NCBI RefSeq assembly: GCF_050320075.1
Contig: NZ_CP190021.1
Length of the DNA stretch: 64,000 bases
Reading direction: 5' to 3' (one strand)
Source of the DNA: Escherichia coli
GTDB taxonomy: Bacteria; Pseudomonadota; Gammaproteobacteria; Enterobacterales; Enterobacteriaceae
Part shown: positions 1 to 64,000 of the stretch, one piece after another
Numbering within the stretch: position 1 is the first letter of the stretch
How the letters are laid out: every line of letters starts with the position of its first letter
The notes under the pieces: generated by a model
What the model was told of the DNA's origin: nothing
The model's input: only the letters and a program-made list of their open reading frames with translations
Database searches by the model: none
Made by a program: the position numbers and the translations under genes

Positions 1-2
1 TA

Positions 3-1952
3 ACGAAGTGTGAACCAGAAACCACCCGCAAAGCAAGCCGTAAATCTGTAAAAACGCAGGAAACTGTCCTGTCTGCCCTGCTGGCGCAGACGGAGGAAGT
101 GAGCGTGCCGCTGGCCTCGCTGATTAAATCACCGCTGAATGTGCGCACGGTGCCGTATTCTGCGGAGTCCGTCAGCGAACTGGCGGAGTCCATTAAGGGC
201 GTCGGACTGCTGCAGAATCTGGTCGTGCATACCCTGCCTGGTGACCGTTACGGTGTCGCCGCAGGTGGTCGCCGACTGGCTGCACTCAACATGCTGGCAG
301 AGCGTGGCATCATTCCGGCTGACTGGCCTGTACGCGTGAAGGTTATTCCGCAGGAGCTGGCGACGGCTGCATCAATGACTGAAAACGGTCATCGTCGGGA
401 TATGCACCCTGCCGAACAGATTGCCGGATTCCGTGCGATGGCGCAGGAAGGCAAAACGCCTGCACAAATCGGTGATTTGCTGGGCTATTCGCCCCGCCAC
501 GTTCAGCGAATGCTGAAACTGGCAGACCTTGCGCCTGTCATCCTCGATGCGCTGGCAGAAGACCGCATCACCACAGAGCACTGTCAGGCGCTGGCGCTGG
601 AGAACGACACCGCGCGTCAGGTGCAGGTGTTTGAAGCCGCCTGCCAGTCGGGATGGGGCGGTAAACCGGAAGTACAGACCATTCGTCGTCTGGTGACCGA
701 AAGTGAAGTGGCGGTGGCAGGTAACAGTAAATTCCGCTTCGTGGGGGCTGATGCTTTCTCACCTGACGAACTGCGTACTGATTTGTTCAGCGATGACGGG
801 GACGGTTATGTCGACCGCGTGGCGCTCGATGCTGCCCTGCTGGAAAAACTCCAGGCTGTCGCTGAACACCTTCGGGAAGCCGAAGGCTGGGAATGGTGCG
901 CCGGACGCATGGAGCCTGTCGGTGAGTGCCGTGAGGATGCCGGAACATACCGCTGTCTGCCGGAGCCGGAAGCGGTGCTGACGGAGGCAGAAGAAGAACG
1001 CCTGAACGAACTGATGACGCGTTACGACGCGCTGGAAAACCAGTGTGAGGAATCCGACCTGCTGGAAGCAGAAATGAAGCTGATGCGCTGCATGGCGAAG
1101 GTCAGGGCGTGGACGCCGGAGATGCGTGCCGGAAGTGGCGTGGTGGTGTCCTGGCGTTATGGAAACGTATGTGTCCAGCGTGGTGTGCAGTTGCGCAGTG
1201 AAGATGACGCGACTGATGACGCTGACCGCACGGAACAGGTGCAGGAGAAAGCGTCAGTGGAGGAAATCAGTCTGCCGTTGCTGACGAAAATGTCTTCCGA
1301 ACGCACGCTGGCAGTCCAGGCAGCACTGATGCAGCAACCGGACAAATCTCTGGCACTGCTGGCATGGACGCTCTGCCTGAATGTGTTTGACAGCGGAGCG
1401 TACAGTAAACCAGCACAAATCAGCCTGGAATGTAAACATTATTCGCTGACCAGCGATGCGCCGTCAGGGAAGGAAGGTGCCGCATTCCTGGCGCTGATGG
1501 CAGAAAAAGCCCGTCTTGCGGCCCTGTTACCGGAGGGATGGTCACGGGACATGACGACGTTCCTGTCACTCAGTCAGGAGGTGCTGTTATCCCTGCTCAG
1601 TTTCTGCACCGCATGCAGCCTTAACGGTGTCCAGACCCGCGAGTGTGGTCGCACGTCACGCAGTCCGCTTGACTCACTGGAGAGCGCCATCGGTTTTCAC
1701 ATGCGCGACTGGTGGCAGCCGACGAAAGCAAACTTCTTCGGACACCTGAAAAAGCCGCAGATTATCGCAGCCCTGAATGATGCCGGACTGTCCGGTGCCG
1801 CACGGGACGCAGAGAAGATGAAGAAAGGCGATGCCGCTGAACATGCAGAGTTCCATATGAAAGACAACCGCTGGGTGCCTGGCTGGATGTGTTCACCACG
1901 TCCACAGACGGATGCCACTGAACGCGCCGATAACCTGGCTGATGCCGCCTGA
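3..1952 (+). CDS. ParB/sulfiredoxin-like nuclease-domain leading-region protein (5' end off window)
   Basis: Frame 3 is open from the window edge, so the track start at 99 is only an internal GTG. ParB-box-like motifs LLQNLVVH and GGRRLAAL plus HTH-like YSPRHVQRMLKL. Sits just upstream of psiB as in F/IncI leading regions. Confidence 0.8.
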   Translation, partial: TKCEPETTRKASRKSVKTQETVLSALLAQTEEVSVPLASLIKSPLNVRTVPYSAESVSELAESIKGVGLLQNLVVHTLPGDRYGVAAGGRRLAALNMLAERGIIPADWPVRVKVIPQELATAASMTENGHRRDMHPAEQIAGFRAMAQEGKTPAQIGDLLGYSPRHVQRMLKLADLAPVILDALAEDRITTEHCQALALENDTARQVQVFEAACQSGWGGKPEVQTIRRLVTESEVAVAGNSKFRFVGADAFSPDELRTDLFSDDGDGYVDRVALDAALLEKLQAVAEHLREAEGWEWCAGRMEPVGECREDAGTYRCLPEPEAVLTEAEEERLNELMTRYDALENQCEESDLLEAEMKLMRCMAKVRAWTPEMRAGSGVVVSWRYGNVCVQRGVQLRSEDDATDDADRTEQVQEKASVEEISLPLLTKMSSERTLAVQAALMQQPDKSLALLAWTLCLNVFDSGAYSKPAQISLECKHYSLTSDAPSGKEGAAFLALMAEKARLAALLPEGWSRDMTTFLSLSQEVLLSLLSFCTACSLNGVQTRECGRTSRSPLDSLESAIGFHMRDWWQPTKANFFGHLKKPQIIAALNDAGLSGAARDAEKMKKGDAAEHAEFHMKDNRWVPGWMCSPRPQTDATERADNLADAA

Positions 1953-2003
1953 TGAACAACCACACCGCCCCGCCGGAGACGGGGCGGCAGAGGGAGAAAT
2001 ACG

Positions 2004-2441
2004 ATGATGAATACCGAACTGACACTGAATGCCCTGCAGTCCATGAATGCCCAGGAATATGAAGAAATCCGTGCTGCGGGAAGCGATATGCGCCGTAATC
2101 TCACTCACGAGGTGATGCGTAAAGTGGACGCACCGGCTAACTGGATGATGAACGGAGAGTATGGCAGCGAGTTCGGGGGCTTTTTCCCCGTCCAGGTTCG
2201 TTTCACGCCAGCCCACGAACGTTTCCACCTGGCATTATGTTCGCCGGGAGACGTCTCTCAGCTCTGGATGCTGGTTCTGGTGAATGGTGGTGGACAGCCT
2301 TTCGCCGTCGTTCAGGTGCAACATATCTTCACGCCTGCCGCGATCAGTCACACGCTGGCGCTTGCCGCGACACTGGATGCGCAGGGATACAGTGTTAACG
2401 ACATCATCCATATCCTGATGGCAGAAGGAGGTCAGGCATGA
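2004..2441 (+). CDS. psiB: PsiB, plasmid SOS-inhibition protein (RecA inhibitor)
   Basis: 145-aa ORF almost colinear with F PsiB as I recall it ([22 protein letters not shown] ... [37 protein letters not shown] ... [17 protein letters not shown]). GGAG RBS upstream. Confidence 0.93.
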
Positions 2442-3157
2442 GCGCACGTTCACGGGCACTGATCCCCCTCAGCGCAGAACAACAGGCCGCCATGCAGGCG
2501 GTGGCTGTCACAGAACAACGTCGTCGTCAGGGACGCACACTTTCAGCATGGCCTTATGCCACCGCTTTCTTTCGCTGCCTGAATGGCAGTCGCCGGATTT
2601 CGCTGACCGATCTCCGCTTTTTTGCCCCTGCGCTGACGAAGGAGGAATTTCATGGCAACCGTCTCCTGTGGCTGGCTGCCGTGGATAAACTGATTGAAAG
2701 TTTTGGGGAAGTCTGTGTTCTTCCCCTGCCATCCGATGCGGGGCACCGTCTGTTCCCGTCCGTGCCTTTTCGTGAAGGTGAGCGTCGTCGTCAGAAAACC
2801 ACGCTGACAGAGCAGAAATACAGCCGCCAGCGGGAACGTGAGGCAGAACGACGGGAACTGGAATACCAGACATGTTTTGCTCAGGCGCAGATTGACCTTG
2901 CGTTTCATACTCCCGCCACGGTCGGAAGCTGGTTGTCCCGCTGGTCTGGTGTTGTTGAGGAGCATGATCTGGAAACGATTTTCTGGGGGTGGTGCGGGCG
3001 TTTTCCATCACTGTCATCATTTGACCGGTTTTTCTGGCAGGAGGAACCACTCTGGCGGCTGATTTTTGAAGCCGGTGAGGCCGGTCGTGGTGCACCGGTA
3101 CAGGTACGTGCACTTGAGCAGTGGATGATCCCGAACAAGCTGGAGAACGTAATATGA
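2438..3157 (+). CDS. psiA: PsiA
   Basis: 239-aa ORF. Its start overlaps the psiB stop (ATGA) and it is in the canonical position after psiB. The length matches PsiA. Confidence 0.85.
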
Positions 3158-3750
3158 TGAAATCAGACGAAAAATACCAGGTTCCCGCGTGGATGCGACC
3201 TCTGTTGCCGTTGCTCTGCAACACCGGGGGGAACGATCCGGAAGAACTGCTGAATGATACAGAAACCACTGCCAGTGCGAATGTTGTCCGTTATGTACTG
3301 ATAGTTGCTGTGCGGTCGCAGGTTGATCTGCTGCAGCTTCTGTACAGGAAAGGGCTGTTGCGCACAGAGATACCAGGTGGCTTTTCACCGGAAGAAGCGC
3401 AGGCACTCCTGGATAATCTGGTGCGCAGCCATATCAGCAAGGCGCTGTCGGGCGAGCGAATGGCAGCCCGTGACAGAAATGCCGATCTGGCCTGGATTGG
3501 ACAGCAACTGGTCGATGACGCCTGGTTTGTCCGTGCCACACTGGAAGCGCATGGGATGAGCGTCGGAAATGAGAGTCCCCCTGCTCCGCCGGAGACAATG
3601 CCGGACATACAGACACGGGAACTGGTGATGTTGATCAAGCGACTGGCATCATCGCTGAAAGCGGTGAAACCGGACAGTTGTGTGGTGCGTGAAGCGCAGG
3701 ACTGGCTGCGCGACAGAAAACTTGTGGATATCACAGATATTCTCCGGTGA
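3154..3750 (+). CDS. conserved hypothetical leading-region protein (198 aa)
   Basis: ATG at 3154 overlaps the psiA stop (ATGA). GGAG lies 8 nt upstream. Clean ORF with no recognisable motif. Confidence 0.6.
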   Translation: MMKSDEKYQVPAWMRPLLPLLCNTGGNDPEELLNDTETTASANVVRYVLIVAVRSQVDLLQLLYRKGLLRTEIPGGFSPEEAQALLDNLVRSHISKALSGERMAARDRNADLAWIGQQLVDDAWFVRATLEAHGMSVGNESPPAPPETMPDIQTRELVMLIKRLASSLKAVKPDSCVVREAQDWLRDRKLVDITDILR

Positions 3751-3927
3751 ACCAGGCATGTATATTTTACGCAGGGACACGCCGATCATGATCGTTTCAT
3801 ATCAGGGGTGGTCTGGAGGTCATGCGGCGTGTCCTCTGCACTCGCCGGAATAAGGAAGTCGCCGGCGGCTCCGCTTTTACCCGGCCATGCGGGGCATGGC
3901 CTTGTGGGGTTTCAGCTCTGTGGCCTC

Positions 3928-4190
3928 AGCGTCGTGTGCGGGCTGTGCCGTGCCTCCATCTTAGCCGGGCTGGCAGGGATGCAAGGGTACGCTTCGCCGC
4001 TGCGGTCACCCGGTCCCTCCTTCCCGTCTGCCGTGATTTTCCGGTCGTTCGTCCGCTCAGGTTTCGCGGCCTCACCCTGCAACTCCCGTCAGCCGTGTGC
4101 GTCAGGCTGCGGCTTCCCTTGCGCCCCTGCATCCCCGCCTTATCGCCCGGCTTTTATGGAGGCACGGCACCGCCCGGTGTCGCAGAACAT
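3928..4190 (+). promoter_or_regulatory. Frpo/ssi-type long imperfect hairpin (candidate single-strand DNA promoter) upstream of ardA
   Basis: GTGCCGTGCCTCCAT (3945-3959) is the exact reverse complement of ATGGAGGCACGGCAC (4156-4170), and the flanking arms pair imperfectly. It ends about 20 nt before the ardA RBS. The GC-rich 'ORFs' here have no coding character. Confidence 0.65.
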
Positions 4191-4211
4191 GTGACTATGG
4201 AGGATTCGGGA

Positions 4212-4712
4212 ATGTCTGTTGTTGCACCTGCTGTATACGTTGGAACCTGGCACAAATACAACTGTGGAAGCATCGCCGGACGCTGGTTTGACCTGACCAC
4301 GTTTGATGATGAGCGCGACTTTTTCGCCGCCTGCCGTGCTCTTCACCAGGATGAAGCCGATCCTGAACTGATGTTTCAGGATTATGAGGGATTCCCGGGG
4401 AATATGGCCTCTGAATGCCATATCAACTGGGCCTGGGTTGAAGGCTTCCGCCTGGCACGGGATGAAGGCTGCGAAGAGGCTTATCGTCTCTGGGTGGAGG
4501 ATACCGGTGAGACGGATTTTGACACCTTCCGCGATGCCTGGTGGGGCGAGGCTGACAGTGAGGAGGCTTTTGCGGTTGAGTTCGCCAGTGATACCGGCCT
4601 GCTGGCTGACGTGCCGGAGACGGTGGCGCTCTATTTTGACTATGAGGCGTATGCGCGGGATTTATTCCTGGACTCCTTCACCTTTATTGACGGTCATGTG
4701 TTCCGTCGGTGA
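4212..4712 (+). CDS. ardA: ArdA anti-restriction protein (type I R-M inhibitor, DNA mimic)
   Basis: 166 aa starting [34 protein letters not shown], which matches ColIb-P9 ArdA as I recall it. Very acidic C-terminal half. GGAGGA RBS. Confidence 0.93.
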
Positions 4713-5080
4713 TTTACTCCCCCGCTCCGGCGGGGGTATGGCCTGCCAGGCCGCCGGAAAACCCTGGCAGGCTTACGCCTGCCTGAAATGCAGGAGGGCC
4801 GCGCCTGCGGCGCTGCCCTTCCTGCCCGTCATGGTGTGAGGCATTTTTCTGTTATGTCGTTTCTGTTGTTCTGATTTCCGGAGGCGGGGACACCTTCGGC
4901 TCCCGGCTGCCTGGCGGCATCCGGTCGTCAGGCCCGACTCCGACAGGCAGCTGCTGGCGCACCCGCCAGTCTCCGCCGAACCCGCTGGCGCGGTTTCGGG
5001 CTGCCGCTACGGTCCGATGTCTGAAAAACCAGGCTTGCAGCGACCGTTCCGGTCGCGCCGCCCCTGTCGCGCCGGAAACG

Positions 5081-5420
5081 GCGCTCCCTGCACACCTGAC
5101 GGTGTGTAAGGCCACTGCGCCTGATGGCGCAGTCAACCCTTCCGCCGCCACCCCTGCGGCCTGTTTCCCGCTGTGGACTTTCCGGGGGCTGGAGTAACCA
5201 CATCCCGTTTCAGCAGTCCAGGGGAAGATATACCGTCCACAAAATTTTTAGCCATAAACCCGGCAAAAAATTTTGCGTCCGCCCCCGGACAGCTGCCCCG
5301 TGACGTGGTGACGGACGCCCCATCGGAAAGGTCCACTGCGGGGAGAAACCCCGAAGAAGTGGACGGCAGAAGGGGCTTTCGCCCCTCCGGGGAGCAACCG
5401 GTCGGCCCGGCGACCTGATT
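5081..5420 (+). repeat. Frpo/ssi-like element, copy A (about 320 bp, homologous to 7959-8300)
   Basis: Blocks shared with copy B: GCGCTCCCTGCACACCT.ACGGTGTGTAAGGCCACTGCGCCTGATGGCGCAG ... GGACTTTCCGGGGG ... CCACATCCCGTTTCAG ... CCCCGGACA.CTGCCCCGTGACGTGGTGA ... CGGAAAGGTCCACTGCGGGGA. Internal long-range complementarity (GGACTTTCCG / CGGAAAGGTCC; CAAAATTTTT / AAAAATTTTG at the apex). Ends at a strong RBS. Confidence 0.7.
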
Positions 5421-5440
5421 CAGCAGAAGGAGACGTTTTC

Positions 5441-5875
5441 ATGACAGTCAGCAGCACGATTTCCGTTTTTTGCCGCGACGGGGTGTTCCGTACCGTTTAC
5501 TGCCACCTGCACGGGGAGCCGACCTGGAACGGTCGCATCCTGCATACCCACTATGCCACCGGTCAGCAGGCCGAAGCCCTGGTTGAACACGGTGATATCC
5601 GTTGCCTCGGTCCCCGTTGCGACAAACCCGCCGGGCATACGCTTCAGAACCCGGTGGACGGTGTGACGGCTTATTACGGACGTGACAGTGGTTTCCGGAT
5701 GGACAGTGAGGCGCGTGAGTACCGTTCTTTCAGGGAGGCTATTGCCACTGAAAGCACTGAAGAGGTGCGCTTCCATTATGTGTTCATCGACGGCTACTGG
5801 AAGGTGATGTACCGCACGCCGGAAGGCTGGAAGATGAAAGCGCTCGCGCTGGCACTGCGTCGCTGTCCGAAATGA
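5441..5875 (+). CDS. hypothetical leading-region protein (144 aa)
   Basis: AAGGAG RBS 8 nt upstream. Lies immediately downstream of Frpo-like copy A. No motif recognised. Confidence 0.65.
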   Translation: MTVSSTISVFCRDGVFRTVYCHLHGEPTWNGRILHTHYATGQQAEALVEHGDIRCLGPRCDKPAGHTLQNPVDGVTAYYGRDSGFRMDSEAREYRSFREAIATESTEEVRFHYVFIDGYWKVMYRTPEGWKMKALALALRRCPK

Positions 5876-5968
5876 AAAAAAGGCAGGGCGATAAACCCTG
5901 CCTCTCTCCGCCGGCGCTTCCCCGCCAGGAAGTCCGGCATCTCAATCACTATCTATGGAGATTATGCC

Positions 5969-6235
5969 ATGAGACCATCAATTATCTTCGCAACCGCCGA
6001 GTATGTAAAGCGTCTGCGTGAAGAGTGCCTGCGGGAGAATAAACCCCTGCACCGCCATACCCGCTTCAGACGTCAGGAGCTGGCACAGGATGAGATTAAC
6101 CCGGACGTCCTGGCGATGAGCGGCCATATCGCCAGACGCTGCAGTGAGCAGAAGCGGGTGCGTATCCCCGCTATGAAAGTCAGCGAATGGGGCCACCTGC
6201 TCCGCGCGCTTGAAATTGAGCGGGTCTGCCACTGA
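5969..6235 (+). CDS. hypothetical protein (88 aa)
   Basis: GGAG RBS and a basic protein. No family recognised. Confidence 0.45.
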   Translation: MRPSIIFATAEYVKRLREECLRENKPLHRHTRFRRQELAQDEINPDVLAMSGHIARRCSEQKRVRIPAMKVSEWGHLLRALEIERVCH

Positions 6236-6299
6236 TTAACCCTTGCCGTCTGCCTGTGCAGGCGGCAGGATACGTTCAGACATCTCACCAGGAGGAACC

Positions 6300-7238
6300 G
6301 TGAGTCAGAAGAAAACCACCACGACGCCCACGCCGCATGATGCCGCGTTCCGGTCGTTCCTGGCGAATCCCGACGTCGCCAGAGATTTTCTGGAACTGCA
6401 TCTTCCGGCGGAGTACCGGCAGTTGTGCGACCTGTCCACGCTGAAGCTGGAACCCGCCACCTTTGTTGAGCCGGACCTGCATCAGTACGCCAGCGATATC
6501 CTCTGGAGTGTGAAAACCACCGGGGGTGAAGATGGCTATGTTTATACGCTCATCGAGCACCAGAGCACCGAAAATCTGTACATGCCTTTCCGCATGTTAC
6601 GTTACAGTGTGGCGGCGATGCAGAGACATCTGGAGCAGCACAAAACGTTGCCACTGGTGATTCCTGTACTGTTCTATCATGGTGAGCGCAGCCCGTACCC
6701 GTACAGCATGAACTGGCTGGACTGTTTTGAGAATCCGGCACTTGCGGCTAAAATATACACAAAGCCGTTTCCGCTGGTTGATATCACTGTCGTTGATGAC
6801 AATGAAATCATGAACCATCGCCGGATGGCCGCACTGACGCTGCTGATGAAGCATATCCGCCATCGTGACATGATGGAGCTGCTGGACAAACTCCCGCAGG
6901 TCATGGTGGAAATTTCAGACGAGCAGGTGCGTGTTCTGATTCATTACATCGTTAACGCAGGGGACTCTGTATCACCGGAATTTATGCGGGCGCTGGCTGA
7001 GCGTCTGCCGCAGCATGAGGATAAACTGATGACTATCGCAGAACGTCTTGAGCAAAAAGGTCGCCAGGAGGGCAGGATGGAAGGACGCATGGAAGGACGC
7101 ATGGAAGGACGCATGGAAGGAGCGCTTGAAAAAGCCCTGGCTATTGCGTGCCAGCTTCAGAAAATGGGGATGACGCCGGAGCAGATTAAGCAGGCTACCG
7201 GACTTTCCGATGACGAACTGAAGAAAATCACTCACTGA
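6300..7238 (+). CDS. Rpn family recombination-promoting nuclease (YhgA-like, PD-(D/E)XK); full-length 'RpnL'
   Basis: GTG at 6300 follows GGAGGA. N-terminal signature PHDAAFRSFL...DFL..HLP ... SDILWSV ... Y.L.EHQS ... MPFRMLRY ... PLVIPVLFYHG is typical of RpnA-E/YhgA-like proteins. Confidence 0.85.
   Translation: MSQKKTTTTPTPHDAAFRSFLANPDVARDFLELHLPAEYRQLCDLSTLKLEPATFVEPDLHQYASDILWSVKTTGGEDGYVYTLIEHQSTENLYMPFRMLRYSVAAMQRHLEQHKTLPLVIPVLFYHGERSPYPYSMNWLDCFENPALAAKIYTKPFPLVDITVVDDNEIMNHRRMAALTLLMKHIRHRDMMELLDKLPQVMVEISDEQVRVLIHYIVNAGDSVSPEFMRALAERLPQHEDKLMTIAERLEQKGRQEGRMEGRMEGRMEGRMEGALEKALAIACQLQKMGMTPEQIKQATGLSDDELKKITH
7029..7238 (+). CDS. predicted intragenic small protein (RpnS-type antitoxin, 69 aa) in frame within rpn
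   Basis: In-frame ATG at 7029 with GAGGA 8 nt upstream. It starts exactly where the free-standing paralog (7300-7458) starts (MTIAERL.QKG). It encompasses the EGRM repeat. Confidence 0.45.
   Translation: MTIAERLEQKGRQEGRMEGRMEGRMEGRMEGALEKALAIACQLQKMGMTPEQIKQATGLSDDELKKITH
7068..7124 (+). repeat. 12-nt tandem repeat (GAAGGACGCATG, about 4.7 units) encoding (EGRM)n
   Basis: Read directly: gagggcaggatg gaaggacgcatg gaaggacgcatg gaaggacgcatg gaaggagcg. In frame inside rpn. Confidence 0.95.
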
Positions 7239-7250
7239 GTAAACATCACA

Positions 7251-7275
7251 GCCCGGCAAAATGCCGGGCTTTTTT
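7251..7275 (+). terminator. intrinsic terminator after rpn
   Basis: GCCCGGC-aaaat-GCCGGGC followed by TTTTTT. Confidence 0.8.
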
Positions 7276-7299
7276 GTCAGCAGGAGCAGAGCAAATAGC

Positions 7300-7458
7300 A
7301 TGACGATTGCAGAACGTCTTATTCAAAAAGGCGCACTTGAAGTGGCGCGGGAAATAGCCTGCCGGCTGCGGGATATGGGCTGGACGCCGGAACGGATTCA
7401 GGAGGCAACCGGACTTTCCGGTGAAGAACTGAAAAAGCTGTTTCCTGATGAGCAGTAG
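7300..7458 (+). CDS. stand-alone RpnS-like small protein (52 aa), paralog of the Rpn C-terminal domain without the EGRM repeat
   Basis: MTIAERLIQKGALEVAREIACRLRDMGWTPERIQEATGLSGEELKKL aligns with Rpn residues MTIAERLEQKG-(EGRM)n-ALEKALAIACQLQKMGMTPEQIKQATGLSDDELKKI. GGAG lies 13 nt upstream, which is suboptimal. Confidence 0.55.
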   Translation: MTIAERLIQKGALEVAREIACRLRDMGWTPERIQEATGLSGEELKKLFPDEQ

Positions 7459-7488
7459 CCTGGCATTCAGCCAGGCTGTGAATCACGC

Positions 7489-7740
7489 TCACACATCCTC
7501 TGCCGTTTCCCCCAGTTCATTTTCCAGTCGCCTGATGATATCTGCCTTACGCATCCCCTGCATGTGAGGCAGCAGGTCACGGACTGAAAGTGCCTGGGTG
7601 GTCCTCCAGACGGTGACGTCCACCTGTTCCGCATTTTCCCAGGCGTGCCATGTTCTCTGCGTCACGCCAAATTCTCTGGCCGCTTTTTCGCGTGACCAGA
7701 GCATGCTTTTTCGCCAGATTCGCAGTTCCCAGCCGGTCAT
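7489..7740 (-). CDS. small XRE/Cro-like HTH regulator (83 aa), the only minus-strand gene between psiB and the Frpo-B copy
   Basis: HTH-like segment REKAAREFGVTQRTWHAWE. Twin palindromes lie directly upstream. Confidence 0.65.
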   Translation of the reverse strand: MTGWELRIWRKSMLWSREKAAREFGVTQRTWHAWENAEQVDVTVWRTTQALSVRDLLPHMQGMRKADIIRRLENELGETAEDV

Positions 7741-7754
7741 AAAACACCTTTGAA

Positions 7755-7842
7755 AAAGTGAAAAAACTTCACTTTATTTTATCATCACAATTGCCAAATC
7801 AGCGCGATAAATAAGTGTAAAAAAGTGAAGAAATTTCACTTT
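7755..7842. promoter_or_regulatory. two 21-bp palindromic operator-like sites AAAGTGAA-N5-TTCACTTT
   Basis: 7755-7775 (aaagtgaa aaaac ttcacttt) and 7822-7842 (aaagtgaa gaaat ttcacttt). Centres are 67 bp apart, in the AT-rich gap between the HTH gene and Frpo-like copy B. Confidence 0.7.
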
Positions 7843-7958
7843 TTTTGCTTGTAAATGTCGTGCGGTTTTCTCTGTTTTCACCTGTGCGGGAGTGGTGTGC
7901 CAGTGACCACCACATGCCATTGTTGTGCCGTCGTTTTTCTTCAGTCGCGCCGTATGCG

Positions 7959-8300
7959 GCGCTCCCTGCACACCTTACGGTGTGTAAGGCCACTGCGCCT
8001 GATGGCGCAGCTGTCTCTGCCTGTCTGCCGCCGCACTGCGGCCTGTTCTCCGCAGACGGACTTTCCGGGGGTACATACATGACCACATCCCGTTTCAGTC
8101 GTCCAGGGGGGAGATGTACCAGCCACAAAACTTTTTGCCGCAGGCGTCAAAAACTTTTGCGTCTGCCCCCGGACAACTGCCCCGTGACGTGGTGAGCGTC
8201 CCCCGTCGGAAAGGTCCACTGCGGGGAAATCCCCGAAGACCCGGACGGCAGAAGGAGCTTCGCTCCTCCGGGAAATGACCTGGCTGTCCCGGCAGTCGTG
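7959..8300 (+). repeat. Frpo/ssi-like element, copy B
   Basis: Homologous to 5081-5420 (see copy A). Ends at the AGGAG RBS of the next gene. Confidence 0.7.
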
Positions 8301-8319
8301 ACGATGAGGAGACAATGTG

Positions 8320-9168
8320 ATGAATCAGACTTTACCCACTGCTGACCTGAATACTGCCGGCACGACAGATGTTATTCCGTCTGTGGCTATCGACCGCATC
8401 ATCGCGCAGCGTAACGAAGGTATTGCACTGTTCATGCAGGCGATGGAATGCCTGGCGACAGCGCGCAAGATTCTGCTCGATGCGTCAGGTGATATTTTTC
8501 TTTACGGGTTTGAAGACTGCGTGACTGATTCCGTTCGTCGCATAGATAAACCGGAAGAAGCGAAAAGGAATATCACCCGTCTTGCCGACCGGAAAATCTG
8601 GGACCGCCTGATGACAGATACGGGCATGTACACCTTCATGAGTTCATGCCAGCGTGATGAGTGGAACAGCCAGCTGATGAGCGACACCTGTCCTGAAATC
8701 ACCCTGGACAATGTACTGGCAACATTCCGCCATCTGAATGCCTGCAAGATGCAGACATTTGAACAGGGACTGATTGATGTCTACCGGAAATTGTCATGGG
8801 ATTACAGAACCAATAATCCCTGCCGTCTGGGTAAGAAAATCATTATTGAAAACCTGCTGTACCGCTGGAGTAACGGGCGTGTGACGCTGGACTGCAGCGG
8901 ACGGGAGGCACTGGATGACCTGGTACGTCCGTTTTATCTGCTGGAGGGGCGCAACGTTCCTGACTTCAGGAACAGTATCGGGGCGCAGTATGGTGAATTT
9001 CTCGGGAACGGCGACAATGTCGGTAAGCTGTTAGAAGGGGAATATTTTACGGTGCGTGGCTACCAGAAAGGGACCGTACACATTGTCTTTAAGCGTTCTG
9101 ACCTTGTTGAAAAACTGAATGATATTATTGCACGGCATTATCCAGGTGCATTGCCGCCACGAGTCTGA
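8320..9168 (+). CDS. conserved hypothetical leading-region protein (282 aa; possibly DUF4942-like, from memory only)
   Basis: AGGAG at 8306-8310. A GTG at 8317 or ATG at 8320 could be the start. Immediately downstream of Frpo-like copy B and followed by a terminator. Confidence 0.65.
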   Translation: MNQTLPTADLNTAGTTDVIPSVAIDRIIAQRNEGIALFMQAMECLATARKILLDASGDIFLYGFEDCVTDSVRRIDKPEEAKRNITRLADRKIWDRLMTDTGMYTFMSSCQRDEWNSQLMSDTCPEITLDNVLATFRHLNACKMQTFEQGLIDVYRKLSWDYRTNNPCRLGKKIIIENLLYRWSNGRVTLDCSGREALDDLVRPFYLLEGRNVPDFRNSIGAQYGEFLGNGDNVGKLLEGEYFTVRGYQKGTVHIVFKRSDLVEKLNDIIARHYPGALPPRV

Positions 9169-9179
9169 TTAAACAGAAA

Positions 9180-9210
9180 AGCCCTGGTATTTATGCCGGG
9201 GCTTTTTTTT
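9180..9210 (+). terminator. intrinsic terminator
   Basis: AGCCCTGG-tatttatg-CCGGGGCT (one mismatch) followed by T8. Confidence 0.75.
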
Positions 9211-9253
9211 CTGTAATCATCATAATCTCAGAACACGATGTGACATTGTCACA

Positions 9254-9595
9254 TCAATTGTTGTTCATATCGATGCCATCTTTCCTGCCTGAATCTGTCT
9301 TTTTAGGTGCTGTTTTAGAGGAAGAACGGCGGGATGGTTTTTTCGATTCTGCTTCCCGAATAATGTCACGAAGTGCCTTCTCTCCTACTTCATACCCTGC
9401 ATTTTTGAGCGTGTCACGAACATCTGCCAGTGTATAACCCTTTGTCCTTACCAGGACAATAATGTCATCACGAATGGCATCAAGAAAATCACGCAATGTT
9501 TTCCGTTGAGCGGTGAGATCTGGCAATTCCGATAAAGCAGCTTTTGCCAGCTGGATGTCATCATCTGAGTAAAATTTTTTAGAAGCCATTGGCAC
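9254..9595 (-). CDS. hypothetical protein with Lys/Ser-rich basic tail (113 aa), adjacent to oriT
   Basis: Clean ORF with GGAGAG upstream of the GTG start. The C-terminus KKPSRRSSSKTAPKKTDSGRK suggests nucleic-acid binding. Function unknown. Confidence 0.55.
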   Translation of the reverse strand: MPMASKKFYSDDDIQLAKAALSELPDLTAQRKTLRDFLDAIRDDIIVLVRTKGYTLADVRDTLKNAGYEVGEKALRDIIREAESKKPSRRSSSKTAPKKTDSGRKDGIDMNNN

Positions 9596-9738
9596 TTTCT
9601 CTCCGTTTCATGTTGAAGTCTGATTTTATCATCAAAAACTGACTCCTGGCAGGGCTGCGCCCTGCCTCTGCCGTCTGCATAAGACTATGATGCACAAAAA
9701 TAACAGGCTATAATGGCCTGAAAAACGGGACAGGATGT

Positions 9739-9800
9739 GCAATTGTATAACCGCGCACGCGCGATTATACAATTGCCTCCTGGTCAGGGCTTCGCCCCGA
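9739..9800. other. oriT: oriT core (17-bp inverted repeat plus adjacent nick region)
   Basis: GCAATTGTATAACCGCG (9739-9755) versus CGCGATTATACAATTGC (9760-9776) is a 17-bp inverted repeat with one mismatch, followed by CTCCTGGTCAGGGC directly upstream of nikA. This matches the published description of R64 oriT as I recall it. The exact nick position is not determinable here. Confidence 0.75.
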
Positions 9801-9821
9801 CACCCCAGTAAGGAGCTGACC

Positions 9822-10154
9822 GTGAGTGATAAACGTCAAAGAAGTGGTAGTGAAAGACGGCAAAAGACGATCCTGAGAGCGGTCCGGTTCTCACCGGATG
9901 AGGATGAAACTATCTGTAAGAATGCTGAAGATTCCGGACTTACTGTATCTGCTTACATCCGAAATGCAGCACTGAATAAGCGAATTAACTCCCGTACAGA
10001 TGATGCTTTTCTGAAGGAGTTAATGAGACTGGGAAGGATGCAGAAGCATCTGTTTGTTCAGGGAAAAAGAACCGGTGACAAGGAATACGCAGAAGTGCTT
10101 GTTGCCATAACCGAACTTACAAATACATTGCGTAAACAGTTAATGGAAGGTTGA
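9822..10154 (+). CDS. nikA: NikA relaxosome accessory protein (RHH, 110 aa)
   Basis: GTG start after TAAGGAG. 110 aa equals the R64 NikA length. Position is between oriT and nikB. Confidence 0.9.
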   Translation: MSDKRQRSGSERRQKTILRAVRFSPDEDETICKNAEDSGLTVSAYIRNAALNKRINSRTDDAFLKELMRLGRMQKHLFVQGKRTGDKEYAEVLVAITELTNTLRKQLMEG

Positions 10155-10164
10155 GGATTCTCCG

Positions 10165-12864
10165 GTGAATGCAGTCATTCCGAAAAAGAGAAGGGACGGC
10201 AAGTCTTCGTTCGAAGACCTGGTATCCTACGTCTCTGTCCGGGATGACATGACCGATGAGGAACTGGATTTATCTTCTTCTTCGCAGGCTGAACAACCGC
10301 ACCGAAGCCGTTTCAGTCGCCTTGTTGATTATGCGACACGTCTTCGAAATGAGTCATTCGTGGCGCTGGTTGATGTCATGAAGGACGGCTGCGAATGGGT
10401 CAACTTTTATGGTGTCACCTGCTTTCATAACTGTACTTCTCTTGAAACTGCCGCTGCAGATATGGAGTACATTGCCCGGCAGGCACACTATGCAAAAGAT
10501 GACACTGACCCTGTTTTTCACTACATCCTTTCCTGGCAGTCACATGAAAGCCCGCGTCCGGAACAGATTTATGACAGTGTACGTCATACGCTGAAATCAC
10601 TCGGCCTTGCCGACCATCAGTATGTCTCTGCCGTGCATACTGATACAGATAATCTGCACGTCCATGTGGCTGTTAACCGGGTACACCCTGAAACGGGTTA
10701 TCTGAACCGGTTATCATGGAGTCAGGAAAAACTCAGTCGTGCCTGCCGTGAGCTTGAACTGAAGCATGGTTTTGCTCCGGATAACGGTTGCTGGGTCCAT
10801 GCGCCGGGAAATCGTATCGTTCGCAAAACTGCCGTTGAACGTGATCGCCAGAACGCCTGGACACGCGGAAAAAAACAAACTTTTCGTGAGTATGTTGCGC
10901 AGACAGCGGTCGCTGGTTTACGCAGTGAACCTGTACATGACTGGTTATCCCTGCATCGTCGTCTTGCGGAAGATGGTCTGTACCTGTCTCAGATGGACGG
11001 AAAATTTCTGGTGATGGATGGCTGGGATCGCAACAGGGAAGGTGTACAGCTTGACTCGTTTGGTCCCTCCTGGTGTGCAGAAAAACTCATGAAAAAAATG
11101 GGTGACTACACGCCAGTGCCAAAAGACATTTTCAGCCAGGTGGAAGCACCAGGACGCTATAATCCGGACTTCATTGCAGCTGATGTTCGCCCGGAAAAAA
11201 TCGCTGAAACAGAAAGTCTGCAGCAGTATGCCTGTCGTCATCTTGGAGAACGTCTGCCGGAAATGGCACGGGAAGGACGGCTGGAAAACTGCCTGGCTAT
11301 TCACCGCACACTGGCTGAAGCGGGATTATGGATGCGTGTTCAGCATGGTCACCTGGTTATCTGTGACGGTTATGATCATAACCAGACTCCCGTTCGTGCT
11401 GACAGCGTATGGTCACTGCTGACGCTCGACAATGTGAATCAACTCGATGGTGGCTGGCAGCCTGTACCAACAGATATTTTCCGCCAGGTTACGCCAACAG
11501 AACGCTTCCGTGGTCGTCGTATGGAGAGCTGTCCTGCGACCGATAAAGAATGGCACCGTATGCGTACAGGTACGGGGCCGCAGGGGGCTATCAAACGCGA
11601 ACTGTTTTCTGACAAAGAAAGTCTGTGGGGATACAGCATCAGCCATTGTAGCCCTCAGATTGAAGAAATGATCACACAGGGTGAGTTTACCTGGCAGCGT
11701 TGTCATGAGTTGTTTGCACAACAGGGACTGATGCTACAGAAACAACATCACGGGCTTGTTGTCGTTGATGCTTTTAATCATGAGCAAACGCCGGTGAAAG
11801 CCAGCAGCATTCATCCTGATCTGACACTGGGGCGTGCGGAGCCACAGGCCGGACCTTTTGTGAGTGCTCCAGCAGATTTGTTTGACAGGGTGCAACCTGA
11901 AAATCGCTATAACCCGGAGCTGGCTGTCAGTGACAGGTACGGGGTCAGCAGTAAACGTGACCCAATGCTGCGCCGGCAGCGACGTGAAGCCAGGGCTGAG
12001 GCCCGTGCTGACCTGCGTGCCCGCTATCTGGCATGGCGTGAACAATGGCGTAAACCGGATCTGCGTTATGGGGAACGTTGTCGGGAAATTCATCAGGCAT
12101 GCCGTCTGCGGAAGTCACACATTCGTGCGCAGTACGATGATCCGGCATTACGTAAGCTGCATTATCACATTGCAGAAGTTCAGCGAATGCAGGCATTGAT
12201 CAGGCTGAAAGAAGACATCAGGGATGAGCGACAGAAACTTATTGCTGACGGGAAATGGTATCCACCCTCTTACCGTCAGTGGGTCGAAATTCAGGCTGCT
12301 CAGGGAGACAGGGCTGCTGTATCGCAGTTGAGAGGCTGGGATTATCGCGATCGCCGTAAAGACAAGTCACGCACAACGACGACAGACCGCTGTGTCGTGC
12401 TTTGTGAACCGGGCGGAACGCCGGTATACGGTAATACCGGTGATCTCGAGGCCCGTCTGCAGAAGAACGGGAGTGTTCGTTTCCGTGACCGTCGGACGGG
12501 AGAGTTTGTCTGTACGGATTATGGTGACAGAGTTGTTTTCCGTAATCACCATGACCGCAATGCGCTGGCAGATAAACTGGATTTGATTGCACCGGTATTA
12601 TTCGGGCGTGATCCACGCATGGGGTTTGAACCAGAAGGAAACGACAAACAATTTAACCAGGTCTTTGCTGAAATGGTTGCCTGGCATAATGTGACAGGCC
12701 GTACCGGTCACGAAGACTACAGGATTACGCGACCGGACGTGGATCATCACCGTGAAGGAAGTGAACGCTACTACCGCGATTATATCGCGGCGAACAGCAA
12801 CGATGACGCATCACTGCCTCCGCCGGAGCAGGATAAACGCTGGGAACCGCCTTCTCCAGGTTAA
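10165..12864 (+). CDS. nikB: NikB relaxase (MOBP-type, 899 aa)
   Basis: 899 aa equals R64 NikB. The relaxase histidine motif region is HTDTDNLHVHVAVNRV. Confidence 0.92.
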   Translation: MNAVIPKKRRDGKSSFEDLVSYVSVRDDMTDEELDLSSSSQAEQPHRSRFSRLVDYATRLRNESFVALVDVMKDGCEWVNFYGVTCFHNCTSLETAAADMEYIARQAHYAKDDTDPVFHYILSWQSHESPRPEQIYDSVRHTLKSLGLADHQYVSAVHTDTDNLHVHVAVNRVHPETGYLNRLSWSQEKLSRACRELELKHGFAPDNGCWVHAPGNRIVRKTAVERDRQNAWTRGKKQTFREYVAQTAVAGLRSEPVHDWLSLHRRLAEDGLYLSQMDGKFLVMDGWDRNREGVQLDSFGPSWCAEKLMKKMGDYTPVPKDIFSQVEAPGRYNPDFIAADVRPEKIAETESLQQYACRHLGERLPEMAREGRLENCLAIHRTLAEAGLWMRVQHGHLVICDGYDHNQTPVRADSVWSLLTLDNVNQLDGGWQPVPTDIFRQVTPTERFRGRRMESCPATDKEWHRMRTGTGPQGAIKRELFSDKESLWGYSISHCSPQIEEMITQGEFTWQRCHELFAQQGLMLQKQHHGLVVVDAFNHEQTPVKASSIHPDLTLGRAEPQAGPFVSAPADLFDRVQPENRYNPELAVSDRYGVSSKRDPMLRRQRREARAEARADLRARYLAWREQWRKPDLRYGERCREIHQACRLRKSHIRAQYDDPALRKLHYHIAEVQRMQALIRLKEDIRDERQKLIADGKWYPPSYRQWVEIQAAQGDRAAVSQLRGWDYRDRRKDKSRTTTTDRCVVLCEPGGTPVYGNTGDLEARLQKNGSVRFRDRRTGEFVCTDYGDRVVFRNHHDRNALADKLDLIAPVLFGRDPRMGFEPEGNDKQFNQVFAEMVAWHNVTGRTGHEDYRITRPDVDHHREGSERYYRDYIAANSNDDASLPPPEQDKRWEPPSPG

Positions 12865-12870
12865 AAAAAA

Positions 12871-12895
12871 GGCCGCGCCAGAATCCGGCGCGGCC
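12871..12895. terminator. bidirectional hairpin between convergent nikB and trbC
   Basis: GGCCGCGCC-agaatcc-GGCGCGGCC, with A8 upstream. Confidence 0.7.
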
Positions 12896-12900
12896 ACTGT

Positions 12901-15192
12901 TCAGTACATTCCGTCCCAGTCCGGACGGTTGGTTTTTTTATGATGAAACCCGTTTACAGGACGCCCTGTCGGGTGGTTATTGTCCTGTGGAAGCGTTAAC
13001 AGGTTTATACCTGCTCTTTCTGCTCTCACTGATATCTGATTTTCCTCTTTTGTTTCAGGTAGTTCTGGTCTGTTCAGCGTGATATAGCGAATTCGTCGCT
13101 CTTCCCGTGTGGTCGTTTTAAGCGTATTCACCGCTGTTTCCCACAAGGCACTTTCACGTGCGTTGATATCTGTGTCGTACTCTTCCAGCATTGCCATAGC
13201 CGCCTGACGTCCTGCAATGCGTTGCTGAAATGTATCCACGATCGTGTGCGGCTCTGTGCGAATTTTTCGTCTTTTTCTGGAGGGTTTTGCAGTCAGGACG
13301 CCAATGATGGCACTGACATTTTCCGGTGACGGTATTCGACGTTGAGTAGTACGGGGAACAAGACGGCGGAGACGGTCCAGGCGTGGCGCATCCACGCTGA
13401 TATACCTGTTTATAACAACGGGATCGCTGCTGCAGCTTTTCTCATCGTCAGGGATGAAGAATGATGCTGATGGTACGGTTTCTCCCCGGAAAATAGAAAA
13501 GAACTCGCCAGGATGAAGTTCAATCAACTCCTGAACATTTATCTTGCTTTCCATCAGGATGCTGATTTGTGGGCTGTCAATCCATGATTCACCAAATATG
13601 CCGTCCTGACGCTGCAGGTTGTTCATTCTCGCCCTGGCTTCTTCACCGGCGGCGCTTTTCAGCGTTCTGGCCGTACTACCCTCGCTGACAATCCTGCCGG
13701 CAAATTTTGTCCCCGTGTTCTGCATCAGTGTTGCAGTATTCGTGGCTGTTGTCTGTCCTTCTATACGTTCCTGGTCCTGTGCCATCAAAATCAGAGCAAA
13801 ATCCAGTGAACGCACCTGAGTGGCTTCCACAGCAATACGGTCCGTATAGTATGCCCCTACTTCATCAAGGAAACACAGATAAGGGAAACGCCCCTTATAT
13901 TTTTTGACTTCCAGTGCATCGGAATCAGTTCCTTCGAGGCGGTAGCCCAAATCACGGGCGAGAATCATACTTTTCTGGGTGATAAACATTCGTCCAAGAG
14001 CAGACGTTGTATGCGCTGATGTATCCAGAGCGGGGATCATTACCATCAGAATCCTGTCGCTGTGAATGCTGTCACGGATATCGATATCACCGGAATCTTC
14101 AGCAAAAATATCCCCGAATGCTTCCGTGAATGTGCTGAAAGTTTCAGAAAACTGCCCGGAGAGATAAGCATGTTGTTTTCTGGGTTCTTCCGTCCAGGCT
14201 GATGGTGTCCTGACCAGCGACAGGTCGAAACCGGGAACGTCCTGAAGGTAGTTACGTAACGGTGCGATAGCTTCTTCCGGCCACTGATCATCGAGGCCAC
14301 GACAGTAAAGTTTGGCCATCCCTTCGAGAGTCATATGTTCACGGAGCATCTGCAGCGACATTGTTTTGCCTTCGCGCACACACCAGAATTTAGTACCAAA
14401 TACCAGTGCCTTATTCATGGCAATGGCCCGGGACTGCCACTCGCCCCCCTGGACGTTCTGGGGCAGCATTGACTGCATTGTCTCCGCTGTGAATGCCTCG
14501 GTGCTGTAACAGAAGGGATTCCAGGTATTTGACTGAGGACGCGTTTTTTCACCACTCAGAATGATTTCACTGCGGGATTTTCCTCCGTTCATGAAGTTAA
14601 TGACTTCCACATCGTCTTCACGTCCAAAGCGTCTGGCCAGATACCAGATCGTTCTTGCCGTATCATTCTGTGCCTTGCCATCGACAAGGGTGAATCCTCT
14701 TGCCCAGCAAAGTGGGTTAATCGCCCAGGCAAAGATGGTTTCCGTTTTACCGCCACCGGTGGTGGCGAAAAACATTATATGGCGGGTCAGATCGTCCATA
14801 CTCAGCCATAACTCCCTGCCAATATCCCTGACGCGTTGATAACCAACATAGAATATGCCGCTGGCCGGTGATTCCAGAATGACCTCATACTGGAACAGGG
14901 TTGGCCAGAAGCTGAAAAGACTTCTTTTAATCATTCTGTCCTGTGACGGGTCAGCACATTCCAGCGTCATGGGCATACGAAGAGGGCAGCGCCATCGCTG
15001 CAGACTAAATACCAGCATTGTTATCAGTGTGAACAACAGACATGCCGGTAATGCAAGTGGCCAGATAAAACTGGCCACAAGACTTGCCACCAGGCAAAAG
15101 CCATAGATATTGAGACTCTGGAGTGCATTCCAGACAGGATTTCCCCAGGCTGTACGATGTAAAAGCTCGGGGTTAACGCGATGTTCACTCAT
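12901..15192 (-). CDS. trbC: TrbC, type IV coupling protein (DotL/IcmO-like ATPase)
   Basis: 763 aa with N-terminal TM segments and the Walker A motif FFATTGGGKTE. Confidence 0.9.
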   Translation of the reverse strand: MSEHRVNPELLHRTAWGNPVWNALQSLNIYGFCLVASLVASFIWPLALPACLLFTLITMLVFSLQRWRCPLRMPMTLECADPSQDRMIKRSLFSFWPTLFQYEVILESPASGIFYVGYQRVRDIGRELWLSMDDLTRHIMFFATTGGGKTETIFAWAINPLCWARGFTLVDGKAQNDTARTIWYLARRFGREDDVEVINFMNGGKSRSEIILSGEKTRPQSNTWNPFCYSTEAFTAETMQSMLPQNVQGGEWQSRAIAMNKALVFGTKFWCVREGKTMSLQMLREHMTLEGMAKLYCRGLDDQWPEEAIAPLRNYLQDVPGFDLSLVRTPSAWTEEPRKQHAYLSGQFSETFSTFTEAFGDIFAEDSGDIDIRDSIHSDRILMVMIPALDTSAHTTSALGRMFITQKSMILARDLGYRLEGTDSDALEVKKYKGRFPYLCFLDEVGAYYTDRIAVEATQVRSLDFALILMAQDQERIEGQTTATNTATLMQNTGTKFAGRIVSEGSTARTLKSAAGEEARARMNNLQRQDGIFGESWIDSPQISILMESKINVQELIELHPGEFFSIFRGETVPSASFFIPDDEKSCSSDPVVINRYISVDAPRLDRLRRLVPRTTQRRIPSPENVSAIIGVLTAKPSRKRRKIRTEPHTIVDTFQQRIAGRQAAMAMLEEYDTDINARESALWETAVNTLKTTTREERRIRYITLNRPELPETKEENQISVRAERAGINLLTLPQDNNHPTGRPVNGFHHKKTNRPDWDGMY

Positions 15193-16255
15193 GGCCAGAC
15201 TCGCTGTCGGTGGTTTTCAGGAATAAATTAAGCGTGCCAGTTTCCTGCAGAATTCCTGTAGGCAGATGCCAGCCGGTGTCGGACAGCACCCATGGGGTAC
15301 CGGCAAATCCGAACTTACGGAAGGCGACATTGTTAACATCAATCGCAGCTCTGGCTGCTTTCAGGCATGTTTCATCTGCAGGCGTTGTTTCTTCTGATGG
15401 CGTCATCATTCCGTTATCTGCGGAATACAGTCGGTGCCAGCCGGCAGCACGTTTCTGAGCATCTTTTTCACACAGCAGTGGTGCCACACGGTCGGTGGAT
15501 TCCTCTCCACCAATAACTGAAACCGGGTAGATAACGACATTGAAGTCGCTGGCCAGGCGTTTTAAGGCCGGCTCCAGAAGTCTGCAGTTAGGACAGGCAG
15601 GATCGAGAAATGCGAACAGGGTTCGTTCATGACCGGATGACAGGTTGATGGTAAACATGCCCCGATCGGCGTTCCGCTTCAGAACAGTAGCCAGATTATG
15701 TCGCGCAGCTGCGGCTTCCGGATTTTTGCTTGTGATTGTTTTCTCCGGTACCTGGACGTCTTTTTTCGGGGGAACCGGGAGTTGAATGCCTTCATTTAAT
15801 GGCACAGTGTGATTCAGGTGAGGGGGAAGCAGTCGTGGCTCACCTGCTGTCTGTACTGCTTCAGGCGTTGTATCATCCCAGAATACACGATCAACATAGC
15901 GGAACAGAGAGAAGCCAATCGTTGCCATTACGAACAGCACAACGCTGGCGATTATGCCACGGAACAAAGGTGTTCTGCTGAAGCGGCGTTCCATCAGATA
16001 TTCAAGGCGCAGGCAGGAATCAATAGCTGTAAGTATCTGGTCAGCGTTATGCTCCTGTTTATCAATCAGGACGGTTTCTCTGTTACGGGTGCCCATGGCG
16101 TCAAAGGCTATATGAATCAGTTGATTATTTCGTGTTACCAGCCCTGACAGGGCATCCCGTGGAAGGACGGCAATAATTTCTGTCCTGCCATCCGGCCAGA
16201 TTGCCTGCACGGAAATATGTTTTGCAATACGTGTTGCAAAGTACTCGATTGTCAT
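15185..16255 (-). CDS. trbB: TrbB, thioredoxin-fold disulfide isomerase-like transfer protein
   Basis: 356 aa with the CxxC motif FLDPACPNCRLLEP. Overlaps the trbC start. Confidence 0.85.
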   Translation of the reverse strand: MTIEYFATRIAKHISVQAIWPDGRTEIIAVLPRDALSGLVTRNNQLIHIAFDAMGTRNRETVLIDKQEHNADQILTAIDSCLRLEYLMERRFSRTPLFRGIIASVVLFVMATIGFSLFRYVDRVFWDDTTPEAVQTAGEPRLLPPHLNHTVPLNEGIQLPVPPKKDVQVPEKTITSKNPEAAAARHNLATVLKRNADRGMFTINLSSGHERTLFAFLDPACPNCRLLEPALKRLASDFNVVIYPVSVIGGEESTDRVAPLLCEKDAQKRAAGWHRLYSADNGMMTPSEETTPADETCLKAARAAIDVNNVAFRKFGFAGTPWVLSDTGWHLPTGILQETGTLNLFLKTTDSESGHE

Positions 16256-16273
16256 TTTCAGTTCTCCGGATAA

Positions 16274-17482
16274 TCAGAATTCGTTGTCTGTAGCAGGTGT
16301 GCGGGGCAGGATGTCGTCGGTGAGGGACCAGTTGGTCAGGATGCGGCGTTTCCGGTCGCGATCTGGTTGTGGTTCATCCCAGATAAGACCGAGACTGAGC
16401 ATATCCCGCCGTAAGCCTTCCACCGCTTCATCAACACAGGGTTCAGGGCAGGGAAGGCCAAAACGCATGGCTTCGGCCTCTGCACGTGCAACGGCCACCA
16501 CGCCAGCGCCTTCAATAAATCCTTTCGTGGTATTGGCGCGGTGTAATGCATAAAACAGCGTCCTGTCCACGCCTTTCAGCCAAATCCAGTTGGGTGGCGT
16601 AAGCCGCAGGTCATGTGCATACAGCCAGACCAGCCCACTGCGGACGTAGCGATGTTGTTTCAGCCATTGCTGTGCTCCGTTGCTTTTAATCACTCTCTGG
16701 AAAGCTGATTTGGCCAGTGAATAAACAGGGGTACAGAATTTCCCACTGTCCCGTTTGCTTTTAATTCTGCATGAGAGGTTCAGTGTATCCATGAGCTTTA
16801 ATGCTGCCTTACGATCATCCAGGAAATACTGAAGACCAAATATGGCAAAGAGCGCTTTTTCATGTGGTGCCATGTCTTTCCAGGACGTTAAAGGTTTACC
16901 CAACTGGGCCATGAAACATCGTCTTGCAGCTGCAACATCGAGCTGCATATTGGTGATGAGAGTATGCTGCTCGACAAATGCTTCCGGGGTGAGAGCAACC
17001 CGCCGTTCAGGTCGTTTGCCACCATGAAAGAGTTTTTCCGGATCACCATCTGCCAGTACAGGGGCGATAGCAGGGGACAACGAAGCAAAGATGTATGGCA
17101 GGCGGGTAATATCTACTGGTCTGCGGGTGAAACGACTTTGTCCCGGATGTTGATACCACTCCCACAAACACCAGAGTGTCACAGGTAAGAGGTACATCCA
17201 CAGAATACCTATGGTCTGCTCCATGACGTTAACCCACTGGCTATAGCTTATGTTGGCGGCGTTGTTACCGGTCATGGCAAGCAGGTTGTATCGTGGTGCT
17301 GCATAGTTATGAAATGGTCCCCAGTCAACCAGTCCCCATAAGGTATGAAGAATCAGGCAGCTGGCGTAAACCACTTCCGGCAAGAATAACCATATAACGA
17401 ATAGCAGCAGGATAAGAAGGACACCAACAGCGCCCCATATCTGCATAGGATCTTCTGCGACAGGCTGTCGATTGTAAGACAT
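16274..17482 (-). CDS. trbA: TrbA (DotM/IcmP-like inner-membrane T4BSS protein)
   Basis: 402 aa with an N-terminal hydrophobic region. Gene order is trbA-B-C. Confidence 0.85.
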   Translation of the reverse strand: MSYNRQPVAEDPMQIWGAVGVLLILLLFVIWLFLPEVVYASCLILHTLWGLVDWGPFHNYAAPRYNLLAMTGNNAANISYSQWVNVMEQTIGILWMYLLPVTLWCLWEWYQHPGQSRFTRRPVDITRLPYIFASLSPAIAPVLADGDPEKLFHGGKRPERRVALTPEAFVEQHTLITNMQLDVAAARRCFMAQLGKPLTSWKDMAPHEKALFAIFGLQYFLDDRKAALKLMDTLNLSCRIKSKRDSGKFCTPVYSLAKSAFQRVIKSNGAQQWLKQHRYVRSGLVWLYAHDLRLTPPNWIWLKGVDRTLFYALHRANTTKGFIEGAGVVAVARAEAEAMRFGLPCPEPCVDEAVEGLRRDMLSLGLIWDEPQPDRDRKRRILTNWSLTDDILPRTPATDNEF

Positions 17483-17654
17483 GACAAAGTCTCCATTTCT
17501 GGAATTTAAATCAAACGGAAAGGTTAAAAATTTATTTGCAGGCGATAAGAGCTAACCAGAGGAATTAGCCGTGTGATAAAAGGATTGTTGCAGATACGAA
17601 AGTCGTTAGAATAGCTGCGGGCGCTTGAGGCTGTATGCCGAAAGCGTTTTGTGG

Positions 17655-17722
17655 ACGGTATACAGCAGAAAGCCCCTGGAGATTTTTTTATCAATCAACC
17701 AAGGGCTCTACTGTAATGCCTA
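17655..17722 (-). ncRNA. pndB: PndB (Sok-like) antisense RNA, approximate bounds
   Basis: Minus-strand TTGCCT-17-TACTAT/TATAAT promoter-like sequence at about 17760-17728. The predicted transcript covers the pndC start (17716) and contains the hairpin AGCCCTTGG...CCAGGGGCT followed by TTTCT. Confidence 0.5.
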
Positions 17723-17919
17723 GACAACATTATAGTAGCCCGATAACCGCCGTAAGGCAATGGAGGGGCTATGATGCCACAGCGAACGTTTTTAATGATG
17801 TTAATCGTCATCTGTGTGACGATTCTGTGTTTTGTCTGGATGGTGAGGGATTCGCTTTGCGGACTCCGGCTCCAGCAGGGAAACACAGTGCTTGTGGCAA
17901 CGTTAGCCTACGAAGTTAA
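17716..17919 (+). CDS. pndC: PndC (Mok-like overlapping reading frame)
   Basis: The frame overlaps pndA and ends 7 nt before the pndA stop. The ATG at 17716 lies inside the predicted antisense target. The track ORF starts earlier, at 17635. Confidence 0.55.
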   Translation: MPRQHYSSPITAVRQWRGYDATANVFNDVNRHLCDDSVFCLDGEGFALRTPAPAGKHSACGNVSLRS

Positions 17920-17926
17920 ACGTTAA
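17774..17926 (+). CDS. pndA: PndA, Hok-family type I toxin (50 aa)
   Basis: MPQRTFLMMLIVICVTILCFVWMVRDSLCGLRLQQGNTVLVATLAYEVKR is a classic Hok/PndA sequence. It is below the 60-aa track cutoff and was read by hand. Confidence 0.92.
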   Translation: MPQRTFLMMLIVICVTILCFVWMVRDSLCGLRLQQGNTVLVATLAYEVKR

Positions 17927-17936
17927 CGGGCAACAC

Positions 17937-17965
17937 GGCGGCAGGTTTTCTGCCGCCGCTTTGTT
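17937..17965 (+). terminator. intrinsic terminator after pndA
   Basis: GGCGGCAG-gtttt-CTGCCGCC followed by GCTTTGTTG. Confidence 0.8.
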
Positions 17966-17997
17966 GCGAAGGCTGACCTCATTGCGCCCTTTCTTCT

Positions 17998-18249
17998 TCA
18001 ATGAAGCGTATCCGGTATTGTTTCATTTCCCCTGAAGCCGATTAGCTCCAGCCGAATGCCTTTGCCATCCGGGGCCACGTTCTGCATTTCGCAGATACCA
18101 CGTCGGGTCATGAGTGTGAAGGCTGTCATTGCCAGCATGGCTAACGCATTTTCCTCGCTTCCGCTGCGTTTCTCGAGAGCATCGGCAATTTATTCTATGC
18201 TCCCCACCTGAAAGCAAGAGTCGAATTCTTTACTCCACTTTTCTGACAT
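17998..18249 (-). pseudogene. 83-codon ORF interrupted by an in-frame TAA at codon 20
   Basis: Minus strand reads ATG(18249) MSEKWSKEFDSCFQVGSIE-TAA(18192-18190)-IADALEKRSGSEENALAMLAMTAFTLMTRRGICEMQNVAPDGKGIRLELIGFRGNETIPDTLH-TGA(18000-17998), all in a single frame. Confidence 0.45.
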
Positions 18250-18402
18250 CGGATTTTCTCTCTGTATTTATGGGTAGTTATCGAACTGAATGTGCCAGTT
18301 TTTTCAGGAGACGGCAAAGTTGAGATGGTTGGTTCTGATTCAAAGCATGAGTTTCCCCGGTGTGACGGGCATGTCGGGCGGATTTTGAGAAACAACAGAT
18401 GT

Positions 18403-18433
18403 AAAAAAACCGACTGGTGAGGTCGGTTTTTTT
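18403..18433. terminator. perfect bidirectional intrinsic terminator
   Basis: AAAAAAACCGAC-tggtgag-GTCGGTTTTTTT. Confidence 0.85.
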
Positions 18434-18456
18434 ACTGTTCCGTTACAGAGTGGGTG

Positions 18457-18489
18457 GCTCTGGTCGGAAAAGAACTGTCTATAACTGAC
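18457..18489. repeat. 33-bp direct repeat, copy 1
   Basis: gctctggtcggaAaagaactgtctataactgac. Confidence 0.95.
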
Positions 18490-18644
18490 CTGTAGATAGT
18501 ACGTCTGGAATTATATTTCTGCAAGTACTGGATAAGTGTATACTCGGCATGTCAGCTCTGAGGCATGTTCTGTCCGGCATATTGTTCAGCGGGAAGAACA
18601 GGTTACAAGTCCTGGCCAAAACATCAGGTGGTGCTGGTTTTGGT

Positions 18645-18677
18645 GCTCTGGTCGGAGAAGAACTGTCTATAACTGAC
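18645..18677. repeat. 33-bp direct repeat, copy 2 (32/33 identical, 188 bp downstream of copy 1)
   Basis: gctctggtcggaGaagaactgtctataactgac. The 188-bp offset is not a multiple of 3, so this is not a protein-level duplication. Confidence 0.95.
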
Positions 18678-18749
18678 ACTATAGAAACCGTTGTGACAGG
18701 CAGTGTAAGAGCGAACAACGGGGTTCTTTCTCCAGTGATGGAGAAGCGG

Positions 18750-18845
18750 ATGATTAATCTGTTAATCATCGTTCTCAGGGCAGTAGTTGCCGTTGCAAAC
18801 GCGCTGATTGCTGTTCTGGAACTGATCCGGGAACTTATCGACTGA
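18750..18845 (+). CDS. 31-aa hydrophobic peptide, candidate DinQ-like type I toxin
   Basis: GGAG lies 6 nt upstream of the ATG. The peptide MINLLIIVLRAVVAVANALIAVLELIRELID is one predicted TM helix and resembles E. coli DinQ as I recall it. Confidence 0.55.
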   Translation: MINLLIIVLRAVVAVANALIAVLELIRELID

Positions 18846-18866
18846 TAAGCCTGGAAACGTAACTAA

Positions 18867-18892
18867 GGGCAGGGAGTTACCGCTTCCTGCCC
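18867..18892. terminator. hairpin between convergent genes
   Basis: GGGCAGG-gagttaccgctt-CCTGCCC followed by TTT. Confidence 0.55.
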
Positions 18893-18909
18893 TTTAACAA
18901 AAAGAGATC

Positions 18910-19086
18910 TCACGTTAAAAATTTGTACCCTTCTTTAACTTCCAGTGCCTGCTCCTTTGACTCAAACATCAGTCTTGTTTTCCCGGGAACGCCCCATGAA
19001 ATGTATTCAACATCTATCCACCATTTTCCATATTCTTTATATGGCCCGGATATTACTTTTTTGACAAAGGCATCTACCAGATTCAT
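18910..19086 (-). CDS. hypothetical small protein (58 aa)
   Basis: Internal ATG at 19086 preceded by AAAAGGAAAAAA. The protein reads MNLVDAFVKKVISGPYKEYGKWWIDVEYISWGVPGKTRLMFESKEQALEVKEGYKFLT. The longer 94-aa track ORF has no RBS. Confidence 0.45.
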   Translation of the reverse strand: MNLVDAFVKKVISGPYKEYGKWWIDVEYISWGVPGKTRLMFESKEQALEVKEGYKFLT

Positions 19087-19477
19087 TGTTTTTTCCTTTT
19101 TGTGTTGAAAATAATTAATGCCAGAGCACAGCGAAAATAATGAATGCGCTGGCTGTGATAATTGCGATTTTCTCCCATATGATATTTTTCTCATGGGGGT
19201 TTCTACGGAGATTATTTCTTCGCATTGAGATACCGGTATTCATGTTTTATCTTGGACTTTTGTTTTGTTGTCTGTCTGGCAGGCTGTTCTGCGCCCGTTT
19301 GTGACAAGGTTAGCTTATGGGGTTAAATGGTCACGGACATCATGCGGACGGTTCCCTGTCACATGCCATCTGGTTTTTTCATTCAAATTGAGAGATATTG
19401 CTAAGTTGAGTCGCTTGCGATAGTGGACTCCTGTTTGTAAGTGAGTGCCATTGTTTATTTCATGAAGAGGATTGATT

Positions 19478-19687
19478 ATGAGCATGCCTCCTGCGATAGC
19501 TAATACTTTCTTGTTTGAAATGATGAAGAGTAAATCAAAAGACGTTACACTTGCTGCGATCTATGCATTAGGTGAAGGCCGGTGTCAGGCGGAGAACATT
19601 ACTCGTGAATTACATAGATTGAGTCAAAGTGATGATATGGAAATAAAAATTGCTGCGATTAAAGCACTTGGTCGAATTTATCGGTAA
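19478..19687 (+). CDS. HEAT-repeat (PBS-lyase-like) fragment protein (69 aa)
   Basis: GAAGAGGA RBS. The repeats ...AAIYALGE... and ...AAIKALGRI... are typical of short HEAT repeats. It is likely a remnant of a longer gene. Confidence 0.4.
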   Translation: MSMPPAIANTFLFEMMKSKSKDVTLAAIYALGEGRCQAENITRELHRLSQSDDMEIKIAAIKALGRIYR

Positions 19688-19758
19688 CGGCATAAGTTAT
19701 CTGTTGTAATGAACAAAAGCCGGCTCATTTGAACCGGCTGTTATGGAGGGAGCTTATC

Positions 19759-20421
19759 TTAAAATACTTCGGCTACAGGCATGCCTGCAATCTGCTCCCA
19801 CTCCTTACGCTTCTCCTGAATCAGGCGAGGAAAGTCGACAGGGTAATCATATCCTCGACTTGCCATAGCGTGCATGGTGTTTGATGCGGTTTCTGGATGA
19901 GTACACCATGATGGAATAGGAACCATTGGCAGGTTGATGTATTTCGTATGAATTTCCAGTGTTTTGTCGTCTGTTACAGTACGAGTGAAATTATGAATGT
20001 CAAAACCGATAACATCCATAATGTTGCCTGGATAGATACGGACATACAACATTGTGCCATTTTTAAGGTCAATACCGAAATAAGCTCCCTGAGTTAAAGA
20101 TAATCCTTCATACCCCTTCTCTGGAGAGTAGAAGCCTGACTCTTTTATTGTTTGTACAACTTTTCTTATCTTTTCTCTCCTTGTTTTTGCACGTGAATAC
20201 ATCCATATACCTGGCGCAAGTAATAAGAACCAACTACCAAAAGTGACAACATAATCTTCAATGTTGTCACCATAATAACGAGAACTAAATAACATCAGTG
20301 TAGATGTCAGTGCGCAAAATAAAAAGAAAGGTATTCCTAAAAAGAAGTAAGCCTTCCTTAATACATAATATAACAACCACCAAGTTGGAAATCTGTCAGG
20401 TGTCTCTTTTTTATCTTTCAT
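19759..20421 (-). CDS. excA: ExcA entry/surface exclusion protein
   Basis: 220 aa equals R64 ExcA. It has N-terminal TM segments and lies between pnd and traY. Confidence 0.85.
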
Positions 20422-20485
20422 ACAATGCCTCCCCTCGTACTATCTATTATTTTAATGCCGATGGGGAGGTTGTGCAATATTTATA

Positions 20486-22717
20486 TTATCCTTTTATTCC
20501 GTCCTTGTCGTCACTTCCTTTATCTTTAAGACGATCTGTTTTCATTCCAGGAGTATGTCGGATATTGCGACTTCCTCCAATAAATATTTCTTTAACAGAA
20601 TTTGCCATGCTGCCAAGAGTGTTGGCTCCCTCACGCCCACCAAGGAAATTAATAACATGATCAGGTAGGTAGGCCTGAAGGGCAAATATGGCAGCTACAG
20701 AGGTTGTACAAATTCTGGCGTATATCAGCAAGAAACCAGCAAGACTGAAAATACCGGTCAGCGAATTGAACTGTACGTTAACCAGGGCAGCGCCAAATAA
20801 TGCATTCAGTATTGTGCCTACGGCGATGATGGCAACAGAAGCAAAGAAAAAACCAAAGACCATGATGGGCGGCCTTATCATACTATCAATTAAGTATATA
20901 TAACCGTAGGCTGCCCGACTTCCTCTATCTTCTGATGTTCCGAGATGTGTTGCAGCCCACAGAGGTCCGGCGGTACATCCTATTAATACACTGACTATCC
21001 AGTTCCCAATGCCTGTCATCCAGAAAATGAATGGTATAAATGGTAGGTAAATTGATAAGGAAAAACCCGCACAAAACAACAGGAACAACAAGAAATATAT
21101 TGGGGGAGCTGCAGCATCCAGCAGAGCAACTAATCCTTTAGGTAATCCAGAGAATAAATTGGCAACCTTTCCGAAAATAGAGTTATCACCTACTGTCGCG
21201 AGAACTCTAACTGTTGTATATCCACTCCAGAGAATCTCTGTTGTTCCTAATGTATAATCACCAATATTTTTCATCTTTATCAATGGATTGACCTGATCGC
21301 TTGTTGTTCCTGTGCCACTTATCTCTGTTGCTATCCAGTTGGTTCGATAGACAAAGAAGCTCATCATTTCAGATAAGGCAGACTTAGGATCTTGCGCATT
21401 GGCCATTCGTTGCTCATTGGCTGATGTAACAGTGCCCAGAGGTGGTGTATAGGTGGTGTTCTGTAATTGAGTCTTGTAGGCACTCATGACTGCACTGAAT
21501 AAGTCAGTATCACCAACTTCTCCCAGTGATGACATTGAAGTTACAGCTGGAGCTCTGTCAGCCAGCTCGGCCAGACGCTGGTTAGCAGTGGCAAAGGTCT
21601 GATACCATGCGCCAAGCGTTACCCACCCGTAGGTTGTGAGATAAGATTTAAGAGCCTCTTTTCTGGATTGCTCTCCGTTATCAGTGGGTAGCGATTTTTG
21701 TACAGCACGTTCATACTCGTCGGCTGCTCTCTGAATCCGTGTCTCGATATCCGGCAATGTTCCGTTGCCAGAATTTCTTTTTTCCAGAAATGTTGTCACA
21801 AACTCACTGGCAGCGTTGTCCATGTCGCTAATCATATTATCCATGGCTGCACGTTGTGCTGAGATAACACCGCTGTATTCGTTTTTACTGAAGGGATTAA
21901 AGAATTTTCCAATCGTCGATTGATCTGTTGTTCCGTTTCCTTCTACTGACAGGCTGGCTGAACCACAGATACCGCTGCCATTGGATACCGTGACAGTGTA
22001 ATTACCACTGGCGGTTTTAGCTGATTCTGTCATCAGTGAAGTCGAGGATTTGGCCGTCTGATTAAAATCATTTAGTCCTGCGTTAACCGCATACTTACAC
22101 AGTTCCATTTCAAAAATGCCACGCGCTGCTGTTTGTGTGGATGCCTGAACTGGCTGTACAGTCATTGAATAACCATTTGCGATATTATCAGCGGCAAGTT
22201 GCACCATCACATTGGCGGACCCAACCCCCATTATCGATGCGCCCCATAACATAATGAGCTGAGCGATACTCCAGCCATTTCCGGTTGGAACGATCATCAG
22301 AAAACCTGCAACGACACTCAGTGTGCCGACGATATCGCGTCCGGTGCTGAATACCTGTCCCTGATGCCCCGAACGCACAACATGACGGATACCAATGAAC
22401 ATAAACCAGACAACGGCAAGTACGGCGATGATACTGTTGAACGCCCCGAACATGCTTCCGATCAGAGTGGGGGCGCTGGTTGACAGTGGATTGGTGACTA
22501 CATCACCGAATATCGTGACCAGCGCCTGGCGAGACAGATCGTCAGGATTGGTTGCGGCAGACACAATATCCTGATAGGTCACTGAAGCCATTGCCGGCAG
22601 TGAGGATATAGCAAGGCCTGCACAGAGTGCGCGAAGTAAAATTTTCACAGTAACTCCGGAATAGAATTGCGTATGGGCAAAGGCCACACAGGATTTAATT
22701 AAGGGGGATGGCGACAT
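20486..22717 (-). CDS. traY: TraY (DotA-like polytopic membrane protein)
   Basis: 743 aa with many TM segments. Gene order supports the call. Confidence 0.88.
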   Translation of the reverse strand: MSPSPLIKSCVAFAHTQFYSGVTVKILLRALCAGLAISSLPAMASVTYQDIVSAATNPDDLSRQALVTIFGDVVTNPLSTSAPTLIGSMFGAFNSIIAVLAVVWFMFIGIRHVVRSGHQGQVFSTGRDIVGTLSVVAGFLMIVPTGNGWSIAQLIMLWGASIMGVGSANVMVQLAADNIANGYSMTVQPVQASTQTAARGIFEMELCKYAVNAGLNDFNQTAKSSTSLMTESAKTASGNYTVTVSNGSGICGSASLSVEGNGTTDQSTIGKFFNPFSKNEYSGVISAQRAAMDNMISDMDNAASEFVTTFLEKRNSGNGTLPDIETRIQRAADEYERAVQKSLPTDNGEQSRKEALKSYLTTYGWVTLGAWYQTFATANQRLAELADRAPAVTSMSSLGEVGDTDLFSAVMSAYKTQLQNTTYTPPLGTVTSANEQRMANAQDPKSALSEMMSFFVYRTNWIATEISGTGTTSDQVNPLIKMKNIGDYTLGTTEILWSGYTTVRVLATVGDNSIFGKVANLFSGLPKGLVALLDAAAPPIYFLLFLLFCAGFSLSIYLPFIPFIFWMTGIGNWIVSVLIGCTAGPLWAATHLGTSEDRGSRAAYGYIYLIDSMIRPPIMVFGFFFASVAIIAVGTILNALFGAALVNVQFNSLTGIFSLAGFLLIYARICTTSVAAIFALQAYLPDHVINFLGGREGANTLGSMANSVKEIFIGGSRNIRHTPGMKTDRLKDKGSDDKDGIKG

Positions 22718-22744
22718 GCCAGTGGTACTGGCATCTGGACGTGA

Positions 22745-23329
22745 TCAGTATTGTTTACTGGTTACGGCAATTAACGTGGCATTGCGCCAGCCATTGCGGT
22801 CGTTCAGAAAATCACGGAAAGTCCCCTGCTCGGGTTCGCTGACTTTTCGTTCATGCAACTGCCAGAGGCGGTATGTAACAATCAGTGCTCTGGAAGCACA
22901 AAGAGCGACGCCTGACAGTATCAGCACAAGAGTGCTGATGGCGCGTACCAGAGTCGTAAGAGGTAATGAAGAGGCGGCAAAGAGCATACCACTGAGAAAC
23001 AAAGCGATGGCCAGCAGACTCCAGCAACAGAATCGCCATACTGTTCTGCGCCGGCGGAAACGACGATCCAGATCGTCTACTGACATATGGCTGGCCTGCA
23101 GAGCTTCTTCCCACGTGAGGTGGAGTTGCGCCTTTTTATTATTTACCTGACGAAATCTGTCCAGTCTGCGTTTTTGTTGTTCCAGCATATGCTGTACAGA
23201 ATTCGTTATCAGGCGAGTCTCCATCAGAGGAACAAAAATGTTAATAATCCCCCGGGTGGCTATGCGGGTTATGGATGGTGATTTTTTGACGTTTTTCGTC
23301 TGGTCTGAATTTTCCGGTAACTTATTCAT
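22745..23329 (-). CDS. traX: TraX
   Basis: 194 aa membrane protein. Called from gene order. Confidence 0.8.
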   Translation of the reverse strand: MNKLPENSDQTKNVKKSPSITRIATRGIINIFVPLMETRLITNSVQHMLEQQKRRLDRFRQVNNKKAQLHLTWEEALQASHMSVDDLDRRFRRRRTVWRFCCWSLLAIALFLSGMLFAASSLPLTTLVRAISTLVLILSGVALCASRALIVTYRLWQLHERKVSEPEQGTFRDFLNDRNGWRNATLIAVTSKQY

Positions 23330-23357
23330 TTTTTCAGTCCTGTTCTGACGTCAGCTT

Positions 23358-24560
23358 TCAACGTGCGTTTGCCTGATTGATTGTTTTCTCAAGGCTACCG
23401 AGTTGTTTTTCATAATACTGGCGGGCGGTCAGAGCCAGTTGCTGTCCAGAGATGACATTACCCTGGCGGATCTGTTCTTTCAGGTCGTTCAGTTGCCAGT
23501 TCATTTGCGCAGTGATTCTTACCAGTTCACGGAGCAGGTTATCTCCCTGCATTTCCTGTAAATCCACCAGGTATGCTGTGTTGGCGTAGCGCCGGCCAGC
23601 CTCAAAAGCTTCAAACTCACGGGTACTCATATATCCCCGTGCTTTTGCTTCTGGTGAAGCCACCTGGTCGAAGTAAGCGGCCGCTGAGTCTGACTGCAGT
23701 GTTTCAGCCAGTGCTTTACGTGTGCTTTCATTAGGCGTGCTGTCAGCAATCAGCGTCAGTTGGGGATTCGACGCAGAATCAATGATGCCGTTGTATTCGT
23801 TCTGGAGTCCGACGTAGGTTCGCCCACTCTGGGTATTCACTTCTCCTTTACCCAGAGCACGACCGGCAGAGGGGCGGGAAGTGTTTTTCATGTAAGCCGT
23901 CGCTGCATCTATTTGCTTCTGATCCCATGTCAGTGCTGCAGGTGTGTCCGCTGTACCTGCGCCGTGGTAAATCGAGCGTACCTGACTGTCTCCACCTGGT
24001 ATTTCGCCCACAGAAGGACAAACGGCGGTTCCTCCAAAACGTGCATATTCTGCTTCTGTACAGTAACTGGCGTGTATGGCCGCGCCATCATAAGCTTCCC
24101 GCACGGGAGAGTTTGCTGCGCTGGCCAGACGGTCGCGGATGCTACGGTTGCTCACACCGCCACCTTTACTGAGTTTTGAGGCTGCGGATGCTGAGGCACT
24201 TTTGCTTTCTGTTGCAATCCCTGATGCGGATTCACTGCAGATGGAGTCTGGCACGGTGAAGCTTTTCCGTGCCTCCTCGAGGCGCTGAGTTTCATTACTG
24301 AAAATCATCTGCTGACGTGTCGCCTGTCCGTTCTGGGCAATGACACTTGCCAGCTTTTCAGAGTTCTGATTGATAGCGGTACCCGTGGCTGTCTGGGTAC
24401 TCAGTATGTTGCCAAGGACATCTTTGATGGCTTCCATTCTGGGGATGACCTGCTCTTCAACAGGCCGGCTGGCGACGACGGTGACTGAATAAGCATGAGC
24501 CTGGCATGCCGTTCCACTCAGGGTGGCTATAAGGGCTGCGAGTAATGTTTTTCTTTGCAT
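23358..24560 (-). CDS. traW: TraW (secreted/lipoprotein T4BSS component)
   Basis: 400 aa with a signal peptide ending LSGTAC. Called from gene order. Confidence 0.8.
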   Translation of the reverse strand: MQRKTLLAALIATLSGTACQAHAYSVTVVASRPVEEQVIPRMEAIKDVLGNILSTQTATGTAINQNSEKLASVIAQNGQATRQQMIFSNETQRLEEARKSFTVPDSICSESASGIATESKSASASAASKLSKGGGVSNRSIRDRLASAANSPVREAYDGAAIHASYCTEAEYARFGGTAVCPSVGEIPGGDSQVRSIYHGAGTADTPAALTWDQKQIDAATAYMKNTSRPSAGRALGKGEVNTQSGRTYVGLQNEYNGIIDSASNPQLTLIADSTPNESTRKALAETLQSDSAAAYFDQVASPEAKARGYMSTREFEAFEAGRRYANTAYLVDLQEMQGDNLLRELVRITAQMNWQLNDLKEQIRQGNVISGQQLALTARQYYEKQLGSLEKTINQANAR

Positions 24561-25141
24561 TTTATTGTCTCCTGCTCGGGATGGAGCACAAGGTCAGGAA
24601 GGCTGTCGTATTTTCTGTTTTCAGGTAGTGGGGCCAGTGGGAAACACTGAAATCGCCTGGTGATATAACCTTTCCTGTTCCGGTTATCGATGATGCTGAA
24701 AGAACGACGTCTGACGCGCCGTAAGGTGGAAGGGTCAGTATCCATAACAGGCCAGTCACCGGCACTCAGTGCCGGCGTTCCGGGAACGGATGGCCATAAC
24801 CAGGTATCATCGGACATCAGCGAAGCCAGCGGTGAAGGGAGTATCCACTGGATGACATGCTGAACGTCGAATGGTGCTTCATCCGGGACAGAAACCTGCC
24901 ATATTGCCGTTGTTATCAGCTCATCTGTGCTGGACGGCAACAACAACCGCATGCCTGTAACCTTTCCCTGTGTTCTGGCATCCGAGGCGTATATCACTCT
25001 GGGATTGGGGGCCGGATGTAACCTGAAGACACGTGACGGCAGAGTGAATGAGAAACTGTCACCTTTTACCTCAAGTTTTTTAAGAAATACCTGCCCTCTG
25101 GCAGGTCTCCGGCAGCGTGGGGTGATATGAATTGTACACAT
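24527..25141 (-). CDS. traV: TraV
   Basis: 204 aa. Overlaps the traW start and abuts the traU stop. Confidence 0.75.
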   Translation of the reverse strand: MCTIHITPRCRRPARGQVFLKKLEVKGDSFSFTLPSRVFRLHPAPNPRVIYASDARTQGKVTGMRLLLPSSTDELITTAIWQVSVPDEAPFDVQHVIQWILPSPLASLMSDDTWLWPSVPGTPALSAGDWPVMDTDPSTLRRVRRRSFSIIDNRNRKGYITRRFQCFPLAPLPENRKYDSLPDLVLHPEQETIKCKEKHYSQPL

Positions 25142-28100
25142 CAGAGATTGTATCCCTGTTTTCGGATGAGCTCCGAGGCCAGTTCTTCAATAACATTGTC
25201 ACTGTTATGTTGGCCCGCCCGGTGCTCAATTAATGACGTTGCAGAACCTCTGGGGAAGTTTTCGGCCAGAATCTTACGTGCCCGAACTGAACCTAACTTA
25301 TTTGTCAGTGTTTTACGCAGGGCACTGTCTTTTGGCGATGAGTTCAGCGCCCATAGCTCCAGTGGACCGACGGTAAATTTGAGTATTCTCGCAAGCGTGC
25401 CACTTTTTACCCTGAATACTCCCAGAACAGGAACACCACTACCATCTGGTGCCGGGCCTTCCGGCATTTTCAGGAAGCGTTTCAGCATAAATTCAGGAAC
25501 GTTGAAGTTATCCCTCAGTACGGGGATATCTTCGGGTTTGTAGCGCAGTAACCAGAGAGTATTTGCTGACTTAAGAACGCTTTCCGGGTAGTCCCTCAGA
25601 TACTGCGTACTCAGAACCGTGCGGATAGCAAACTTGCGTTGCTCACGCTCCTGGGTATCCAGATTTTCCCAGATGAAGTCAATGCCCCGGGCGTTATGCA
25701 GTTCATCATAAACTTTTGTCTTAACCTCCTGATCAAGTTGGTTAATACGTTTAAGAGCGATTTCATGGTATTCCCGTGGAAGCTGCTTTAACACTTCATC
25801 CCTGTATTGTGGCAGGGTGAAGTCACCACCGGCGATCTGACCTGCAAGCAGGTACATGATGCCGGTTTTAAGCCTGCCTGCAGGCGTTTTGTCACCGGCA
25901 ACATTATTCAGATCGACAGCGATGACCCGGGTTTCCGGGTTGATCATAAACCGGGTATACCCGGATATCATGGGGTAGTCGTTATGTCCCTGCTCCAGGG
26001 CGCGGCGGATGTAGTCCAGCAGAAGCTCGTTTGAACCATCACGCTGAACAGTACCGAAAACATCCCTGAGACTGGTATGGCCCAGCATCGAGGACACTTC
26101 GGGAAGCTGGGGCATTGCCTGATAATGTGCCCGCTGAGCCGCCATGATATACCCGGCATTGTGGAGCATATCCCGGACTTCGAACCAGGTTGATCTGGCC
26201 CACCAGGTTGCATCATGTTTTTCATACAGTCCCGAGTCCTGCAGTGCTGAATCCACCAGTTCTTCCGTTGAGGCGCGATAAAGTCGCGGATTATTTTCAC
26301 CGTACTCTTTAAAAGCCAGCTCGATAAGCTGGTTGATAATTTGTCGGGTGTCTCCGGGGTTACAGGGTTGACCGGTACCGGTATCGACACAGAGAGCACA
26401 CAGCACCGATGACATGAAATTCTTTTCCGGCGTAATAGGCTTTTTAGCGCCGTACATCACGTCAAAAAGGTTACGGGTGTATTCCGGATCATTGCTCAGA
26501 ATAATACCGACAGCTTCGTCTTTTCTTTCCGGAGGAAGACTGTCGCGAATAAGCTGAACCAGTCCCTGAGCACTGTATCCCTTATCGATATAGGCAATGA
26601 AGGGCAGGTTTTTCTGAGCAGATGATATCTGTATTTCCGACAATGTATTAATCAGAACTGATTTACCCAGTCCCGGATCGCCTGGTGCGAGTTCTGTATG
26701 TTTATTTTGTTGGGATGACGCCAGACCAACCTCAATTGCGGAACCGTCTTCTGTATGTAACATCAGATTCCCTTTGCCTCGCCAGACAGAGCCTGCCCTG
26801 TTAAGCGGGAAAAGCGAGATGGCATGTGACAACGGGGGATACAGGGGAACCGGGCCGGAGCCTCCGGATGCCGCGAGAATGGTATTCACCCAGGCGCGTC
26901 GGGGATCGCCAAATGTTGTCGTGGTGCCACATACGCCCCAGCCTTCAATGGCTGATTTCAGAATGGCCTGGTTTCGTGTGCATATTTCACGTGTTTTTCC
27001 CCACGTGGAGGCCATGATGGTCATTATGCAGACAGGTTCTTTTTCATCCGTTGCCGCCAGGGCCATAACGGATTCATACATTGGACGAACGGCAGAAATG
27101 AAACTGCTGTAAGTCAGAAGCGTTTTCTTCAGATTAAGAGCCTTCATCCCGCCGGGCATCAGATCCATTCTGATGCGCCAGGGGACTGCGCGTGGGACGG
27201 CACGGACCAGTTCGTTAAACGTCTGCAGATTTTGCGGAGGTAAAGTAATCGATACCATTCCGTGCCAGAGTCCGCCCGCCTGAACCAGGTTGCCCTGTGT
27301 GGTCACCTGAGTGTTGAATAACTGCAAATGCAATGAAGGAGCATGTAGTACGGATTCATCGTCAGTCCAGCGATATCCCGCTGGCTGGGCATCTTCAGGC
27401 AGGTGGGGTTGCCAGTTACGCGGTGTGCTGTGCCGTTCTGTCTGACGACGTATTTCACGCCCGACCTCGTGTATATCCAGTAGCCGGAGAATCAGGCCAT
27501 CAGATGAATGTCTCAGTGCCTGTTCCACATTATCAAGAAAAGCTTCGTGGCGGATTTTCAGTGCAGATAAGGTCCACTGCCAGGGGGACTGGGCAAAGCG
27601 TGCTTTCGGTACCCGTTCAGCCAGTCTTCTGACAAGCTCATCATGGGCGGTACGATCGCTGTTGCTGATAAGGTCGGGTCCACTCCAGATCGCCAGCCAG
27701 CAACGCTCCCGGACCAGCCATGGGGACAGTGTTGTGACTTTCTCATCGACCACATCCTGTAACTGGATACCTGTATTAGCCAGTGAGCGCTTTTGTGGGG
27801 CGACCATGTCTTCGATTTCTTCTTTCCCCATGTCAGGATCACGCTCAAAAACGAAGCTGATTTTATGACCGCTGTTTTTATATGCCGTATTCAGGCTGTC
27901 ACTCATGCTGGTGATCAGCGATTCCAGTGAACCTGGGCCAGTCTGGTCGGATGCTTCATCCATTTCCCTGAAAGCACCGCTGACTTCAAAGACAGAGAGA
28001 TATTCTCCACGCTTTGTGGCTGCAATATAGGGCGAATTCAGCCATGGGCGACGTTCACGATCCTGTCTGTCCAGACCTATTACAGTACGTAAATCGCAAT

Positions 28101-28185
28101 ACTCAACAAAACTGCTTGCGACAGAGAAACGGGATAGCGTGTTCAGACAGTCTTCGATAGTGAAGATTAAACGGTTTATGTTCAT
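25141..28185 (-). CDS. traU: TraU (DotO/IcmB-like T4BSS ATPase)
   Basis: Starting at MNINRLIFTIEDC gives 1014 aa, the R64 TraU length as recalled. Walker A motif is PGDPGLGKS. The track ORF extends 31 codons further upstream. Confidence 0.88.
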   Translation of the reverse strand: MNINRLIFTIEDCLNTLSRFSVASSFVEYCDLRTVIGLDRQDRERRPWLNSPYIAATKRGEYLSVFEVSGAFREMDEASDQTGPGSLESLITSMSDSLNTAYKNSGHKISFVFERDPDMGKEEIEDMVAPQKRSLANTGIQLQDVVDEKVTTLSPWLVRERCWLAIWSGPDLISNSDRTAHDELVRRLAERVPKARFAQSPWQWTLSALKIRHEAFLDNVEQALRHSSDGLILRLLDIHEVGREIRRQTERHSTPRNWQPHLPEDAQPAGYRWTDDESVLHAPSLHLQLFNTQVTTQGNLVQAGGLWHGMVSITLPPQNLQTFNELVRAVPRAVPWRIRMDLMPGGMKALNLKKTLLTYSSFISAVRPMYESVMALAATDEKEPVCIMTIMASTWGKTREICTRNQAILKSAIEGWGVCGTTTTFGDPRRAWVNTILAASGGSGPVPLYPPLSHAISLFPLNRAGSVWRGKGNLMLHTEDGSAIEVGLASSQQNKHTELAPGDPGLGKSVLINTLSEIQISSAQKNLPFIAYIDKGYSAQGLVQLIRDSLPPERKDEAVGIILSNDPEYTRNLFDVMYGAKKPITPEKNFMSSVLCALCVDTGTGQPCNPGDTRQIINQLIELAFKEYGENNPRLYRASTEELVDSALQDSGLYEKHDATWWARSTWFEVRDMLHNAGYIMAAQRAHYQAMPQLPEVSSMLGHTSLRDVFGTVQRDGSNELLLDYIRRALEQGHNDYPMISGYTRFMINPETRVIAVDLNNVAGDKTPAGRLKTGIMYLLAGQIAGGDFTLPQYRDEVLKQLPREYHEIALKRINQLDQEVKTKVYDELHNARGIDFIWENLDTQEREQRKFAIRTVLSTQYLRDYPESVLKSANTLWLLRYKPEDIPVLRDNFNVPEFMLKRFLKMPEGPAPDGSGVPVLGVFRVKSGTLARILKFTVGPLELWALNSSPKDSALRKTLTNKLGSVRARKILAENFPRGSATSLIEHRAGQHNSDNVIEELASELIRKQGYNL

Positions 28186-28274
28186 AGGTGAGGGAACTCC
28201 GGACTTACAGGAGGGAGGTTTGTGCAGTTTGATTTTTTTAATGCCACCCCGCGCTGGAGTGGCATGAAGAAAAA

Positions 28275-29075
28275 TCAATCAACGTATTCTTTTTTGATGA
28301 ATGAATCTGGTGTCAGAATCAGGGCAATCCCGTTCATTTTTTCACGCAGGGGCGAACGACCGGAAGGTGGATAGCGACGAAAAACGTCAGCGAAATCGGC
28401 CGGGCGGAAACTGCGGAATTTATCCTCAACCGCCAGTCTGTTTTGCATCAGTGCAGAGAGCGCTTCCCGTCCCCGCCGGACCCGGAACTTATCATTACTG
28501 AAAACTTCCTGTAATGAACGACGGTTAAGGGCCACGACCGTGGATGGATGAAGGTCGGGTAGCCACACCATAACGCCCTGTGCTGCGGCATAACCATTCA
28601 GTGAATGCCAGGCGTGGCAGAAAGCACATAAGCTGTAAGGCGGGCCGTCTTCATGAAACAGTTCCTGCTCTTTCTCTGACAACGACTCTGTACTGGTGAT
28701 TTCAGCTTTCTGTACATGGCGGAGTGAAAGACGTCTGGCAGACAGACGGGCCTGCTCAAGCGCCCGTTCAGCGGCTTTTACTGCCGTGTTGTACTTTTCC
28801 TTTTCGCCGGTTGCGACTGGTTCACCACGCTTTTTTAACTTATCCAGATGTTCTGTGGCCTTATTAAGACGAACTCGTGTGTCACTGATTGTGTCGGTAA
28901 GCTGTCTGAGTGGCCATGAGTCATCCAGTCTGAAACGGTGCCTGACGTTTTGCCGGCAGCAGATACATCGACCGGGCGTTGTTAATTCCGGTTCCGGTAA
29001 CAGTGGCTCCTGTGTATGAACCACATCAATTTCTGGAAAGGGATACAACCACAAGTCTTTAATGCTGTGTTGCAT
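28275..29075 (-). CDS. traT: TraT (IncI1)
   Basis: 266 aa. Called from gene order. Confidence 0.75.
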   Translation of the reverse strand: MQHSIKDLWLYPFPEIDVVHTQEPLLPEPELTTPGRCICCRQNVRHRFRLDDSWPLRQLTDTISDTRVRLNKATEHLDKLKKRGEPVATGEKEKYNTAVKAAERALEQARLSARRLSLRHVQKAEITSTESLSEKEQELFHEDGPPYSLCAFCHAWHSLNGYAAAQGVMVWLPDLHPSTVVALNRRSLQEVFSNDKFRVRRGREALSALMQNRLAVEDKFRSFRPADFADVFRRYPPSGRSPLREKMNGIALILTPDSFIKKEYVD

Positions 29076-29247
29076 GAGCAGGCTCCGTACTGGTGTAACG
29101 TTTCACGGCTTCCAGAATGATGTTTGCGATTTCATCGGAACAGCATTCTGCAAAAATGAATTCCTGATCGTCCCGACTGTCGTGGGCAATCACATTGCCG
29201 TTTTCTGTTCGTCGTAACGTTATGTGCTCCGGGCTCCAGGCAGACAT
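29059..29247 (-). CDS. traS: TraS
   Basis: 62 aa. Overlaps the traT start. Confidence 0.6.
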   Translation of the reverse strand: MSAWSPEHITLRRTENGNVIAHDSRDDQEFIFAECCSDEIANIILEAVKRYTSTEPAHATQH

Positions 29248-29310
29248 ATGTGCCTCCTTGTATTGCCGAACAGGAAGGGCACCGGATAAATGCCAGTGCC
29301 CTGGACAGGA

Positions 29311-29715
29311 TTAGCCAATGGAAATTGAGGAAATCCCCAACTGTTTCTGGCTGCGACTCATCATTTCAGGTCCGGCGGCAAGTAGCGCCCCAATGACGAT
29401 AGATAGAATGCAACCAGCCAGTCCCATCCCCCCTTGTTTCCCAACTTTTTTCAGCCCAATCAGGCCCCCGAGAAACGCAATTACGCCGATGAACTGCGCA
29501 ATAGTCAGTGATGATGACTGTGCTGTTTTGGCACCTTGTTCGACATTGCGAACCATATCGGCAAGATCTCCATCGGCAAGAACGGCTTTGGGCAGCAACA
29601 TCATGGGAATGAGCAGCAGGAACTTAGTCAGTTTGCTCCGGCATGACATTACAAACAGTTGTGCGTGGATAAATGCGGCGTACAGACGGGCCGCTACGAC
29701 ACGAATACGTGACAT
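29311..29715 (-). CDS. traR: TraR (small membrane protein)
   Basis: 134-aa maximal ORF. The true start is possibly MSCRSKLTKFLLLIPMMLLPKAVLA, which looks like a signal sequence. Confidence 0.7.
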   Translation of the reverse strand: MSRIRVVAARLYAAFIHAQLFVMSCRSKLTKFLLLIPMMLLPKAVLADGDLADMVRNVEQGAKTAQSSSLTIAQFIGVIAFLGGLIGLKKVGKQGGMGLAGCILSIVIGALLAAGPEMMSRSQKQLGISSISIG

Positions 29716-29765
29716 AGTTTCTCCTTAAATGGATATATCAGTGGTTTATATGAAGGTGAAAAAAA

Positions 29766-30293
29766 TCAGAAGACGATTCCAATGCTTGCCAGCAGGGCAT
29801 TGAGGACACGATCGATAAAGACCAGCAGGACGCCGGCAATAAATTTGACGTTTCCCTTACTGACGGATTCACTGGCACTCAGTGCGGTATGTCCATCGAG
29901 TCCGGCCTTGCGCCAGATGGATATCCCGTTCATTACAAATCCAACACCGGCCAGCTTGGCCAGCGACAGAACTGCATTTGCTGCGCCAGCAGCAGCGCCA
30001 AACGTCTGAGGTTGTACATATGCAATCGGGCCAAATGAGTCAGCCCTGAATCCCATTTGTACGCCTCCGGCGTTAATCATTGCCGGGAGTGATACGAGCA
30101 TGCAGCTGGTTAACATCCCCGCAATAAATTTTCCGGGAGACATTTTTACCGGACCGGCTGAACGGGCGCGGGCAAACAGGGTAATCATGCTGATCACCCC
30201 GATGAATTCTCCCCAGGTAAACAGGAAATCCATTCCGGCACTGAAAATACTGCTGGCAAAGTTCTCAATGGCGGTCAGGGCATCCATGTTCAT
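29766..30293 (-). CDS. traQ: TraQ (DotE/IcmC-like membrane protein)
   Basis: 175 aa with multiple TM segments. Confidence 0.78.
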   Translation of the reverse strand: MNMDALTAIENFASSIFSAGMDFLFTWGEFIGVISMITLFARARSAGPVKMSPGKFIAGMLTSCMLVSLPAMINAGGVQMGFRADSFGPIAYVQPQTFGAAAGAANAVLSLAKLAGVGFVMNGISIWRKAGLDGHTALSASESVSKGNVKFIAGVLLVFIDRVLNALLASIGIVF

Positions 30294-30997
30294 CAGCGTA
30301 ACGTCCCTGCACTGGTGATGATGGTCCGGGTAGTCGGATCAATCCGCTGGATCACCACATTGCCCAGCGTCTGACCTTCTCTGACAGCCCAGGTACTACC
30401 CTGCCAGCGAATCCAGGCCATACCAGTTTCCATCGACATGATTTTCATTCCGTTAAGTACAGACGACGTTTTTTTCTTTGCTGGATGCGGTGTGGAAGAG
30501 GATTCAGTGACGCTTTTCTGTGTCATTATTCCGTTCAGGCGGCTCCGGATATCATCCAGCTGACGGCGTGTTTCCTGTGCGTATTCTTCATCCTTTTTTA
30601 TAGCTTCGCCCAGCTTGTTAATGCTGTCGTGAAGCATATTCAGTGTTGCCTGAATTTTTTCATCGCGGTTATCCAGCTCTGTTTTTACATCCCGGGCAAG
30701 CTGGCTCATATCTTCTCCTGTCCGGACAGTCATAGTCTCAGTGGACTGAACGGAAGGTGATGATTCTTGTGTGGTTTGCCAGGTCTGTACGCCAGCATCC
30801 GCATCATTAAACGGAGGCATGCCTGTTTCCGATGGCGCTCTCAGGAACAGATACCATATGGCTGCGAGCAACACGACTGCACATAGCCCCCATGTTGCTA
30901 CAGATATCCCCCAGACGGAACGTTTCCAGAAGGGGGCGGGTTTCTCTTCGGGTTCACCGAAGCTGCCGGTTTCATCTATTTCTGTTTCAGGTTTCAT
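30293..30997 (-). CDS. traP: TraP
   Basis: 234 aa with a single TM segment and a coiled-coil region. Confidence 0.75.
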   Translation of the reverse strand: MKPETEIDETGSFGEPEEKPAPFWKRSVWGISVATWGLCAVVLLAAIWYLFLRAPSETGMPPFNDADAGVQTWQTTQESSPSVQSTETMTVRTGEDMSQLARDVKTELDNRDEKIQATLNMLHDSINKLGEAIKKDEEYAQETRRQLDDIRSRLNGIMTQKSVTESSSTPHPAKKKTSSVLNGMKIMSMETGMAWIRWQGSTWAVREGQTLGNVVIQRIDPTTRTIITSAGTLR

Positions 30998-32286
30998 TAT
31001 GGTGTCTCCGGTTGTTCATCATACCGACGTTGCATCACAGCTTTTCTTTGCTCCATGGCTGTCTGCATTCGTGCCTGCGAGCGTTGTTCCGCCTGTGATG
31101 TACGATTAACTGAAGGGGAAATGCCACTGGAAAGGGAAGATGACCTGGCGTCGTTTGTCATTACCGGGTCAACAAACAGAATTGATACGACTTCATGCTG
31201 ATACACTTCTACCTGTTTATAGGGCTCACTTTCTGCCTGGCGGGTTAATATCTGACTTCCTCTTTCCGCCATACCACCGGCAATAACGCCCGCAACAGCT
31301 TCACCACTGGGCATTCCCACGCGTCCGGTAACCGTGCCATAGTTACCCTGAATAACCTGCGTGTTGGCATCTTTATAAAGTGTGCCAATACTGCCCACAC
31401 CTCCTAACACTGACGGCAGAATGATATGTTTAAACCAGCGTGTATTCACATTGCTGGCCACGGATGACATCAGGTTGTCTTCCCGTTGAGCATATGCATT
31501 GACCTTAAGGTCCATGCCGTTCCAGCTCATCCGGTCGAAATGGATCTCCACGCCGTTACCCACCAGTTTGACTCCCGGACTGAACAGCGTTGCCCCTGCC
31601 CAGGGGCCAGCGGGAATGGTTGCGATAACCTTGGATGACGGGTTATCAGAATCCACTGCAGTATCAATATATGCCGGTATACGGGTCAGGGCAGGTATCA
31701 GTTGTATCCCTTTTTCTGCTACAGGCGTGGACAGGCTGGCATTCTGTAATGCGAATTGCTGCGTACCATTCTGCCCTGTTGTTTCTGCCGGAGATTTATT
31801 CCACATAGTCGTTGCTATGGTTGGTGTACTACCGGCAGGATGCTGATCTTTTATTCTTACAATCAGCTTTTGCAGCCGTTCCATACGCTTTTCACTGGCT
31901 GCTCGATCCTCCTGTGGTGTGCCGGAAGCCTGGCGATAAGCATAGTTTTCCGGTTTTGCTGCAGGCTGTTGTTGCTTTTCCGGAGTGTCCGGAATATCAA
32001 GCCCCTGCGGAAGACTGGCAATGAACGTCTGATTATTGCGGGCTGCCGCCGCAGCCCCTCGTTCATTATCCGCTCTTAACAGTTCACGATAGTGAGGCGT
32101 TTCGGTAACGCTGCGCGTACCGCCACTTGCAGCACTGTTTATGTTCACGGCTGACTGCATATCGCTGTTACTCCCTGATACTTTGGAAAACGCGATATAG
32201 CTGCCGCCAAATAAGATGATGCTGCTCAGCCCAAGCAGGGCAGCCAGTTTCTTTCCGGATTTACCGGCATCCTGTTCAGCACTCAT
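30997..32286 (-). CDS. traO: TraO (DotG/IcmE-like, VirB10-type C-terminus)
   Basis: 429 aa. Called from gene order. Confidence 0.82.
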   Translation of the reverse strand: MSAEQDAGKSGKKLAALLGLSSIILFGGSYIAFSKVSGSNSDMQSAVNINSAASGGTRSVTETPHYRELLRADNERGAAAAARNNQTFIASLPQGLDIPDTPEKQQQPAAKPENYAYRQASGTPQEDRAASEKRMERLQKLIVRIKDQHPAGSTPTIATTMWNKSPAETTGQNGTQQFALQNASLSTPVAEKGIQLIPALTRIPAYIDTAVDSDNPSSKVIATIPAGPWAGATLFSPGVKLVGNGVEIHFDRMSWNGMDLKVNAYAQREDNLMSSVASNVNTRWFKHIILPSVLGGVGSIGTLYKDANTQVIQGNYGTVTGRVGMPSGEAVAGVIAGGMAERGSQILTRQAESEPYKQVEVYQHEVVSILFVDPVMTNDARSSSLSSGISPSVNRTSQAEQRSQARMQTAMEQRKAVMQRRYDEQPETP

Positions 32287-32288
32287 GA

Positions 32289-33272
32289 TTACTCCAGTTC
32301 TGGTGTCACGTGAACGGACTGGCCATTCACAGAGAAAGTCAGTAGTGGGGTGACGGGAAGCTTCCAGAGATGAGTTCCGTCGGCAGAGGACAAGGTCTGT
32401 TCAAATTCATCGCGCAATATCGCCCGGGAACGAACCAGAAGGTCATCGCCGTGTTGCCAGATCGTTGTATCCGGGACATTACCTGTGAATTTCAGCCTCT
32501 TAACTGAAGGGTCCCGGGGAGGAATACCATCCAGAAATGCCTGTAATGTTGCATCATGCAGGGCGATTTTATCCGTCGGGATGGAGACAACCGGGCTGGT
32601 TGGTCCCTGCCGTGGTATTCGCAGATCCAGACGACTGTCCATTTCCTGACTGGATGACGGCGTATCTGTTTCGCCACTGGTTACGTTCAGGATGACCGGT
32701 ACCGACAGACCTTTCAGGTAGACAGAAATGTTTCCGGATGCCCATGGCCGCAATGGTGTGATTGTCACCATGTTCTCGTTGTACTGCACATCAAAGAGTT
32801 TTGGTGCCGCGTTATAAGGAGGATCGGATTGTGGCCATGGTGAACCGTTGATATCGGTAAATGTCACTACGCTCAGGTTGTTCATGGCTGTGCGAACAAG
32901 AGGAAGGCTGGCACCGGGGGACAGATTAACTGTCAGAGAGCTGATACGGGGTACAACACTGGTGATGGGCGCATTGATGGCCCGCTCGTTATCCGCCATG
33001 AGACTGCGTAGTGAGCGAATCTCATCGGCGGAGAGCTCAGAATCAAGTCTTGCCGCATCCTGTACCAGCGGGCTGGCCTGCCCGGGGGCAGGCAGCTCAC
33101 CTTTTACCAGTGTTGCCGGAACACCTCCGGTGTTTTGGGAGGCGTTCTGAACGTGATCGCTGGCAGAATTTGTCGTTTGTGGTGTGCGTGCGTTCTGCCA
33201 TCCTGCGTTATCGGCAGACGTGGCGGCGCTGCACACCAGGAGCAGTGTGCTCAGTAAATAACGTGATTGCAT
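32289..33272 (-). CDS. traN: TraN (DotH/IcmK-like outer-membrane core component)
   Basis: 327 aa with a signal peptide. Confidence 0.82.
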   Translation of the reverse strand: MQSRYLLSTLLLVCSAATSADNAGWQNARTPQTTNSASDHVQNASQNTGGVPATLVKGELPAPGQASPLVQDAARLDSELSADEIRSLRSLMADNERAINAPITSVVPRISSLTVNLSPGASLPLVRTAMNNLSVVTFTDINGSPWPQSDPPYNAAPKLFDVQYNENMVTITPLRPWASGNISVYLKGLSVPVILNVTSGETDTPSSSQEMDSRLDLRIPRQGPTSPVVSIPTDKIALHDATLQAFLDGIPPRDPSVKRLKFTGNVPDTTIWQHGDDLLVRSRAILRDEFEQTLSSADGTHLWKLPVTPLLTFSVNGQSVHVTPELE

Positions 33273-33282
33273 ATTACTTATC

Positions 33283-33975
33283 TCAGGAGTTCGGTCCGGC
33301 GTTACGGGAGATCATCTGCCGGATTTCCATACCGGATGGTTTCAGTCTGGGGTCAACACGCTGGATGGTGATTTCGAAAACAAAAGACTGTTCTGGCTTG
33401 CTGGTTGTCTGGCCGACCAGACGCATACGGACAGGATACTGAAATGTCCAGAACCATACGCCGTCGGACATTTGTCCCTGTCGTACCAGAACGCCAGCGC
33501 CTGTCGTGGCGGTCAGATTCATCTTCTCTTTCTTGATCGTCTCCAGAATGTTAGATGCCTGTAATGCATTCACATATCCGGCAAAACCTTCGTCAGAAAA
33601 ACGCGGAGACAGGGAGGAAATCTGTGAACGATAGTGCACAAAATCCAGGTTGAATGCGGTCGCCAGTGCCTGGCTGCCAAAGGCCATTGCGTCATTCTGA
33701 CTCCATGCTGGCTGATTTGTTGGTGCCAGCCTGACCAGACGACCATTGTCTGTAGCGAAATATTCGCGCTCCACATTCGTTGAGTGCCAGTACTGAATGG
33801 CGTTGCCAGTAATACTGATAAGAAGACATGTGCCCGTACATAAAAGCGCTTTTATCAGCGCAGGGACATTATTTGCCCGCTGTTCTGACTGCTTCATAGC
33901 CCTGATTGTGCTCTTCAGTATTTCCGGGTCAGGTGCCGGATGTGATGGCGAGGATAGCTCGGTATTTTCGGTCAT
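33283..33975 (-). CDS. traM: TraM (DotI/IcmL-like)
   Basis: 230 aa with one TM segment. Confidence 0.8.
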   Translation of the reverse strand: MTENTELSSPSHPAPDPEILKSTIRAMKQSEQRANNVPALIKALLCTGTCLLISITGNAIQYWHSTNVEREYFATDNGRLVRLAPTNQPAWSQNDAMAFGSQALATAFNLDFVHYRSQISSLSPRFSDEGFAGYVNALQASNILETIKKEKMNLTATTGAGVLVRQGQMSDGVWFWTFQYPVRMRLVGQTTSKPEQSFVFEITIQRVDPRLKPSGMEIRQMISRNAGPNS

Positions 33976-34319
33976 AGGTTGTAGTCCTTCCAGGGATCAA
34001 TATTCCCCGGCAGCTTTTCATTCACCTTGTCCACGACCGCGTCGCAGACCTGGTTTTCCAGCTGCGACAGAATGTCGTCAAGGCTGGGGAACTGGGGGAG
34101 GTTTATGCTGATTTTTTTGATTCGTGACAGACAGGACTGCAGGGATGAGGAAACATCGTTTTCACGTTGTGACCATGCATCCGCAGCTGCACGTGCTCGC
34201 TCATATCCTGTATTACTACCGGCCTGTGCCGCGCTACCCGCACGACAGGTTGCAGCACTTGCCGTGGATGAAATCAGGATAAGGCCGAGCACGGCAACCA
34301 GAGACTTATGCATGTTCAT
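33972..34319 (-). CDS. traL: TraL
   Basis: 115 aa with a signal peptide. Confidence 0.75.
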   Translation of the reverse strand: MNMHKSLVAVLGLILISSTASAATCRAGSAAQAGSNTGYERARAAADAWSQRENDVSSSLQSCLSRIKKISINLPQFPSLDDILSQLENQVCDAVVDKVNEKLPGNIDPWKDYNL

Positions 34320-34336
34320 ATGGCTTCCTTACCGGC

Positions 34337-37300
34337 TCATCGGCCGGGGCTGTGGGAGAGATCCTGATGCAGAGTTTTTTCCTGCCTGTCCTCCGGCTTT
34401 TGGCTGTTGGACCACTGCTGCCATGACTGCTCGAAGCCCAGGTTCCGGTACAACGCATCAGGTTGTTTTTCCGGCGTGTAGACAGCAGCAAAAAGCGGTT
34501 CTTCCCGGGTTTTCAGATGAAACTGCATAAGCTCCGGTGCGGGGCGATTCGTGCTGTCAGCATCGTGGTTTACCGCTTCACCATAACCTGCAAAGCGTAA
34601 ACCTTTGTCGGTCAGCGCATTGATAACCAACTGACTGTTGTCGGCCGATGGGGTGGCCAGTGCCGGATACAATGTGCCGTTCAGCCGGACCACACCCTGC
34701 AGATGTTCATCGGCACTCTGGACAAGTAGCAGGTTGAGTTCACGCGTATCCTTATCCACTGATCCCAGAACAGGTGTCAGCTTGTCAGGGGCTGCGCTGG
34801 TTATTTCTGTTACCTGATTTGCGTTCTGTGGCGCGGAGACCGGATGTCGGTCTTCACCGATAAACAGATGTGAGCCGACGTTTTCTGGCATACGTAACGC
34901 TTTCATCTCTTCGGGCCACCCCTGGCTGATTTGCGCAGCCACTTTCATAAAGGTTTCGACCGGAATCGCCTGAATACGCTGACCTTTATCCGGATTATCA
35001 TGTGATACCGAGATCCCGTTGGTAACTGACTCCATGGACCACTTATTCCGGAAACGTGCTTTTTGCTCACCAGGGAGAATGAATTGTTCGCGGTTCTGAA
35101 GTGTCAGTGTCACCACGTCACCTTTCTGATGGTTTTTGACCAGACTTTCCAGTTGTTCCCCCCAGTAGAGTTTGCTGCCACTGCGGTTTTTAAGCTCAAC
35201 AAAGAAACTCTCTCCTTTGCCGGGTGCATATTCAGCACGACCAAAATTGTGCAGTACGGCAGTCACGCTCTCTCCCGGGCGAAGTTTTCCTGGTGGTTCT
35301 TCACCTTGTGCCGCATCTGCCGTTTTGCCAGGTTCAGCCGGTGATGATGCAGGGACGGTGCTGACGGTTGATGCTTCAGGGGCAACTGGGGACGCCGGGG
35401 ATTGTGTGGCTTCTTTTTCCTGAACGGGGTCAGGGACAACCGGTTGTTCAGGGGTATTCCGGTTAAGTTCCGGCGTTGGCTGATGGGTGACAACAGCATC
35501 CTTACCGACAGCCATTTCCTTACGTAATGTATCGAGCTCCAGACGCTGATCAGCGTGTTTCATGCGCACATTGATGTTGTGCTCGATAATCAACCGCATC
35601 GCTTTTTGCTTAAAGGCATCACTGCCTGTCAGCTCAATGACGCCACCATAGAAATTAGTGGCCACAGCAAGTGCGGCCAGAACACTGCGATCGTCATTGC
35701 TGGCACCGTCGACCATTTCCAGCCGGTTTACCCGGTCAATGAAGGCTGGTTTGCCATCCAGCTTGTACAGGACGGTTCTGTCTGCTCGTTTTTCACCCTT
35801 CAGTGATTTTATGATTTCGTCCAGATTAAGCGATATCGGTGCATCAGGACGTTCCGGGGCGTAGACAATACTGTCAGGTGTCGGTGTGGTCGTCGTGGTT
35901 TCCGGTGAGGGCGTGGGATCACTGTTCTCATGTGCCTGTGAATCCGTTTTTTTACGCGTAAAAAAGCCACGCGCTTTGTCGAGAAACGATGAAGTATTAT
36001 CAGAAGGTGATGTGCTCTGAACAGGTTGCTGTGGATTGGGTTCATCCCGGACAGCCGGTTCTGCAGTATCTGTTGTGGCCTGAAGTTCTGACTCATCTGC
36101 CTGAACGTGGTCTGTGTCCGGTTGCGACGGCATATCACTGTTTTCCTGCAGATGCTCAGGATTTTCATTGTTCATCAGCTCCTGATATGCGCTGTAGTTT
36201 TCGTATTCTTCGGGGCCATCTGACTCAGGAAGGAACGGCTCTGGCTGAAGGGGAATGTCTTCAGTTACATGGCTGACCGCCTCTTCCCGGGGAGTATCCG
36301 GGGATATTCCGGTGCTTTGTTTGTCATCAGGCTCCGTCATCACGGTCATTTCCTCTTTGACTGCATCAGGGGAAGGTGATGGCTCGGCTGATTCATTCAT
36401 GGTTTCAGATGAGGGACTGTCTTCAGGGGATGCGGGGGCGGCAGCAGGGGCCGGTATTTCAGGTGAAGTGCCGGATTCCTGTTGTGACTCGTTTTTTTCC
36501 GGTTGTGACAGTTCGGCTTCAAATTCACGCCAGTCTTTATCTGTGGCCACCGAGACAACTTTTTCCGGAGGTTCCGCCGGATGAGCGGGTTCATCAGGGG
36601 CAGATGCCGTTGTACTTTCCGGGGACGCCGGTGATTCTGCAGGGGAGTCCTGAACTACAGAGCTTTCCGTTTGCGCCTGAACGTTATCAGCGTGCCGCTC
36701 ATCTTTGCCGTTATTTTCAGTGGCGTGACTGGTAAATGACTGTGTTTCGTCAGCAATGTTACTGCTGGAAGCAGCTGGTTGTTCCTGCTGCGTGGCGGAC
36801 GGCAGAGAAGGTCCCTGGTCATGGCTGTGCCCTGTATCGGGTGATGTTTCAGGATATTCTGTCGGAGTCATGGTTTTTTCCTCAGTGTGGACCGGTGTAA
36901 AAACGAGGTTGCCGATCACCAGTGCCTCGCGGATTTCCGGGGTGTTACTGTTGGGGGTGGAAACCCCGATGTGTTCTAACTGGGCGTTGATGACATGCTG
37001 AAAAGCGGCCCGTCCCCGGCTTGCGTCCAGGTCATTGAAATCGGTCAGCCCCTGCGCTTTTTCGGCATCGGTGAACGCAGGAAAGATGACCGTTCCTCCT
37101 GTCAGTTCTGCGGCTTTTGTTGCACTGACGATACCTTTGTTAACCCGGATTGCATGATCGTTGTCGGCACAGAAGATAAAGGGGCTTTGCGTCCACTTTT
37201 GCCGGGCATTTTCGGCAACGGCAATCATGTTGCCTCCATCCACCGTCATCAGTACCGGAAGGCCCGTGGCTTCGTGCAGGGAGGCCGCAGTGGCATAGCC

Positions 37301-38104
37301 CTCGGCAAACAGTACCGGCTGACCGTTGCGCGGTGTGCCCAGCGCAAACCAGTTACCGGTTTTCTCTGAATCTTTCAGGATGCGGGCATCCTTCCCCCCG
37401 GTGACCGGAATACGCTGGTAAGAGCGTATCGCGCCGTTACGGTTACTGAAGGGAATAACCAGTTCATTTTTGTTGTTTACCCGCACCCCCGGTGCAGCCT
37501 GAATGCCTTTCCGGGTCAGGTATTCATGTGCTGTGGCCTGCGGCCATTTGTTGACATAGCGGCGGGCATACGCGGCCTGTCGGTTGTACTGTGCTTTCAG
37601 TTCCCGCTCCGCGTCCTCCCTGCGTTGCATTGAATGCGCTTTCAGGTGGAGTCTTGCGCGGGGATCTGTCTGTTCTCCGCCGGAGAAGGTCCAGGTGATC
37701 GGCGAATCATCCGCGCTGCGATAATCCCTGTACCAGCCGGCAGGTCTGCCGTCCAGGAATCCGCGATATGCGCCACTTTTTTGTCCTTTTTTGTCATCGG
37801 CAGTCGGGACACGGTGGATTTTCCCGTCCATGACCGGCAGTTCTTTCAGAACCAGTCCGGCATTCTCCAGAACCTGGGCAAACTCGGTGACCGGATCACT
37901 GCCGTTCATGGAGACGTCCTGTGGCCGGGGCAGCCAGCGGTCCAGCCTGGACAGGTCCGCCCCCGGGCGGGCGAACCAGAGTTTGTGCTCCTTGTCCCAG
38001 ATGACGGGCGTGTGCCCGTTCATCGGGGGATGTGCTTTTTTGAGATCTTCTATTTCATCTGCAGGCACGGCAAGCCAGGTGCGGTAGCGGGATACAGACG
38101 GCAT
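34337..38104 (-). CDS. sogL: SogL DNA primase (SogS produced from an in-frame internal start; transferred to recipients)
   Basis: Start at MPSVSRYRTW after AGGAG gives 1255 aa, the SogL length as recalled. There is an N-terminal Toprim/primase region and a roughly 400-aa Pro/Glu/Ser/Thr-rich acidic linker (about 35.9-36.9 kb). Confidence 0.9.
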   Translation of the reverse strand: MPSVSRYRTWLAVPADEIEDLKKAHPPMNGHTPVIWDKEHKLWFARPGADLSRLDRWLPRPQDVSMNGSDPVTEFAQVLENAGLVLKELPVMDGKIHRVPTADDKKGQKSGAYRGFLDGRPAGWYRDYRSADDSPITWTFSGGEQTDPRARLHLKAHSMQRREDAERELKAQYNRQAAYARRYVNKWPQATAHEYLTRKGIQAAPGVRVNNKNELVIPFSNRNGAIRSYQRIPVTGGKDARILKDSEKTGNWFALGTPRNGQPVLFAEGYATAASLHEATGLPVLMTVDGGNMIAVAENARQKWTQSPFIFCADNDHAIRVNKGIVSATKAAELTGGTVIFPAFTDAEKAQGLTDFNDLDASRGRAAFQHVINAQLEHIGVSTPNSNTPEIREALVIGNLVFTPVHTEEKTMTPTEYPETSPDTGHSHDQGPSLPSATQQEQPAASSSNIADETQSFTSHATENNGKDERHADNVQAQTESSVVQDSPAESPASPESTTASAPDEPAHPAEPPEKVVSVATDKDWREFEAELSQPEKNESQQESGTSPEIPAPAAAPASPEDSPSSETMNESAEPSPSPDAVKEEMTVMTEPDDKQSTGISPDTPREEAVSHVTEDIPLQPEPFLPESDGPEEYENYSAYQELMNNENPEHLQENSDMPSQPDTDHVQADESELQATTDTAEPAVRDEPNPQQPVQSTSPSDNTSSFLDKARGFFTRKKTDSQAHENSDPTPSPETTTTTPTPDSIVYAPERPDAPISLNLDEIIKSLKGEKRADRTVLYKLDGKPAFIDRVNRLEMVDGASNDDRSVLAALAVATNFYGGVIELTGSDAFKQKAMRLIIEHNINVRMKHADQRLELDTLRKEMAVGKDAVVTHQPTPELNRNTPEQPVVPDPVQEKEATQSPASPVAPEASTVSTVPASSPAEPGKTADAAQGEEPPGKLRPGESVTAVLHNFGRAEYAPGKGESFFVELKNRSGSKLYWGEQLESLVKNHQKGDVVTLTLQNREQFILPGEQKARFRNKWSMESVTNGISVSHDNPDKGQRIQAIPVETFMKVAAQISQGWPEEMKALRMPENVGSHLFIGEDRHPVSAPQNANQVTEITSAAPDKLTPVLGSVDKDTRELNLLLVQSADEHLQGVVRLNGTLYPALATPSADNSQLVINALTDKGLRFAGYGEAVNHDADSTNRPAPELMQFHLKTREEPLFAAVYTPEKQPDALYRNLGFEQSWQQWSNSQKPEDRQEKTLHQDLSHSPGR

Positions 38105-38129
38105 GAGTGCTTCTCCTGAAAAAAGACGG

Positions 38130-38159
38130 AAAAAAACCACCGCCGGAAGCCGGGGGTGG
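38130..38159 (-). terminator. intrinsic terminator between nuc and sog
   Basis: Minus sense reads CCACCCCCG-gctt-CCGGCGGTGG (imperfect) followed by T7. It lies about 25 nt before the sog RBS. Confidence 0.65.
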
Positions 38160-38193
38160 CTGGGGGGATAGAAAATCGGGGGAGAAATGTTTG

Positions 38194-38745
38194 TCAGGGT
38201 TTCCAGTCTGTACCCTTATTCCAGCGATCCTGCCAGTGTTCAAGATATTGTGCGGCTACATCCGGCATATTCTTGAGCACAACGACATTCTCTGAATTCT
38301 TGCGTGCAGCAGCACGAGAGAAGTTATAGGAGCCAGTTTCAACCGTGTTTCCGTCAACAATGATGACTTTGTCGTGATGGATGGGGAAGGCATCTACAGT
38401 CCGGAGAGGAATGTCCAGCAGGTTGATATATTTCATCGCTTCCTGACTTGCCCGGTTCGTATTCCCCTTGTCATCAACAACAATACGGACGTCCACTCCG
38501 CGTTTTTTCGCTTTTGCCAGCGCATGCATTACATCCGGGTCGGTGAAGGAATATGCCATCATCCTGATGGAGCTTTCCGCACTGTTGATTGTGTCAAGCA
38601 CCAGAGCGGATGCGCTTCCTTCAGGAGAAAAGCCGACCTTCACGGATGGCGTGTCGATCATTGCAAACGATGGTGTCGTGAACAGTAACGGGCATGCCAG
38701 TAGCGATACCCGGAGCAGAGTAACGATAGTTTTTTTACCTGACAT
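38194..38745 (-). CDS. nuc: Nuc, periplasmic PLD-family endonuclease
   Basis: 183 aa from MSGKKTIVTLL (signal peptide), with GGAG upstream. The HKD motif is PIHHDKVIIVDGNTVETGSYNFS. The 303-aa track ORF is an upstream run-on. Confidence 0.9.
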   Translation of the reverse strand: MSGKKTIVTLLRVSLLACPLLFTTPSFAMIDTPSVKVGFSPEGSASALVLDTINSAESSIRMMAYSFTDPDVMHALAKAKKRGVDVRIVVDDKGNTNRASQEAMKYINLLDIPLRTVDAFPIHHDKVIIVDGNTVETGSYNFSRAAARKNSENVVVLKNMPDVAAQYLEHWQDRWNKGTDWKP

Positions 38746-38759
38746 AAAGACTCCAGAAT

Positions 38760-39050
38760 TTAATCGAGGCCAGTCCAGTCTCGTGGTGATTCCGTATGGT
38801 GGCGATACCACCATGGACGACCGGAGGCGATGGCCCCTCTCAGAATGCTGAAAATGCGTGTACAGATAGTCCTGACAGTCCAGCCTGAACGGTCGAGAAT
38901 AACGAAAAATAAAATGATGCCGGTGCAAATCCAGAAGGTTGTTTTGGAGGGAAAGGGGCATATAAACAGATAAATCATGGTGAACGGCAGAGGTACGCCC
39001 TGGATGTTGACTGGCGGTGTTGCATATCGCCAGAAACCTTCTCTTTTCAT
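38760..39050 (-). CDS. traK: TraK (IcmT-like small membrane protein)
   Basis: 96 aa, overlapping the traJ stop. Hydrophobic core is LPFTMIYLFICPFPSKTTFWICTGIILFFVIL. Confidence 0.75.
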   Translation of the reverse strand: MKREGFWRYATPPVNIQGVPLPFTMIYLFICPFPSKTTFWICTGIILFFVILDRSGWTVRTICTRIFSILRGAIASGRPWWYRHHTESPRDWTGLD

Positions 39051-40195
39051 GACCGTAACTCCCCTGGCGGGATAAAAAGAATCGCTTCTCTTCGGTCAAC
39101 TTCATTCCGGATATACATTTCCAGAATCTGGTCCCGGATACGGCGCTTCTCCTGCCGGATTATGGCATCAATGTGATGCCCCCACTCTGCATGCGGCATT
39201 CCGGAAAGATTGTCGCGAAGCTCATCGTTAATGACGATATATTCCCGGACGGCTTTACGACCACCGTCATTTGTTCTGACCAGAACCTGAACCAGAATGA
39301 ACTGCAACAGTGACAGGACAGCCCAGGCCATCGAATCCCTGATGACAGGGGGAAACAGCCCAAGAAGACGTGCCAGCGTTTCACCAGGAGATTTCGTATG
39401 CATGGTGCTCAGGCAGTAATGCCCGGTGTTGCCTGCCTGTACCGCTGCGTCGGCGGTTTCGTTATCCCTGATCTCACCAACACCGATAATTTCGGGATTA
39501 CGTCGTACAGCAGAACGCAGTCCGGCAGCAAAACTGACCACATCACGCCCGATTTCTGCCTGATGCGGTGGGAGCAGATCGTTTTCATTTCCCAGGATAT
39601 ATTCCACCGGGTCTTCATATGTCACGATTTTGGCGTCGGGGAAATTGTCCATAATGTAACGGTACAGTGCTGAACACAGCGTTGATTTTCCTGACCCGGT
39701 TTCACCACATACAAATCCCAGACCGCTTTTGCAGACCATTGCTTCAAGCAGGTCTGGTTCAATGTTCATGGAGAGAATGTCCGGTATTTCTGTCGGGATG
39801 ACACGCATGGTTATTGAGATTGCTTTCTCCTCCGCACCAGATGTGCCCTGAATGAGGTGAGAGCGTAACCGGATGCGTTCTCCGCGTTTAAGACCATAGC
39901 GCCCGGATGCATCCCCGTTAATCTGTATCGTCCTGTCAACCGGATTGCCTGCCAGAACGCGGGGAATGACTTCCCGACCGAACAGTTCATCAATCAGGGA
40001 GGACATGAGTGTGGTTGGTAACGTTGCACTGGAACAACGCACCCGTCGGCCAAAGCGACTGACAGATACAGGTGACCCGCCGGTCAGATCCACATCACTG
40101 ACTTTATGTGCGGCACACCAGACAAAGAAATGCCGTAGTTCATCTGCAGTGAAACGCTGAAACGGAAAAAGACCAAACTCATCAGGAATATTCAT
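39047..40195 (-). CDS. traJ: TraJ (DotB-like PilT-family hexameric ATPase)
   Basis: 382 aa with Walker A motif GETGSGKST. Confidence 0.9.
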   Translation of the reverse strand: MNIPDEFGLFPFQRFTADELRHFFVWCAAHKVSDVDLTGGSPVSVSRFGRRVRCSSATLPTTLMSSLIDELFGREVIPRVLAGNPVDRTIQINGDASGRYGLKRGERIRLRSHLIQGTSGAEEKAISITMRVIPTEIPDILSMNIEPDLLEAMVCKSGLGFVCGETGSGKSTLCSALYRYIMDNFPDAKIVTYEDPVEYILGNENDLLPPHQAEIGRDVVSFAAGLRSAVRRNPEIIGVGEIRDNETADAAVQAGNTGHYCLSTMHTKSPGETLARLLGLFPPVIRDSMAWAVLSLLQFILVQVLVRTNDGGRKAVREYIVINDELRDNLSGMPHAEWGHHIDAIIRQEKRRIRDQILEMYIRNEVDRREAILFIPPGELRS

Positions 40196-41010
40196 CGGGA
40201 GCCTCCTTCAGTGCCTATAAGCGGACGCCAGTGAGATTTCTGAAGATTGAATTCCGCATGATTTTTAAGGCGACGAACACGATCTCCAGTGACCAGTTTT
40301 TTCCCGTCACCTGTAACGGTTTGCATTTGATCAGAAACATCCGGACGGGTGATCATGCCCTGACGCCAGAGAAGTGAGTACAGCATCATGCCCCGGTAAT
40401 CACGGGTGAGGGTTTTCTGGTTGGCTTCAAGCGTCAGGTCGGCGTTTTGTCTTCCTTCCTGCCATCCCTGCCGTAATGCGGTTTCCCACACTTTTCGTTG
40501 CACGCTGTCTTCTGGAACGACGCTGCCTTCTGTACCCGGAGTGGCTGTTGTTGAAAGCCCCCGGAGAAGCCAGTCACGCCAGCCCGGTGGATTGCTGACA
40601 AAGCGTTCAGGGCGAATGATGGTCCAGACCCGGGAAGAGGTCCGGATTTGATCTGGCGTGATATGAGCTACGTCCTGTGCTTCATCAATAACCGGTGGTA
40701 GCCAGCCTTCCGGGCTAATCAGTGGCCGGAAATCGTATAAGGCATTAAGTGTGCTTTCCCGGGCGTTGAGCGCCTGAATCAGCTCCCATGAACGCTGAGC
40801 CTTGCCACCACGAAATCCAAGCGTTTTACCTGCGTCTGTCAGCATTTTCCAGCGTGTTTCTGACAGACTATCCGGCTTTTCACTTCGTGGTTTAAGCCAT
40901 GCATTAATGTCAGGTGGTGGCGTATTGACACCACCTGGCGAGATGGTAGGGGAAGAAGAACAACCAGTAAGCAGTATTACTGGCAAAAGGAGAGAGGTGA
41001 GTGCTTTCAT
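40192..41010 (-). CDS. traI: TraI lipoprotein (DotC-like)
   Basis: 272 aa with lipobox LLTGC. Confidence 0.85.
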   Translation of the reverse strand: MKALTSLLLPVILLTGCSSSPTISPGGVNTPPPDINAWLKPRSEKPDSLSETRWKMLTDAGKTLGFRGGKAQRSWELIQALNARESTLNALYDFRPLISPEGWLPPVIDEAQDVAHITPDQIRTSSRVWTIIRPERFVSNPPGWRDWLLRGLSTTATPGTEGSVVPEDSVQRKVWETALRQGWQEGRQNADLTLEANQKTLTRDYRGMMLYSLLWRQGMITRPDVSDQMQTVTGDGKKLVTGDRVRRLKNHAEFNLQKSHWRPLIGTEGGSR

Positions 41011-41465
41011 TTTTTCCGGTTCTCCGGCTGCATGAAGCTGACCTGTAACAAGCCCGGATATTGATGGATTGTTGCTCTCCAGGCTGTCTGGGCTTCAATA
41101 AGTCTCAACGTATTGGAAAACGTCATATCCCGGACGTGAAGGTTGACTGGTAACGGCAGGCGGACACCATTGTAGTTAAACTGCATCCCCCTGACTCTGG
41201 CCAGTTCGTTCAGTAATTCAATTGCATCACCTTCCCAGTCAAAGGAAAGGCGATCGCTGTTAGCTGTCAGAAGATGAGACCCCGTTGAAACCGGAAGTTG
41301 GCCGGAAAATACACCTTTGTCCCATAATGTGTACTGAGTGTGCCGGGTAACCGCCACATCAGAGGCAGCACCGTAGTTACGCGGAACAGGAGTATGCTGA
41401 GAAGGGGAGTTGCAGCCAGCCAGAAAAAGGGCGGCAAGACACCCCGCAGGTATAATACGGTTCAT
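41007..41465 (-). CDS. traH: TraH lipoprotein (DotD-like)
   Basis: 152 aa with lipobox FLAGC. Confidence 0.85.
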   Translation of the reverse strand: MNRIIPAGCLAALFLAGCNSPSQHTPVPRNYGAASDVAVTRHTQYTLWDKGVFSGQLPVSTGSHLLTANSDRLSFDWEGDAIELLNELARVRGMQFNYNGVRLPLPVNLHVRDMTFSNTLRLIEAQTAWRATIHQYPGLLQVSFMQPENRKK

Positions 41466-41674
41466 AATAATTCCTGAGCAGTTAAATCAGAATGGGATAT
41501 ACCGGTGCTCCGGTACAGACAGGATGATGTTTGTTTCCGGCTATACTTGCGTTACCGGAAATAAATGCCAGTGTGGCCAGGTAAATAGCCTCATAGTTTA
41601 CTGAAGGTGATTATTCCTGATACTGGCTGGTTGATGTGTCGTCAGACATAAAACGAATATGAGCGTAATCTTTA

Positions 41675-41820
41675 ACGCTCCGCGCCGAATCGATCCATGA
41701 TGGATGACTCGACGATTTATGAATCGAACGTACCGGCGCTTGTCCCTGAAACAGTTCCCGGCCCTCGTCCGGATAACCTGCAATTCAGACAGGCACATGT
41801 GCCCGTACACTCTTGTATCT
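41675..41820 (-). promoter_or_regulatory. conserved structured leader element, copy 1 (traG-traH gap), ending in an ops-like motif
   Basis: Homologous to 62171-62313 and 63233-63379. Minus sense ends ...CATCATGGATCGATTCGGCGCGGAGCGTTAA. Confidence 0.7.
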
Positions 41821-41859
41821 TACTGAGTATATCAGAATTTATGTAAATTCAAATATCCT

Positions 41860-42444
41860 CTATGCCTCTTTGTTGTATTTTCCGTCAAGTATGAGCCGGG
41901 TACCATCGTAATGCATGATCAGGGCATCAAGGTACGCCGGTTTGAATTTCTTGCCGAGCCTATCTCTGGCCAGAAATGATAAACAATGATTATGTGTCAT
42001 TATTACTATGTTCCTTTTATGAGATTCTCTTGCGATTGATTCAAGCGTCTTATAAAGATCATTATTGCAGTCTGATAAACTGTCCATAACGACGGGTTCT
42101 TTACCGGAGAAGAATTTTGCAGTTTGTATGGTTCTTACCGCATTGCTGGAGTAAATATCATATTCACTGAAGATTGTTGCGAACTTAATACCTTCCTGCT
42201 GTGCTTTCTCTGTACCGGTAATAGTGATTCCGCTTTTATCCGAATAGCATGGCATATCTGAACGGTCGCAACGTTCTCCATGGCGGAAAAGGAAAATAAC
42301 GGTGTTATCAGCATTAATTTCTTTTGCCTGTTCCAGGGTGATATCGGGAAGCGAGCTTTTTGCTTTTGTCACTGCCGCTACCAGGAAAACAGAAAATAAA
42401 AGAATGAATGCTGTTTTTGAATAAGAAGAACGTGGTTTCATCAT
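41860..42444 (-). CDS. traG: periplasmic histidine-phosphatase, Ais/PmrG-like (gene position of traG)
   Basis: 194 aa with a signal peptide. Catalytic motifs are FLFRHGERCDR and IVIMTHNHC. Near-colinear with E. coli Ais (LPS core heptose(II)-phosphate phosphatase) as I recall it (..YSSN.VRTIQ.A..FS.. , FKP.YLD.L.MH). Confidence 0.75.
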   Translation of the reverse strand: MMKPRSSYSKTAFILLFSVFLVAAVTKAKSSLPDITLEQAKEINADNTVIFLFRHGERCDRSDMPCYSDKSGITITGTEKAQQEGIKFATIFSEYDIYSSNAVRTIQTAKFFSGKEPVVMDSLSDCNNDLYKTLESIARESHKRNIVIMTHNHCLSFLARDRLGKKFKPAYLDALIMHYDGTRLILDGKYNKEA

Positions 42445-42503
42445 GTTATTTAAACTGAATATAAAAATACCCCCGGGTTTAGTGCCGGGGGCGGGGACAG
42501 TAA

Positions 42504-43706
42504 TCAGAAAGTGAACTGAAGTTGTGCCATTGCACCGTAATCGTGGTCAGTTCCTACCAGGCCGGAAACATCGATATGTACGACGTCAAATGGAGAGATA
42601 CCAACGCCAGCGGTGAAGGCGCTTCCGGAGTTTGATGCCATGTTCTGACGATAACCGGCACGCAATTGCGCCCATTTCCATGCGTTAAATTCAGCACCAA
42701 CACTTGCAAACTGACGTTTGCTGTCAGAAGTGAAGCCACTGGCAGGAGTCAGATCAATGTCAAGAGCAGTGGTAAACAGGTCATTATGCCAGGATACACC
42801 GGCGGTTGCCTGCGGACGAACTTTGAAGGTTTCTTTAAAGCCATTGACGACTTTAGTATCAATACTGCGTGGAATGATGTTCTGGGCAACAAGACCGACA
42901 GTCCAGTTGTCATTCAGGTCTGTATAAGCACCAATATCGGCGTTGAATCCGTTTTTCGTGTTGTGGTACTTGTCACCGTCAAAATCGTCTTTGTCGTAAT
43001 CACGAACCGTTACGTTGTAGTTAAACAGGTCCACACGCTGATATTTTGGTGTGACGCCAAGAGACCATTTTTGTCCGGCCGTTTCCAGTTCTTTGGCAAA
43101 TGAAATTCCGACGTCGGTAATTACAGCTGCACGCCCGAATGCGCGTGAGGTCAGGGCATTCTTATCGACGTCGGTAATTGTTCCATTGGCAACTTTGTCC
43201 AGATAATCCAGGTCTGCATCGTTTACTTTTCCGTTTACGCTGACAGTTCCGTAAGACTTGACCATAAGGGCAAACGGCAGAGTGTCATTTGCCATGGCTG
43301 CTACAGCTGATACACCTACCTGAGCATCTGCATTGATATTGCGGAATTCCTGCAGACGATGTTTAAGATTTGCCGCTGCCTGTTGTACGCCATGCTGGTT
43401 ATCTACAGCACTGTCAAACAAATCCCAGTCATCTTTAACATCATCAGCTTTATTTGATACATCATCAGGATCAGCAACTTGTGCCCCAACAGACGGCAGA
43501 AGAAGGCTGAAATCATCATTGCTGTTGTGCTTTGTCAGTAAAGCCGGGTTTGCCAGAGGTGCCACACCATAATGGGAAGATGCTACCCCGGTACCACCCA
43601 TTGCATCGTTACGCGCTTCAAAATATGACGTCGCTGCTGCAGCGTTAAAGGAAAATAATACAGCAGATGCAATGATGGTGCGGGTAATATGATTTTTCTT
43701 CATCAT
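42504..43706 (-). CDS. traF: outer-membrane beta-barrel protein (gene position of traF)
   Basis: 400 aa with a signal peptide ending AAAATS. Alternating beta-strand pattern and a C-terminal ...AQLQFTF aromatic terminus typical of OMPs. Confidence 0.75.
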   Translation of the reverse strand: MMKKNHITRTIIASAVLFSFNAAAATSYFEARNDAMGGTGVASSHYGVAPLANPALLTKHNSNDDFSLLLPSVGAQVADPDDVSNKADDVKDDWDLFDSAVDNQHGVQQAAANLKHRLQEFRNINADAQVGVSAVAAMANDTLPFALMVKSYGTVSVNGKVNDADLDYLDKVANGTITDVDKNALTSRAFGRAAVITDVGISFAKELETAGQKWSLGVTPKYQRVDLFNYNVTVRDYDKDDFDGDKYHNTKNGFNADIGAYTDLNDNWTVGLVAQNIIPRSIDTKVVNGFKETFKVRPQATAGVSWHNDLFTTALDIDLTPASGFTSDSKRQFASVGAEFNAWKWAQLRAGYRQNMASNSGSAFTAGVGISPFDVVHIDVSGLVGTDHDYGAMAQLQFTF

Positions 43707-43790
43707 TTAATTTCCTGTTTATCAGAATTTAGACAAAACAACGCTATGACACGGATGTGCCGTAATTTTTACTTTGGTACTATCTGGTAT

Positions 43791-44615
43791 TTACCAGGGT
43801 AATAAAGACGTATTAAATAAGCTAACAGGTAGTATTTGCCCTGTAATAAGGTTCCCGGCAAGGCCAGGTCTCAACGTGACGCGTCGCAAAGACATTGTTG
43901 TATTCTGCCTGGTTGTATATTCAGTTAACCATTTTCTTTTTTCATCGTTCAGAAGTGTTGGTGATAATGATAGTGCCGGATATATTACAGAGCCATTTAT
44001 TTCTTTTTTCTGTCTCAATATTACCCCGCAATATTCTCTTTTCGTATTTCCTGCGAAGGGGAAACTATGCCAGAAAATAACTTCAGTGTTGCTGCTATCA
44101 CTAATAAGCATTCTGAAATTATCAGCAGTATCTGGCCATTCACCGGACAACGCTATCGGATAGTTTTCATGGCCATTCAGCCAGTCCGGATTGAGATTAA
44201 AACATTCAGCAAGATGTTCGAGAGCGTCAGCTGAAAGATAGTCTGCAAGTCTGGCCGGGTCCTGTATAACCGTGGAGCGGATATTCCATGGCGACAGCAA
44301 TGTTGCCAGTAATGGCGCATTTATATCATGCGACAGCATGATGTATTCAATTCTGCTTATTATGTTTCCTGTGGTGTTATCCGCAGGCATAAACATATTA
44401 TGAAGAGCATCCTCAAGCAGGATTCGGGTTAAATCAGCGGTGGATATGGCTAATTGTTCGCTCATTATCCCCAGAACTTCTCTTACCCCTTGGGGGTAAC
44501 GGACCTGCAGAGGTGTCGGGTTTATCTGACGACCGTTGATGAGTTTTTCGCCGATTGCTTTTTTGTCCAGCGAGAGCATCATTCGGGCCGCAATACCGGT
44601 CGTATTCAGTCTCAT
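43791..44615 (-). CDS. traE: TraE (function unknown)
   Basis: 274 aa. First gene after rci in R64 order. Confidence 0.7.
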   Translation of the reverse strand: MRLNTTGIAARMMLSLDKKAIGEKLINGRQINPTPLQVRYPQGVREVLGIMSEQLAISTADLTRILLEDALHNMFMPADNTTGNIISRIEYIMLSHDINAPLLATLLSPWNIRSTVIQDPARLADYLSADALEHLAECFNLNPDWLNGHENYPIALSGEWPDTADNFRMLISDSSNTEVIFWHSFPFAGNTKREYCGVILRQKKEINGSVIYPALSLSPTLLNDEKRKWLTEYTTRQNTTMSLRRVTLRPGLAGNLITGQILPVSLFNTSLLPW

Positions 44616-44765
44616 TGTTCCTCCGACTGAAAAAGTCTTTTCAGCTCATGTGGTTATTGTATCTTCGGTGTTTTTTCTGGTGAAACGAATAATTTCGATC
44701 ATGCAGATCGAATGTGTTTGGCGAGTTGTTGCAACTCGCCTTTCTGTATGTGTTTTGAATGATGT

Positions 44766-45920
44766 TTACAGCGGGGTGCTGCCCGGGTTCAGAGGGCAAA
44801 TCATAATGTAGTCAGGGTCGTTAACAGGTAACGCTCCGGGAGATGGGACACGTTCGCCTTTCTGTGCTGCAATGGCCAGTGTACGCAACAAAACCTCACT
44901 GGCGCGGTGAACTGCTTCCTCTTTCGTTGTGGCAGTGACGTGAAGGTTATCAAAATCACCGATCTCAATACGATGCGCTTTCTGCCCATTTTCTTCATCG
45001 ATGGTCGTGATATGGGCAGGATACGGCACAAACCATGCTGCTACTTTTTGTGTCTGCCGCCGGCGGGCATCAAGCTTACTGACCAGTTGCCATGCACGAA
45101 GATGAGTATACCGTTTCAGCATATTCATGGAACGATGTCCTGATATTGCAGCAATCTCCATTACATTCAGGCTACCCAGTTCGAAGAAGCGGCTTATTGC
45201 TTCATGCCGTAGATCGTGAAAATGCAGGTCCTCGATGCGAAGTCGTTGTGTGGCTATTCTCCAGGCATTTTTAAAGCCGGATGCGGTGTAATCAAAAACA
45301 TTGCCGTGGAGATTAACGGGCATCATCTGAAGAAAGTTACGGGCACGTCTGGACAGAGGAACATCCCGTGAGTGACCGTTTTTGGTTTCAGGTAAATGAG
45401 CCACACCGTGGCGCAAATCAATGTGCTCCCAACGTAAGGCCAGTATTTCGCCCTGCCGCATGGCTGTCTCAAGGGCAAGATGGAAAATGACATACAACAT
45501 CAGATTTTTTTCGCGGAAATAGCGAGAAAGGCGACGTTCTTCTGAAGACGTTAGCCGGCGATCTCGTCCCGAGGATACTTTCGGCTTGCGAACCAGTTCA
45601 ACCGGGTTAGTACGACAGGTTCCCCATTCAACACGAGCAATATTGAACAGAGATGACAGAAGGGCGAGTTCAAGACGTACAGTATTACCTGTAATGGGTT
45701 TACCCGTTCGGGGGTTGATTTCTGCTAAACGAACGTCTCTGTATGTAGCAATATCAACGGTTGTTATTTCGTCCATATTCCGAAGGGCAATGGGATATCG
45801 CTTGATAACATTGCTCCGGTAAAACTCCTGTTGATGCCCTTTCTTGTGAACAGAAACTGTTTTCAGGTACTTATCCAGTGCGCGTGACAGGGACATTTTA
45901 CGGATGCGTGGAGACGGCAT
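44766..45920 (-). CDS. rci: Rci shufflon-specific tyrosine recombinase
   Basis: Start at [19 protein letters not shown] gives 384 aa, equal to R64 Rci. Tyrosine-recombinase motifs are [10 protein letters not shown] and LKRYTHL. Confidence 0.93.
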
Positions 45921-45971
45921 GCTAACCTCAAAAGAGGCAAAAAATAATGCCAACAATCATTCTCTGCAAGC

Positions 45972-47908
45972 GTGCCAATCCGGTACCTGGGGCGCTCCTA
46001 AAATTCAATTCACAACGCAGACCTACAACATAGCTAAAAACACTCGTAATTTAAGGCTCGGGGTCCATGCATATTGCTCATGGACTTACCTGAATGGCTC
46101 ACCCTTTGGTGGTTTTCAACAGGTATATTCCGACCAAAACAACGTTTGGTATGTGAGTAATTATGCTTGGGGAAATTATGAGTCTGGTGGGACCATATCA
46201 GTCACATGCCTCAATCTTCCTGGTGCTGGAGCTTAATTAAAGGGGCAACAGTAGGCATCGACATGTTCCTCATCAACACCATCACCAATACCGTACATGC
46301 GTGTTCCAGTCATAATGTATCCAGTCGGACATTGAATCGGCTTGTAATAGATCGAACCACCACTCTTACCGCCGATAAAGTGATTCATTGCTACGGATGA
46401 TTTGTACCAATTACATGCTGAGTAATTAATTTTATTACCCCCTGACCACCGACCGGATTGGCACGTAGGCCAGTGCCAATCCGGTACTTGGCGTAAAAGC
46501 AATTCTGGTAGTACGGTGATAACTGGTCGTATAGCAAATGGTCAGCAAATACCGCTGCCAACAGGATTTTCTGCCAGTCAGTGCTCATGGAGTGTGAGCA
46601 ATGCAGAAAACCCTCAAGGTTGGAAGCCGAATTACTTTGCAGGATCAGTTGCAACTTATGATGCAAATCGAATTGTTAAATGTGGTTTTTATGATGAATA
46701 CAATTTCCATAAAGGGACATTTAGAGCTGATTTAACCGGAAAATGTAGTTATGTCGTCGCGTGTCAGAACTGAGATTAAATTGCTGGCGCTGCTGGCCTA
46801 CGTGCCAATCCGGTACCTGGAGAAAGGTAGGATCTGGTGAGCTTCAAATTGCTACAGCACAGGCCACAGGTTGGCGCTTTCCTGGAGCAACAGCTACTTG
46901 TCCAACTGGAAAACGTGTTACAGGTGGCGGCGGAATATGCACCTCACGAACTGGTTACATATGGCTTACCAGGTCATTCCCATCAGCCAATAACTCATGG
47001 TCGGCTGCGTGCGATACAACCGAAGATCAGAATGGTTCAATAACTGTATATGCCATTTGCCAATAAGCTATTTCAAGCAAGTAATCTTCATAAAGTAGGA
47101 CGAATACTGTGTGTAGTTTTTGGCTTGCCAAGTCATCTCGCCGTTAGAGTCAGGCATGTCAATAGGAACGACTTCTGTTTCTGCCATTTCACGCCCGTCA
47201 ATACGATAGGTGTTAATACACAGTTTAAACCTCCCTAAGACCTGTGTGTTTTTGGGATATAACGTAAATGTTTTTATATTCGTCCATATCGACGCTGATG
47301 ATGATTTCCAGGTACCGGATTGGCACGTAGGCCAGTGCCAATCCGGTACGTGGAAGACTTCTGGTTCGCTCAATGGTTCTTACACAAACTTAGGTTCACA
47401 TAGAGGTTCATTCTCAGGGCGGAATTCAGGGGGCAGTACATTGTTTATTTATGCATCTGGAGGTAATGGAGGATCTGCCGGAGGTGCATGTGCAAATACA
47501 TCCCGACTGCAGGGATATGTTGGTGGGACGCTAATTAGCGTGAATGCCAGCAATAACCCTGCATATGGAAAAACAGCCTTTATCAGCTTTGCTGTACCTG
47601 CAGGTACTTCCTATCAGATAACATCCTATCCAACAGAAAATACATCATGTGGTGCCGGGGTATTTTCAGTATTTGGATATCAAACTTAATTGAGCGTTAC
47701 ACACGACGCAATACAACCTGTCTTATGCTCGTATTTGTACCATTTGCGTGAACCTGCTGGGCTCTCAACTACCTGGCAGTAGTGGGCATCCTCTGCGTTG
47801 CCCATTCTGGCAATGGCACAGAAGTCGAATTGCCCCAGATAACCTGTGGTGGAAAGCTGAGTAACTTTGAGTTTTCCACCTATTGTCCCCCACGTACCGG
47901 ATTGGCAC
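45972..47908. mobile_element. shufflon: multiple-inversion cluster with seven 19-bp sfx repeats and seven alternative pilV 3' exons
   Basis: sfx core is GTGCCAATCCGGTNNNTGG. Plus-orientation copies are at 45972-45990, 46473-46491, 46802-46820 and 47335-47353. Minus-orientation copies are at 46446-46464, 47308-47326 and 47890-47908. Each sfx encodes C-Q-S-G-T-W (one copy C-Q-S-G-R-W) and opens into a different ORF tail (+45972-46236, -46233-46464, +46473-46773, +46802-47066, -47068-47326, +47335-47689, -47686-47908). Confidence 0.92.
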
Positions 47909-48990
47909 GAAAGTATTGCCCCTGTATTATCGCGGCCTACAAGGCCGTTAGGCGAACATGATGCGCCAGCAACGGCAGTTCTTTCCAGTTGTAAGTATTC
48001 ACCAGTATAAAGGCGACCATCAGCCCGAACAGTACCGCCTTTCACCTGACCGCCGGTATAGATGCCCTTGTTGTTTACACTTCGAACCCATGATCCATCG
48101 GACATATAAAATCCGCCACCGTGAGTTTCATTGAGCCAGCCTTTACTGTTACGAGTAATTAACCAACCATTATTACTTCTGATATCACCGCCAGCGGTGA
48201 CATTTACGTCAAAGTTTCCGCTATTGCCTTTTACCTGACCGCTGAAAGTGCCATTTACACCATTCACATTGCCGCTGAAATTACCTGTCTGGGCATTTAC
48301 TGCCCCAACGTTATTCAGGTTATTTGATCCCATATCAATGGCCGTGTGCATTTTGTTTAAGTCAGGGCGACCATTGACCTGGAATCTGTAAAGACGATCA
48401 GTGTCCTCAGCTGCACCACTAAGTTCATCTGTCGATAACAATACGGCAATATGCCCGTTACCGCTTTTGGCACCATAATTACTTAAAGCTACTGACCAGG
48501 AACGTAATGCACCTGTGGCTGTTTTGCCGTCCTGGATATATCCACCAAGACCAGTGGTAATATCCTTAGCCATCTGGATAAGTGCTTTCACTGGATAAGG
48601 TGTGCCACCACTGGATACAACCATTGCCTGTAGTAATTCCGGGTTTTGGGCGTTTCGAACCACATATGCCTGTAACCGCTGCCCCTCGCTGTTTGTCTCA
48701 GTAAACCCGCTGGACAAAAAGCCGGTATTTTTCAGCATGGTTGTCGTGATAACGGCAGGAGTTGTTGTGGTACTACTGCCCTGGAGAGTCGTGTAGTTTT
48801 TCCCTATATAAGAGCGGGCCGCACTGGTCCAGTTGCTGACAAGACGTGCTTCAGTTTGCCATCCTTTTGTTTGAATATAGTCCTGCCATATGCCCGCTCC
48901 CCAGGCAATCAGGAGCATAACAATCAGTAAAGCCGCGCCAGTTTCCAGCGATGCCCAGCCTCGGTCATATTTTTTCATCAGATTACCCAT
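47686..48990 (-). CDS. pilV: PilV thin-pilus tip adhesin (type IV prepilin-like), current shufflon isoform
   Basis: Prepilin leader is ..[13 protein letters not shown]. The constant region ends at the sfx at 47890-47908 (ILSCQSGTW) and is currently fused to the 47686-47889 segment. The start is either 48990 or 48978. Confidence 0.9.
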
Positions 48991-49661
48991 AGTGGTTGAT
49001 AAAGATTATCCAGCAGCAAAAGGACATGGCCAAAACATAGCCATGGACCCAGAGGGCCTTCTTTATGCCCTTTTATGCACCATGTTGAATGCCATAAGAC
49101 AAATCCTCCTGTGCCCAGCAACACACACCATATGGCGTTATATAACCCTGACCATGCGGTAATACCTGCAATAAGCCACAGGTCTCCAGTGCCAATATTA
49201 AGACGATGGCGGTTAACTAATTTATGAAGGCAGAATAAGACAATTGCAGCAGTGGCAAATTCTGTTGTACGGAACCACCATATATCAGTCGTGATTTGTG
49301 ATAGCATTCCTGCAATTAAAAAACGTCGGGTGAATGTTCCTGGTAATAAACCTGTCAGTGCATCCGTTACCGCCATTTGCAGTATGAACGAAAGAATAAG
49401 GACAGCATGAATACGGTAGAGCAGTGGTGATGATGATAAAATAATTAACGCCACAGCTATACTGTATAGCCATATTCCTGACAGAACAGCAGGGTGTGTC
49501 TTATACCAGAGATGTCCCGTATCAGATAAAAAATAACGAACTCTGAATAGCAGAGTTCGTCCAATAATGGAAAATGTGAACATCAATGGCAGTATATAAA
49601 CAGGGGATAGACTTATGCCTACGATTGTCTGCATTGCCTGCCTCCCTGTCCGGGAAGACAT
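48978..49661 (-). CDS. pilU: PilU prepilin peptidase
   Basis: Polytopic membrane protein in the position after pilT. The true start is possibly the internal MQTIVG. Confidence 0.85.
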
Positions 49662-50179
49662 ATCCCTTTCATGTCACGATAAATTCTCCATATTTTATTG
49701 GCATATTGCTCTCTTGTTTCATGTCTGTCCTTACGGAATCCGGCATTGTATGACCCAAGGCAATTCCAGCTGACGCCACATATCTGAAAATGTCTTGCCA
49801 GTATCCAGCTTCCTATATGGATATTAAGGCATGGTTTGGTAATTAAATCCTCAGACTTTTTTATTACGCCCATATTTATCAGCTTTGGAATATGGGTTGA
49901 GTTTATTTGCATCAACCCATAATCCGTGCTACTGGCTTTACCTGTTTTTTTGTCCTTATTTATATTAATTGCGCCCGGCCTCAACGAAGATTCCCCGGCA
50001 GAAATAGCCTTCAATAATAATGGTTCAATTTGATAGCGCGCGCCGGCAGCGGCAAAGCAATTGTCCCACTTGTTGGTCCAGATCTGTTTGGGAGCTACGT
50101 ATGAAGCTCGGGCGGGTGGAATAAGAGAAAAAAGCAGGATTAATGAAATAAGTCTGAGGGGTACTGTACCCCCTGACAT
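49619..50179 (-). CDS. pilT: PilT (IncI1) lytic transglycosylase
   Basis: SLT-domain motifs AISAGESSLRP and YGLMQIN. Confidence 0.88.
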   Translation of the reverse strand: MSGGTVPLRLISLILLFSLIPPARASYVAPKQIWTNKWDNCFAAAGARYQIEPLLLKAISAGESSLRPGAININKDKKTGKASSTDYGLMQINSTHIPKLINMGVIKKSEDLITKPCLNIHIGSWILARHFQICGVSWNCLGSYNAGFRKDRHETREQYANKIWRIYRDMKGICLPGQGGRQCRQS

Positions 50180-50188
50180 TAAAACTCC

Positions 50189-50803
50189 TTAACCATTGAT
50201 GGTGAAGATAAGTTTGTTTGTACCAGTGCTGCCATTATCTGCCTTGCATTGCGTACTGGCTTCTTCAGTAGTGACTTTTCCATCACTGTGAGCAGTACTG
50301 TTCAGGGTAATGCCGTTAGTTAAACCAGTTTTACTGATTCGTGTGGCAATCTGGATACAGGCATCCTGTGGGACTTTATCATAGGTAACGGTAAAACCGT
50401 TGTTGAACCCTGATGTTGAAGCCGGGGCAACAGTTACAGCACCGCCCCATGCGTTATAGAGCGTTGCTGTACCAGATGTTTTGTCGCCCTGTACGGTCAT
50501 CCCAGAGGGAATGACACCCATCTGAATGAGGGCACCTGTCATTTTGGCACTGCTGGTAAATGTATATCCATCGCTACCTTTTAGCAGGCTCTGGGCACTT
50601 GTGATAATTGTTTGTATATTTGCGGTTTCAGTTGCCACATTGGCTCTTGTACGCAACGCATACAAACTACCCAGAACAACGACTATAACAAAAAGAACAA
50701 CGAGCGCTATTGTTCCCTGCTCCAAAATTGCCCATCCTTTATCATGAGGCTCATTCTTCTTATTATTTCCAGTTAAAGTGGTATTAATATTTTCTACTAA
50801 CAT
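50189..50803 (-). CDS. pilS: PilS type IV prepilin (major thin-pilus subunit)
   Basis: Long leader followed by KG/WAILEQGTIALVVLFVIVVV. Confidence 0.9.
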   Translation of the reverse strand: MLVENINTTLTGNNKKNEPHDKGWAILEQGTIALVVLFVIVVVLGSLYALRTRANVATETANIQTIITSAQSLLKGSDGYTFTSSAKMTGALIQMGVIPSGMTVQGDKTSGTATLYNAWGGAVTVAPASTSGFNNGFTVTYDKVPQDACIQIATRISKTGLTNGITLNSTAHSDGKVTTEEASTQCKADNGSTGTNKLIFTING

Positions 50804-50820
50804 AAATATCCTCGTTTTGT

Positions 50821-51918
50821 TTAAAAGTTACCCATGCTGTTGTCACTAATAGACTGAATATCCATAATGGCAAAAACCAGTAACATGAGAGACATGACAA
50901 GAAATATCAGCATAATTAAACGAATCACGTTTGCCCGTTTCTTTACACGTTGAAGTGTTTGACTAAGCCATCGTTGACCATAATTGCTGATTAGCTCTGT
51001 TGCGCCATCTCCCTGTAATAAAGACAGGAAGTTGGCTGCTTCCCTGGATGGGAACTGATAACCGCACTGACGCAAAGCCAGTCCAAGATGATCCCCCTGG
51101 CGGACGCGGTAAATAATGCTGTCAAGACGTGTGCTTAACCATGGTGATGCAAACTCCTGAAGAATGTTTAGCGAGTTGAGCGTCGTCATTTTGGCTTTCA
51201 GAAGTGCAGCCATATTCAGGAGAAATGTTGCTCCCTGTATATCCTGATAAATACTCCATGGCATTATCTTGTCGGCAAAAGTACGAACACTGTCAGGGCT
51301 TTTCCAGTTTGGAAGAGACCATGATATTAAACCTGTGATCACTGCAAAAAGAACGGCACATATAGCGCCGTAATTATCGACAAAAACAGATAATCCATAA
51401 AGAAAACCAAGAGCACCACTCCATGAATCGGGGGAGCTTATTTTGCTCAGTTCAGGTATTAGCTCTGTATTCAGAACATATAATGTCCCCGTCATCATGA
51501 TTAACAATCCCACCGGATAAATAGCCATTTGCCATATAGCCTGATGGATTTGTTCTTTTGCATCTGTAAGAGTGGTGGCGAATTGCAGTGCATCCACAAT
51601 TGAACCACTTCTTATCCCGGCGCTGATTACTGCGGCCTCTTCCTGAGGAACCCATAAACTAAGAGTATATTCCAGAGAGTTTTCGCCACTGTTTTCACGA
51701 AGAGACTCAATGCAGTCTGTGGCCAGTTCAGCAAAGGGATGCCATTTTCGTCCAAAGTCTGTCCAGGCATCCCGCATCTGTTCCAGTGCGGTCTTTAATG
51801 GCTGTTTATTTTCCAGCAGAAAACGCAGGGCTTCGTAAAACTGCACCCTGTAGGGGGCGCTGAACGTTTTTCTGACAATGAAACGCCTCAGCCGTTGACT
51901 GAAATTCATTTCACGCAT
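50821..51918 (-). CDS. pilR: PilR (PilC/GspF-family platform protein)
   Basis: 365 aa polytopic membrane protein. Confidence 0.88.
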   Translation of the reverse strand: MREMNFSQRLRRFIVRKTFSAPYRVQFYEALRFLLENKQPLKTALEQMRDAWTDFGRKWHPFAELATDCIESLRENSGENSLEYTLSLWVPQEEAAVISAGIRSGSIVDALQFATTLTDAKEQIHQAIWQMAIYPVGLLIMMTGTLYVLNTELIPELSKISSPDSWSGALGFLYGLSVFVDNYGAICAVLFAVITGLISWSLPNWKSPDSVRTFADKIMPWSIYQDIQGATFLLNMAALLKAKMTTLNSLNILQEFASPWLSTRLDSIIYRVRQGDHLGLALRQCGYQFPSREAANFLSLLQGDGATELISNYGQRWLSQTLQRVKKRANVIRLIMLIFLVMSLMLLVFAIMDIQSISDNSMGNF

Positions 51919-51930
51919 GTTGTTCTCCTG

Positions 51931-53484
51931 TTAGACATCATCGATGCTGAGGCGCTCGTCTTCGTCCAGAGGGATGATTCTGTCGGCTTCAAGAGGGTCT
52001 ACCAGACCTTCATTGATACGGCGAAGAAGATGCTCTACACGACTGATGCCTTTCATGTTTTCCAGCCAGTATTTACGTGCTGCAACTTTGCCGCGTGTTT
52101 TCAGAATCTGAAATAAGCGGTTATCAGGTTCTATCACCTCAGCAATTACAGTCCTGCCGGTGAGGCCTTTACCTATTTCACCGCGCTTTCTGCCGTTAAT
52201 GATTACGTCGTGATTACATTCAGAGCATCCGTGATGATTTCGGAACCAGATATTATCTGTACTGCAGAGTGAATCTTTATTGCAGTGCCGCTCAAGGTAA
52301 TCACGCTCGTCGTCGCTAAGTTCAGGTGCTCGCTTTTCCCATGGAATACGGCAGGAGGGACACAGAGTTGGTACAAGGCGCTGGCTGATCATCCCAATCA
52401 GTAATTGCGCATCGCAAATAAGATCGGCATTCATACCCATCGTAATCATTCGCTCCGGTATACCCAGAGCTGAGTTTGTATGTAATGTCGTCAGAACTAT
52501 GTGCCCGGTCTGTGCCGCGTAGGTGGTTGACATCATCGAGATAAGATCGCGCATTTCCCCTTCCATGATGGCATCAGGGTCAAGTCGCATTGCCGATGAA
52601 ATAGCCCGACTCCATGCCAGTTTGACGGCATCTTCGTCGGATTTGTCGCAGATAATCGGAGTCTGTGTTGCTCCCAGTATCTGTCCTTCCAGCGGATCTT
52701 CGATTGTTAGCAGGTGTCGCCCCTGATTATCGTCAAGATATACACGGCAGGCGCTGCGTAACGTTGTCGATTTACCGGAACCGGTTGGACCTGACAGGAC
52801 TATTTTTCCTTCCGGGCGGCGCAGCATTATGTTCAGCAACCGGATTTGTTCCGGGATAAAGCCCAGTTGTTTAAACGTGGGAACTTTATCTCCGTCATCG
52901 GGTATCAGGCGCATAACTGCAATCAGACCGTCTCCCGTAGGTCTGTGACTGTAGCGTGCACCAAATATTCCTATTTTTCGCATTAATTGTGGGGACAGGC
53001 GCGCATCCTGCTCCCTTTGAGGGAAGAAACTGGTTTCAGTGACATCAGCCATTGACAGAATGGCTGTTGCGCAAAGTGAATAGCCCAGTGCTGGTTGATC
53101 TTCATCTACAGTCTGCAGTTCACCGAATATTCTCATGCGAACTTTGAAAATAGACTCTGAAATTAAGAAATGAATATCTGAAGCACCAAGTTTTCTGGCA
53201 GTTTCAAAATAAGATAGAACTTTCTTCTCACTTTCACTGACATCAGCAAGGTCTTTCAGATGAATAATTCGTTCTTTCGGGCCTCTGTTTTTCTCATCCT
53301 GACCTGCCTCCTGTAACTCCGACAACGAGACTACTTTTGGGTTGATATCCGGATATAATTTTAGCAGCTCCTGGAGATTACTTTGTACGTCAGGCCTTGT
53401 CCGCTGGTTTGTTTCTATAAGAATTTCATGGGTGTCTCCCCTGGATATAAAAAGGAGAGCATCCTTCAGATTATATTTATCCAT
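51931..53484 (-). CDS. pilQ: PilQ (IncI1) GspE/PilB-family assembly ATPase
   Basis: Walker A motif GPTGSGKST and a tetracysteine motif CPSC...CSEC. Confidence 0.92.
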   Translation of the reverse strand: MDKYNLKDALLFISRGDTHEILIETNQRTRPDVQSNLQELLKLYPDINPKVVSLSELQEAGQDEKNRGPKERIIHLKDLADVSESEKKVLSYFETARKLGASDIHFLISESIFKVRMRIFGELQTVDEDQPALGYSLCATAILSMADVTETSFFPQREQDARLSPQLMRKIGIFGARYSHRPTGDGLIAVMRLIPDDGDKVPTFKQLGFIPEQIRLLNIMLRRPEGKIVLSGPTGSGKSTTLRSACRVYLDDNQGRHLLTIEDPLEGQILGATQTPIICDKSDEDAVKLAWSRAISSAMRLDPDAIMEGEMRDLISMMSTTYAAQTGHIVLTTLHTNSALGIPERMITMGMNADLICDAQLLIGMISQRLVPTLCPSCRIPWEKRAPELSDDERDYLERHCNKDSLCSTDNIWFRNHHGCSECNHDVIINGRKRGEIGKGLTGRTVIAEVIEPDNRLFQILKTRGKVAARKYWLENMKGISRVEHLLRRINEGLVDPLEADRIIPLDEDERLSIDDV

Positions 53485-53494
53485 ATCACGTTAC

Positions 53495-53947
53495 TCAGAA
53501 AGTAAGGGTGGTGCCATCACTTAACGTGACGCCAGACAATGAGATCGACTTCACTGTGACGGATGTGCCTGGAAGCTGGCTGCCAGTGGTGACGCTTGTC
53601 TGACGTCCATCAGCCATGCGAAGAACGGCATTAAGACGTTTATCTTTGCCGTTTATTTCCATAATAACGGGCAATTCCTTTCTGTTTTTAGATGTCGGCT
53701 GCTCTGAAACTGATGGCAAAGAGGCAGTCACACCAGAGAAACCTGAAACAGTTTCAGATGATGAAGTAACATCTGATTCTTCGAGTTGTTTCTGTAGCTG
53801 TGCGCCCTGAACTTTTGCCTGTAAAAGAATATTCCGGTTTTGTTGTGCTTCAAGTTCTCCTATTGTGACAAGAGGTTGTGTTGTTGCAAATGAAAAACCG
53901 GAGAAGAAAAATATGGATGGAATAATGAGTAATTTACCTGGACGCAT
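53495..53947 (-). CDS. pilP: PilP
   Basis: 150 aa with a signal peptide. Confidence 0.8.
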   Translation of the reverse strand: MRPGKLLIIPSIFFFSGFSFATTQPLVTIGELEAQQNRNILLQAKVQGAQLQKQLEESDVTSSSETVSGFSGVTASLPSVSEQPTSKNRKELPVIMEINGKDKRLNAVLRMADGRQTSVTTGSQLPGTSVTVKSISLSGVTLSDGTTLTF

Positions 53948-55229
53948 AAATATGACCTTCTGAGGAATAACTGAAAGTACCGCCGTTTAATTCAAAATGG
54001 ATATTGCTCAGACGAACGCCGGTATCCTGAAATAAAGGGAACAACTCATCAGGATTTACAGGCGTTGATAAACTGAACTGATATTCTTTCCATTTCTGAA
54101 CAGGGGCTGGTTCACCATCGTTACCTGGTAATGGTTCCGGTATGGCTATTTCATTAATGGCCGGCGTTAACTGTTTTTTCTGAAACCACGTGAACACCCG
54201 CATCAGTTGTTCTGAGGGGGTAGGGACTGCCTCATCCCTGCGGGGCAGGGAAGGCAGTGGCCGGGTTACAGAAGCCAGGCGTGCACCATCTTTAAGGTTA
54301 AAGTCAGGAATAACATTAAAGATTTCTTTGCTTCTTGCCAGAAAGCCTTCAATAGTTCCTCCTGGCTGTCGTTCGTAAATCAGTGTGAATGTCTCGGGAG
54401 TACATGTTCCACCGGTAAGTTTCCAGCCTTCTAGCGCGACCGGTGATGGTTTTCGAAGGTCCGCGCAGGCTTTCAGAAAATCACTGATTACAGGTTGTGA
54501 TGCCCATGGATGCGGGAGTTCTGGCGGTGGATCGGGCTTTTTAAACTGCAATCTTGCCCGTGCAGCTATCTCCTCGGGCGTCGGTACGACATCCGGCTCT
54601 GGCTGAGTCATCCAGAATACAGTGCCTGCGCTGGCTGCTACTAAAAAAAGTACGGCAGGCAGTGTGAATTTGCTGCGATTGCCGACAGTAAGTTTGCAAC
54701 GGCGGAGATCTGCTGATGATAACCGGGTAATAATACTTTCCCAGTTATCAGGATGTTCCAGAGGAGATACGACCTGCCATTTTTCGGGGGGCTCTTCGTT
54801 CATCGTCAGAAAAAGACTGACCTTTTGAGCAACATCAGCATCATTTCCTGACAGATCAGCCATAACGGCAGGCTGGCCATTAATGGAGGCAAGGAATAAA
54901 AGCTCCTTATCGCTGTACCGGAAGACGCCGTATCCATTTCTCACCCATGAGCAGAAAGCCAGAGCAAGGGAAAAATAATGATTGCGCTCCGGCCTGGCCA
55001 GTATTCCTGTGCCGGTAATGCGGCTGATCTTCCCACGGGAACTTCTGCTGCCTACAGTCACTTTCAGAGAGGTAAGCCGTCTGGATTTTACATGGGGCTT
55101 GTGTTTCTGATGAGAAGGGACTCGCTGTTTTTTTACGACAGGACTCCATTTAAGACAGGCTGCCCACACGCGATGATTTACTTTAGGATCTGCGAGAAGT
55201 ACAACCGGGTTGATATCTTCATCAGCCAT
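53934..55229 (-). CDS. pilO: PilO
   Basis: 431 aa. Called from gene order. Confidence 0.8.
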   Translation of the reverse strand: MADEDINPVVLLADPKVNHRVWAACLKWSPVVKKQRVPSHQKHKPHVKSRRLTSLKVTVGSRSSRGKISRITGTGILARPERNHYFSLALAFCSWVRNGYGVFRYSDKELLFLASINGQPAVMADLSGNDADVAQKVSLFLTMNEEPPEKWQVVSPLEHPDNWESIITRLSSADLRRCKLTVGNRSKFTLPAVLFLVAASAGTVFWMTQPEPDVVPTPEEIAARARLQFKKPDPPPELPHPWASQPVISDFLKACADLRKPSPVALEGWKLTGGTCTPETFTLIYERQPGGTIEGFLARSKEIFNVIPDFNLKDGARLASVTRPLPSLPRRDEAVPTPSEQLMRVFTWFQKKQLTPAINEIAIPEPLPGNDGEPAPVQKWKEYQFSLSTPVNPDELFPLFQDTGVRLSNIHFELNGGTFSYSSEGHIYASR

Positions 55230-56904
55230 TGTTGCCTCCTGACGGGAAAGTCGGGGTAATGATGATTACAAGCGTGCTGCGTTCATTTTTCCCGGTTTGT
55301 GAACCACCAAATAATGGATTTGCTGGCGTAAACGTACCGGCTTTACTTGTCGTCGTATTGTTCTGATCGAAACCAGTAACGACAAGTGATTGCCCTTCTT
55401 TCAGATTGACCTTCTGGCTCAGTGAACGCAGTTTGGTATACGGCATTTCGATGTAACTGTTTCCGTCTTTTGACGTAAAGCTACGGATTGTTGGGGGATC
55501 TGACAGATTAAAATTCATCTGCAACTGGAGATTGCCCGTTTTCTGAATTAAAGGCAGCAGGGTCATATTGAATCCGGTGGTGATCATGCCCGGCGTTAAT
55601 GTTGTTGTTGCTCCTACATCCGTAGTCGTTGTTGTTGCTGACTGGGCGACGTAAACCGTCTGATCTGCCATCTGGATAGGTACCGGCGTCAGGTTTGTGA
55701 CAGTGCTTTCTTGTGAAGTCACAACACTGACATCGCCCTGTTCACTCAGCGCTTTAATCAGAAGACTGGAACCGCTGAATTTGGCGGCATTCCCTGTTGC
55801 CGTATCCAGAATTGATACGCCTGCAGATGTAGCGCCTGTAAAATCTCCGCTTGCATTGTTCAACGTTGCTCCGGCGGAATGTAGCGATTTATAAACAAGG
55901 TTCCAGTCCAGACCGAACTGTTCGTTTCTGGTATTGCTGACGCTCAGAACCTGTACGTTCAGGGCTACCTGGCGGTTCATAATACTGTTTTGTTCGTCCA
56001 CATATCGTGCGACGGCTTCCTGGACAGCTGGAGTATCAGTGACAGTCAGCGTTGAGCTCGATGCAGATAACCAGTAACGGCCTTTTTCTGGTGTCAGCAT
56101 TGCTTCAATAGTTTTCCGGATGTCTTCATACAGATCGTATTCCTGACCAACGGTTGTGCTCTGAGAGGACGTTGCATCACCGGATGCTGAGTTATCCTGG
56201 CCTCCTGTTGCCCCCATTGTGCTTGTTGAGCCAGAGCTGACACTGGAACTGCTGCTGGTTTTGGTGTTCAGCATATGAAGTGGATACGTTCTGGTTTCAG
56301 TCAGATAGAATACAATCCGACCATTATCCATGCGCCAGTACAGACCACTCCGGCTGGCCATCAGATCCAGAAGACCATTGATATCTCCCTGCCACATGAG
56401 GTTATTCAGCGTTAATGGCTGAGTGGAGGTAGTCATTGTTGTGCTGCCCAGGCTGCTTAACGGTAGACGCCCATTTTCATCTGGTGCTGGTAGTGTTCCT
56501 GTCATCTGGCGGGTAGCGCCTCCTTCAAGAGTTGAATTGGCTGCGTCAGGCGTGATGATCACAGGGATGCCGCATACGGCAGTAATACGTTGCCCCAGTT
56601 CCTGCAGAGTGATCTCTCCTTTTCTTGCCTGCGTGATGTAGCAGGCCGGAGCTGTTTGTTTTTTCTCTCTTGATACCTGAGCGACCGGAACAGGGTTTAT
56701 CCATTGATTATCGAGCCAGGTAAGAGCCTGCGATTTACGGGCCGAAAGGGCTGATACCTTTTCCCGTGCATGTGCTGAGTCTTCCTGTGCTTTTTTCTGC
56801 ATTTTGTTGATTTCGCTGAAAGTACATCCGGAGATGGAAAGAGCGACGGCGATCATGCAGGGGAGCACCGCCAGCTTCATTGAACGCTGGTGTGATTTTT
56901 TCAT
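55222..56904 (-). CDS. pilN: PilN secretin lipoprotein
   Basis: 560 aa with lipobox LSISGC and a C-terminal secretin-like region. Confidence 0.88.
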   Translation of the reverse strand: MKKSHQRSMKLAVLPCMIAVALSISGCTFSEINKMQKKAQEDSAHAREKVSALSARKSQALTWLDNQWINPVPVAQVSREKKQTAPACYITQARKGEITLQELGQRITAVCGIPVIITPDAANSTLEGGATRQMTGTLPAPDENGRLPLSSLGSTTMTTSTQPLTLNNLMWQGDINGLLDLMASRSGLYWRMDNGRIVFYLTETRTYPLHMLNTKTSSSSSVSSGSTSTMGATGGQDNSASGDATSSQSTTVGQEYDLYEDIRKTIEAMLTPEKGRYWLSASSSTLTVTDTPAVQEAVARYVDEQNSIMNRQVALNVQVLSVSNTRNEQFGLDWNLVYKSLHSAGATLNNASGDFTGATSAGVSILDTATGNAAKFSGSSLLIKALSEQGDVSVVTSQESTVTNLTPVPIQMADQTVYVAQSATTTTTDVGATTTLTPGMITTGFNMTLLPLIQKTGNLQLQMNFNLSDPPTIRSFTSKDGNSYIEMPYTKLRSLSQKVNLKEGQSLVVTGFDQNNTTTSKAGTFTPANPLFGGSQTGKNERSTLVIIITPTFPSGGNNG

Positions 56905-56917
56905 GAATATATCCAGA

Positions 56918-57355
56918 TTAGTTAACGTAGACGACAGAACCAGCAGTAATGCCTGCCGGGGGTGTCAGACCGGTTGCAGTTCCTGATAGCCAGGTGAGTT
57001 GCCCGTTTTGGAAGATCCCTATTAGTGCAGAACCACGACTTTTTGAACGCAAAGTTTCAACAAGACCTGGTTGTTCAGGCATCCATACCCACAGACGCCC
57101 CTGTTGTAACTGATGTTTAATTCGGGAGTCCGGAGTGACAGGGAGAGCCAGTTTATCTGAGGAAATTACTCCGTCCTGCTGGCCTGATACGTATCTGATA
57201 TCATTGATTCTGTTAGCAATCATCAGTATCTGACTTGCCCATACAGACGCACTTGCATATTGCTGGGCGTTTGTGGTTTCAGACATCTTCTGATTCTGGT
57301 AGCTACCAGTGATAATCAGAATGGTCAGGCCGACGGCCATGACCAGCCATCCCAT
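56918..57355 (-). CDS. pilM: PilM
   Basis: 145 aa with an N-terminal TM segment. Confidence 0.8.
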   Translation of the reverse strand: MGWLVMAVGLTILIITGSYQNQKMSETTNAQQYASASVWASQILMIANRINDIRYVSGQQDGVISSDKLALPVTPDSRIKHQLQQGRLWVWMPEQPGLVETLRSKSRGSALIGIFQNGQLTWLSGTATGLTPPAGITAGSVVYVN

Positions 57356-58422
57356 TAGCGACCATCCCTTGTATCAGAAACTGTAATGATGCACTGCATG
57401 CGAGAAGCCTGTGCGTATAAAGGTTTTTGCGCAGTCCGATATAACTCAAATACCTGCTCCATGGCTGATTCAAATGATCCCCGGAACATTAAAGGCGCAT
57501 CCAGACGGTAATCGGTTACAGAAAGTGGCCATATGACCATCCAGTGCGTTGATGCCATGCTTTCGCATTTTGTTTCTTCTGCCCACTTGATAATGTTCTC
57601 TCTTAATGTGGTGCCTGCCGGCGCACGCCACTCTTTACCCTGAGATACCGGTTTAACAGGCGTTCCGGTCATGAGCGGGATAGACTTGACTGTGGAGCCG
57701 GTTGGAGTCGGGGTGGCGGCGGGGGTTGACGAAGATACGCTGTTTCCTCTGAATGGATTTCGTGGTTTGTTCTGGCTATTTGCTGTTGTTGGAGATTCAG
57801 GGGAAGTGGATGTGGTTACCATGGCTGCTGGCGAGATAGTGGTTGCCGTGTCCTGTGCCGGTGCAGCAGCTGATGTTGTGACGGTCAACGTTTTATTATC
57901 CCAGTCCAGATGGCCCCATAGGTGTTGTTCTTCCAGCAACCGATTCAGAGAACGGGTCCACTGATCATTGGCAGACCATGAAACCAGTTTGGTATTCAGC
58001 TTGGGCGTGGCTGCATTCTCTTGTCTGAATTTCCATCCTTCCGGTAGTAATGTTTTTATCCACTGACTGACGGTCCGGTTACGGGCCGTCGGCGATAGTG
58101 TTACAGGGGCGCTACCAGGCTTGCCTGTAATGATTAACCGGGAGAAATTCTGACTTATTGTTGGTGAAGGTAACGGTCGGGATTCGCTGACTGGATGTGC
58201 TGTTTTTACTGTCTCTGGCACGCTGACTCTCGGGGGGGGAGTTATTTTAGGTGGAGAAAGACGTTGTTGCGTAAGTGCCAGAACGCCAGCACTCTCACTG
58301 ATTTGTCCGTCAACAAAAACCAGAGCAGGCGTATCTGATGGTGCCACGTTATTGCTGCCGGAAATTCCGGCACAGCCGGACAATAATGACGGCAGTATAA
58401 GTGTCAGATAGTTTTTTTTCAT
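57355..58422 (-). CDS. pilL: PilL lipoprotein
   Basis: 355 aa with lipobox LLSGC and a Thr/Pro/Ser-rich middle region. Confidence 0.82.
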   Translation of the reverse strand: MKKNYLTLILPSLLSGCAGISGSNNVAPSDTPALVFVDGQISESAGVLALTQQRLSPPKITPPPRVSVPETVKTAHPVSESRPLPSPTISQNFSRLIITGKPGSAPVTLSPTARNRTVSQWIKTLLPEGWKFRQENAATPKLNTKLVSWSANDQWTRSLNRLLEEQHLWGHLDWDNKTLTVTTSAAAPAQDTATTISPAAMVTTSTSPESPTTANSQNKPRNPFRGNSVSSSTPAATPTPTGSTVKSIPLMTGTPVKPVSQGKEWRAPAGTTLRENIIKWAEETKCESMASTHWMVIWPLSVTDYRLDAPLMFRGSFESAMEQVFELYRTAQKPLYAQASRMQCIITVSDTRDGR

Positions 58423-58455
58423 AACGGAGACTCCGTGTTCGTATATACGTGTTTG

Positions 58456-59046
58456 TTAATTGGTGTGAGGCGGCTGGAGAGGACGAATGACGACTGTCAT
58501 TCCGTCCGAATGCAAATGCGGGAGAGACCACTGAAATAAGAGATATACAAAAGGAATTGATAATCTTTCATACAGACTTGTTTTCCGTGGGCATGTAATA
58601 ACAGAGAAATTCAAACCATAAGATTCCAGTCTCTTTATAAGTTTATTTATTCTTGCAGGAGTAAAGAGATGTGAATGCATAACAATGGTTTCATCATTAT
58701 TAATTGCTTTTGATATCAGAGAAAGTAACACATCCCAGTGTTTCCTCATTGACTCCGGGCAACGTGTATCGGCATAGGGGCTAAGATGTATGCTTGATTC
58801 TTTACTGCCATTTTTTTTCGCAAAGAATGTGAAGTTGTATTTAGATACAGACCTTACGATAAGAAGCACGCATCTGAAAAGTAGTGGGGAAAAGCAGATA
58901 ATAACCACTATACAGAAATATAATATATAAGATAGTGATATGTGGTCAGTGTATAGATAACGGAAGTATTGCCACGGGGTAGTGATGTACAGGCAAAACG
59001 TACACCAAAGTAACCATAGATATAATGGTACGTTATTATTTTTCAT
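58456..59046 (-). CDS. pilK: PilK
   Basis: 196 aa with an N-terminal membrane region. Paralogous to the traD product (see findings). Confidence 0.75.
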   Translation of the reverse strand: MKNNNVPLYLWLLWCTFCLYITTPWQYFRYLYTDHISLSYILYFCIVVIICFSPLLFRCVLLIVRSVSKYNFTFFAKKNGSKESSIHLSPYADTRCPESMRKHWDVLLSLISKAINNDETIVMHSHLFTPARINKLIKRLESYGLNFSVITCPRKTSLYERLSIPFVYLLFQWSLPHLHSDGMTVVIRPLQPPHTN

Positions 59047-59095
59047 GTTAGTTGATGCCGGCGACTAAGATAACAGAGTAAGGGGGATTAACTGT

Positions 59096-59548
59096 TTAAT
59101 TCTTTGGAACGAAAAAATGCAGTTCCTGAACATCACACACCATTATTTCCACAGGCTTACCATTTTTATCCAGTAAATTTGAATTGGTTTCAAAAGATTT
59201 GCAGTTGTTTTTACTTTTAAATGAATCAAGGTACAGGGTGTTAATGTCAGATTCGTCATCTGTTGTTTCTCTTGAAATAATACTGTTTTTTATCACCACA
59301 TTTTCATGTATCTCATTTGGCATTTTGTACTGTTGCAAATATTGTTGGCGGCGGATGCGTGCCTGTTCACTGCTTTCTATGAACACCACCGTGATGATTG
59401 CCCCGTACATGATAATCAGGAAAACCCAGAAATCTTTTGGTATCTTCCAAAAAAGTGCGGACAGTTTGTTATCTGATGAAATTAAAATCGGAAAAAGGAT
59501 TGCAAAGACAATCAAAATCGCGATGGTTAATTTAAATAAAAACGACAT
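59096..59548 (-). CDS. pilJ: PilJ
   Basis: 150 aa with two TM segments. Confidence 0.75.
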   Translation of the reverse strand: MSFLFKLTIAILIVFAILFPILISSDNKLSALFWKIPKDFWVFLIIMYGAIITVVFIESSEQARIRRQQYLQQYKMPNEIHENVVIKNSIISRETTDDESDINTLYLDSFKSKNNCKSFETNSNLLDKNGKPVEIMVCDVQELHFFVPKN

Positions 59549-59590
59549 GGTCCCCTCCTGTTTTGACGAGGTCTTTTGTTTTTGTTGTTT

Positions 59591-59845
59591 TTACGACAGC
59601 CAGTCCTGCAGGTGCTGATGGCGGGAGCGGCTACCCTTGCGCCAGCGGCAGTGGCTACCGGGTGCACGTTCCAGGCGGAACAGAAATCGGTTGTTGCATA
59701 GTACCACCACAAGGCAGTTATCCGGCGTGCAGAAGCGTCGGGCAAGCTCATCGGGATCTGTCTGTGTTTTCGTTGAAAACAGCTTGCGTTTGCAGTGCGT
59801 GTCGACGACCAGTACCTGTAGTCGTCCGGGATGTTGCTGTGGCAT
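59591..59845 (-). CDS. pilI: PilI
   Basis: 84 aa from the ATG at 59845, preceded by AAGGAG. Confidence 0.65.
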   Translation of the reverse strand: MPQQHPGRLQVLVVDTHCKRKLFSTKTQTDPDELARRFCTPDNCLVVVLCNNRFLFRLERAPGSHCRWRKGSRSRHQHLQDWLS

Positions 59846-60112
59846 CAAAGACTCCTTTCGGAACGGGAAAAGAAGCAGCTGTACCGTCGTAACTGCACGT
59901 ACCGGTTGCGAAAAAACGGCACAAGCGAGTAGTGACAGAAAGAATCCCGGGAACGGCAGAAAGGGTGGTACAGGCTGCGAAGACGGGTCACGGGGTGTGT
60001 CGGGAATTAACGCACGTGAGGCGTAATGAGAGCGAAGCTCTTTTTGCCAGGGTCATCTACGTTGATTTTCATGTATGTTTTCCTGTCGGAAATCGTGGTG
60101 CTCTTATAACTG

Positions 60113-60679
60113 TTATTCCCTGTTTCCAGAATCGTTTTTCAGGGTCAGAATGACAATACCACAGCGGGGATTTATGTGAGGCACTTTCCACTGAGATAAG
60201 ATTCTGCTGACGATGAGGATGCGGAACATGACGCTATTCATGGCGGATTCCCTTCGTTCCGCTGTTACATCCAGCCCTTTTCGGCGCAGAGAGCAAATCA
60301 GCTTTTGTGTCCTGGCTTCAGTCAGAAGATGGGATTTCATGTAGATACGTTTCTTCTGGCGTAATAAGGGGGGCAGCTTTTCGAGTAATTGCTTGAAGTG
60401 TTTTTTTATCGCCTTCTTTGAGGAAGTATCTGCGAGTGCGCTCAGGAAAACACATACTGTGTGATTGTCAGACATGTCTTTGGTTTTAAAACTATTTTTC
60501 CTAAATATTATTCTAAGCAGAATGAAAAACGGACGGACTAACAGCGGGAGAGCTATCATCCCCAATATCTCTACTAGCGTCCATATGTTCATCTGGTACA
60601 AGCCATCCTTGCAGAGCAAAATCGCTATAATGCACCAGACGCTATATATAGCTAATGGAATACGATATTGGAGTTTCAT
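60113..60679 (-). CDS. traD: TraD (IncI1; PilK paralog)
   Basis: Start at MKLQYRIPLAIY after GAGGAAG, 13 nt after the traC stop. 188 aa. Confidence 0.7.
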   Translation of the reverse strand: MKLQYRIPLAIYSVWCIIAILLCKDGLYQMNIWTLVEILGMIALPLLVRPFFILLRIIFRKNSFKTKDMSDNHTVCVFLSALADTSSKKAIKKHFKQLLEKLPPLLRQKKRIYMKSHLLTEARTQKLICSLRRKGLDVTAERRESAMNSVMFRILIVSRILSQWKVPHINPRCGIVILTLKNDSGNRE

Positions 60680-60692
60680 GTATTGCTCTTCC

Positions 60693-61376
60693 TCAGTGTA
60701 ATGTGATAGTCGTCTGCTCCTGTGTTGCACCCCAGACATCTTCTGGCAGGCTGGGCAGCCCGATAAATAAGGTGTGAAAGAGGGTTTCTCTGCGTTCGAT
60801 CCCGAATTGATGTTCGTATCCTCTCACCACCTGAAATCCTTCGTCGGAGAATATTAACTCTGCCGCTTCCAGAAGCTGCATAGTTTTGCGGTGTAGTGGA
60901 GTGATCAGCTGCAACGTAACTGGTGCCCTCATATCGCCTGTCGGTAGAAAACACTCTTCGGTGCGACTTAGTTGTAGCAGATGACGTTTCCCGGAACAGG
61001 CCCGTTCAATGGATTCATTGAACACCCTCTCAGGCCATGGGCAGACATATGTGCGCCAGCCTGCTTTCTGTAATTTACCCAGTGCAGCCCGAAAACGAAA
61101 CAACGGACATTCCCCGACAGTGGCAGAGCTGAGAAAGAGCGTATTCAGCGTTCCGATGATGGGAATATTGCGATCTTTTTCGGTCAATGCTTTTAACGCC
61201 ATGATTTCGCCAGGGAGACTACGGAACTCAGGATGTCTGCTGGCACCAGAAAGCCATTCAAGCAGGTAATGCCGTAATCCGGTTTCACTGGTTATATTGT
61301 GGTTTTCCTGTGCCGTTTTCAGGGCATTCAGTGCACACCAGAGCAACTGGCGCACGGGATGTTCTGTCGTGGTCAT
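60693..61376 (-). CDS. traC: TraC, positive regulator of transfer genes
   Basis: 227 aa. Called from gene order traA-B-C-D. Confidence 0.8.
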   Translation of the reverse strand: MTTTEHPVRQLLWCALNALKTAQENHNITSETGLRHYLLEWLSGASRHPEFRSLPGEIMALKALTEKDRNIPIIGTLNTLFLSSATVGECPLFRFRAALGKLQKAGWRTYVCPWPERVFNESIERACSGKRHLLQLSRTEECFLPTGDMRAPVTLQLITPLHRKTMQLLEAAELIFSDEGFQVVRGYEHQFGIERRETLFHTLFIGLPSLPEDVWGATQEQTTITLH

Positions 61377-61595
61377 GCGAATGTCCTACTGTGAGATGAA
61401 AAGAAGACCGGTATCCGTTCTCTCCGCCACACGTGATGGCACGGGCCGGCCTTTGATAAAACGAATCAATACTCTGGGGTGAAGCCTTTTATTTCTTTCG
61501 CCATTAAGAAATACACGGTTCCATCAAAAGACAGGGGGAGTCCATGGTGGGGATGGCTTCGTGCAGGCTTCACTCCGGAATATTCTCTTGAATTG

Positions 61596-61620
61596 AAAAA
61601 AGCCCGGCCCGAAGGCCGGG
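61596..61620 (-). terminator. intrinsic terminator immediately after traB
   Basis: Minus sense reads CCCGGCC-ttcg-GGCCGGG followed by CTTTTTT, starting about 10 nt after the traB stop. Confidence 0.8.
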
Positions 61621-61629
61621 AAATACTGG

Positions 61630-62184
61630 CTATGGGATGTTTACAAGGCGCTCCATAAAGCCGTGATGTTCGGCATTTGATACCAGTTCCAGGAGCAGGG
61701 ATATCCTCGACTCAGGCTGGAGAGTATTTTCCATTCTGAGGAGATACTGATATTGTGCTTTTGTCAGCCATATGCTGGAAGCCGCATTCAGCTCTTCCCT
61801 GGCTCCCGGATTTAGCACAGGGTCCGGGTAAATCTTCATTAATCCATCAACAATATCTTTATTGACGGGTTTTATTTCACCGCCAAACTTCACGAAATCA
61901 ATGAAGGCGCTATGTCGACGTAATGCTGATACTGGGTGAATGTCAAAATTAGCCAGAATAAAAAAGTACCCTGGAAAAATAGCGAATATTCTTTCACGGT
62001 AACAGCACCTGGAGTCTGCCCGTCTTATCTTTCTTGTTATTAATGGAGTCCATGGTACGACGTTTTGCTCATTCAGCCATGAGAATAAAGATTCTCTGTT
62101 TTTGCCGGCTGTATTATATTGCGCAAGATACCAGTTCCGGTTATTCAGGTGTTCTATATTCACGAAGTTCAACGCTCCGCGCAA
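61630..62184 (-). CDS. traB: TraB, NusG/RfaH-family (NGN domain) transcription antitermination-type regulator
   Basis: NGN signature NWYLAQY...FPGYFFILANFD...FIDFVKFGGEIKPV is colinear with RfaH (SWYLLYC...FPNYLFVEFD...VSHFVRFG). The start is uncertain: TTG at 62184 is the maximal ORF, and GTG at 62163 is more plausible. Confidence 0.85.
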   Translation of the reverse strand: MRGALNFVNIEHLNNRNWYLAQYNTAGKNRESLFSWLNEQNVVPWTPLITRKIRRADSRCCYRERIFAIFPGYFFILANFDIHPVSALRRHSAFIDFVKFGGEIKPVNKDIVDGLMKIYPDPVLNPGAREELNAASSIWLTKAQYQYLLRMENTLQPESRISLLLELVSNAEHHGFMERLVNIP

Positions 62185-62313
62185 AACCGATCCATGATGG
62201 ACGATTTTGCGATGTCAGGCGAATATGCTAAATCATATGTCTGAAGCAGTGTCCAGCCCATATCTGGATAAACTGCAGTTCTGACAGGCATATAACCAGC
62301 AGACTCTAGTACG
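62171..62313 (-). promoter_or_regulatory. conserved structured leader element, copy 2 (immediately upstream of and overlapping the traB start)
   Basis: Minus sense ends ...CATCATGGATCGGTTTTGCGCGGAGCGTTGA. Confidence 0.7.
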
Positions 62314-62578
62314 TTCTGTATCGGTGATTTGGCGAACTCACAGATAAAGAACGGCTAAGCACTAATATCAGCAATACAGTGGCACAGTATTGTGATACGC
62401 GAAATAAAACATCAGCACGTCAGTTCAGAGTAAGGTCGCCATATATCGGGCATGAGCCAGATACAAATAACTGGGACACCGTCTGAAGTGATTTGCTTTA
62501 TTAAAGTAACTTGTGCTTGGTGTTTATGTTTATCAATTTGGGATCGCCTGTAAAGTGCAAAATGCAATTTCCATGAAA

Positions 62579-62600
62579 GTGTCCCCTTTAATGGGGACAC
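62579..62600 (-). terminator. hairpin directly after traA
   Basis: GTGTCCCC-attaaa-GGGGACAC (minus sense) followed by TTTCAT. It has only a weak U tract. Confidence 0.5.
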
Positions 62601-62604
62601 CTGT

Positions 62605-62913
62605 TCACATTTTTTCGTTTTCTTTAGCTGTATTGCTAATCATGAAAACGAAAGTTCGCATCAGCACAGCAGAGCGAAGTGCATCATATCCTTCCAGATT
62701 TAAATTCTTCAGGCTTCGCTTCAGGTAGGTTCGTACCGTTTCGGGAGAAAGCCGACAGTTCTGAGCAATGGCGTCGTAAGGAACACCCATTGCGTAAAAA
62801 ACGCAGACTTTAAGCTGGTTTGTTGATAGCTCGGGAAACATGCCTTCCAACAGAGTGATGGCCGGGAGTTTCTGTATCAGTTGAGGTGACATAGCAAAGG
62901 TCTCCGATGACAA
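62605..62913 (-). CDS. traA: TraA, LuxR/FixJ-type HTH regulator
   Basis: 102 aa. HTH region is LSTNQLKVCVFYAMGVPYDAIAQNCRLSPETVRTYLKRSLKNL. Confidence 0.82.
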   Translation of the reverse strand: MSSETFAMSPQLIQKLPAITLLEGMFPELSTNQLKVCVFYAMGVPYDAIAQNCRLSPETVRTYLKRSLKNLNLEGYDALRSAVLMRTFVFMISNTAKENEKM

Positions 62914-63232
62914 CTAAAAACGCTATCACCGAGTTCCTACGCTCATTGGTGATAGCCCAGACGGGGGTAGGAATACCGGCGTCATCGGAAACCGGCCAGG
63001 CTAATGCCTGCCCCGCCTGAGCTACCATAGATGACGACAAGAAATACAAGTTCCTGTCTTTATGGTATGGCAAAAAACGACGCCAAATGAAGAAATTAAC
63101 TTCTGCGCCGACGATGACTACGCGGGTTCCTACGCCCGATCACAGTTTTGCCTGTGACCAGTAAAGGGTACTTAGTATAACGCACCGAGTCAACTAACAG
63201 CTTAAAAAACATACAAAAAAGCGTCAAAACTT

Positions 63233-63379
63233 AACGCTCCGCGCCGAAGCGATCCAGGCATGATGCTTCTGCTTTGTGGCGTTCGAACATGCTGGTCCAT
63301 ATGCACGAAACGGTGTCTGACCCTCGTCCAGACAATCCGCAGTTCTGACGAACATATGAACAAATATGCTCTTGTAGAG
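63233..63379 (-). promoter_or_regulatory. conserved structured leader element, copy 3 (about 320 nt upstream of traA)
   Basis: Minus sense ends ...CATCATGCCTGGATCGCTTCGGCGCGGAGCGTTAA. Confidence 0.7.
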
Positions 63380-63383
63380 GCTG

Positions 63384-63413
63384 TTGTTACACAATTGGCG
63401 GGTTGTGTAACAA
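63384..63413. promoter_or_regulatory. perfect 11-bp inverted repeat TTGTTACACAA-N8-TTGTGTAACAA
   Basis: Arms at 63384-63394 and 63403-63413, directly upstream (minus sense) of leader copy 3. Could be an operator or an RNA hairpin. Confidence 0.6.
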
Positions 63414-63429
63414 ATGGTTTTATCATCTA

Positions 63430-63700
63430 AGAATCATTCTATTTACGATCGAATGATCTACAAAATGATTTTTTAAAGGTTATTTAGATCGTTTAATTGC
63501 ATTAAAACAGAATATTATTCTGTTAGGTAGATCGGTTGTAAGATAAATGATCGTGAGTAGGATAAAAGTCGATCTTTTAATCCAAAAGAAAGATCTAAAG
63601 CAGAAAAATCTGCTTTTAAAAATAGATTTTATTTTTTTGACGCAGGTCAAGATTAACTTATTAGAGGTATCAGTGAGGAGGCACTGGAAGAGAAGAGATC
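63430..63700. other. AT-rich, GATC-dense origin-like region (candidate IncI1 oriV)
   Basis: Seven GATC sites in 149 bp (63447, 63455, 63487, 63530, 63549, 63571, 63592), high AT content and no ORF. Its position next to traA and downstream (minus sense) of a terminator fits the repZ-CIS-ori layout. Confidence 0.55.
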
Positions 63701-63879
63701 GTTGTAATGCTTTTCAAATTAACGTAAAGCGGGTATATTTCGGCTGTTATTAGCTGTGCAGAGGGTGGCACTCTGTGGAGCAAAGCGGCGAAAGCCGGAC
63801 GGCAGAATGCGCCATAAGGCATTCAGGAGAGATGGCATGTACGGGCAGTAAGTCAGAAGACTGAAGATGTTCCGGAAGC

Positions 63880-63943
63880 CATAAAAGGAAAACCCCCACT
63901 ATCTTTCTTACGAACTTGGCGGAACGACGAAAGATAGTGGGGG
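63880..63943 (-). terminator. strong intrinsic terminator (candidate repZ/CIS terminator)
   Basis: 15-bp perfect stem CCCCCACTATCTTTC (63893-63907) / GAAAGATAGTGGGGG (63929-63943). In minus sense it is followed by TTTTCCTTTTAT. Confidence 0.75.
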
Positions 63944-64000
63944 CCTCACAGAATACGGGTAAAGTATAATGAAACCGTACCAGAGATTCAACCCTGTGCA

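Follow-up and report, generated by a model that had tools for sequence, protein, structure and literature searches.

Leading-Region Hairpins of an IncI-Type Conjugative Plasmid Correspond to Published Single-Stranded DNA Promoters

Introduction

The closest described systems are found on the plasmids pESBL, ColIb-P9, and F. Six single-stranded DNA (ssDNA) promoters are known on pESBL, with up to ~500-fold induction at 15 min by RNA-seq (PMC12672017). That report also gives 5' RACE start sites for ssDNA promoters, including the equivalent of the ardA hairpin studied here. In pESBL, ssi1-3 constitute class 1, and the ardA and klcA hairpins constitute class 2 (Wen et al. 2025, PMC12672017). On F, early expression depends on both Frpo1 and Frpo2 (PMC9849209), and homologues of Frpo and ssi are widespread among leading regions (PMC11541004).

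Here, we examine positions 2004-9168 of a 64-kb stretch of DNA (the window, meaning the whole stretch analyzed), which an initial annotation had described as a leading-region island driven by three hairpin elements. The hairpins are already published as IncI ssDNA promoters, so the observation holds but brings nothing new. In this work we computed homology, folding, strand bias, and covariation; recipient transcription and start sites come from papers on the pESBL copies, and we infer the exact hexamers.

Results and Discussion

Judged by its sequence, the analyzed stretch is an IncI-type leading region from a conjugative plasmid. Positions 2004-9700 (7.7 kb) are 100% identical to many IncI plasmids of Salmonella and E. 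coli, and the gene order is the same as in ColIb-P9 and pESBL. Taken as a whole, positions 2004-9168 are best explained, with high confidence, as the half of a standard IncI leading region that lies nearer oriT. The genes and the predicted transfer origin are as follows.

2004..2441, + strand: psiB, SOS inhibitor (Pfam PsiB, E = 2.9e-57, 193 bits; annotated psiB in identical plasmids)
2438..3157, + strand: psiA (Pfam PsiA, E = 1.4e-41, 143 bits)
3154..3750, + strand: 198-aa hypothetical ORF after psiA (annotation)
4212..4712, + strand: ardA, antirestriction protein (Pfam ArdA, E = 2.8e-29, 103 bits)
5441..5875, + strand: cargo protein of 144 aa, the first gene to follow ssi2
5969..6235, + strand: 88-aa hypothetical ORF of the ssi2 operon (annotated in identical plasmids)
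6300..7238, + strand: Rpn/YhgA-like nuclease-family protein (Pfam Transposase_31, E = 1.6e-78)
7489..7740, - strand: 83-aa HTH regulator, the main gene directed away from oriT (ORF list and annotation)
7774-7971, - strand: hypothetical ORF of 65 aa (annotation)
8320..9168, + strand: 282-aa DUF4942 protein, sole gene of the ssi1 operon (Pfam DUF4942, E = 2.4e-50)
9730..9776, - strand: predicted oriT core upstream of nikA; the nick motif CATCCTG|T would be cut between 9731 and 9730, and it adjoins an inverted repeat of 18 bp (9739-9776)

The early-acting genes psiB, psiA, and ardA named at the outset are indeed present, each with a Pfam score well above the gathering score. Nine genes lie on the + strand, directed toward oriT as first described; the single exception then allowed becomes one or two, depending on whether the annotated 65-aa ORF is counted beside the HTH gene. 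Because the template for the HTH gene is the complementary strand, this gene should be expressible only after second-strand synthesis. Intrinsic terminator-like hairpins follow the Rpn/YhgA-like gene (stem 7250-7270, its T-run reaching a few bases past the stem, from a terminator scan) and the DUF4942 gene (~9178-9212, also with a T-run). For the 198-aa ORF, neither Pfam nor PADLOC gave a match, and the PHROG matches were weak and of unknown function. Profile searches gave no family match for the 88-aa ORF.

The motif CATCCTG|T at 9730/9731 is presumably the nick consensus of IncP/IncI oriT. ssi1 and ssi2 lie 1.46 and 4.34 kb from this predicted nick, the same distances as in AJ238399 coordinates, and each precedes a + strand gene that has a strong RBS. 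The nick motif, together with the match of ColIb-P9 ssi sequences to the minus strand at the expected distances, indicates that the minus strand is the transferred (T) strand. Three elements are assigned to it.

~3851..4204, - strand: class 2 ssDNA promoter unit (= ssp2 / 'Frpo3'), main stem 3919-4189, upstream of ardA (homology, fold, covariation)
5064..5389, - strand: ssi2, class 1 (Frpo-type) ssDNA promoter, core hairpin 5137-5374 (homology and fold)
7942..8270, - strand: ssi1, class 1 (Frpo-type) ssDNA promoter nearest oriT, core hairpin ~8022-8252 (homology and fold)

Folding of the minus strand as ssDNA recovered all three long imperfect hairpins, with energies of -77.7 kcal/mol (z = -6.0) for 3900-4200 (ardA hairpin), -119.5 kcal/mol (z = -8.4) for 5040-5440 (ssi2 region), and -110.4 kcal/mol (z = -8.4) for 7920-8316 (ssi1 region). 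None of 100 shuffles per region folded as well as the native sequence in any of the three. When a 300-nt fold scan was slid across the whole 64 kb, the class 1 elements ranked first and second after GC correction, and the ardA element was also a clear outlier. The intervals first proposed (3928-4190, 5081-5420, and 7959-8300) are close to those mapped here (3919-4189, 5064-5389, and 7942-8270). The T strand folds more stably than its complement by 7.5 (ardA element), 12.3 (ssi2), and 15.3 kcal/mol (ssi1). For ssi2, the minus strand gives -102.9 versus -90.6 kcal/mol for the plus strand, with 7 versus 0 G-T pairs; for ssi1, the values are -100.6 and -85.3 kcal/mol. Overall, class 1 elements have 6-7 G-T pairs on the T strand versus 0-3 on the other.

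Each hairpin stands shortly before a strong RBS, as had been noted, although the spacing is 10-37 nt rather than 20-40 nt. The ardA stem base at 4189 is followed by GGAGGA (4199-4204) and an ATG at 4212; the RBS and ATG are at 5428-5434 and 5441 for the 144-aa ORF and at 8306-8312 and 8320 for the DUF4942 ORF. A scan for sigma-70-like duplex promoters found none ahead of either ardA or the gene for the 144-aa protein, and the nearest such site to the DUF4942 gene is >500 nt upstream, beyond ssi1.

Class 1 Elements

By full-length alignment, the two class 1 elements are ssi2 and ssi1 of ColIb-P9 themselves. Positions 5064-5389 are 99.7% identical to ColIb-P9 ssi2 over 326/326 nt and 100% identical to the pESBL copy; positions 7942-8270 are 98.8% identical to ColIb-P9 ssi1 over 329/329 nt and 98.7% identical to the pESBL copy. 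They are homologous copies of each other, as the initial annotation held (5066-5391 versus 7944-8272, 81.5% identity over 335 nt), and both show a 74% match to F ssiD in the apex. Among paralogues, 9/118 pairs show compensatory change. Within ssi2, two candidate promoter segments may be placed.

5215..5220, - strand: TGGACT, candidate -35-like hexamer, the best conserved of class 1 and fully paired
5191..5197, - strand: candidate -10 region, either TTACTC or TACTCC, lying in an internal loop formed by mismatches (weak match, low confidence)

In alignments, CCC(C)TGGAC is invariant over IncI and IncF copies. On its upstream side, TGGACT is flanked by a 9-nt bulge that is conserved (5225-5233) and by a UP-like helix rich in A/T (5238-5249 paired with 5262-5276). 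On its downstream side, at a distance of 17-18 nt, is the candidate -10 region, which is preceded by TGTGG and poorly conserved among paralogues; an alternative placement would make the conserved 9-nt bulge the class 1 -10. Consensus scans of the T strand, strict as well as relaxed, gave no site in ssi1 or ssi2 that reached 8 of 12 matches.

Class 2 Element Upstream of ardA

The label Frpo/ssi-type, originally given to all three hairpins, holds for 5064-5389 and 7942-8270 but not for the ardA hairpin, which by its sequence is a member of the class 2 / ssp2 / Frpo3 family, separate from Frpo/ssi. Sequence comparison detected no similarity between it and the two class 1 elements. The ardA copy of pESBL is 98.7% identical to it, the klcA copy of pESBL 95%, and F ssp2 93.8%, and positions 3851-4192 share 84% identity over 345 nt with Frpo'4 (Samuel et al. 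2024). Compensatory changes occur in 23/73 pairs. Shuffles give 9.0 +/- 2.3, with 0/500 reaching the observed value, and slid controls give 2-7. Two hexamers stand out.

3979..3984, - strand: TTGCAT, candidate -35-like hexamer in the paired stem of the 3' arm (non-template)
3958..3963, - strand: TAAGAT, candidate -10-like hexamer, 15 nt downstream of TTGCAT

The TTG of TTGCAT is invariant in six divergent homologues. The TAnnnT of the -10-like hexamer is kept across the class 2 alignment (TAAGAT, TAAGGT, TACAGT), and the central three bases of TAAGAT are unpaired in the hairpin. The 3' arm carries a conserved TTGnnn-N15-TAnnnT; the + strand of the duplex form has CTGCAT-N19-TTTTAT. The earlier expectation that the stems of the transferred strand contain -35 and -10 elements is thereby borne out for class 2 as a putative hexamer pair; for class 1, what is seen is a conserved -35-like TGGACN, with a -10 that is only proposed.

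Proposed Mechanism and Assignment of Operons

These data fit a mechanism in which the minus strand would enter the recipient 5' to 3' from the nick near 9730, and the three noncoding segments would fold into long imperfect hairpins on the transferred single strand. Host RNA polymerase would initiate at them as promoters only for as long as the DNA stays single-stranded. The gene-proximal arm would be the template, the far arm would supply the non-template -35 and -10, and stem mismatches would create promoter elements absent from the duplex form. Because the duplex would lack these elements, second-strand synthesis would erase the promoter and end the burst. ssi1 (7942-8270) would drive the DUF4942 gene; ssi2 (5064-5389), an operon of the 144-aa, 88-aa, and Rpn-like genes; and the class 2/ssp2 hairpin (~3851-4204), ardA. 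The proposal that the hairpins are probably active ssDNA promoters on entry is supported by the pESBL equivalents of all three, which are 98.7-100% identical and reported active by RNA-seq and 5' RACE (PMC12672017).

An island driven throughout by three hairpins, as initially envisaged, stands for ardA and the 144-aa and DUF4942 genes but not for psiB, psiA, and the 198-aa ORF. Their assignment to these hairpins was rejected; related plasmids place them after ssb and a ParB-like gene, downstream of ssi3. psiB and psiA would form a fourth such operon, and its promoter, ssi3, lies just before position 1 of the 64-kb stretch.

A Conserved Noncoding Block

4889..5085, no strand assigned: almost invariant noncoding block of ~190 nt adjoining a class 1 hairpin, 3' of the hairpin on the T strand (alignment, BLAST)

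This block is better conserved over IncI and IncF plasmids than the class 1 hairpins are. It folds only modestly, and an Rfam search with it gave no match. Alignment places a conserved non-hairpin block beside two of the hairpin elements; the hairpin therefore does not explain all of the conservation. We suggest, as a speculation that we hold doubtful, that the block is an undescribed part of the promoter unit, either a T-strand priming or loading site or an insulator ending the upstream operon, and that the DUF4942 and 144-aa proteins are new anti-defence or establishment effectors. The 144-aa protein has invariant His, His, and Arg residues. The DUF4942 protein has a match in phrog_6263 'DNA methyltransferase', to its N-terminal half, and has an AF2 pLDDT of 84.7; comparison with the PDB returned no meaningful match. 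The ~190-nt block and these entry-first proteins are not covered in the literature examined.

Alternative Roles of the Hairpins

The name ssi originally meant priming sites for complementary-strand synthesis. The hairpins could accordingly act mainly in DNA processing, class 1 as such priming sites and class 2 as a roadblock delaying duplex conversion, with mRNA synthesis secondary; we regard this as possible but rather unlikely. Frpo was first described as a primer-RNA promoter (Masai and Arai 1997, as summarized in PMC7736820). F ssp2, to which the ardA element is 93.8% identical, is reported to stall the replisome at the stem end until UvrD resolves the hairpin (preprint 10.64898/2026.01.09.698686). 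However, the promoter and processing roles are not exclusive, and the same studies show the hairpins also driving downstream genes (PMC12672017, PMC9849209, 10.64898/2026.01.09.698686). Roadblock activity is reported for the F copy alone, which precedes an ArdB/KlcA-like gene, and not for the ardA copy (10.64898/2026.01.09.698686). Each element here lies on the correct strand, 10-37 nt upstream of a strong RBS.

That the hairpins are ordinary duplex-DNA or RNA features (intergenic palindromes, terminators, insulators, or structured 5' leaders) with no single-strand-specific promoter role is highly improbable: they are GC-rich intergenic repeats that would also fold as RNA, and two of them adjoin a non-hairpin block of high conservation, but minus-strand folding is favored by 7-15 kcal/mol via G-T pairs that are replaced by A-C mismatches in the + strand and mRNA, Rfam gave no family match for the elements, the terminator scan found after the three stems no T-run of the kind that intrinsic termination requires, and the pESBL report (PMC12672017) documents start sites and ssDNA-dependent induction for copies that are 98.7-100% identical.

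Comparison with Known Systems

Read as ssDNA promoters, the class 1 elements share with F Frpo1 and Frpo2 the same apex, composed of an A/T-rich helix, the conserved bulge, and CCCCTGGAC. What F Frpo and ssi1/ssi2 have in common is limited to this apex (74-80% identity over ~80 nt) and ~41-53 nt of 3' flank; the lower stems are unrelated. F ssp2/'Frpo3' and the pESBL klcA and ardA hairpins are 93.8-98.7% identical to the ardA element, form the same covariation-supported long hairpin, and share the 3'-arm TTGnnn-N15-TAnnnT. F ssp2 precedes an ArdB/KlcA-like gene, whereas the class 2 copy analyzed here precedes ardA. Frpo'4, from an insect-gut metagenome, has the same conserved boxes as the ardA element at the 84% identity given above, but it belongs to a different host element and is listed there as a candidate only (Samuel et al. 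2024).

Within the IncI plasmids, the ardA element and ssi1 differ by ~1.3% from the pESBL copies, and ColIb-P9 has a TnpB gene where the analyzed plasmid has the 198-aa ORF. The ssi1 and ssi2 elements match those of ColIb-P9 over their full length (Bates et al. 1999; Wen et al. 2025), and their placement with respect to oriT agrees with that in ColIb-P9 and pESBL. The genes downstream of ssi1 and ssi2 are also the same in ColIb-P9 and pESBL, with no material difference. The pairing of hairpins with cargo genes, picked out at first for follow-up, is the standard ColIb-P9/pESBL arrangement rather than one particular to this plasmid.

Identity of the Region and the Transferred Strand

Many Salmonella and E. 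coli plasmids match 2004-9700 at 100% identity; their type is IncI, with MOBP/MPF_I transfer systems. In the annotation of one such plasmid, the gene order begins with ParB-like, psiB, psiA, 198-aa ORF, ardA, and 144-aa ORF, and continues with 88-aa ORF, Rpn-family, short ORF, HTH (other strand), DUF4942, MobC-like, nikA, and nikB. The IncI plasmids pESBL-EA11 (pESBL) and ColIb-P9 have the same order as the window, which therefore holds the part of a typical IncI leading region that lies nearest oriT. Pfam confirms PsiB, PsiA, and ArdA, the early-acting functions named in the initial annotation. One gene had been described as pointing away from oriT; the annotation gives one or two. ColIb-P9 has a TnpB-family gene (3377-4552) after psiA, whereas the window (3154-3750) and pESBL have the 198-aa hypothetical ORF, so the segment from psiA to the ardA hairpin is variable.

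Just upstream of nikA, an 18-bp inverted repeat adjoins the minus-strand sequence CATCCTG|T at 9730/9731, which we take to be the IncP/IncI-type nick motif. In AJ238399, the leading-region record for ColIb-P9, ssi1 is listed at 1459-1787 and ssi2 at 4353-4678, and these match the minus strand of the window at 8270-7942 and 5389-5064, respectively, placing position 1 of the record at about window 9728. The minus strand is thus the transferred strand and the template of the plus-strand genes, as had been proposed for the incoming T-strand.

Three Hairpins from Two Published Families

The hairpins are as follows.

About 3851-4204, minus strand: hairpin upstream of ardA, class 2 (ssp2, Frpo3)
5064-5389, minus strand: ssi2, class 1, before the 144-aa ORF (5441-5875, plus strand)
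7942-8270, minus strand: ssi1, class 1, before the DUF4942 gene (8320-9168, plus strand)

The elements were compared with the table of known Frpo/ssi sequences of Samuel et al. 2024 (PMC11541004). ColIb-P9 ssi1 is 98.8% identical to 7942-8270 over 329/329 nt, and ColIb-P9 ssi2 is 99.7% identical to 5064-5389 over 326/326 nt; the pESBL copies of ssi1 and ssi2 show 98.7% and 100% identity. The second and third elements share 81.5% identity over 335 nt, in agreement with the earlier description of two homologous copies of about 320 bp. Sequence comparison detects no similarity between the ardA hairpin and these two class 1 elements. The "Frpo/ssi-type" label accordingly holds for the pair that aligns with ColIb-P9 ssi1 and ssi2, but not for the ardA hairpin, which belongs to a separate family. 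Its relatives include the pESBL ardA hairpin (98.7% identity), the pESBL hairpin upstream of a klcA-type antirestriction gene (95%), the F hairpin upstream of an ArdB/KlcA-like gene (93.8%), and the metagenomic candidate Frpo'4 (84%).

Six ssDNA promoters have been described in pESBL, all with start sites from 5' RACE, and leading genes of that plasmid are induced up to about 500-fold 15 min into mating (Wen et al. 2025, PMC12672017). That study groups ssi1-3 and F Frpo in class 1, the ardA and klcA hairpins in class 2, and the M.EcoGIX hairpin in class 3; the class 2 element was discovered independently and named Frpo3 (PMC13478746). The window carries three of the six known IncI ssDNA promoters, and the remaining three lie before position 1. 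Among the latter is ssi3, followed by ssb, the ParB-like gene, psiB, and psiA; psiB and psiA are consequently not driven by the hairpins found here, contrary to the initial annotation.

Folding and Strand Bias

When folded as ssDNA, the minus strand gives -77.7 kcal/mol at 3900-4200 (z = -6.0), -119.5 kcal/mol at 5040-5440 (z = -8.4), and -110.4 kcal/mol at 7920-8316 (z = -8.4), and no shuffled sequence folds as well as any of the three. The long hairpins noted from the sequence are therefore upheld by the folding analysis that had been suggested for them. In a GC-corrected scan of the 64 kb with 300-nt segments, those covering the class 1 elements take the top two ranks, and the ardA element is also an outlier. 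The distance from hairpin to RBS, previously given as 20-40 nt, measures 10-37 nt.

The minus strand is more stable than the plus strand in the ardA hairpin (-77.7 versus -70.2 kcal/mol), ssi2 (-102.9 versus -90.6 kcal/mol), and ssi1 (-100.6 versus -85.3 kcal/mol). The class 1 elements contain 6-7 G-T pairs on the minus strand versus 0-3 on the plus strand. Such a bias would be expected if the transferred strand were the target of selection, since each G-T pair corresponds to an A-C mismatch on the complementary strand. Comparison of the three class 1 paralogues shows 9 of 118 predicted pairs preserved by changes on both sides. When class 2 copies from the window, IncI, and F were aligned with three divergent homologues from metagenomes, both-side changes appeared at 23 of 73 pairs, compared with 9.0 +/- 2.3 in shuffles (0/500 reach the observed value) and 2-7 pairs when the partners are slid.

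The main alternative to a promoter function is that the hairpins serve chiefly to prime or delay second-strand synthesis. This role is compatible with promoter activity and is supported for F elements; F ssp2, a class 2 element, reportedly holds up second-strand synthesis until it is resolved by UvrD (preprint 10.64898/2026.01.09.698686). The ardA copy might act likewise. A purely duplex-DNA or RNA-level role is unlikely given the minus-strand folding bias, the lack of Rfam matches, and the published pESBL start sites (PMC12672017).

Proposed Promoter Architecture

Promoter activity on the incoming strand, as originally claimed, is supported by the published transcription from pESBL copies 98.7-100% identical to the window elements (PMC12672017). 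In class 2, the sequence-invariant parts of the 3' arm read TTGnnn-N15-TAnnnT. The putative boxes in the ardA hairpin are as follows.

3979-3984, minus strand: class 2 -35-like hexamer, TTGCAT, in paired stem
3958-3963, minus strand: class 2 -10-like hexamer, TAAGAT, central three bases unpaired

The spacer is 15 nt on the 3' arm versus 19 nt on the template arm. The duplex form, CTGCAT-N19-TTTTAT on the plus strand, is a poor promoter. This would explain why the hairpin is active and why activity ceases once the second strand is made, and it identifies the arm far from the gene as the non-template strand. The ardA transcript is predicted to start near 4164, with a leader of about 48 nt. A promoter scan found no sigma-70-like duplex promoter upstream of ardA or of the 144-aa gene; on the DUF4942 side, the nearest such site lies >500 nt upstream, beyond ssi1.

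Class 1 copies from IncI and IncF share three invariant features: an A/T-rich helix near the apex, placed where an UP element would lie; a bulge of 9 nt (consensus GTnnAnnT) on the 3' arm; and CCC(C)TGGAC within a perfect GC-rich stem. Neither a consensus promoter scan nor a relaxed scan of the T strand placed canonical hexamers in these elements. We infer that TGGACN, the best -35-like hexamer, is the -35 and that the -10 likely lies 17-18 nt downstream, in an internal loop with mismatches that follows TGTGG; the sequence of this candidate loop is weakly conserved. Starts are predicted near 5321-5322 for the 144-aa operon and near 8205 for DUF4942, with leaders of about 115-120 nt. The 9-nt bulge is retained solely as an alternative -10. 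It would place the -35 in the apical loop, and it fails for metagenomic homologues that have no A/T helix.

TTGAGA-N17-CATACT, a possible F-type promoter in the 5' arm of F ssiD, was also considered and rejected. The F reference has CATCAC instead of the -10, the site is wholly absent from ColIb-type elements, and the Frpo2 construct that works in Samuel et al. has a truncated partner arm. The deposited F ssiD (D90178; Samuel et al., Supplementary file 4) reads GGGGCATACTGCC where the F reference has CATCAC, so promoter boxes taken from that older entry may be invalid in the reference plasmid.

A Conserved Block Beside ssi2

Next to ssi2, on the 3' side of its hairpin in the T strand, is a non-coding, GC-rich block some 190 nt long.

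4889-5085: conserved block
4713-5065: wider structured region

Almost invariant copies occur in four settings: the spacer from ardA to the 144-aa gene of IncI plasmids, an IncI-like plasmid that is divergent, the sequence preceding ssi3/ssb, and the sequence preceding an F-type Frpo on an IncF plasmid. The adjoining hairpins diverge. In the F plasmid just about 41 nt of the block is present. The block contains no conserved ORF, a small ORF within it being unconserved, and Rfam gave no relevant match for the hairpins or the block. Its folding is modest and unexceptional, and the copies yield no covariation signal because they are nearly identical.

Cargo Genes

The pairing of hairpins with uncharacterized cargo, singled out earlier as the point of interest, is present but follows the usual layout of IncI plasmids: at corresponding positions, ColIb-P9 has genes for identical 144-aa and 88-aa proteins and for a DUF4942 protein. 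Many induced genes are of unknown function (Wen et al., PMC12672017).

The DUF4942 protein has close homologues across Enterobacterales. Its structure model is good (pLDDT 84.7), with no meaningful match in the PDB. It aligns with the N-terminal half of phage family phrog_6263, labeled DNA methyltransferase (E = 5.5e-17), a similarity suggestive, at most, of an accessory role related to DNA. Two AGTGAA-N5-TTCACT palindromes occupy 7742-7846, in the interval that separates the minus-strand HTH gene from ssi1, the first overlapped by a plus-strand sigma-70-like site, GTGAAA-N16-TATCAT (7758-7785). This site could be an HTH-controlled duplex promoter directed toward DUF4942, in which case the gene would also be expressed late, by a second route.

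The 144-aa protein (5441-5875) appears in several database entries as "post-segregation killing protein PndC". Its sequence, size, and predicted fold do not support the name, which looks like an annotation carry-over error. The Rpn-like gene contains a short MEGR-coding tandem repeat (7057-7121). The 65-aa ORF that follows it (7261-7458) is a partial duplicate of its C-terminal end (7029-7238), with 75% identity over 109 nt and 84% over 32 nt, and starts inside a terminator-like hairpin (stem 7250-7270).

Significance and Relation to Known Systems

Single-stranded promoters provide a burst of anti-defense expression before the host reacts and are central to the establishment of resistance plasmids in new hosts. 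Here the cargo of these very strong early promoters includes the DUF4942 protein, a member of the 144-aa family, and an Rpn-like protein. The initial observation is confirmed and its interpretation was essentially right. Publications on ColIb-P9 and pESBL already describe the mechanism, elements, and positions, and the finding therefore adds no new biology; all central points appeared with ColIb-P9 (1999 onward) and pESBL (2025), in sequences 98.7-100% identical to those described here.

Follow-up and report, generated by a model that had tools for sequence, protein, structure and literature searches.

ygcA, a leading-region gene of IncI-type plasmids behind a Frpo/ssi-like hairpin, is a candidate establishment or counter-defence effector

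The DNA analysed here, which we call the window, is 64,000 nucleotides of Escherichia coli contig NZ_CP190021.1 (assembly GCF_050320075.1) and belongs to an IncI-type (I-complex) conjugative plasmid, as identified by nikA, nikB and the repZ pseudoknot. The leading region occupies coordinates 1 to approximately 9600, with oriT near 9.6-9.7 kb, and its + strand carries, in order, a ParB-like gene, psiB, psiA, a gene for a 209-aa protein, ardA, ygcA, a gene for an 88-aa protein, an Rpn-family gene and a DUF4942 gene. The gene of interest, ygcA, sits between ardA and oriT, in a stretch that is identical in hundreds of E. coli and Salmonella plasmids. The features on which the analysis turns are as follows, those of the ygcA Shine-Dalgarno site and of the stem-loop being read directly from the sequence.

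3939-3970 and 4145-4176: arms of the ardA hairpin
4212-4712, + strand: ardA, ATG at 4212, 166 aa
5066-5380, - strand: repeat copy A, a class-1 single-strand promoter of Frpo/ssi-like type, main hairpin at about 5141-5374
5427-5432, + strand: Shine-Dalgarno AAGGAG of ygcA, 8-nt spacer before the ATG
5441-5875, + strand: ygcA coding sequence, 144 aa, ATG at 5441 and TGA at 5873-5875
5882-5902, no strand assigned: stem-loop GGCAGGG-N7-CCCTGCC after the ygcA stop codon, also the 3' hairpin of the antisense fold described below
5969-6235, + strand: gene for the 88-aa protein, in the same presumed operon as ygcA, 86 of 88 residues identical to pMS7163B_00810 over 5969-6232
9735-10154, + strand: nikA
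10165-12864, + strand: nikB, 899-aa relaxase
17619-17776: sok RNA (Rfam, 134 bits)
17771-17926: pndA, 51-aa Hok-like peptide, which with the sok RNA forms the true pnd (hok/sok-type) locus
63885-64000: repZ pseudoknot

Several other elements of the window were recorded in passing. A 12-nt tandem repeat at 7057-7121 within the Rpn-family gene (6243-7238) encodes a run of MEGR repeats, and the C-terminal part of the same gene is duplicated as a separate 65-aa open reading frame at 7261-7458 (repeats D1 and D8; window 7029-7458). An AT-rich inverted repeat at 7753-7844, with 26-nt arms that are 85% complementary and 40 nt apart, stands directly upstream of a - strand HTH regulator gene (7489-7740) and may represent an operator or promoter region. 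Matches above the Rfam gathering score are present for the AgrB antisense RNA (18401-18488, - strand, 53.7 bits) and the C4 antisense RNA (62945-63032, - strand, 77.5 bits).

The product of ygcA is the protein listed as WP_000218863 in RefSeq plasmids and matches pMS7163B_00820 at 143 of 144 residues. The name ygcA comes from one record; the synonym YdfA comes from phage annotation of the same protein, and the pESBL gene is known as Hp16 or O3K_25917. Literature searches with WP_000218863, the gene name and motif strings found no functional study of ygcA. The open reading frame and its AAGGAG ribosome-binding site, as called in the original prediction, belong to a real and conserved gene. Copies are present in 2016 PLSDB plasmids, all of the I-complex and none below 60% identity. 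Among 5426 complete E. coli genomes, 1308 (24%) have the gene, with 1385 of its places on plasmids and 15 on chromosomes. The gene is part of the IncK2 core genome, and roughly a quarter of complete E. coli genomes carry it on the IncI/K/B/O plasmids that spread ESBL genes.

Comparison with an 82%-identical copy (L072) gives a dN/dS of 0.195 at a dS of 0.56, indicating purifying selection. A copy with a compensated double frameshift spanning residues 11-45 (L008:8001-8435, GCA_964257785.1) was left out of this calculation, as its assembly has many split genes; the neighbouring parB and psiA are each split into two open reading frames there, and long-read indel errors are a likelier cause than pseudogene formation. 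The divergent copy (82% amino acid identity; L072:6001-7798 and L073) makes up a trio together with the 88-aa gene and rpn that stands between ISL3 transposase fragments and adjoins PAPS-reductase/DUF3440 and CaiF/GrlA-like genes. In this setting the ygcA module has moved outside a standard leading region.

Many GenBank and UniProt entries, together with a table in Samuel et al. 2024, label ygcA as 'PndC', a component of hok/sok-type post-segregation killing. We rejected this assignment, which finds its sole support in the database labels and which we regard as almost certainly wrong. The real pnd locus is located elsewhere, at 17.6-17.9 kb in the window, which refutes the 'PndC' reading of ygcA. 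In pESBL, moreover, PndC and PndA are placed beyond trbA, no Hok-like open reading frame or sok match occurs near 5.4-5.9 kb (5.0-6.3 kb checked), and RefSeq now labels the ygcA product as a hypothetical protein. The 'PndC' label on ygcA is a misannotation that has spread through numerous database records and into a supplementary table in the literature. Family 23 of Samuel et al. 2024 ('PndC, Hok/Sok TA related') comprises 2203 ORFs and is among the top leading-region families, and the median positions from oriT are 6 for the YdfB/YgdA family, 7 for 'PndC' and 8 for ArdA. The 88-aa gene, ygcA and ardA follow one another in the window in the order of these positions, and we infer that family 23 is ygcA. 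The correction matters for counts of toxin-antitoxin genes in leading regions.

Immediately upstream of ygcA lies a Frpo/ssi-homologous hairpin of about 230 nt, which ends about 65 nt before the gene. It is one of three Frpo/ssi-like repeats of the IncI leading region, of which copy A (5066-5351; repeat families D3, D5, D6, D7 and D9) precedes ygcA, copy B (7944-8234) precedes the DUF4942 gene and the third precedes ssb in a sister plasmid; the mean identity of the copies is 81%. Folded as single-stranded DNA, the - strand from 5040 to 5440 forms a long imperfect hairpin of -119.5 kcal/mol (z = -8.4), a stability reached by 0 of 100 shuffled sequences, and copy B likewise has a z of -8.4. The hairpin core also matches IncF-type plasmids at approximately 80% identity, in 2-4 places per record. 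No sigma-70 duplex promoter was found before ygcA on the + strand. Because the + strand genes of the leading region point at oriT and nikA, the - strand is assigned as the transferred strand and the template of these genes, in line with established knowledge of Frpo/ssi systems.

The original prediction had remarked that ygcA occupies the slot behind a hairpin that ardA also occupies, and the comparison is borne out: ardA follows its own hairpin with GGAGG, 8 nt and an ATG. The ardA hairpin (z = -5.4) has no sequence relation to copy A. A 296-aa open reading frame at 3822-4712 on the + strand is ardA spuriously extended upstream through its own class-2 single-stranded DNA hairpin.

In the IncI1 plasmid pESBL, according to PMC12672017, six leading-region operons are induced up to approximately 500-fold within 15 min of transfer, each behind a hairpin with a start mapped by 5'RACE. 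The Frpo-like elements ssi1-3 constitute class 1 of these hairpins and those of ardA and klcA constitute class 2; the accessible text of that paper does not name Hp16 among the induced genes. Copy A is, on sequence grounds, one of ssi1-3, and its presumed role as a promoter is taken from the same paper.

The original prediction recognised no motif in the protein, and our scans agree, as Pfam, NCBIfam and PADLOC contain no match to YgcA or to canonical members of its family, and neither single-sequence nor profile searches of the PDB returned a match by sequence. YgcA is nevertheless homologous to two uncharacterised PHROG families, phrog_1987 (E 5.3e-21, residues 1-126) and phrog_23089 (5e-19), which stand for the YgcA/YdfA-like family; the profile match spans the whole N-terminal domain of about 125 residues. 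A full HMMER scan (phmmer) over 50%-identity representatives yields 1981 at E <= 1e-3, of which 258 reach E <= 1e-10. Family members are nearly all 120-160 aa long, with the match beginning at residue 1-5 and the domain always N-terminal.

Relatives of YgcA are confined to invading DNA, namely large phages, Firmicute conjugative elements and prophage-like regions. Phage homologues comprise 70 records, including GAP32, Serratia BF, Erwinia jumbo phages, KVP40-like vibriophages and cyanophage S-PM2, and at least 565 IMG/VR contigs contain a family member. The neighbours of the phage genes are mostly small and unannotated, with 86% on the same strand, and the census of these neighbours found no recurrent partner gene, indicating that the association of the ygcA family is generic. 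A scan with a 9-sequence alignment located 63 loci in bacterial genomes, from Serratia, Erwinia and Mixta to Clostridia, Christensenellales and Bacilli MAGs, Planctomycetes and one archaeal MAG. The genes around them encode VirB4/TraG-like T4SS ATPases, orphan N6/N4 and C5 methylases, DUF1281_C and DUF3846/3848 proteins, and further pentapeptide proteins, SSB and Toprim primase, a collection typical of conjugative elements.

In two Christensenella/Clostridia MAGs (L031:5977-9573 and L032) the YgcA-like domain opens a polyvalent protein of 1198 aa and is followed in turn by ArdC-N, zincin MPTase, AAA_28 and NrS-1 polymerase HBD. Other fusions join the YgcA-like domain to DUF3848 or WYL_2. These fusions point to a conflict context and not to a particular chemistry. 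No sequence or fold match was found between YgcA and the known anti-defence families searched (ArdA, ArdB/KlcA, ArdC, Ocr and others). The guilt-by-association argument by which the original prediction proposed an anti-defence or establishment factor holds, and is strengthened by the class-1 hairpin, by the relatives in invading DNA and by the ArdC-N/zincin fusion.

An AlphaFold2 model of YgcA built from a 96-sequence alignment shows a confidently predicted alpha/beta fold (pLDDT 94.6, pTM 0.90), for which no solved structural relative was found. Thirteen residues are near-invariant in the family (T3, S5, Y20, H22, D24, Y26, S54, H66, R81, D82, R83, Y113 and W120). The complete set is kept in 166 of 217 distant full-length members and only 8 members differ at three or more positions. 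Catalytic or ligand pockets typically show this degree of polar invariance among proteins that are 25-35% identical overall, which suggests that the 13 residues form such a site in the family.

YgcA itself keeps 8 of the 13 signature residues, in the pattern VSYHHERHRDSYW, and the kept core includes Y20, H22, H66, R81, D82, Y113 and W120. The substitutions are T3 to V, D24 to H, Y26 to E, S54 to R and R83 to S; all five are also present in the 82% copy, and a 53%-identical protein is intermediate toward the family consensus. The pI of YgcA is 8.3, against a family median of 5.1. Judged by homology, YgcA is a member of the family, but a derived or remodelled one. The five lost residues could also reflect a decaying or neutral function, against which the purifying selection on the gene argues.

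The original prediction also drew attention to Cys and His residues in the N-terminal half of YgcA and proposed metal binding. Within that list C11, C21, H22 and H24 are correct, whereas the residues given as H36, H38, C56 and C61 are in fact H35, H37, C55 and C60; H50, H66, H111 and C142 were absent from it. The proposed Cys cluster does not survive comparison with the family, as conservation of C11, C55 and C60 does not extend beyond the close subfamily. Conserved Cys and His are limited to C21 (79%), H22 (100%) and H66 (98%), and a set of at least 3-4 conserved ligands of the type expected of a zinc protein was not found.

It is still conceivable that YgcA is a Cys/His metal (zinc) protein with the metal central to its function, a proposal that does not exclude our main reading. 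Four Cys and six His fall within the first 66 residues, H22 and H66 do not vary across the family, and the replacement of D24 by His in YgcA would allow a putative His22/His24/His66 site. We nonetheless consider a metal protein quite unlikely, given that typical family members have only about 2 Cys and that YgcA matches no zinc-finger or metalloenzyme family.

The 88-aa gene downstream of ygcA is a member of the YdaB/YdfB/YgdA family, which Samuel et al. 2024 list as the largest in leading regions, and has no match in Pfam, NCBIfam or PADLOC. Its pMS7163B counterpart, '810', causes a severe growth defect when induced (PMC10286972). That ygcA might itself be the toxic '810' was considered and rejected; the coordinates assign '810' to the 88-aa neighbour and '820' to ygcA.

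Two transposon screens bear on the requirement for ygcA, and show that it is dispensable in laboratory matings. TnSeq of pESBL found Hp16 (O3K_25917) not to be required for transfer, and in TraDIS of pMS7163B insertions in 820 were tolerated and slightly enriched (log2FC +1.3), with 820 not among the genes required for plasmid maintenance. Both screens used K-12-type strains, with recipients that lacked a relevant panel of defence systems.

The toxicity of '810' raises the idea that ygcA and the 88-aa gene form a two-gene module in which YgcA modulates or neutralises the 88-aa protein in the manner of an antidote or chaperone. In its favour, the genes are neighbours on one strand and share a single-strand promoter, and the trio of ygcA, 88-aa gene and rpn is kept in the divergent copy flanked by IS remnants. 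Against such a module, leading regions contain the 88-aa family about twice as often, in most cases without ygcA (4739 members in family 1 versus 2203 in the 'PndC' family), a homologue of the 88-aa gene is found at none of the 63 genomic or six phage loci (L002-L005, L009-L071), insertions in 820 are tolerated and slightly enriched in the TraDIS screen, and 820 is outside the set of maintenance genes. The 93-nt gap between the two genes, which contains a hairpin, also means that they are not translationally coupled. We regard this relationship as highly improbable.

The spacer between the two genes has features of its own. On the - strand the stem-loop at 5882-5902 is followed by T7 (5881-5875) and therefore reads as a - strand intrinsic terminator; it is kept in four plasmid lineages. 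Identity between the window and L072 is 89% over the 93-nt spacer and 76% over the first part of the 88-aa gene, so that the spacer is better conserved than the coding DNA next to it. A sigma-70-like promoter, TTTACA-17-GATAAT, lies at 6009-5981 on the - strand (10/12), with hexamers unchanged in all four lineages. Together with the terminator at 5902-5875, this promoter predicts a candidate cis-antisense sRNA of about 100 nt that would cover the Shine-Dalgarno site and ATG of the toxic gene. The fold of the predicted RNA (window 5875-6009, - strand) has a z of -4.9 and Rfam contains no match to it. A brake of this type, active on duplex DNA only, would fit the published toxicity of the 88-aa early gene and is a candidate.

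Our main reading, to which we give a probability of about one in two, is that ygcA is expressed zygotically and encodes an effector of establishment or counter-defence, which is a remodelled member of a conflict-associated family and probably acts by binding. The transferred single strand would fold into the Frpo/ssi-type hairpin and act as a promoter, the strong Shine-Dalgarno site would ensure efficient translation of ygcA, and synthesis of the complementary strand would abolish the promoter, so that expression would be a short burst. YgcA, a small soluble alpha/beta protein, would then most likely be made in the recipient in the first minutes after conjugative entry. It most likely acts by binding a host component, possibly inhibiting a defence or DNA-processing factor or serving as its decoy; because five signature residues are replaced and the protein is basic, we infer that it binds a target in the recipient and does not perform the ancestral chemistry.

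An alternative is that ygcA serves the nucleic-acid metabolism of the incoming strand as an accessory factor in repair, priming or single- to double-strand conversion, in the manner of ssb and not in counter-defence. We consider this role rather unlikely.

Beyond our reading of ygcA as an establishment or counter-defence effector, a broader proposal can be made tentatively, at well below even odds. The YgcA-like domain may be an unrecognised counter-defence module with a new fold, which jumbo and T4-like phages, Firmicute ICEs and IncI plasmids have in common. Ancestrally the domain might have worked as an enzyme, or as a sponge for a small immune signal, with the invariant T/S/H/D/H/R/D/R pocket at its centre. 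The IncI form might be a basic, non-catalytic inhibitor produced in a burst from the single-strand promoter, and might work with the toxic 88-aa early gene, perhaps checked by the duplex-only antisense RNA.

ygcA is probably among the first plasmid genes to be expressed in a new host. A role for YgcA in blocking a host defence or in reprogramming the recipient, if it has one, would contribute to an explanation of plasmid host range and provide a target in efforts to limit how resistance spreads. The wider family, with thousands of phage and ICE proteins, a confidently modelled fold that lacks a solved relative and an enzyme-like invariant set, would be a new entry among counter-defence domains.

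The closest comparison on the same plasmid is ArdA. Both genes lie on the same strand in the leading region, and each is preceded by a long single-stranded DNA hairpin, a Shine-Dalgarno site and 8 nt before the ATG. ArdA is zygotically induced according to the literature and, like YgcA, dispensable in laboratory matings. They differ in the class of hairpin, which is class 2 for ardA and class 1 for ygcA by the scheme in PMC12672017, and in the proteins themselves, which share no sequence or fold similarity, ArdA being an acidic DNA mimic and YgcA having a pI of 8.3. The Frpo-driven genes of F and the ssi-driven genes of ColIb-P9 and pESBL (ssb, psiB, ygeA and others) have a promoter element homologous to that of ygcA and the same position and orientation relative to oriT. 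Unlike these systems, YgcA is restricted to the I-complex within PLSDB, and it is unrelated to SSB, PsiB and PsiA.

The phage proteins of phrog_1987 and phrog_23089 are directly homologous to YgcA, and its predicted fold is that of the BFVD models from Yersinia phage fHe-Yen9-04 and Cronobacter phage GAP32; the phage proteins have the full 13-residue signature and are acidic, whereas YgcA has five substitutions and is basic. Compared with the ArdC-type polyvalent proteins, YgcA is a stand-alone single domain without a Pfam LPD or polyvalent-protein match. In those proteins, however, a YgcA-like domain forms the N terminus of an ArdC-N/MPTase/AAA_28 protein, and therefore behaves as one module of a counter-defence protein.

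Follow-up and report, generated by a model that had tools for sequence, protein, structure and literature searches.

The closest described system is the plasmid gene rpnP2 and its relatives in the Rpn family. The preliminary description of the locus studied here agrees with the Rpn literature: toxic full-length RpnL proteins, RpnS proteins translated separately from the same genes, and 4-amino-acid repeats in a dimer helix have all been reported (PMC10400941). Internal transcription start sites are reported for each of the five rpn genes of E. coli K-12, every one of which also yielded a small product (PMC10400941). RpnP2S was likewise detected upon expression of RpnP2LS from the native promoter, and rpnP2 start-site mutants under that promoter were recovered only with additional inactivating mutations. 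Toxicity or nuclease activity of RpnL and its neutralisation by the cognate RpnS have been demonstrated for RpnA, RpnB and RpnP2. The repeats in the dimer helix set specificity, and one extra repeat in RpnC abolished cross-neutralisation (PMC10400941). Resident RpnP2 lowers phage plaquing and deletion of rpnP2 in ECOR13 weakens protection; the effect is modest, at about 10-fold for T2 and T4 with its maximum on BASEL phage #40, and varies with growth conditions (PMC10400941).

The window, by which we mean the whole 64,000-nucleotide stretch analysed, contains an rpn gene on the plus strand at positions 6300 to 7238 (rpnL, an rpnP2 allele; named ygdB in R64). The open reading frame starts with GTG at 6300, ends with TGA at 7238, and its 939 nucleotides encode a 312-amino-acid Rpn/YhgA-like nuclease of the PD-(D/E)XK type. 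The Shine-Dalgarno sequence of the full-length protein, AGGAGG, lies at 6290 to 6295, and the same bases end the arm of the rpnP2 deletion primer of Zhong et al. The claim that the N-terminal part is a typical Rpn nuclease was borne out by the profile searches. PF04754 (Transposase_31/YhgA-like) matched residues 11 to 207 (Pfam envelope, positions 6330 to 6920) with an E-value of 1.6e-78 and a score of 263 against a cut-off of 21 bits, and the NCBIfam model of the Rpn family, TIGR01784, matched RpnL with an E-value of 6.7e-53, its 180 bits exceeding the cut-off of 52. The NCBIfam model of RpnA matched with an E-value of 4.3e-95, yet under its equivalog cut-off. The predicted active-site codons are D14 (6339-6341), D66 (6495-6497), E86 (6555-6557) and Q88 (6561-6563) on the plus strand. 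Searching the whole RpnL protein against the PDB by phmmer returned a designed repeat protein as its sole match, and a PADLOC 2.0 scan of Rpn, RpnSs and their neighbours matched no relevant model. Homologues of the protein bear the precomputed domain PF27070. In the plasmid pFORC44_1 the gene is 100% identical in DNA to that of the window and is annotated as Rpn family. It occupies a single fixed site, in the order ygdA-rpn-ygeA, in about 2,000 plasmids; the rpn-bearing resistance plasmids (about 2,000 sequenced) have E. coli, Salmonella, Shigella and Klebsiella as hosts.

Judged by its sequence, the window gene is a natural variant of rpnP2 at the same locus. Primer AO739, used for the deletion of rpnP2 in ECOR13, has a 40-nt arm with 100% identity to positions 6260 to 6299. 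Over the first 399 nt of the gene, 10 positions distinguish the window from the gBlock AO730, which encodes the RpnP2 active-site mutant; five of these are engineered (D14A, D66A, E86A and Q88K) and five natural, and the four residues altered in that mutant are all wild type in the window. A second gBlock, AO714, is nearly identical to the window over about 6671 to 6860. Alleles with the RpnP2-type tail share 97.4% identity with the window protein over the N-terminal 190 amino acids and about 47% over the remainder.

The in-frame ATG at 7029-7031 (codon 244), with its own GAGGA and a tail of 69 codons, is present as had been described. The predicted rpnS, encoding a putative antitoxin of 69 amino acids, would extend from 7029 to 7238 on the plus strand. 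Its Shine-Dalgarno sequence lies at 7017 to 7021, with a spacer of 7 nt, within conserved His-Glu-Asp codons; GAGGATAAACTGATG contains both this element and the ATG. The homologous GAGGAC...ATG is the one that was mutated in AO714 to abolish RpnP2S (PMC10400941). A candidate sigma-70-like promoter for rpnS is located at 6727 to 6754 on the plus strand (TTGAGA, 16-nt spacer, TAAAAT; 10 of 12 matches), which here is a consensus match alone; the same bases are found in AO714. Of 109 homologues, reaching as low as 58% identity, 108 retained the internal methionine, and GAGGA with the ATG was kept in all 19 sampled plasmids, in three different codon contexts. One in-frame start could have arisen by chance, but this conservation counts against it. 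By analogy with the published family members, the window allele probably translates RpnS separately from 7029.

The tail is related to the crystallised RpnA-S (PDB 7TH0). A single tail searched against the PDB by phmmer reached 7TH0 with an E-value of 0.04, ranked under several repetitive designer proteins, none of whose stretches passed individually; the link is clear only from a profile built from tails, which matched 7TH0 with an E-value of 1e-11. Pfam searches of two tails alone gave helix-turn-helix-like matches, all sub-threshold. The AlphaFold model of RpnS predicted helices at residues 3-45, 50-57 and 61-68, with a pLDDT of 71 (58-64 in the repeats), the long first helix holding the repeats and the two short helices following it. 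Foldseek placed 7TH0 as the best PDB match of this model with a probability of 1.00; the E-value was weak (0.045) because RpnS is short. Tail lengths equalled 49+4n in 77 of 78 distinct homologue tails.

The repeats begin at residue 12 of the predicted RpnS, inside the interval of 8 to 20 residues past the internal Met that is expected of an RpnL/RpnS system. In codon register, the array comprises five 4-amino-acid units at 7062 to 7121 on the plus strand, RQEG followed by four RMEG, encoded in the order CGCCAGGAGGGC (RQEG), AGGATGGAAGGA (RMEG) and three copies of CGCATGGAAGGA (7086-7121). A perfect 12-nt repeat had been placed at 7068 to 7124. The fourfold EGRM in the protein stands, and the limits of the exact DNA repeat are corrected to 7077-7121 (TRF: 100% identity, 3.8 copies, score 90). 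The first GRME unit uses synonymous Gly and Arg codons, and exactness at the DNA level is limited to three units plus 9 nt. An origin of the repeat by chance is excluded, because 33 consecutive bases are self-matching within 64 kb.

The proposal that the repeat number varies among IncI plasmids was confirmed. Across IncI-type plasmids CGCATGGAAGGA is present 0 to 4 times, giving 0 to 5 GRME units, and a unit-by-unit comparison showed that the arrays differ between plasmids by gain or loss of this exact unit alone. Among matching plasmids sampled at even spacing, span lengths corresponded to five GRME units in one plasmid, four in six, three in eight, two in 13, one in 13 and none in 11.

An intrinsic terminator (plus strand, 7250 to 7275), in which a T run succeeds a GC-rich stem of 9 bp, starts 12 nt past the rpn stop. 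Downstream lies rpnSs, a stand-alone gene at 7300 to 7458 on the plus strand, encoding a 52-amino-acid RpnS paralogue that is repeat-free in this plasmid. The preliminary description had overlooked this gene. Its GenBank start is the ATG at 7261, located within the terminator loop. The DNA of rpnSs is 75% identical to positions 7117-7225 and its protein shares 67% amino acid identity with RpnS; TIGR01784 matches RpnSs weakly, at tail positions. The gene was intact in 19 of 19 plasmids, with 0 to 6 F(D/K)(E/Q/K)G units, and the dN/dS of its core, about 0.29, indicates that it is under purifying selection. The repeat number of RpnSs was the same as that of the neighbouring RpnL in only two of the 19 plasmids, and across 12 alleles the two counts showed a raw negative association. 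In helix length, the repeat-free RpnSs of the window equals RpnL alleles that lack repeats in other plasmids (P0002, L013). Because a strong terminator precedes the gene and its Shine-Dalgarno sequence (AGGAG, 7282 to 7286, plus strand) is poorly spaced at 13 nt, the level of RpnSs may be low. A promoter-like site for rpnSs at 7274-7301 was rejected, as its -10 element shares bases with the start codon at 7300.

The placement of rpn in a plasmid leading region is correct by gene order, which runs ssb, psiB, psiA, ardA, ygcA, ygdA, rpn and then nikA/nikB. The gene is oriented as the known early genes are, and some 2.5 kb separate it from the oriT/nikA side. Two small genes are co-oriented with rpn, ygcA (5441-5875, plus strand) and ygdA (5969-6235, plus strand). 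The annotations of pHU493 and of the identical plasmid pFORC44_1 include both; their products had no Pfam match. No terminator-like sites were found on the plus strand between 5400 and 7250, and ygcA, ygdA and rpn probably form one operon. Directly upstream of these genes, a long imperfect hairpin at 5040 to 5400 on the minus strand is a candidate single-strand promoter of the ssi/Frpo type, which would act on the transferred strand. Folded as single-stranded DNA it reached -114.4 kcal/mol (z = -8.5 versus shuffles), and a second copy at about 7920-8290 had a z of -7.8. An Rfam scan of positions 1-12000 at the gathering threshold returned no RNA family. Operons in the IncI1 leading region are driven by such hairpins, with induction of up to about 500-fold (PMC12672017), and leading regions are enriched in toxin-antitoxin genes and orphan antitoxins (PMC11541004). 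A literature search found no paper connecting Rpn with conjugation or the leading region. The leading-region site behind a hairpin is absent from PMC10400941 and offers a modestly new angle. It is an unusual place for a phage defence gene, and a role in plasmid establishment or competition may be considered.

Taken together, the locus is very probably an rpnP2 allele that encodes an RpnL/RpnS gene-within-a-gene toxin-antitoxin and antiphage module in an IncI-type leading region. The anatomy, the family assignment, the identity of the locus with that of rpnP2, the conservation of the internal start and the repeat variation were obtained for the window allele; separate translation, toxicity, neutralisation, repeat-matching and the effect on phage would carry over from RpnP2, RpnA, RpnB and RpnC. 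The RpnLS interpretation is supported, and the finding itself is correct, if mostly known already. In the proposed mechanism, RpnL (312 amino acids) would act as a DNA endonuclease of the PD-(D/E)XK type, damaging DNA and proving toxic when alone. Ribosomes would also start internally at the ATG at 7029, probably on a shorter transcript from the internal promoter, and produce the 69-amino-acid RpnS. RpnS equals the tail of RpnL in sequence, and the long first helices of the two would pair to give an inactive 2:2 complex. The count of 12-nt (4-amino-acid) units would set the helix length, and would change as copies of the exact CGCATGGAAGGA are gained or lost through slippage or unequal exchange. 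Toxin and antitoxin are encoded by the same DNA and would therefore always change together, while RpnS proteins of other lengths would cease to fit. Infection by certain phages would free RpnL, which would then cut DNA and lower the phage yield.

The internal ATG could be a plain methionine codon, the repeats a neutral slippage polymorphism and the tail the C-terminal dimerisation domain of one protein. An in-frame ATG after a purine-rich stretch may occur by chance in 312 codons, and any 12-nt repeat change that survives is necessarily in frame. This reading is nevertheless highly improbable, given a methionine in 108 of 109 homologues, a GAGGA kept across codon contexts, and adjacent stand-alone genes for the same domain that are under purifying selection; the published small proteins of all five K-12 rpn genes and RpnP2S, the extra inactivating mutations needed by rpnP2 start-site mutants and the loss of cross-neutralisation upon addition of an RpnC repeat also stand against it (PMC10400941). 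Least credible of all is an insertion-sequence transposase, as in older annotations (Transposase_31, ISNCY family). Such names are carried by Pfam and some NCBIfam models, and one record reads 'ygdB: transposase_31'; the model NF007418 ('ISNCY family transposase'), however, scored 335 bits against a cut-off of 583. Across about 2,000 plasmids the gene keeps one site, flanked by ygdA and ygeA, and its variation reflects allelic exchange of the 3' part, not movement. Moreover, no terminal inverted repeats or target duplications were found around rpn genes, and no autonomous transposase with the Rpn fold is known (PMC10400941).

A further alternative concerns the moment of action. The module might serve the plasmid mainly at cell entry, transcribed from the incoming strand with ardA, psiB and ssb, and not in resident defence. 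Its role would be to help establishment or to fight competing elements, and the orphan RpnSs could be a decoy antitoxin against length-matched Rpn nucleases of the recipient or of rival IncI plasmids. The gene order places rpn in the leading region, in the orientation of the known early genes, and the upstream hairpins (z of -8.5 and -7.8) are typical of the single-strand promoters from which IncI1 operons are induced (PMC12672017). Toxin-antitoxin genes and orphan antitoxins are also over-represented in leading regions (PMC11541004). RpnSs is itself conserved (dN/dS about 0.29), with a repeat number equal to its neighbour's in only two of 19 plasmids and, in the window, a helix length equal to that of the repeat-free RpnL of P0002 and L013. 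Against this, resident RpnP2 cut phage plaquing and its deletion from ECOR13 reduced protection (PMC10400941), RpnSs is possibly scarce given the terminator and the poor Shine-Dalgarno spacing, and the decoy role is pure inference. We regard action mainly at entry as rather unlikely. A little less likely again is the broader proposal that an rpnP-type module and its orphan RpnSs belong to a zygotic programme (that of the entry phase) and are transcribed from the incoming single strand through the upstream hairpin, with RpnSs as a portable anti-Rpn factor or a tail-switching cassette when IncI plasmids compete with one another or a plasmid is in conflict with its host.

Under the preferred reading, the ygdB gene of IncI plasmids, widely annotated as a 'putative transposase', is the published RpnLS toxin-antitoxin and antiphage module. 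The plasmid population provides a clean natural series for the repeat-matching rule, with 0 to 5 copies of one exact 12-nt unit on backgrounds that are nearly identical in other respects, and with exchanged tail modules as well. The observations that go beyond PMC10400941 are the leading-region position behind a single-strand-promoter-like hairpin and an orphan RpnSs that is conserved and seldom has the repeat number of its neighbour; both bear on the establishment and competition of conjugative plasmids.

The nearest relative, RpnP2 of the ECOR13 plasmid, shares with the window gene its locus, the 40 nt upstream of the GTG, the four residues that were mutated, the internal promoter-like sequence, a homologous internal GAGGA-ATG start, 4-amino-acid repeats near the start of the small protein and a terminator past the stop. 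It differs in that the C-terminal third of the window gene is another module, with about 47% identity and a breakpoint near 6860, and in that the repeat unit of the window is G-R-M-E (four, plus RQEG) and not G-I-Q-Q. The sampled alleles with the RpnP2-type tail have a tail of 61 amino acids, compared with 69 in the window.

RpnA-S (7TH0) and the K-12 proteins RpnA to RpnE resemble the window gene in their gene-within-a-gene layout, nuclease family and homologous tail, and the model of the window RpnS predicts the three-helix arrangement with a long first helix seen in RpnA-S. Relative to RpnA the window gene is paralogous rather than orthologous, and it resides on a plasmid, within a conjugative leading region. 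The crystallised form of RpnA-S has 49 amino acids, the length of the repeat-free tails of the plasmid family, whereas the first helix of the window protein is longer because of its five 4-amino-acid units.

Zhong et al. (2023) also describe stand-alone RpnSs genes behind rpnC and rpnE (ypaA) of E. coli, which likewise place a separate RpnS-domain gene right after rpn, are closest to the tails of their own locus and have their own variation in 4-amino-acid repeats. The RpnSs lineage of the window (ending ...LFPDEQ) differs in that no nuclease fusion was seen among the best 120 protein clusters; the repeat number of plasmid RpnSs varies largely independently of that of the adjacent RpnL, and some plasmids have two such genes. 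In the TAEL repeats of the EcoR124I and EcoR124II HsdS proteins, an analogy drawn in PMC10400941, the number of 4-amino-acid (12-nt) repeats in a helix also alters specificity; there the repeat sets the spacing of the DNA recognition sequence, whereas in Rpn proteins it sets the fit of toxin and antitoxin.

The rpnL gene (ygdB in plasmid R64) runs on the + strand from a GTG at 6300 to a TGA at 7238 (312 codons) and is preceded by a Shine-Dalgarno sequence, AGGAGG, at 6290-6295. A Pfam search placed residues 11-207 of the protein in the YhgA-like/Transposase_31 family (E 1.6e-78), and the entire protein passed the NCBIfam Rpn-family model TIGR01784, which bears out the preliminary description of the N-terminal two-thirds as a typical Rpn nuclease. 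The protein scored below the NCBIfam equivalog cut-off for RpnA.

An in-frame ATG at 7029-7031 (+ strand, codon 244) begins a tail of 69 residues, and its own Shine-Dalgarno sequence, GAGGA, lies seven bases upstream at 7017-7021, as had been noted previously. Of 109 full-length homologues, reaching down to 58% identity, 108 have this methionine, and the His-Glu/Gly-Asp codons that precede it in the homologues spell the ribosome-binding site. Leucine takes its place in the homologue P0049. Across the 19 sampled plasmids, the GAGGA-ATG pair was kept in three different codon contexts. Measured from the internal methionine, 77 of 78 distinct homologue tails were 49+4n residues long (49 to 85), the sole departure being a frameshifted sequence. 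A profile of the homologue tails matched the RpnA-S crystal structure, 7TH0, at E 1e-11. The AlphaFold model of RpnS (pLDDT 71) comprised a long helix (3-45) with the repeats inside it, followed by two short helices, and Foldseek ranked 7TH0 first among PDB structures for this model. Precomputed Pfam annotation lists the domain PF27070 for the tails of the full-length homologues, and also for certain small proteins encoded by stand-alone genes. A sigma-70-like site inside rpn (6727-6754, + strand) matches 10 of 12 consensus positions, and the stretch around it is identical in rpnP2, a plasmid gene of E. coli ECOR13; as a consensus match, it is a candidate promoter that fits the internal transcripts reported for rpn genes.

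Zhong et al. 2023 (PMC10400941) reported that the full-length product of an rpn gene is a toxic nuclease, RpnL, and that an internal start yields a small antitoxin, RpnS, which dimerises via a long helix bearing a variable number of four-residue repeats; the background given in the preliminary description agrees with this account. RpnL was neutralised only by an RpnS of matching repeat number (shown for RpnC; PMC10400941). In codon register, the array in the window spans 7062 to 7121: unit 1 (CGCCAGGAGGGC) encodes RQEG, unit 2 (AGGATGGAAGGA) encodes RMEG, and units 3-5 are three exact copies of CGCATGGAAGGA, each encoding RMEG. Tandem Repeats Finder reported a 12-nt repeat, 100% identical, at 7077-7121 (3.8 copies, score 90). 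A perfect 12-nt repeat at 7068-7124, giving EGRM x4, had been described; the protein repeat stood, while the exact DNA repeat is shorter because the first unit carries synonymous Gly and Arg codons.

Repeat number proved variable rather than invariant among related plasmids, ranging from 0 to 5 GRME units. Direct reading of 19 plasmid loci (L001-L019), with counts given for alleles with a GRME-type tail, found no unit in L002 and L007, one in L006, two in L005 and L012, three in L004, L011 and L019, four in the window allele, L001 and L010, and five in L003; L013 lacked even the RQEG unit. Among matching plasmids sampled at even spacing, span lengths corresponded to 5, 4, 3, 2, 1 and 0 units in 1, 6, 8, 13, 13 and 11 records, with one representative each of classes 0, 1, 2, 3 and 5 checked by sequence. 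The four copies of the window allele are near the upper end of the range. In DNA, the only difference among the GRME-type alleles was how often CGCATGGAAGGA, the exact unit, occurs, and both degenerate 5' units remained constant, a pattern that slippage or unequal exchange would give.

A stand-alone RpnS-type gene, RpnSs, was overlooked in the preliminary description. It lies on the + strand (ATG 7300 to 7458, 52 aa), after a strong + strand terminator that a terminator scan placed at 7250-7275. Its DNA is 75% identical to 7117-7225, and its protein 67% identical to RpnS. The GenBank start, ATG 7261, lies in the loop of the terminator and is probably incorrect; conservation begins at the methionine that aligns with the internal start of rpn. 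The gene was intact in 19/19 plasmids, with a dN/dS of ~0.29 over the non-repeat core (a crude pairwise estimate), and carries a 12-nt repeat of its own, F(D/K)(E/Q/K)G, in 0-6 copies among plasmids and 0 in the window. A search with RpnSs returned no full-length Rpn among its 120 highest-ranking protein clusters. The category is already known, as Zhong et al. (PMC10400941) describe genes termed 'RpnSs' that lie downstream of rpnC and of rpnE, and also report them on plasmids. RpnSs had the repeat number of the adjacent RpnL in only 2/19 plasmids (L001-L019), and the two numbers were negatively correlated among 12 GRME-type alleles (Spearman -0.66, p 0.02), a small sample that is neither phylogenetically independent nor random. 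Under the published matching rule, RpnSs would not neutralise the adjacent RpnL. In the IncK2/Z plasmid L008 (NZ_CP080167, 1642-2092), two stand-alone RpnS-like genes follow an rpn with a GIQQ-type tail, and the first is of the GRME type that other plasmids carry as their intragenic tail; this arrangement suggests that rpn tails are swapped in and out as cassettes.

Plasmid pFORC44_1 matches the segment 6200-7500 at 100% identity, and similar sequence occurs in ~2,000 plasmids from Escherichia, Salmonella, Shigella and Klebsiella, almost all of them conjugative and MOBP/MPF_I (IncI-type). The annotated order (ssb, yfhA (ParB-like), psiB, psiA, ardA, ygcA, ygdA, ygdB (rpn), and beyond it a small ORF, ygeA, ygfB, yggA, nikA and nikB) is that of the IncI leading region, where the gene had been placed, and rpn is co-oriented with the known early genes of that region. 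Both ygeA (7489-7740, - strand; a small helix-turn-helix protein), directly after the RpnSs gene, and ygfB (8317-9168, + strand; a DUF4942 protein) are conserved beside the rpn module. Two related elements, at 5040-5400 upstream of ygcA-ygdA-rpn and at 7920-8290 upstream of ygfB, share 67-nt and 60-nt segments (94% and 87% identity) and fold as single-stranded DNA into long imperfect hairpins (z = -8.5 and -7.8, respectively, vs shuffled controls). Both are probable single-strand promoters of the ssi/Frpo type within the leading region; on the IncI1 plasmid pESBL, a hairpin single-strand promoter precedes each induced leading-region operon (PMC12672017). No terminator-like site was found on the + strand between the first hairpin and the terminator at 7250-7275 and, given the hairpin upstream, a ygcA-ygdA-rpn operon expressed on plasmid entry is plausible. 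The upstream flank is not fixed across IncI subgroups, since in L006 and L019 (IncI1/B/O) a 390-nt ORF (once annotated 'CbiX') replaces or follows ygdA and overlaps the rpn start, and the Shine-Dalgarno context of rpn changes from CACCAGGAGGAACC to GATGGAGGAACC.

The internal methionine, the tail match to 7TH0 and the identity with the rpnP2 locus support the gene-within-a-gene Rpn reading of the preliminary description, and the published RpnL/RpnS scheme very probably applies to the window allele, with its functional steps carried over from relatives. RpnL would be a toxic nuclease, locked by RpnS from 7029 into a 2:2 complex that forms via the helix bearing the repeats; a change in copy number would re-key antitoxin and toxin simultaneously, and the nuclease would be released upon a trigger by certain phages. 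That the gene encodes a transposase is poorly supported, and 'ISNCY family transposase' was rejected as its identity on a failed NCBIfam equivalog cut-off; the internal ATG as a mere Met codon is also poorly supported. The main alternative differs in purpose, not parts: the role of the module, or of the orphan RpnSs, may lie in plasmid establishment or competition. The leading-region location of rpn favours it, as does a report that leading regions are enriched in toxin-antitoxin genes and in orphan antitoxins (PMC11541004). A literature search for Rpn linked to conjugation, the leading region or establishment found no paper, and conjugation and the leading region are unmentioned by Zhong et al. 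(PMC10400941).

By comparison with the oligonucleotide table in the preprint supplement of Zhong et al., the window gene sits at the published rpnP2 locus. Window 6260-6299 is identical to the 40-nt homology arm for the rpnP2 deletion. The gBlock of the RpnP2 active-site mutant differs from the window at 10 positions in the first 399 nt, five of which are the engineered D14A, D66A, E86A and Q88K changes; the window protein therefore keeps D14, D66, E86 and Q88. The rpnP2 start-site-mutant fragment is near-identical from ~6671 to 6860, and then roughly 60-75% identical. Alleles with an RpnP2-type tail (L015-L017) end in ELKNITH and carry G-I-Q-Q repeats, whereas the window tail is of the GRME type; the proteins share 97.4% identity in residues 1-190 and 47% in the remainder. 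At the DNA level, identity to these alleles is 97-100% before ~6860 and 55-75% after, and in L008 the break lies just past the internal start codon (window ~7050). On these alignments, ~6860 and ~7050 are recombination breakpoints between alleles. The rpn locus reads as a mosaic of one nuclease domain and exchangeable C-terminal modules, since N-terminal near-identity accompanies a divergent tail and L008 has a different breakpoint.

The system, its layout, the repeat variation and even the plasmid locus are already published. What remains of interest is the series of natural alleles with 0-5 copies, together with the leading-region and orphan-RpnSs angle, both testable but speculative. Plasmid-encoded RpnP2 of ECOR13 lowered the plaquing of T-even phages (PMC10400941), and the C-terminal module of the window allele differs from the module tested there.

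Follow-up and report, generated by a model that had tools for sequence, protein, structure and literature searches.

A separate RpnS-like gene with a variable repeat lies behind rpn in the leading region of an IncI1-type plasmid

Results

The rpn Locus and Its Surroundings

We analyzed a 64,000-nt stretch of Escherichia coli DNA (the window), with a focus on a small open reading frame, hereafter the orphan, that follows an rpn nuclease gene. The genes of the region run in the order ssb, psiB, psiA, ardA, ygcA (144 aa), ygdA (88 aa), ygdB (the rpn gene), the orphan, ygeA, ygfB, yggA, nikA, and nikB, where ygeA is an HTH gene on the opposite strand, ygfB encodes a DUF4942 protein, and the orphan is left unnamed in R64-style annotation. 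This synteny, with ssb, psiB, psiA, and ardA upstream and nikA and nikB downstream, confirms the leading-region location that an earlier reading of the DNA alone (the sequence-only reading) had given for the orphan, here in a conjugative plasmid of the IncI1 type. The orphan has both the location and the orientation of a leading-region gene and shares its strand with ssb, psiB, ardA, and rpn. Over positions 6200-7800 the window shows 100% identity to pFORC44_1 and at least 29 further IncI plasmids, whose hosts are E. coli, Salmonella, and E. albertii; PLSDB contains 2041 records with a match to this segment, 98 of them at 99% identity or more. An Rfam search returned nothing within positions 1-12000 of the window, and our literature search found no link between Rpn and the leading region. 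The features of the locus and of its relatives on other plasmids are collected in Table 1.

Table 1. Features of the rpn locus in the window and module architectures at sampled loci (L numbers) on related plasmids
Feature	Position	Strand	Basis or remark
rpn (ygdB in R64-style annotation), full-length RpnL, R-type C-domain with 5 repeats	6300..7238	+	PF04754, E 1.6e-78
Internal rpn start (inferred): SD GAGGA 7017-7021, 7-nt spacer, ATG 7029 (M244)	7017..7031	+	Read from sequence
Intragenic RpnS (presumed), R-type module, 69 aa	7029..7238	+	Analogy with Zhong 2023
Repeat tract RQEG(RMEG)4, 12-nt/4-aa units, helix 1 of R module	7062..7121	+	Sequence and BLASTP
Intrinsic terminator of rpn	7250..7275	+	9-bp stem with 7 G-C, 3-nt loop, T6
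SD-like leader CAGCAGGAGCAGAG	7282..7291	+	Read from sequence; candidate signal
Orphan: free-standing F-type RpnS-like gene (rpnSs type), zero-repeat allele	7300..7458	+	Homology, fold, constraint, frame conservation
Downstream arm of 109-nt direct repeat	7328..7436	+	Marks old partial duplication
Empty repeat-insertion site, codons G11-A12	7330..7335	+	Codon-level and protein allele comparison
Architecture N-R + F	Window and most sampled loci		
Architecture N-Q + F	L004, L009-14, L036		
Architecture N-Q or N-Q' + free R + free F	L022; L034, L035		L034 and L035 are IncK2/Z plasmids
Architecture N-F3 fusion, nothing downstream	L008		
Three-module arrays	L022 1310-1995; L034 1404-2102; L035 704-1438		Some IncI and IncK2/Z plasmids
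N-F3 fusion	L008 814-1737 (pCL046-1, NZ_OR237797.1) and 15 other PLSDB records		Rpn nuclease domain joined to F module with 3 repeats, no separate orphan

The rpn gene starts with GTG at 6300 and encodes 312 aa. Its product also matches the NCBIfam RpnA model (E 4e-95) and TIGR01784 (E 7e-53), shares 153 identical positions over 316 columns with K-12 RpnA, including the conserved SD.LWSVKT and LIEHQST motifs, and is annotated as an Rpn family nuclease in the identical plasmids. RpnS proteins made from internal starts are the antitoxins of RpnL nucleases (Zhong 2023, PMC10400941). In the window gene M244 occupies the codon position of the iTIS in K-12 RpnA and RpnE, and by this analogy we infer that the ATG at 7029 is used as an internal start; the intragenic RpnS that it would yield is presumably the cognate antitoxin of this RpnL. 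The repeat of this R-type module varies from 1 to 5 copies in related plasmids. A sigma-70-like match inside rpn (6727-6754, plus strand; TTGAGA, 16 nt, TAAAAT; 10/12) lies ~275 nt 5' of the internal start, and an RpnS-only transcript would be possible if it is real.

Two related elements of 330-440 nt flank this region, one at ~4990-5435 (5' of the ygcA-ygdA-rpn cluster) and one at ~7870-8310 (5' of the DUF4942 gene). Direct repeats connect the two (5066-5132 with 7944-8010, 94%; 5261-5320 with 8145-8204, 87%), and each forms a single long, imperfect hairpin when folded as ssDNA (-128.7 and -115.7 kcal/mol; z -7.6 and -7.8). We regard them as candidate ssDNA (ssi/Frpo-like) promoters resembling those mapped in the IncI1 plasmid pESBL, where, according to an RNA-seq study, ssDNA promoters drive the leading-region operons; should the element at 4990-5435 be active, entry could induce rpn and, if transcription reads through, also the orphan. 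Of the six induced operons that the pESBL study names in its text, none is described as rpn. Several long spurious ORFs and a RefSeq "hypothetical protein" (7774-7971, minus strand) overlap the hairpin elements. On the other side of the orphan, the convergent ygeA encodes an 83-aa XRE-type HTH protein (7489-7740, minus strand; HTH_31, E 7e-5) that ends 30 nt from the orphan stop, with a small hairpin, CCTGGCattcaGCCAGG, in between. The gene is present in all sampled architectures, and a regulatory link with the rpn locus is conceivable.

The Orphan Encodes a Second Copy of the Rpn C-Terminal Domain

The orphan runs from the ATG at 7300 to a TAG at 7456-7458 and encodes 52 aa (product MTIAERLIQKGALEVAREIACRLRDMGWTPERIQEATGLSGEELKKLFPDEQ); its ATG lies 61 nt after the rpn stop (7238), both genes being on the plus strand, and a Pfam scan gave no match to the PF04754 nuclease domain. 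Residues 1-47 align with Rpn 244-310 (33/67 identical; BLASTP E 3e-15), with a single 20-residue gap placed exactly at RQEG(RMEG)4 and ~70% identity to the C-domain of the RpnL in cis outside the gap. The sequence-only reading had placed a 52-aa copy of this domain at 7300-7458, and both the coordinates and the homology are borne out. At the DNA level, 7117-7225 and 7328-7436 form a 109-nt direct repeat with 75% identity.

Profile searches point the same way. The orphan matches the last 42 positions of TIGR01784 (232-273 of 273; E 1.7e-4) and positions 244-288 of the NCBIfam RpnA model, and PF27070 (HTH_Rpn_C) tags are precomputed on many of its alleles, so that it shows both the homology to the C-terminal ~50-70 residues of PF04754 proteins and the MTIAERL start that characterize an RpnS domain. 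Up to E 1, neither the orphan nor YpaA, the internal RpnS, or three further alleles of the orphan gene matched DUF4351 (PF14261), and a Pfam scan of the orphan and other alleles with a library lacking PF27070 returned only sub-threshold HTH-like matches; the relevant Pfam family is PF27070 rather than PF14261. The PADLOC models cover neither Rpn nor the orphan, and tblastn against 50,697 phage records gave no match to a homologue.

Bit scores for the orphan fall from the R module (53.9) through the Q module described below (38.5), RpnD (35.4), RpnA (31.6), RpnB (28.9), YpaA (26.9), and RpnC (25.8) to RpnE (25.0), and identity to the C-domains of K-12 RpnA-E is 33-48%. On these scores, which are pairwise and not a tree, the orphan appears to group with the RpnS of its own upstream gene and not with other Rpn paralogues.

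An AF2 model (mean pLDDT 78) places helices at residues 3-25, 30-37, and 41-47, and its best Foldseek match in the PDB is RpnA-S (7TH0; probability 1.00, TM 0.75/0.83, rmsd 1.2 Å over 44 columns). The orphan is thus predicted to form a compact three-helix bundle with a long first helix. RpnA-S, a dimeric three-helix bundle (PMC10400941), has no repeat insertion itself, and the repeat-less form is therefore a normal RpnS architecture. A PDB search by sequence also found 7TH0, over orphan residues 1-45; its top matches (DotG, designed repeat proteins, and PPR) were set aside as repeat-driven artefacts, 7TH0 being the meaningful one.

Expression Signals Are the Weak Point

The stem of the rpn terminator spans 7250-7270 and its T-run reaches 7275, leaving 24 nt before the orphan ATG; the hairpin is kept in 10 of 10 distinct intergenic variants. 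In the leader that follows, AGGAG (7282-7286) lies 13 nt and a weaker AGAG (7288-7291) 8 nt before the ATG, and the same SD-like leader is present 5' of free modules in other plasmids. The SD spacing of 13 nt that the sequence-only reading gave is accurate. In a promoter scan nothing credible emerged for the orphan, the sole sigma-70-like match (7274-7301) overlapping the ATG. Expression is the weak point of the orphan's story: the terminator 24 nt upstream, the weak or poorly spaced SD, and the outcome of the promoter scan all count against the spare inhibitor that we propose below.

Annotated starts differ among records (52, 65, 73 aa, and more), and some records begin the orphan at the rpn stop (73-89 aa). 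We rejected the 65-aa RefSeq reading (ATG 7261), whose ATG falls within the loop of the terminator hairpin and whose extension is not conserved as protein. The true start is likely the conserved MTIAERL start at 7300.

The Orphan Is Conserved as a Protein-Coding Gene

By tblastn, the orphan is in one frame at 80% coverage or more in 2026 of 2031 matching plasmid records (99.8%), which span ~25% DNA divergence at the locus, and the 52-aa sequence is found unchanged on at least 1000 contigs in a protein collection. The 52 nonrepeat codons hold 14 synonymous and 8 nonsynonymous variants over 38 and 118 sites, respectively, and the pooled pN/pS is 0.20, compared with 0.33 for the neighboring HTH gene (11 distinct nucleotide alleles from 28 loci, without phylogenetic correction). 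The ATG is kept, all indels among the sampled alleles are in frame and mostly multiples of 12 nt, and there is no remnant of the nuclease N-domain between rpn and the orphan. The marks of a pseudogene, that is, frameshift, stop, start loss, relaxed constraint, or an N-domain remnant, are thus absent. Judged from these alleles, the orphan is a maintained protein-coding gene under purifying selection and not a remnant. The survey of other plasmids that the sequence-only reading had called for therefore reveals no pseudogene decay, and its suggestion of a decayed second rpn fails: no N-domain was left behind, the repeating unit is C-module, terminator, and leader, and the frame and pN/pS (~0.2) are those of an intact gene.

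Five rare alleles (P0001, P0002, P0004, P0005, and P0013) carry in-frame tandem duplications away from the usual repeat site (REIACRL two to three times, 21 nt; ALEVAREM twice, 24 nt), which suggests that the whole small gene is prone to slippage.

The Orphan Has Its Own Variable Repeat

The sequence-only reading described the orphan as lacking the repeat, which is correct for the window allele and incorrect for the gene. In related IncI, IncK, and IncF plasmids the same gene, which we call the F module, has its own 12-nt/4-aa GFxx repeat in 0 to 6 copies; the units (GGT TTY RAN VAA) are inserted after residue 11, at the site that is empty in the window, and include the variants FEKG, FDEG, FKEG, FKQG, and others. 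Across plasmids the gene therefore shows the hypervariable 4-aa tract typical of RpnS domains, where it begins 8-20 residues after the initiating Met, and the window allele has no repeat, like RpnA-S. The zero-repeat form is found in roughly 385 PLSDB records and one or more units in the rest, an approximate split from tblastn identity bands. Two sampled zero-repeat alleles share synonymous markers (ATT CAA .. GGC), which indicates one origin. The number of F repeats is independent of that in the upstream Rpn: with R-type genes we find R5+F0, R1+F0, R5+F1, R4+F1, R1+F1, R1+F2, R1+F3, R2+F3, and R3+F4, and with Q-type genes Q3+F4 and Q5+F1.

C-Terminal Modules Are Free, Arrayed, or Fused to the Nuclease

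Three diverged types of C-module occur at the locus: Q and Q' (IQQG repeats), R (RQEG/RMEG, as in the window Rpn), and F (the orphan). Writing N for the nuclease domain and a number for the repeats, the window has the architecture N-R5 with a free F0. Some plasmids hold all three (N-Q5+R1+F3, N-Q'6+R1+F3, and N-Q'9+R1+F3), and in these arrays the same terminator hairpin and CAGCAGGAGCAGAG leader follow every module, which identifies the duplicated unit as module plus terminator. The free R module is identical to the Rpn C-domain of other plasmids and is found on 588 contigs as a 53-aa call and on 718 contigs as a 74-aa call. Every sampled plasmid that has a separate F module shows this module in the same arrangement, downstream of rpn and on its strand.

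A further arrangement joins the nuclease domain directly to F3. By junction-specific DNA searches and exact protein look-ups we counted this N-F3 fusion in 16 PLSDB records, mostly Shigella sonnei and E. coli plasmids, all with one identical junction, and on 579 contigs; the junction lies within a 21-nt start common to all modules, ATGAC.AT.GCAGAACGTCTT. The nuclease domain is 98-100% identical among the N-R, N-Q', and N-F forms. In gapped alignment, that of the N-Q form diverges from about residue 180 on. The Q-type rpn of L004 (646-1587), compared with window positions 6300-7238, is 95-100% identical up to about nt 540 (residue 180) and 47-76% identical thereafter; this drop indicates that the Q-type rpn is a mosaic whose exchanged segment starts well upstream of the internal start. 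The overall pattern of modules fits a history in which the rpn 3' end was long ago duplicated in tandem, the copies diverged, and short-homology deletions followed.

Discussion

A Probable Spare Inhibitor Kept by Selection

We consider it probable that the orphan is an rpnSs-type gene that arose by duplication of the rpn 3' end and is kept by selection as a spare RpnS-type inhibitor. This agrees best with the option of a spare or orphan antitoxin in the sequence-only reading, and the gene is a second, free-standing copy of the RpnS-like C-terminal domain. In such a history the rpn 3' end with its terminator would have been tandemly duplicated into a separate paralogue of the C-terminal three-helix domain (RpnS, HTH_Rpn_C), which is now one of the Q, R, and F modules at a locus that IncI, IncK, and some IncF plasmids conserve in their leading regions. 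What the protein does can be projected from published Rpn systems, where the 4-aa repeats lie in helix 1, vary among strains, and also occur in RpnSs proteins, where RpnC-S blocks RpnC-L solely at equal repeat number (shown for RpnC only), and where RpnA-S does not block RpnB-L (PMC10400941). On the model of Zhong 2023 the orphan protein would dimerize through its long helix 1 and would bind and inhibit only an RpnL of the same module type and repeat number. Its targets in trans would then be RpnL variants of the F type, for example the nucleases of the N-F3 fusions on related plasmids, and its DNA could also be a substrate for replacement of the nuclease C-domain by short-homology deletion.

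The target is probably not the neighboring nuclease, given the ~70% identity to the C-domain of the RpnL in cis and the 20-residue difference in helix 1. Since that RpnL is R-type with five repeats and the orphan F-type with none, the cognate antitoxin would be the intragenic RpnS, and the orphan a spare. Free F3 alleles, by comparison, share 97% identity with the N-F3 nuclease in its C-domain, which makes trans-inhibition of F-type nucleases plausible for those alleles. For the zero-repeat allele, PLSDB (72,556 plasmids) contains no RpnL with a zero-repeat F-type C-domain, and this allele is accordingly without a known target. The 33-48% identity to the C-domains of K-12 RpnA-E argues against action on the chromosomal Rpn proteins.

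Alternative Explanations

The sequence-only reading had also raised an anti-defense decoy, in which early synthesis of the free module in the recipient would neutralize resident chromosomal or plasmid Rpn and protect the incoming plasmid. Its appeal lies in the setting: the orphan occupies the leading region, on the strand that also carries ssb, psiB, ardA, and rpn; the ygcA-ygdA-rpn-orphan cluster is preceded by a hairpin-forming element similar to that 5' of the DUF4942 gene; ssDNA promoters drive the pESBL leading-region operons; and orphan antitoxins are reported to be over-represented in leading regions (PMC11541004). The N-F3 nuclease, on 579 contigs, would offer the free F3 alleles a 97% identical RpnL C-domain as a target. 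We nevertheless think the decoy unlikely. The zero-repeat allele has no repeat-matched RpnL in PLSDB, its identity to the K-12 C-domains is just 33-48%, RpnA-S fails on RpnB-L, and a one-repeat difference abolishes inhibition (PMC10400941); a strong terminator separates rpn from the orphan, the six operons named as induced in the pESBL study include none described as rpn, and no homologue is found in 50,697 phage records.

A related possibility, to which we give the same low standing, is that the locus works as a modular immunity array. One or two free RpnS modules of other types stand beside one Rpn nuclease, with repeat numbers that drift independently; made on entry, the free modules might neutralize the Rpn of related resident plasmids, and short-homology deletions might occasionally re-arm the nuclease with another module. 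If this were true, repeat-length matching would be a recognition code in plasmid-plasmid conflict.

That the orphan is a nonfunctional leftover, a partial tandem duplication hitch-hiking on a successful backbone without meaningful expression, seems to us also unlikely. It would account for the terminator immediately upstream and the poor SD spacing, for a zero-repeat allele that is beyond expansion by slippage and has no known partner, for the pseudogene status of ypaA in RefSeq, and for the annotators' uncertainty that the varying starts (52, 65, 73 aa, and more) betray. It does not account for a pN/pS of 0.20, for a retained ATG with in-frame indels, mostly in multiples of 12 nt, among the sampled alleles, or for a frame intact in 99.8% of 2031 plasmids across ~25% DNA divergence, and YpaA protein is detectable in K-12 (PMC10400941).

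The module could instead serve as DNA, a reservoir of alternative C-domains in which recombination at the module 5' ends swaps the C-domain together with the intragenic antitoxin. The N-F3 crossover does fall within the shared 21-nt start, a near-identical N-domain (98-100% in N-R, N-Q', and N-F) underlies differing architectures, and loss of rpnSs by fusion has been noted elsewhere (PMC10400941). We find this improbable, however: the events seen are deletions and hence irreversible, one junction in all 16 PLSDB fusions suggests a single event, and silent DNA would need no start codon, leader, or protein-level constraint in ~2000 plasmids. Finally, it is very improbable that F0 forms mixed oligomers with the adjacent R-type RpnL/RpnS C-domain and so tunes nuclease release, as the near-identical start of helix 1 (MTIAERL.QKG), the 70% identity outside the gap, and the additional regulation suggested by widely differing L:S ratios (PMC10400941) might have led one to propose, since a single extra repeat abolishes cross-inhibition between RpnC-S and RpnC-L (PMC10400941) where the difference here is five, and across plasmids the F repeat count varies independently of the R count.

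Recognition of the orphan as an rpnSs-type module bears on the purpose of free RpnS copies, a question left by the 2023 paper (PMC10400941). The orphan is carried by ~2000 sequenced resistance and virulence plasmids of enterobacteria (IncI1, IncK, IncB/O-like, and some IncF), where it is annotated only as "hypothetical" and with inconsistent start codons; assignment to the rpnSs type corrects both. The main added value lies in the three-module architecture and the repeat-number series, which make the repeat-matching rule directly testable: three module types with 0 to 6 repeats, free and fused, with a nearly identical nuclease domain, form a natural series for it.

Comparison with Known Systems

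The orphan does not reveal a new kind of system. The sequence-only reading knew of no described stand-alone RpnS gene, and such genes have been published: the internal product of rpnE matches an independent gene, ypaA (Meydan 2019, 10.1101/520783), since renamed rpnE-Ss with its protein detected, rpnC-Ss has been described as well, and RpnS encoded as a separate gene is stated for both chromosomes and plasmids (PMC10400941). These precedents make the orphan a plasmid member of a described kind, and it has the layout of an rpnSs gene: its own ORF just 3' of rpn, on the same strand, without a nuclease domain.

In K-12, a gap of 12 nt separates ypaA from rpnE upstream; YpaA and the RpnE C-domain share 78.6% identity, YpaA having one extra 4-aa repeat. 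The SD of ypaA is a copy of the rpnE internal SD, and RefSeq flags the gene as a pseudogene. Like ypaA and rpnC-Ss, the orphan is a small separate gene right after rpn, on the same strand, that encodes the RpnS-like domain alone, is closest to its own upstream module, has strain-variable repeats, and can be lost when the module becomes fused to the nuclease; loss of rpnSs through deletion or N-domain fusion is also reported for the known genes (PMC10400941). As in YpaA, which has one repeat more than RpnE, its repeat number is unlike that of the upstream copy (0 against 5). Unlike ypaA, it sits on a plasmid, within a conjugative leading region, stands behind a terminator and a 61-nt spacer where the K-12 gap is 12 nt with a duplicated iTIS SD, is more diverged from its upstream copy (70% against 79%, ungapped), and is part of an array with up to three module types.

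With the intragenic RpnS proteins (RpnA-S 7TH0, RpnB-S, RpnC-S, and RpnP2-S) the orphan shares the domain, the MTIAERL start, and the three-helix fold, as known here from sequence and model; it is encoded by its own gene instead of an internal start, and so is under no obligation to coevolve with a nuclease. The stand-alone DUF4351 (PF14261) proteins named as separate RpnS genes in some species (PMC10400941) represent the same concept, but neither the orphan, YpaA, nor the three F alleles match PF14261. Orphan antitoxins over-represented in plasmid leading regions, proposed to act on competing elements (Samuel 2024, PMC11541004), are likewise antitoxin-type genes without a matched toxin and in early-gene orientation; here the neighboring gene does encode a toxin of the family, albeit a mismatched one, and Rpn is not mentioned in that paper. 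The IncI shufflon (PilV) offers an analogy only: it too places alternative C-terminal segments in tandem 3' of a gene, on the same type of plasmid, whereas the rpn locus has no recombinase and no inverted repeats, changes through deletions via short direct homology, and has free modules with start codons of their own.
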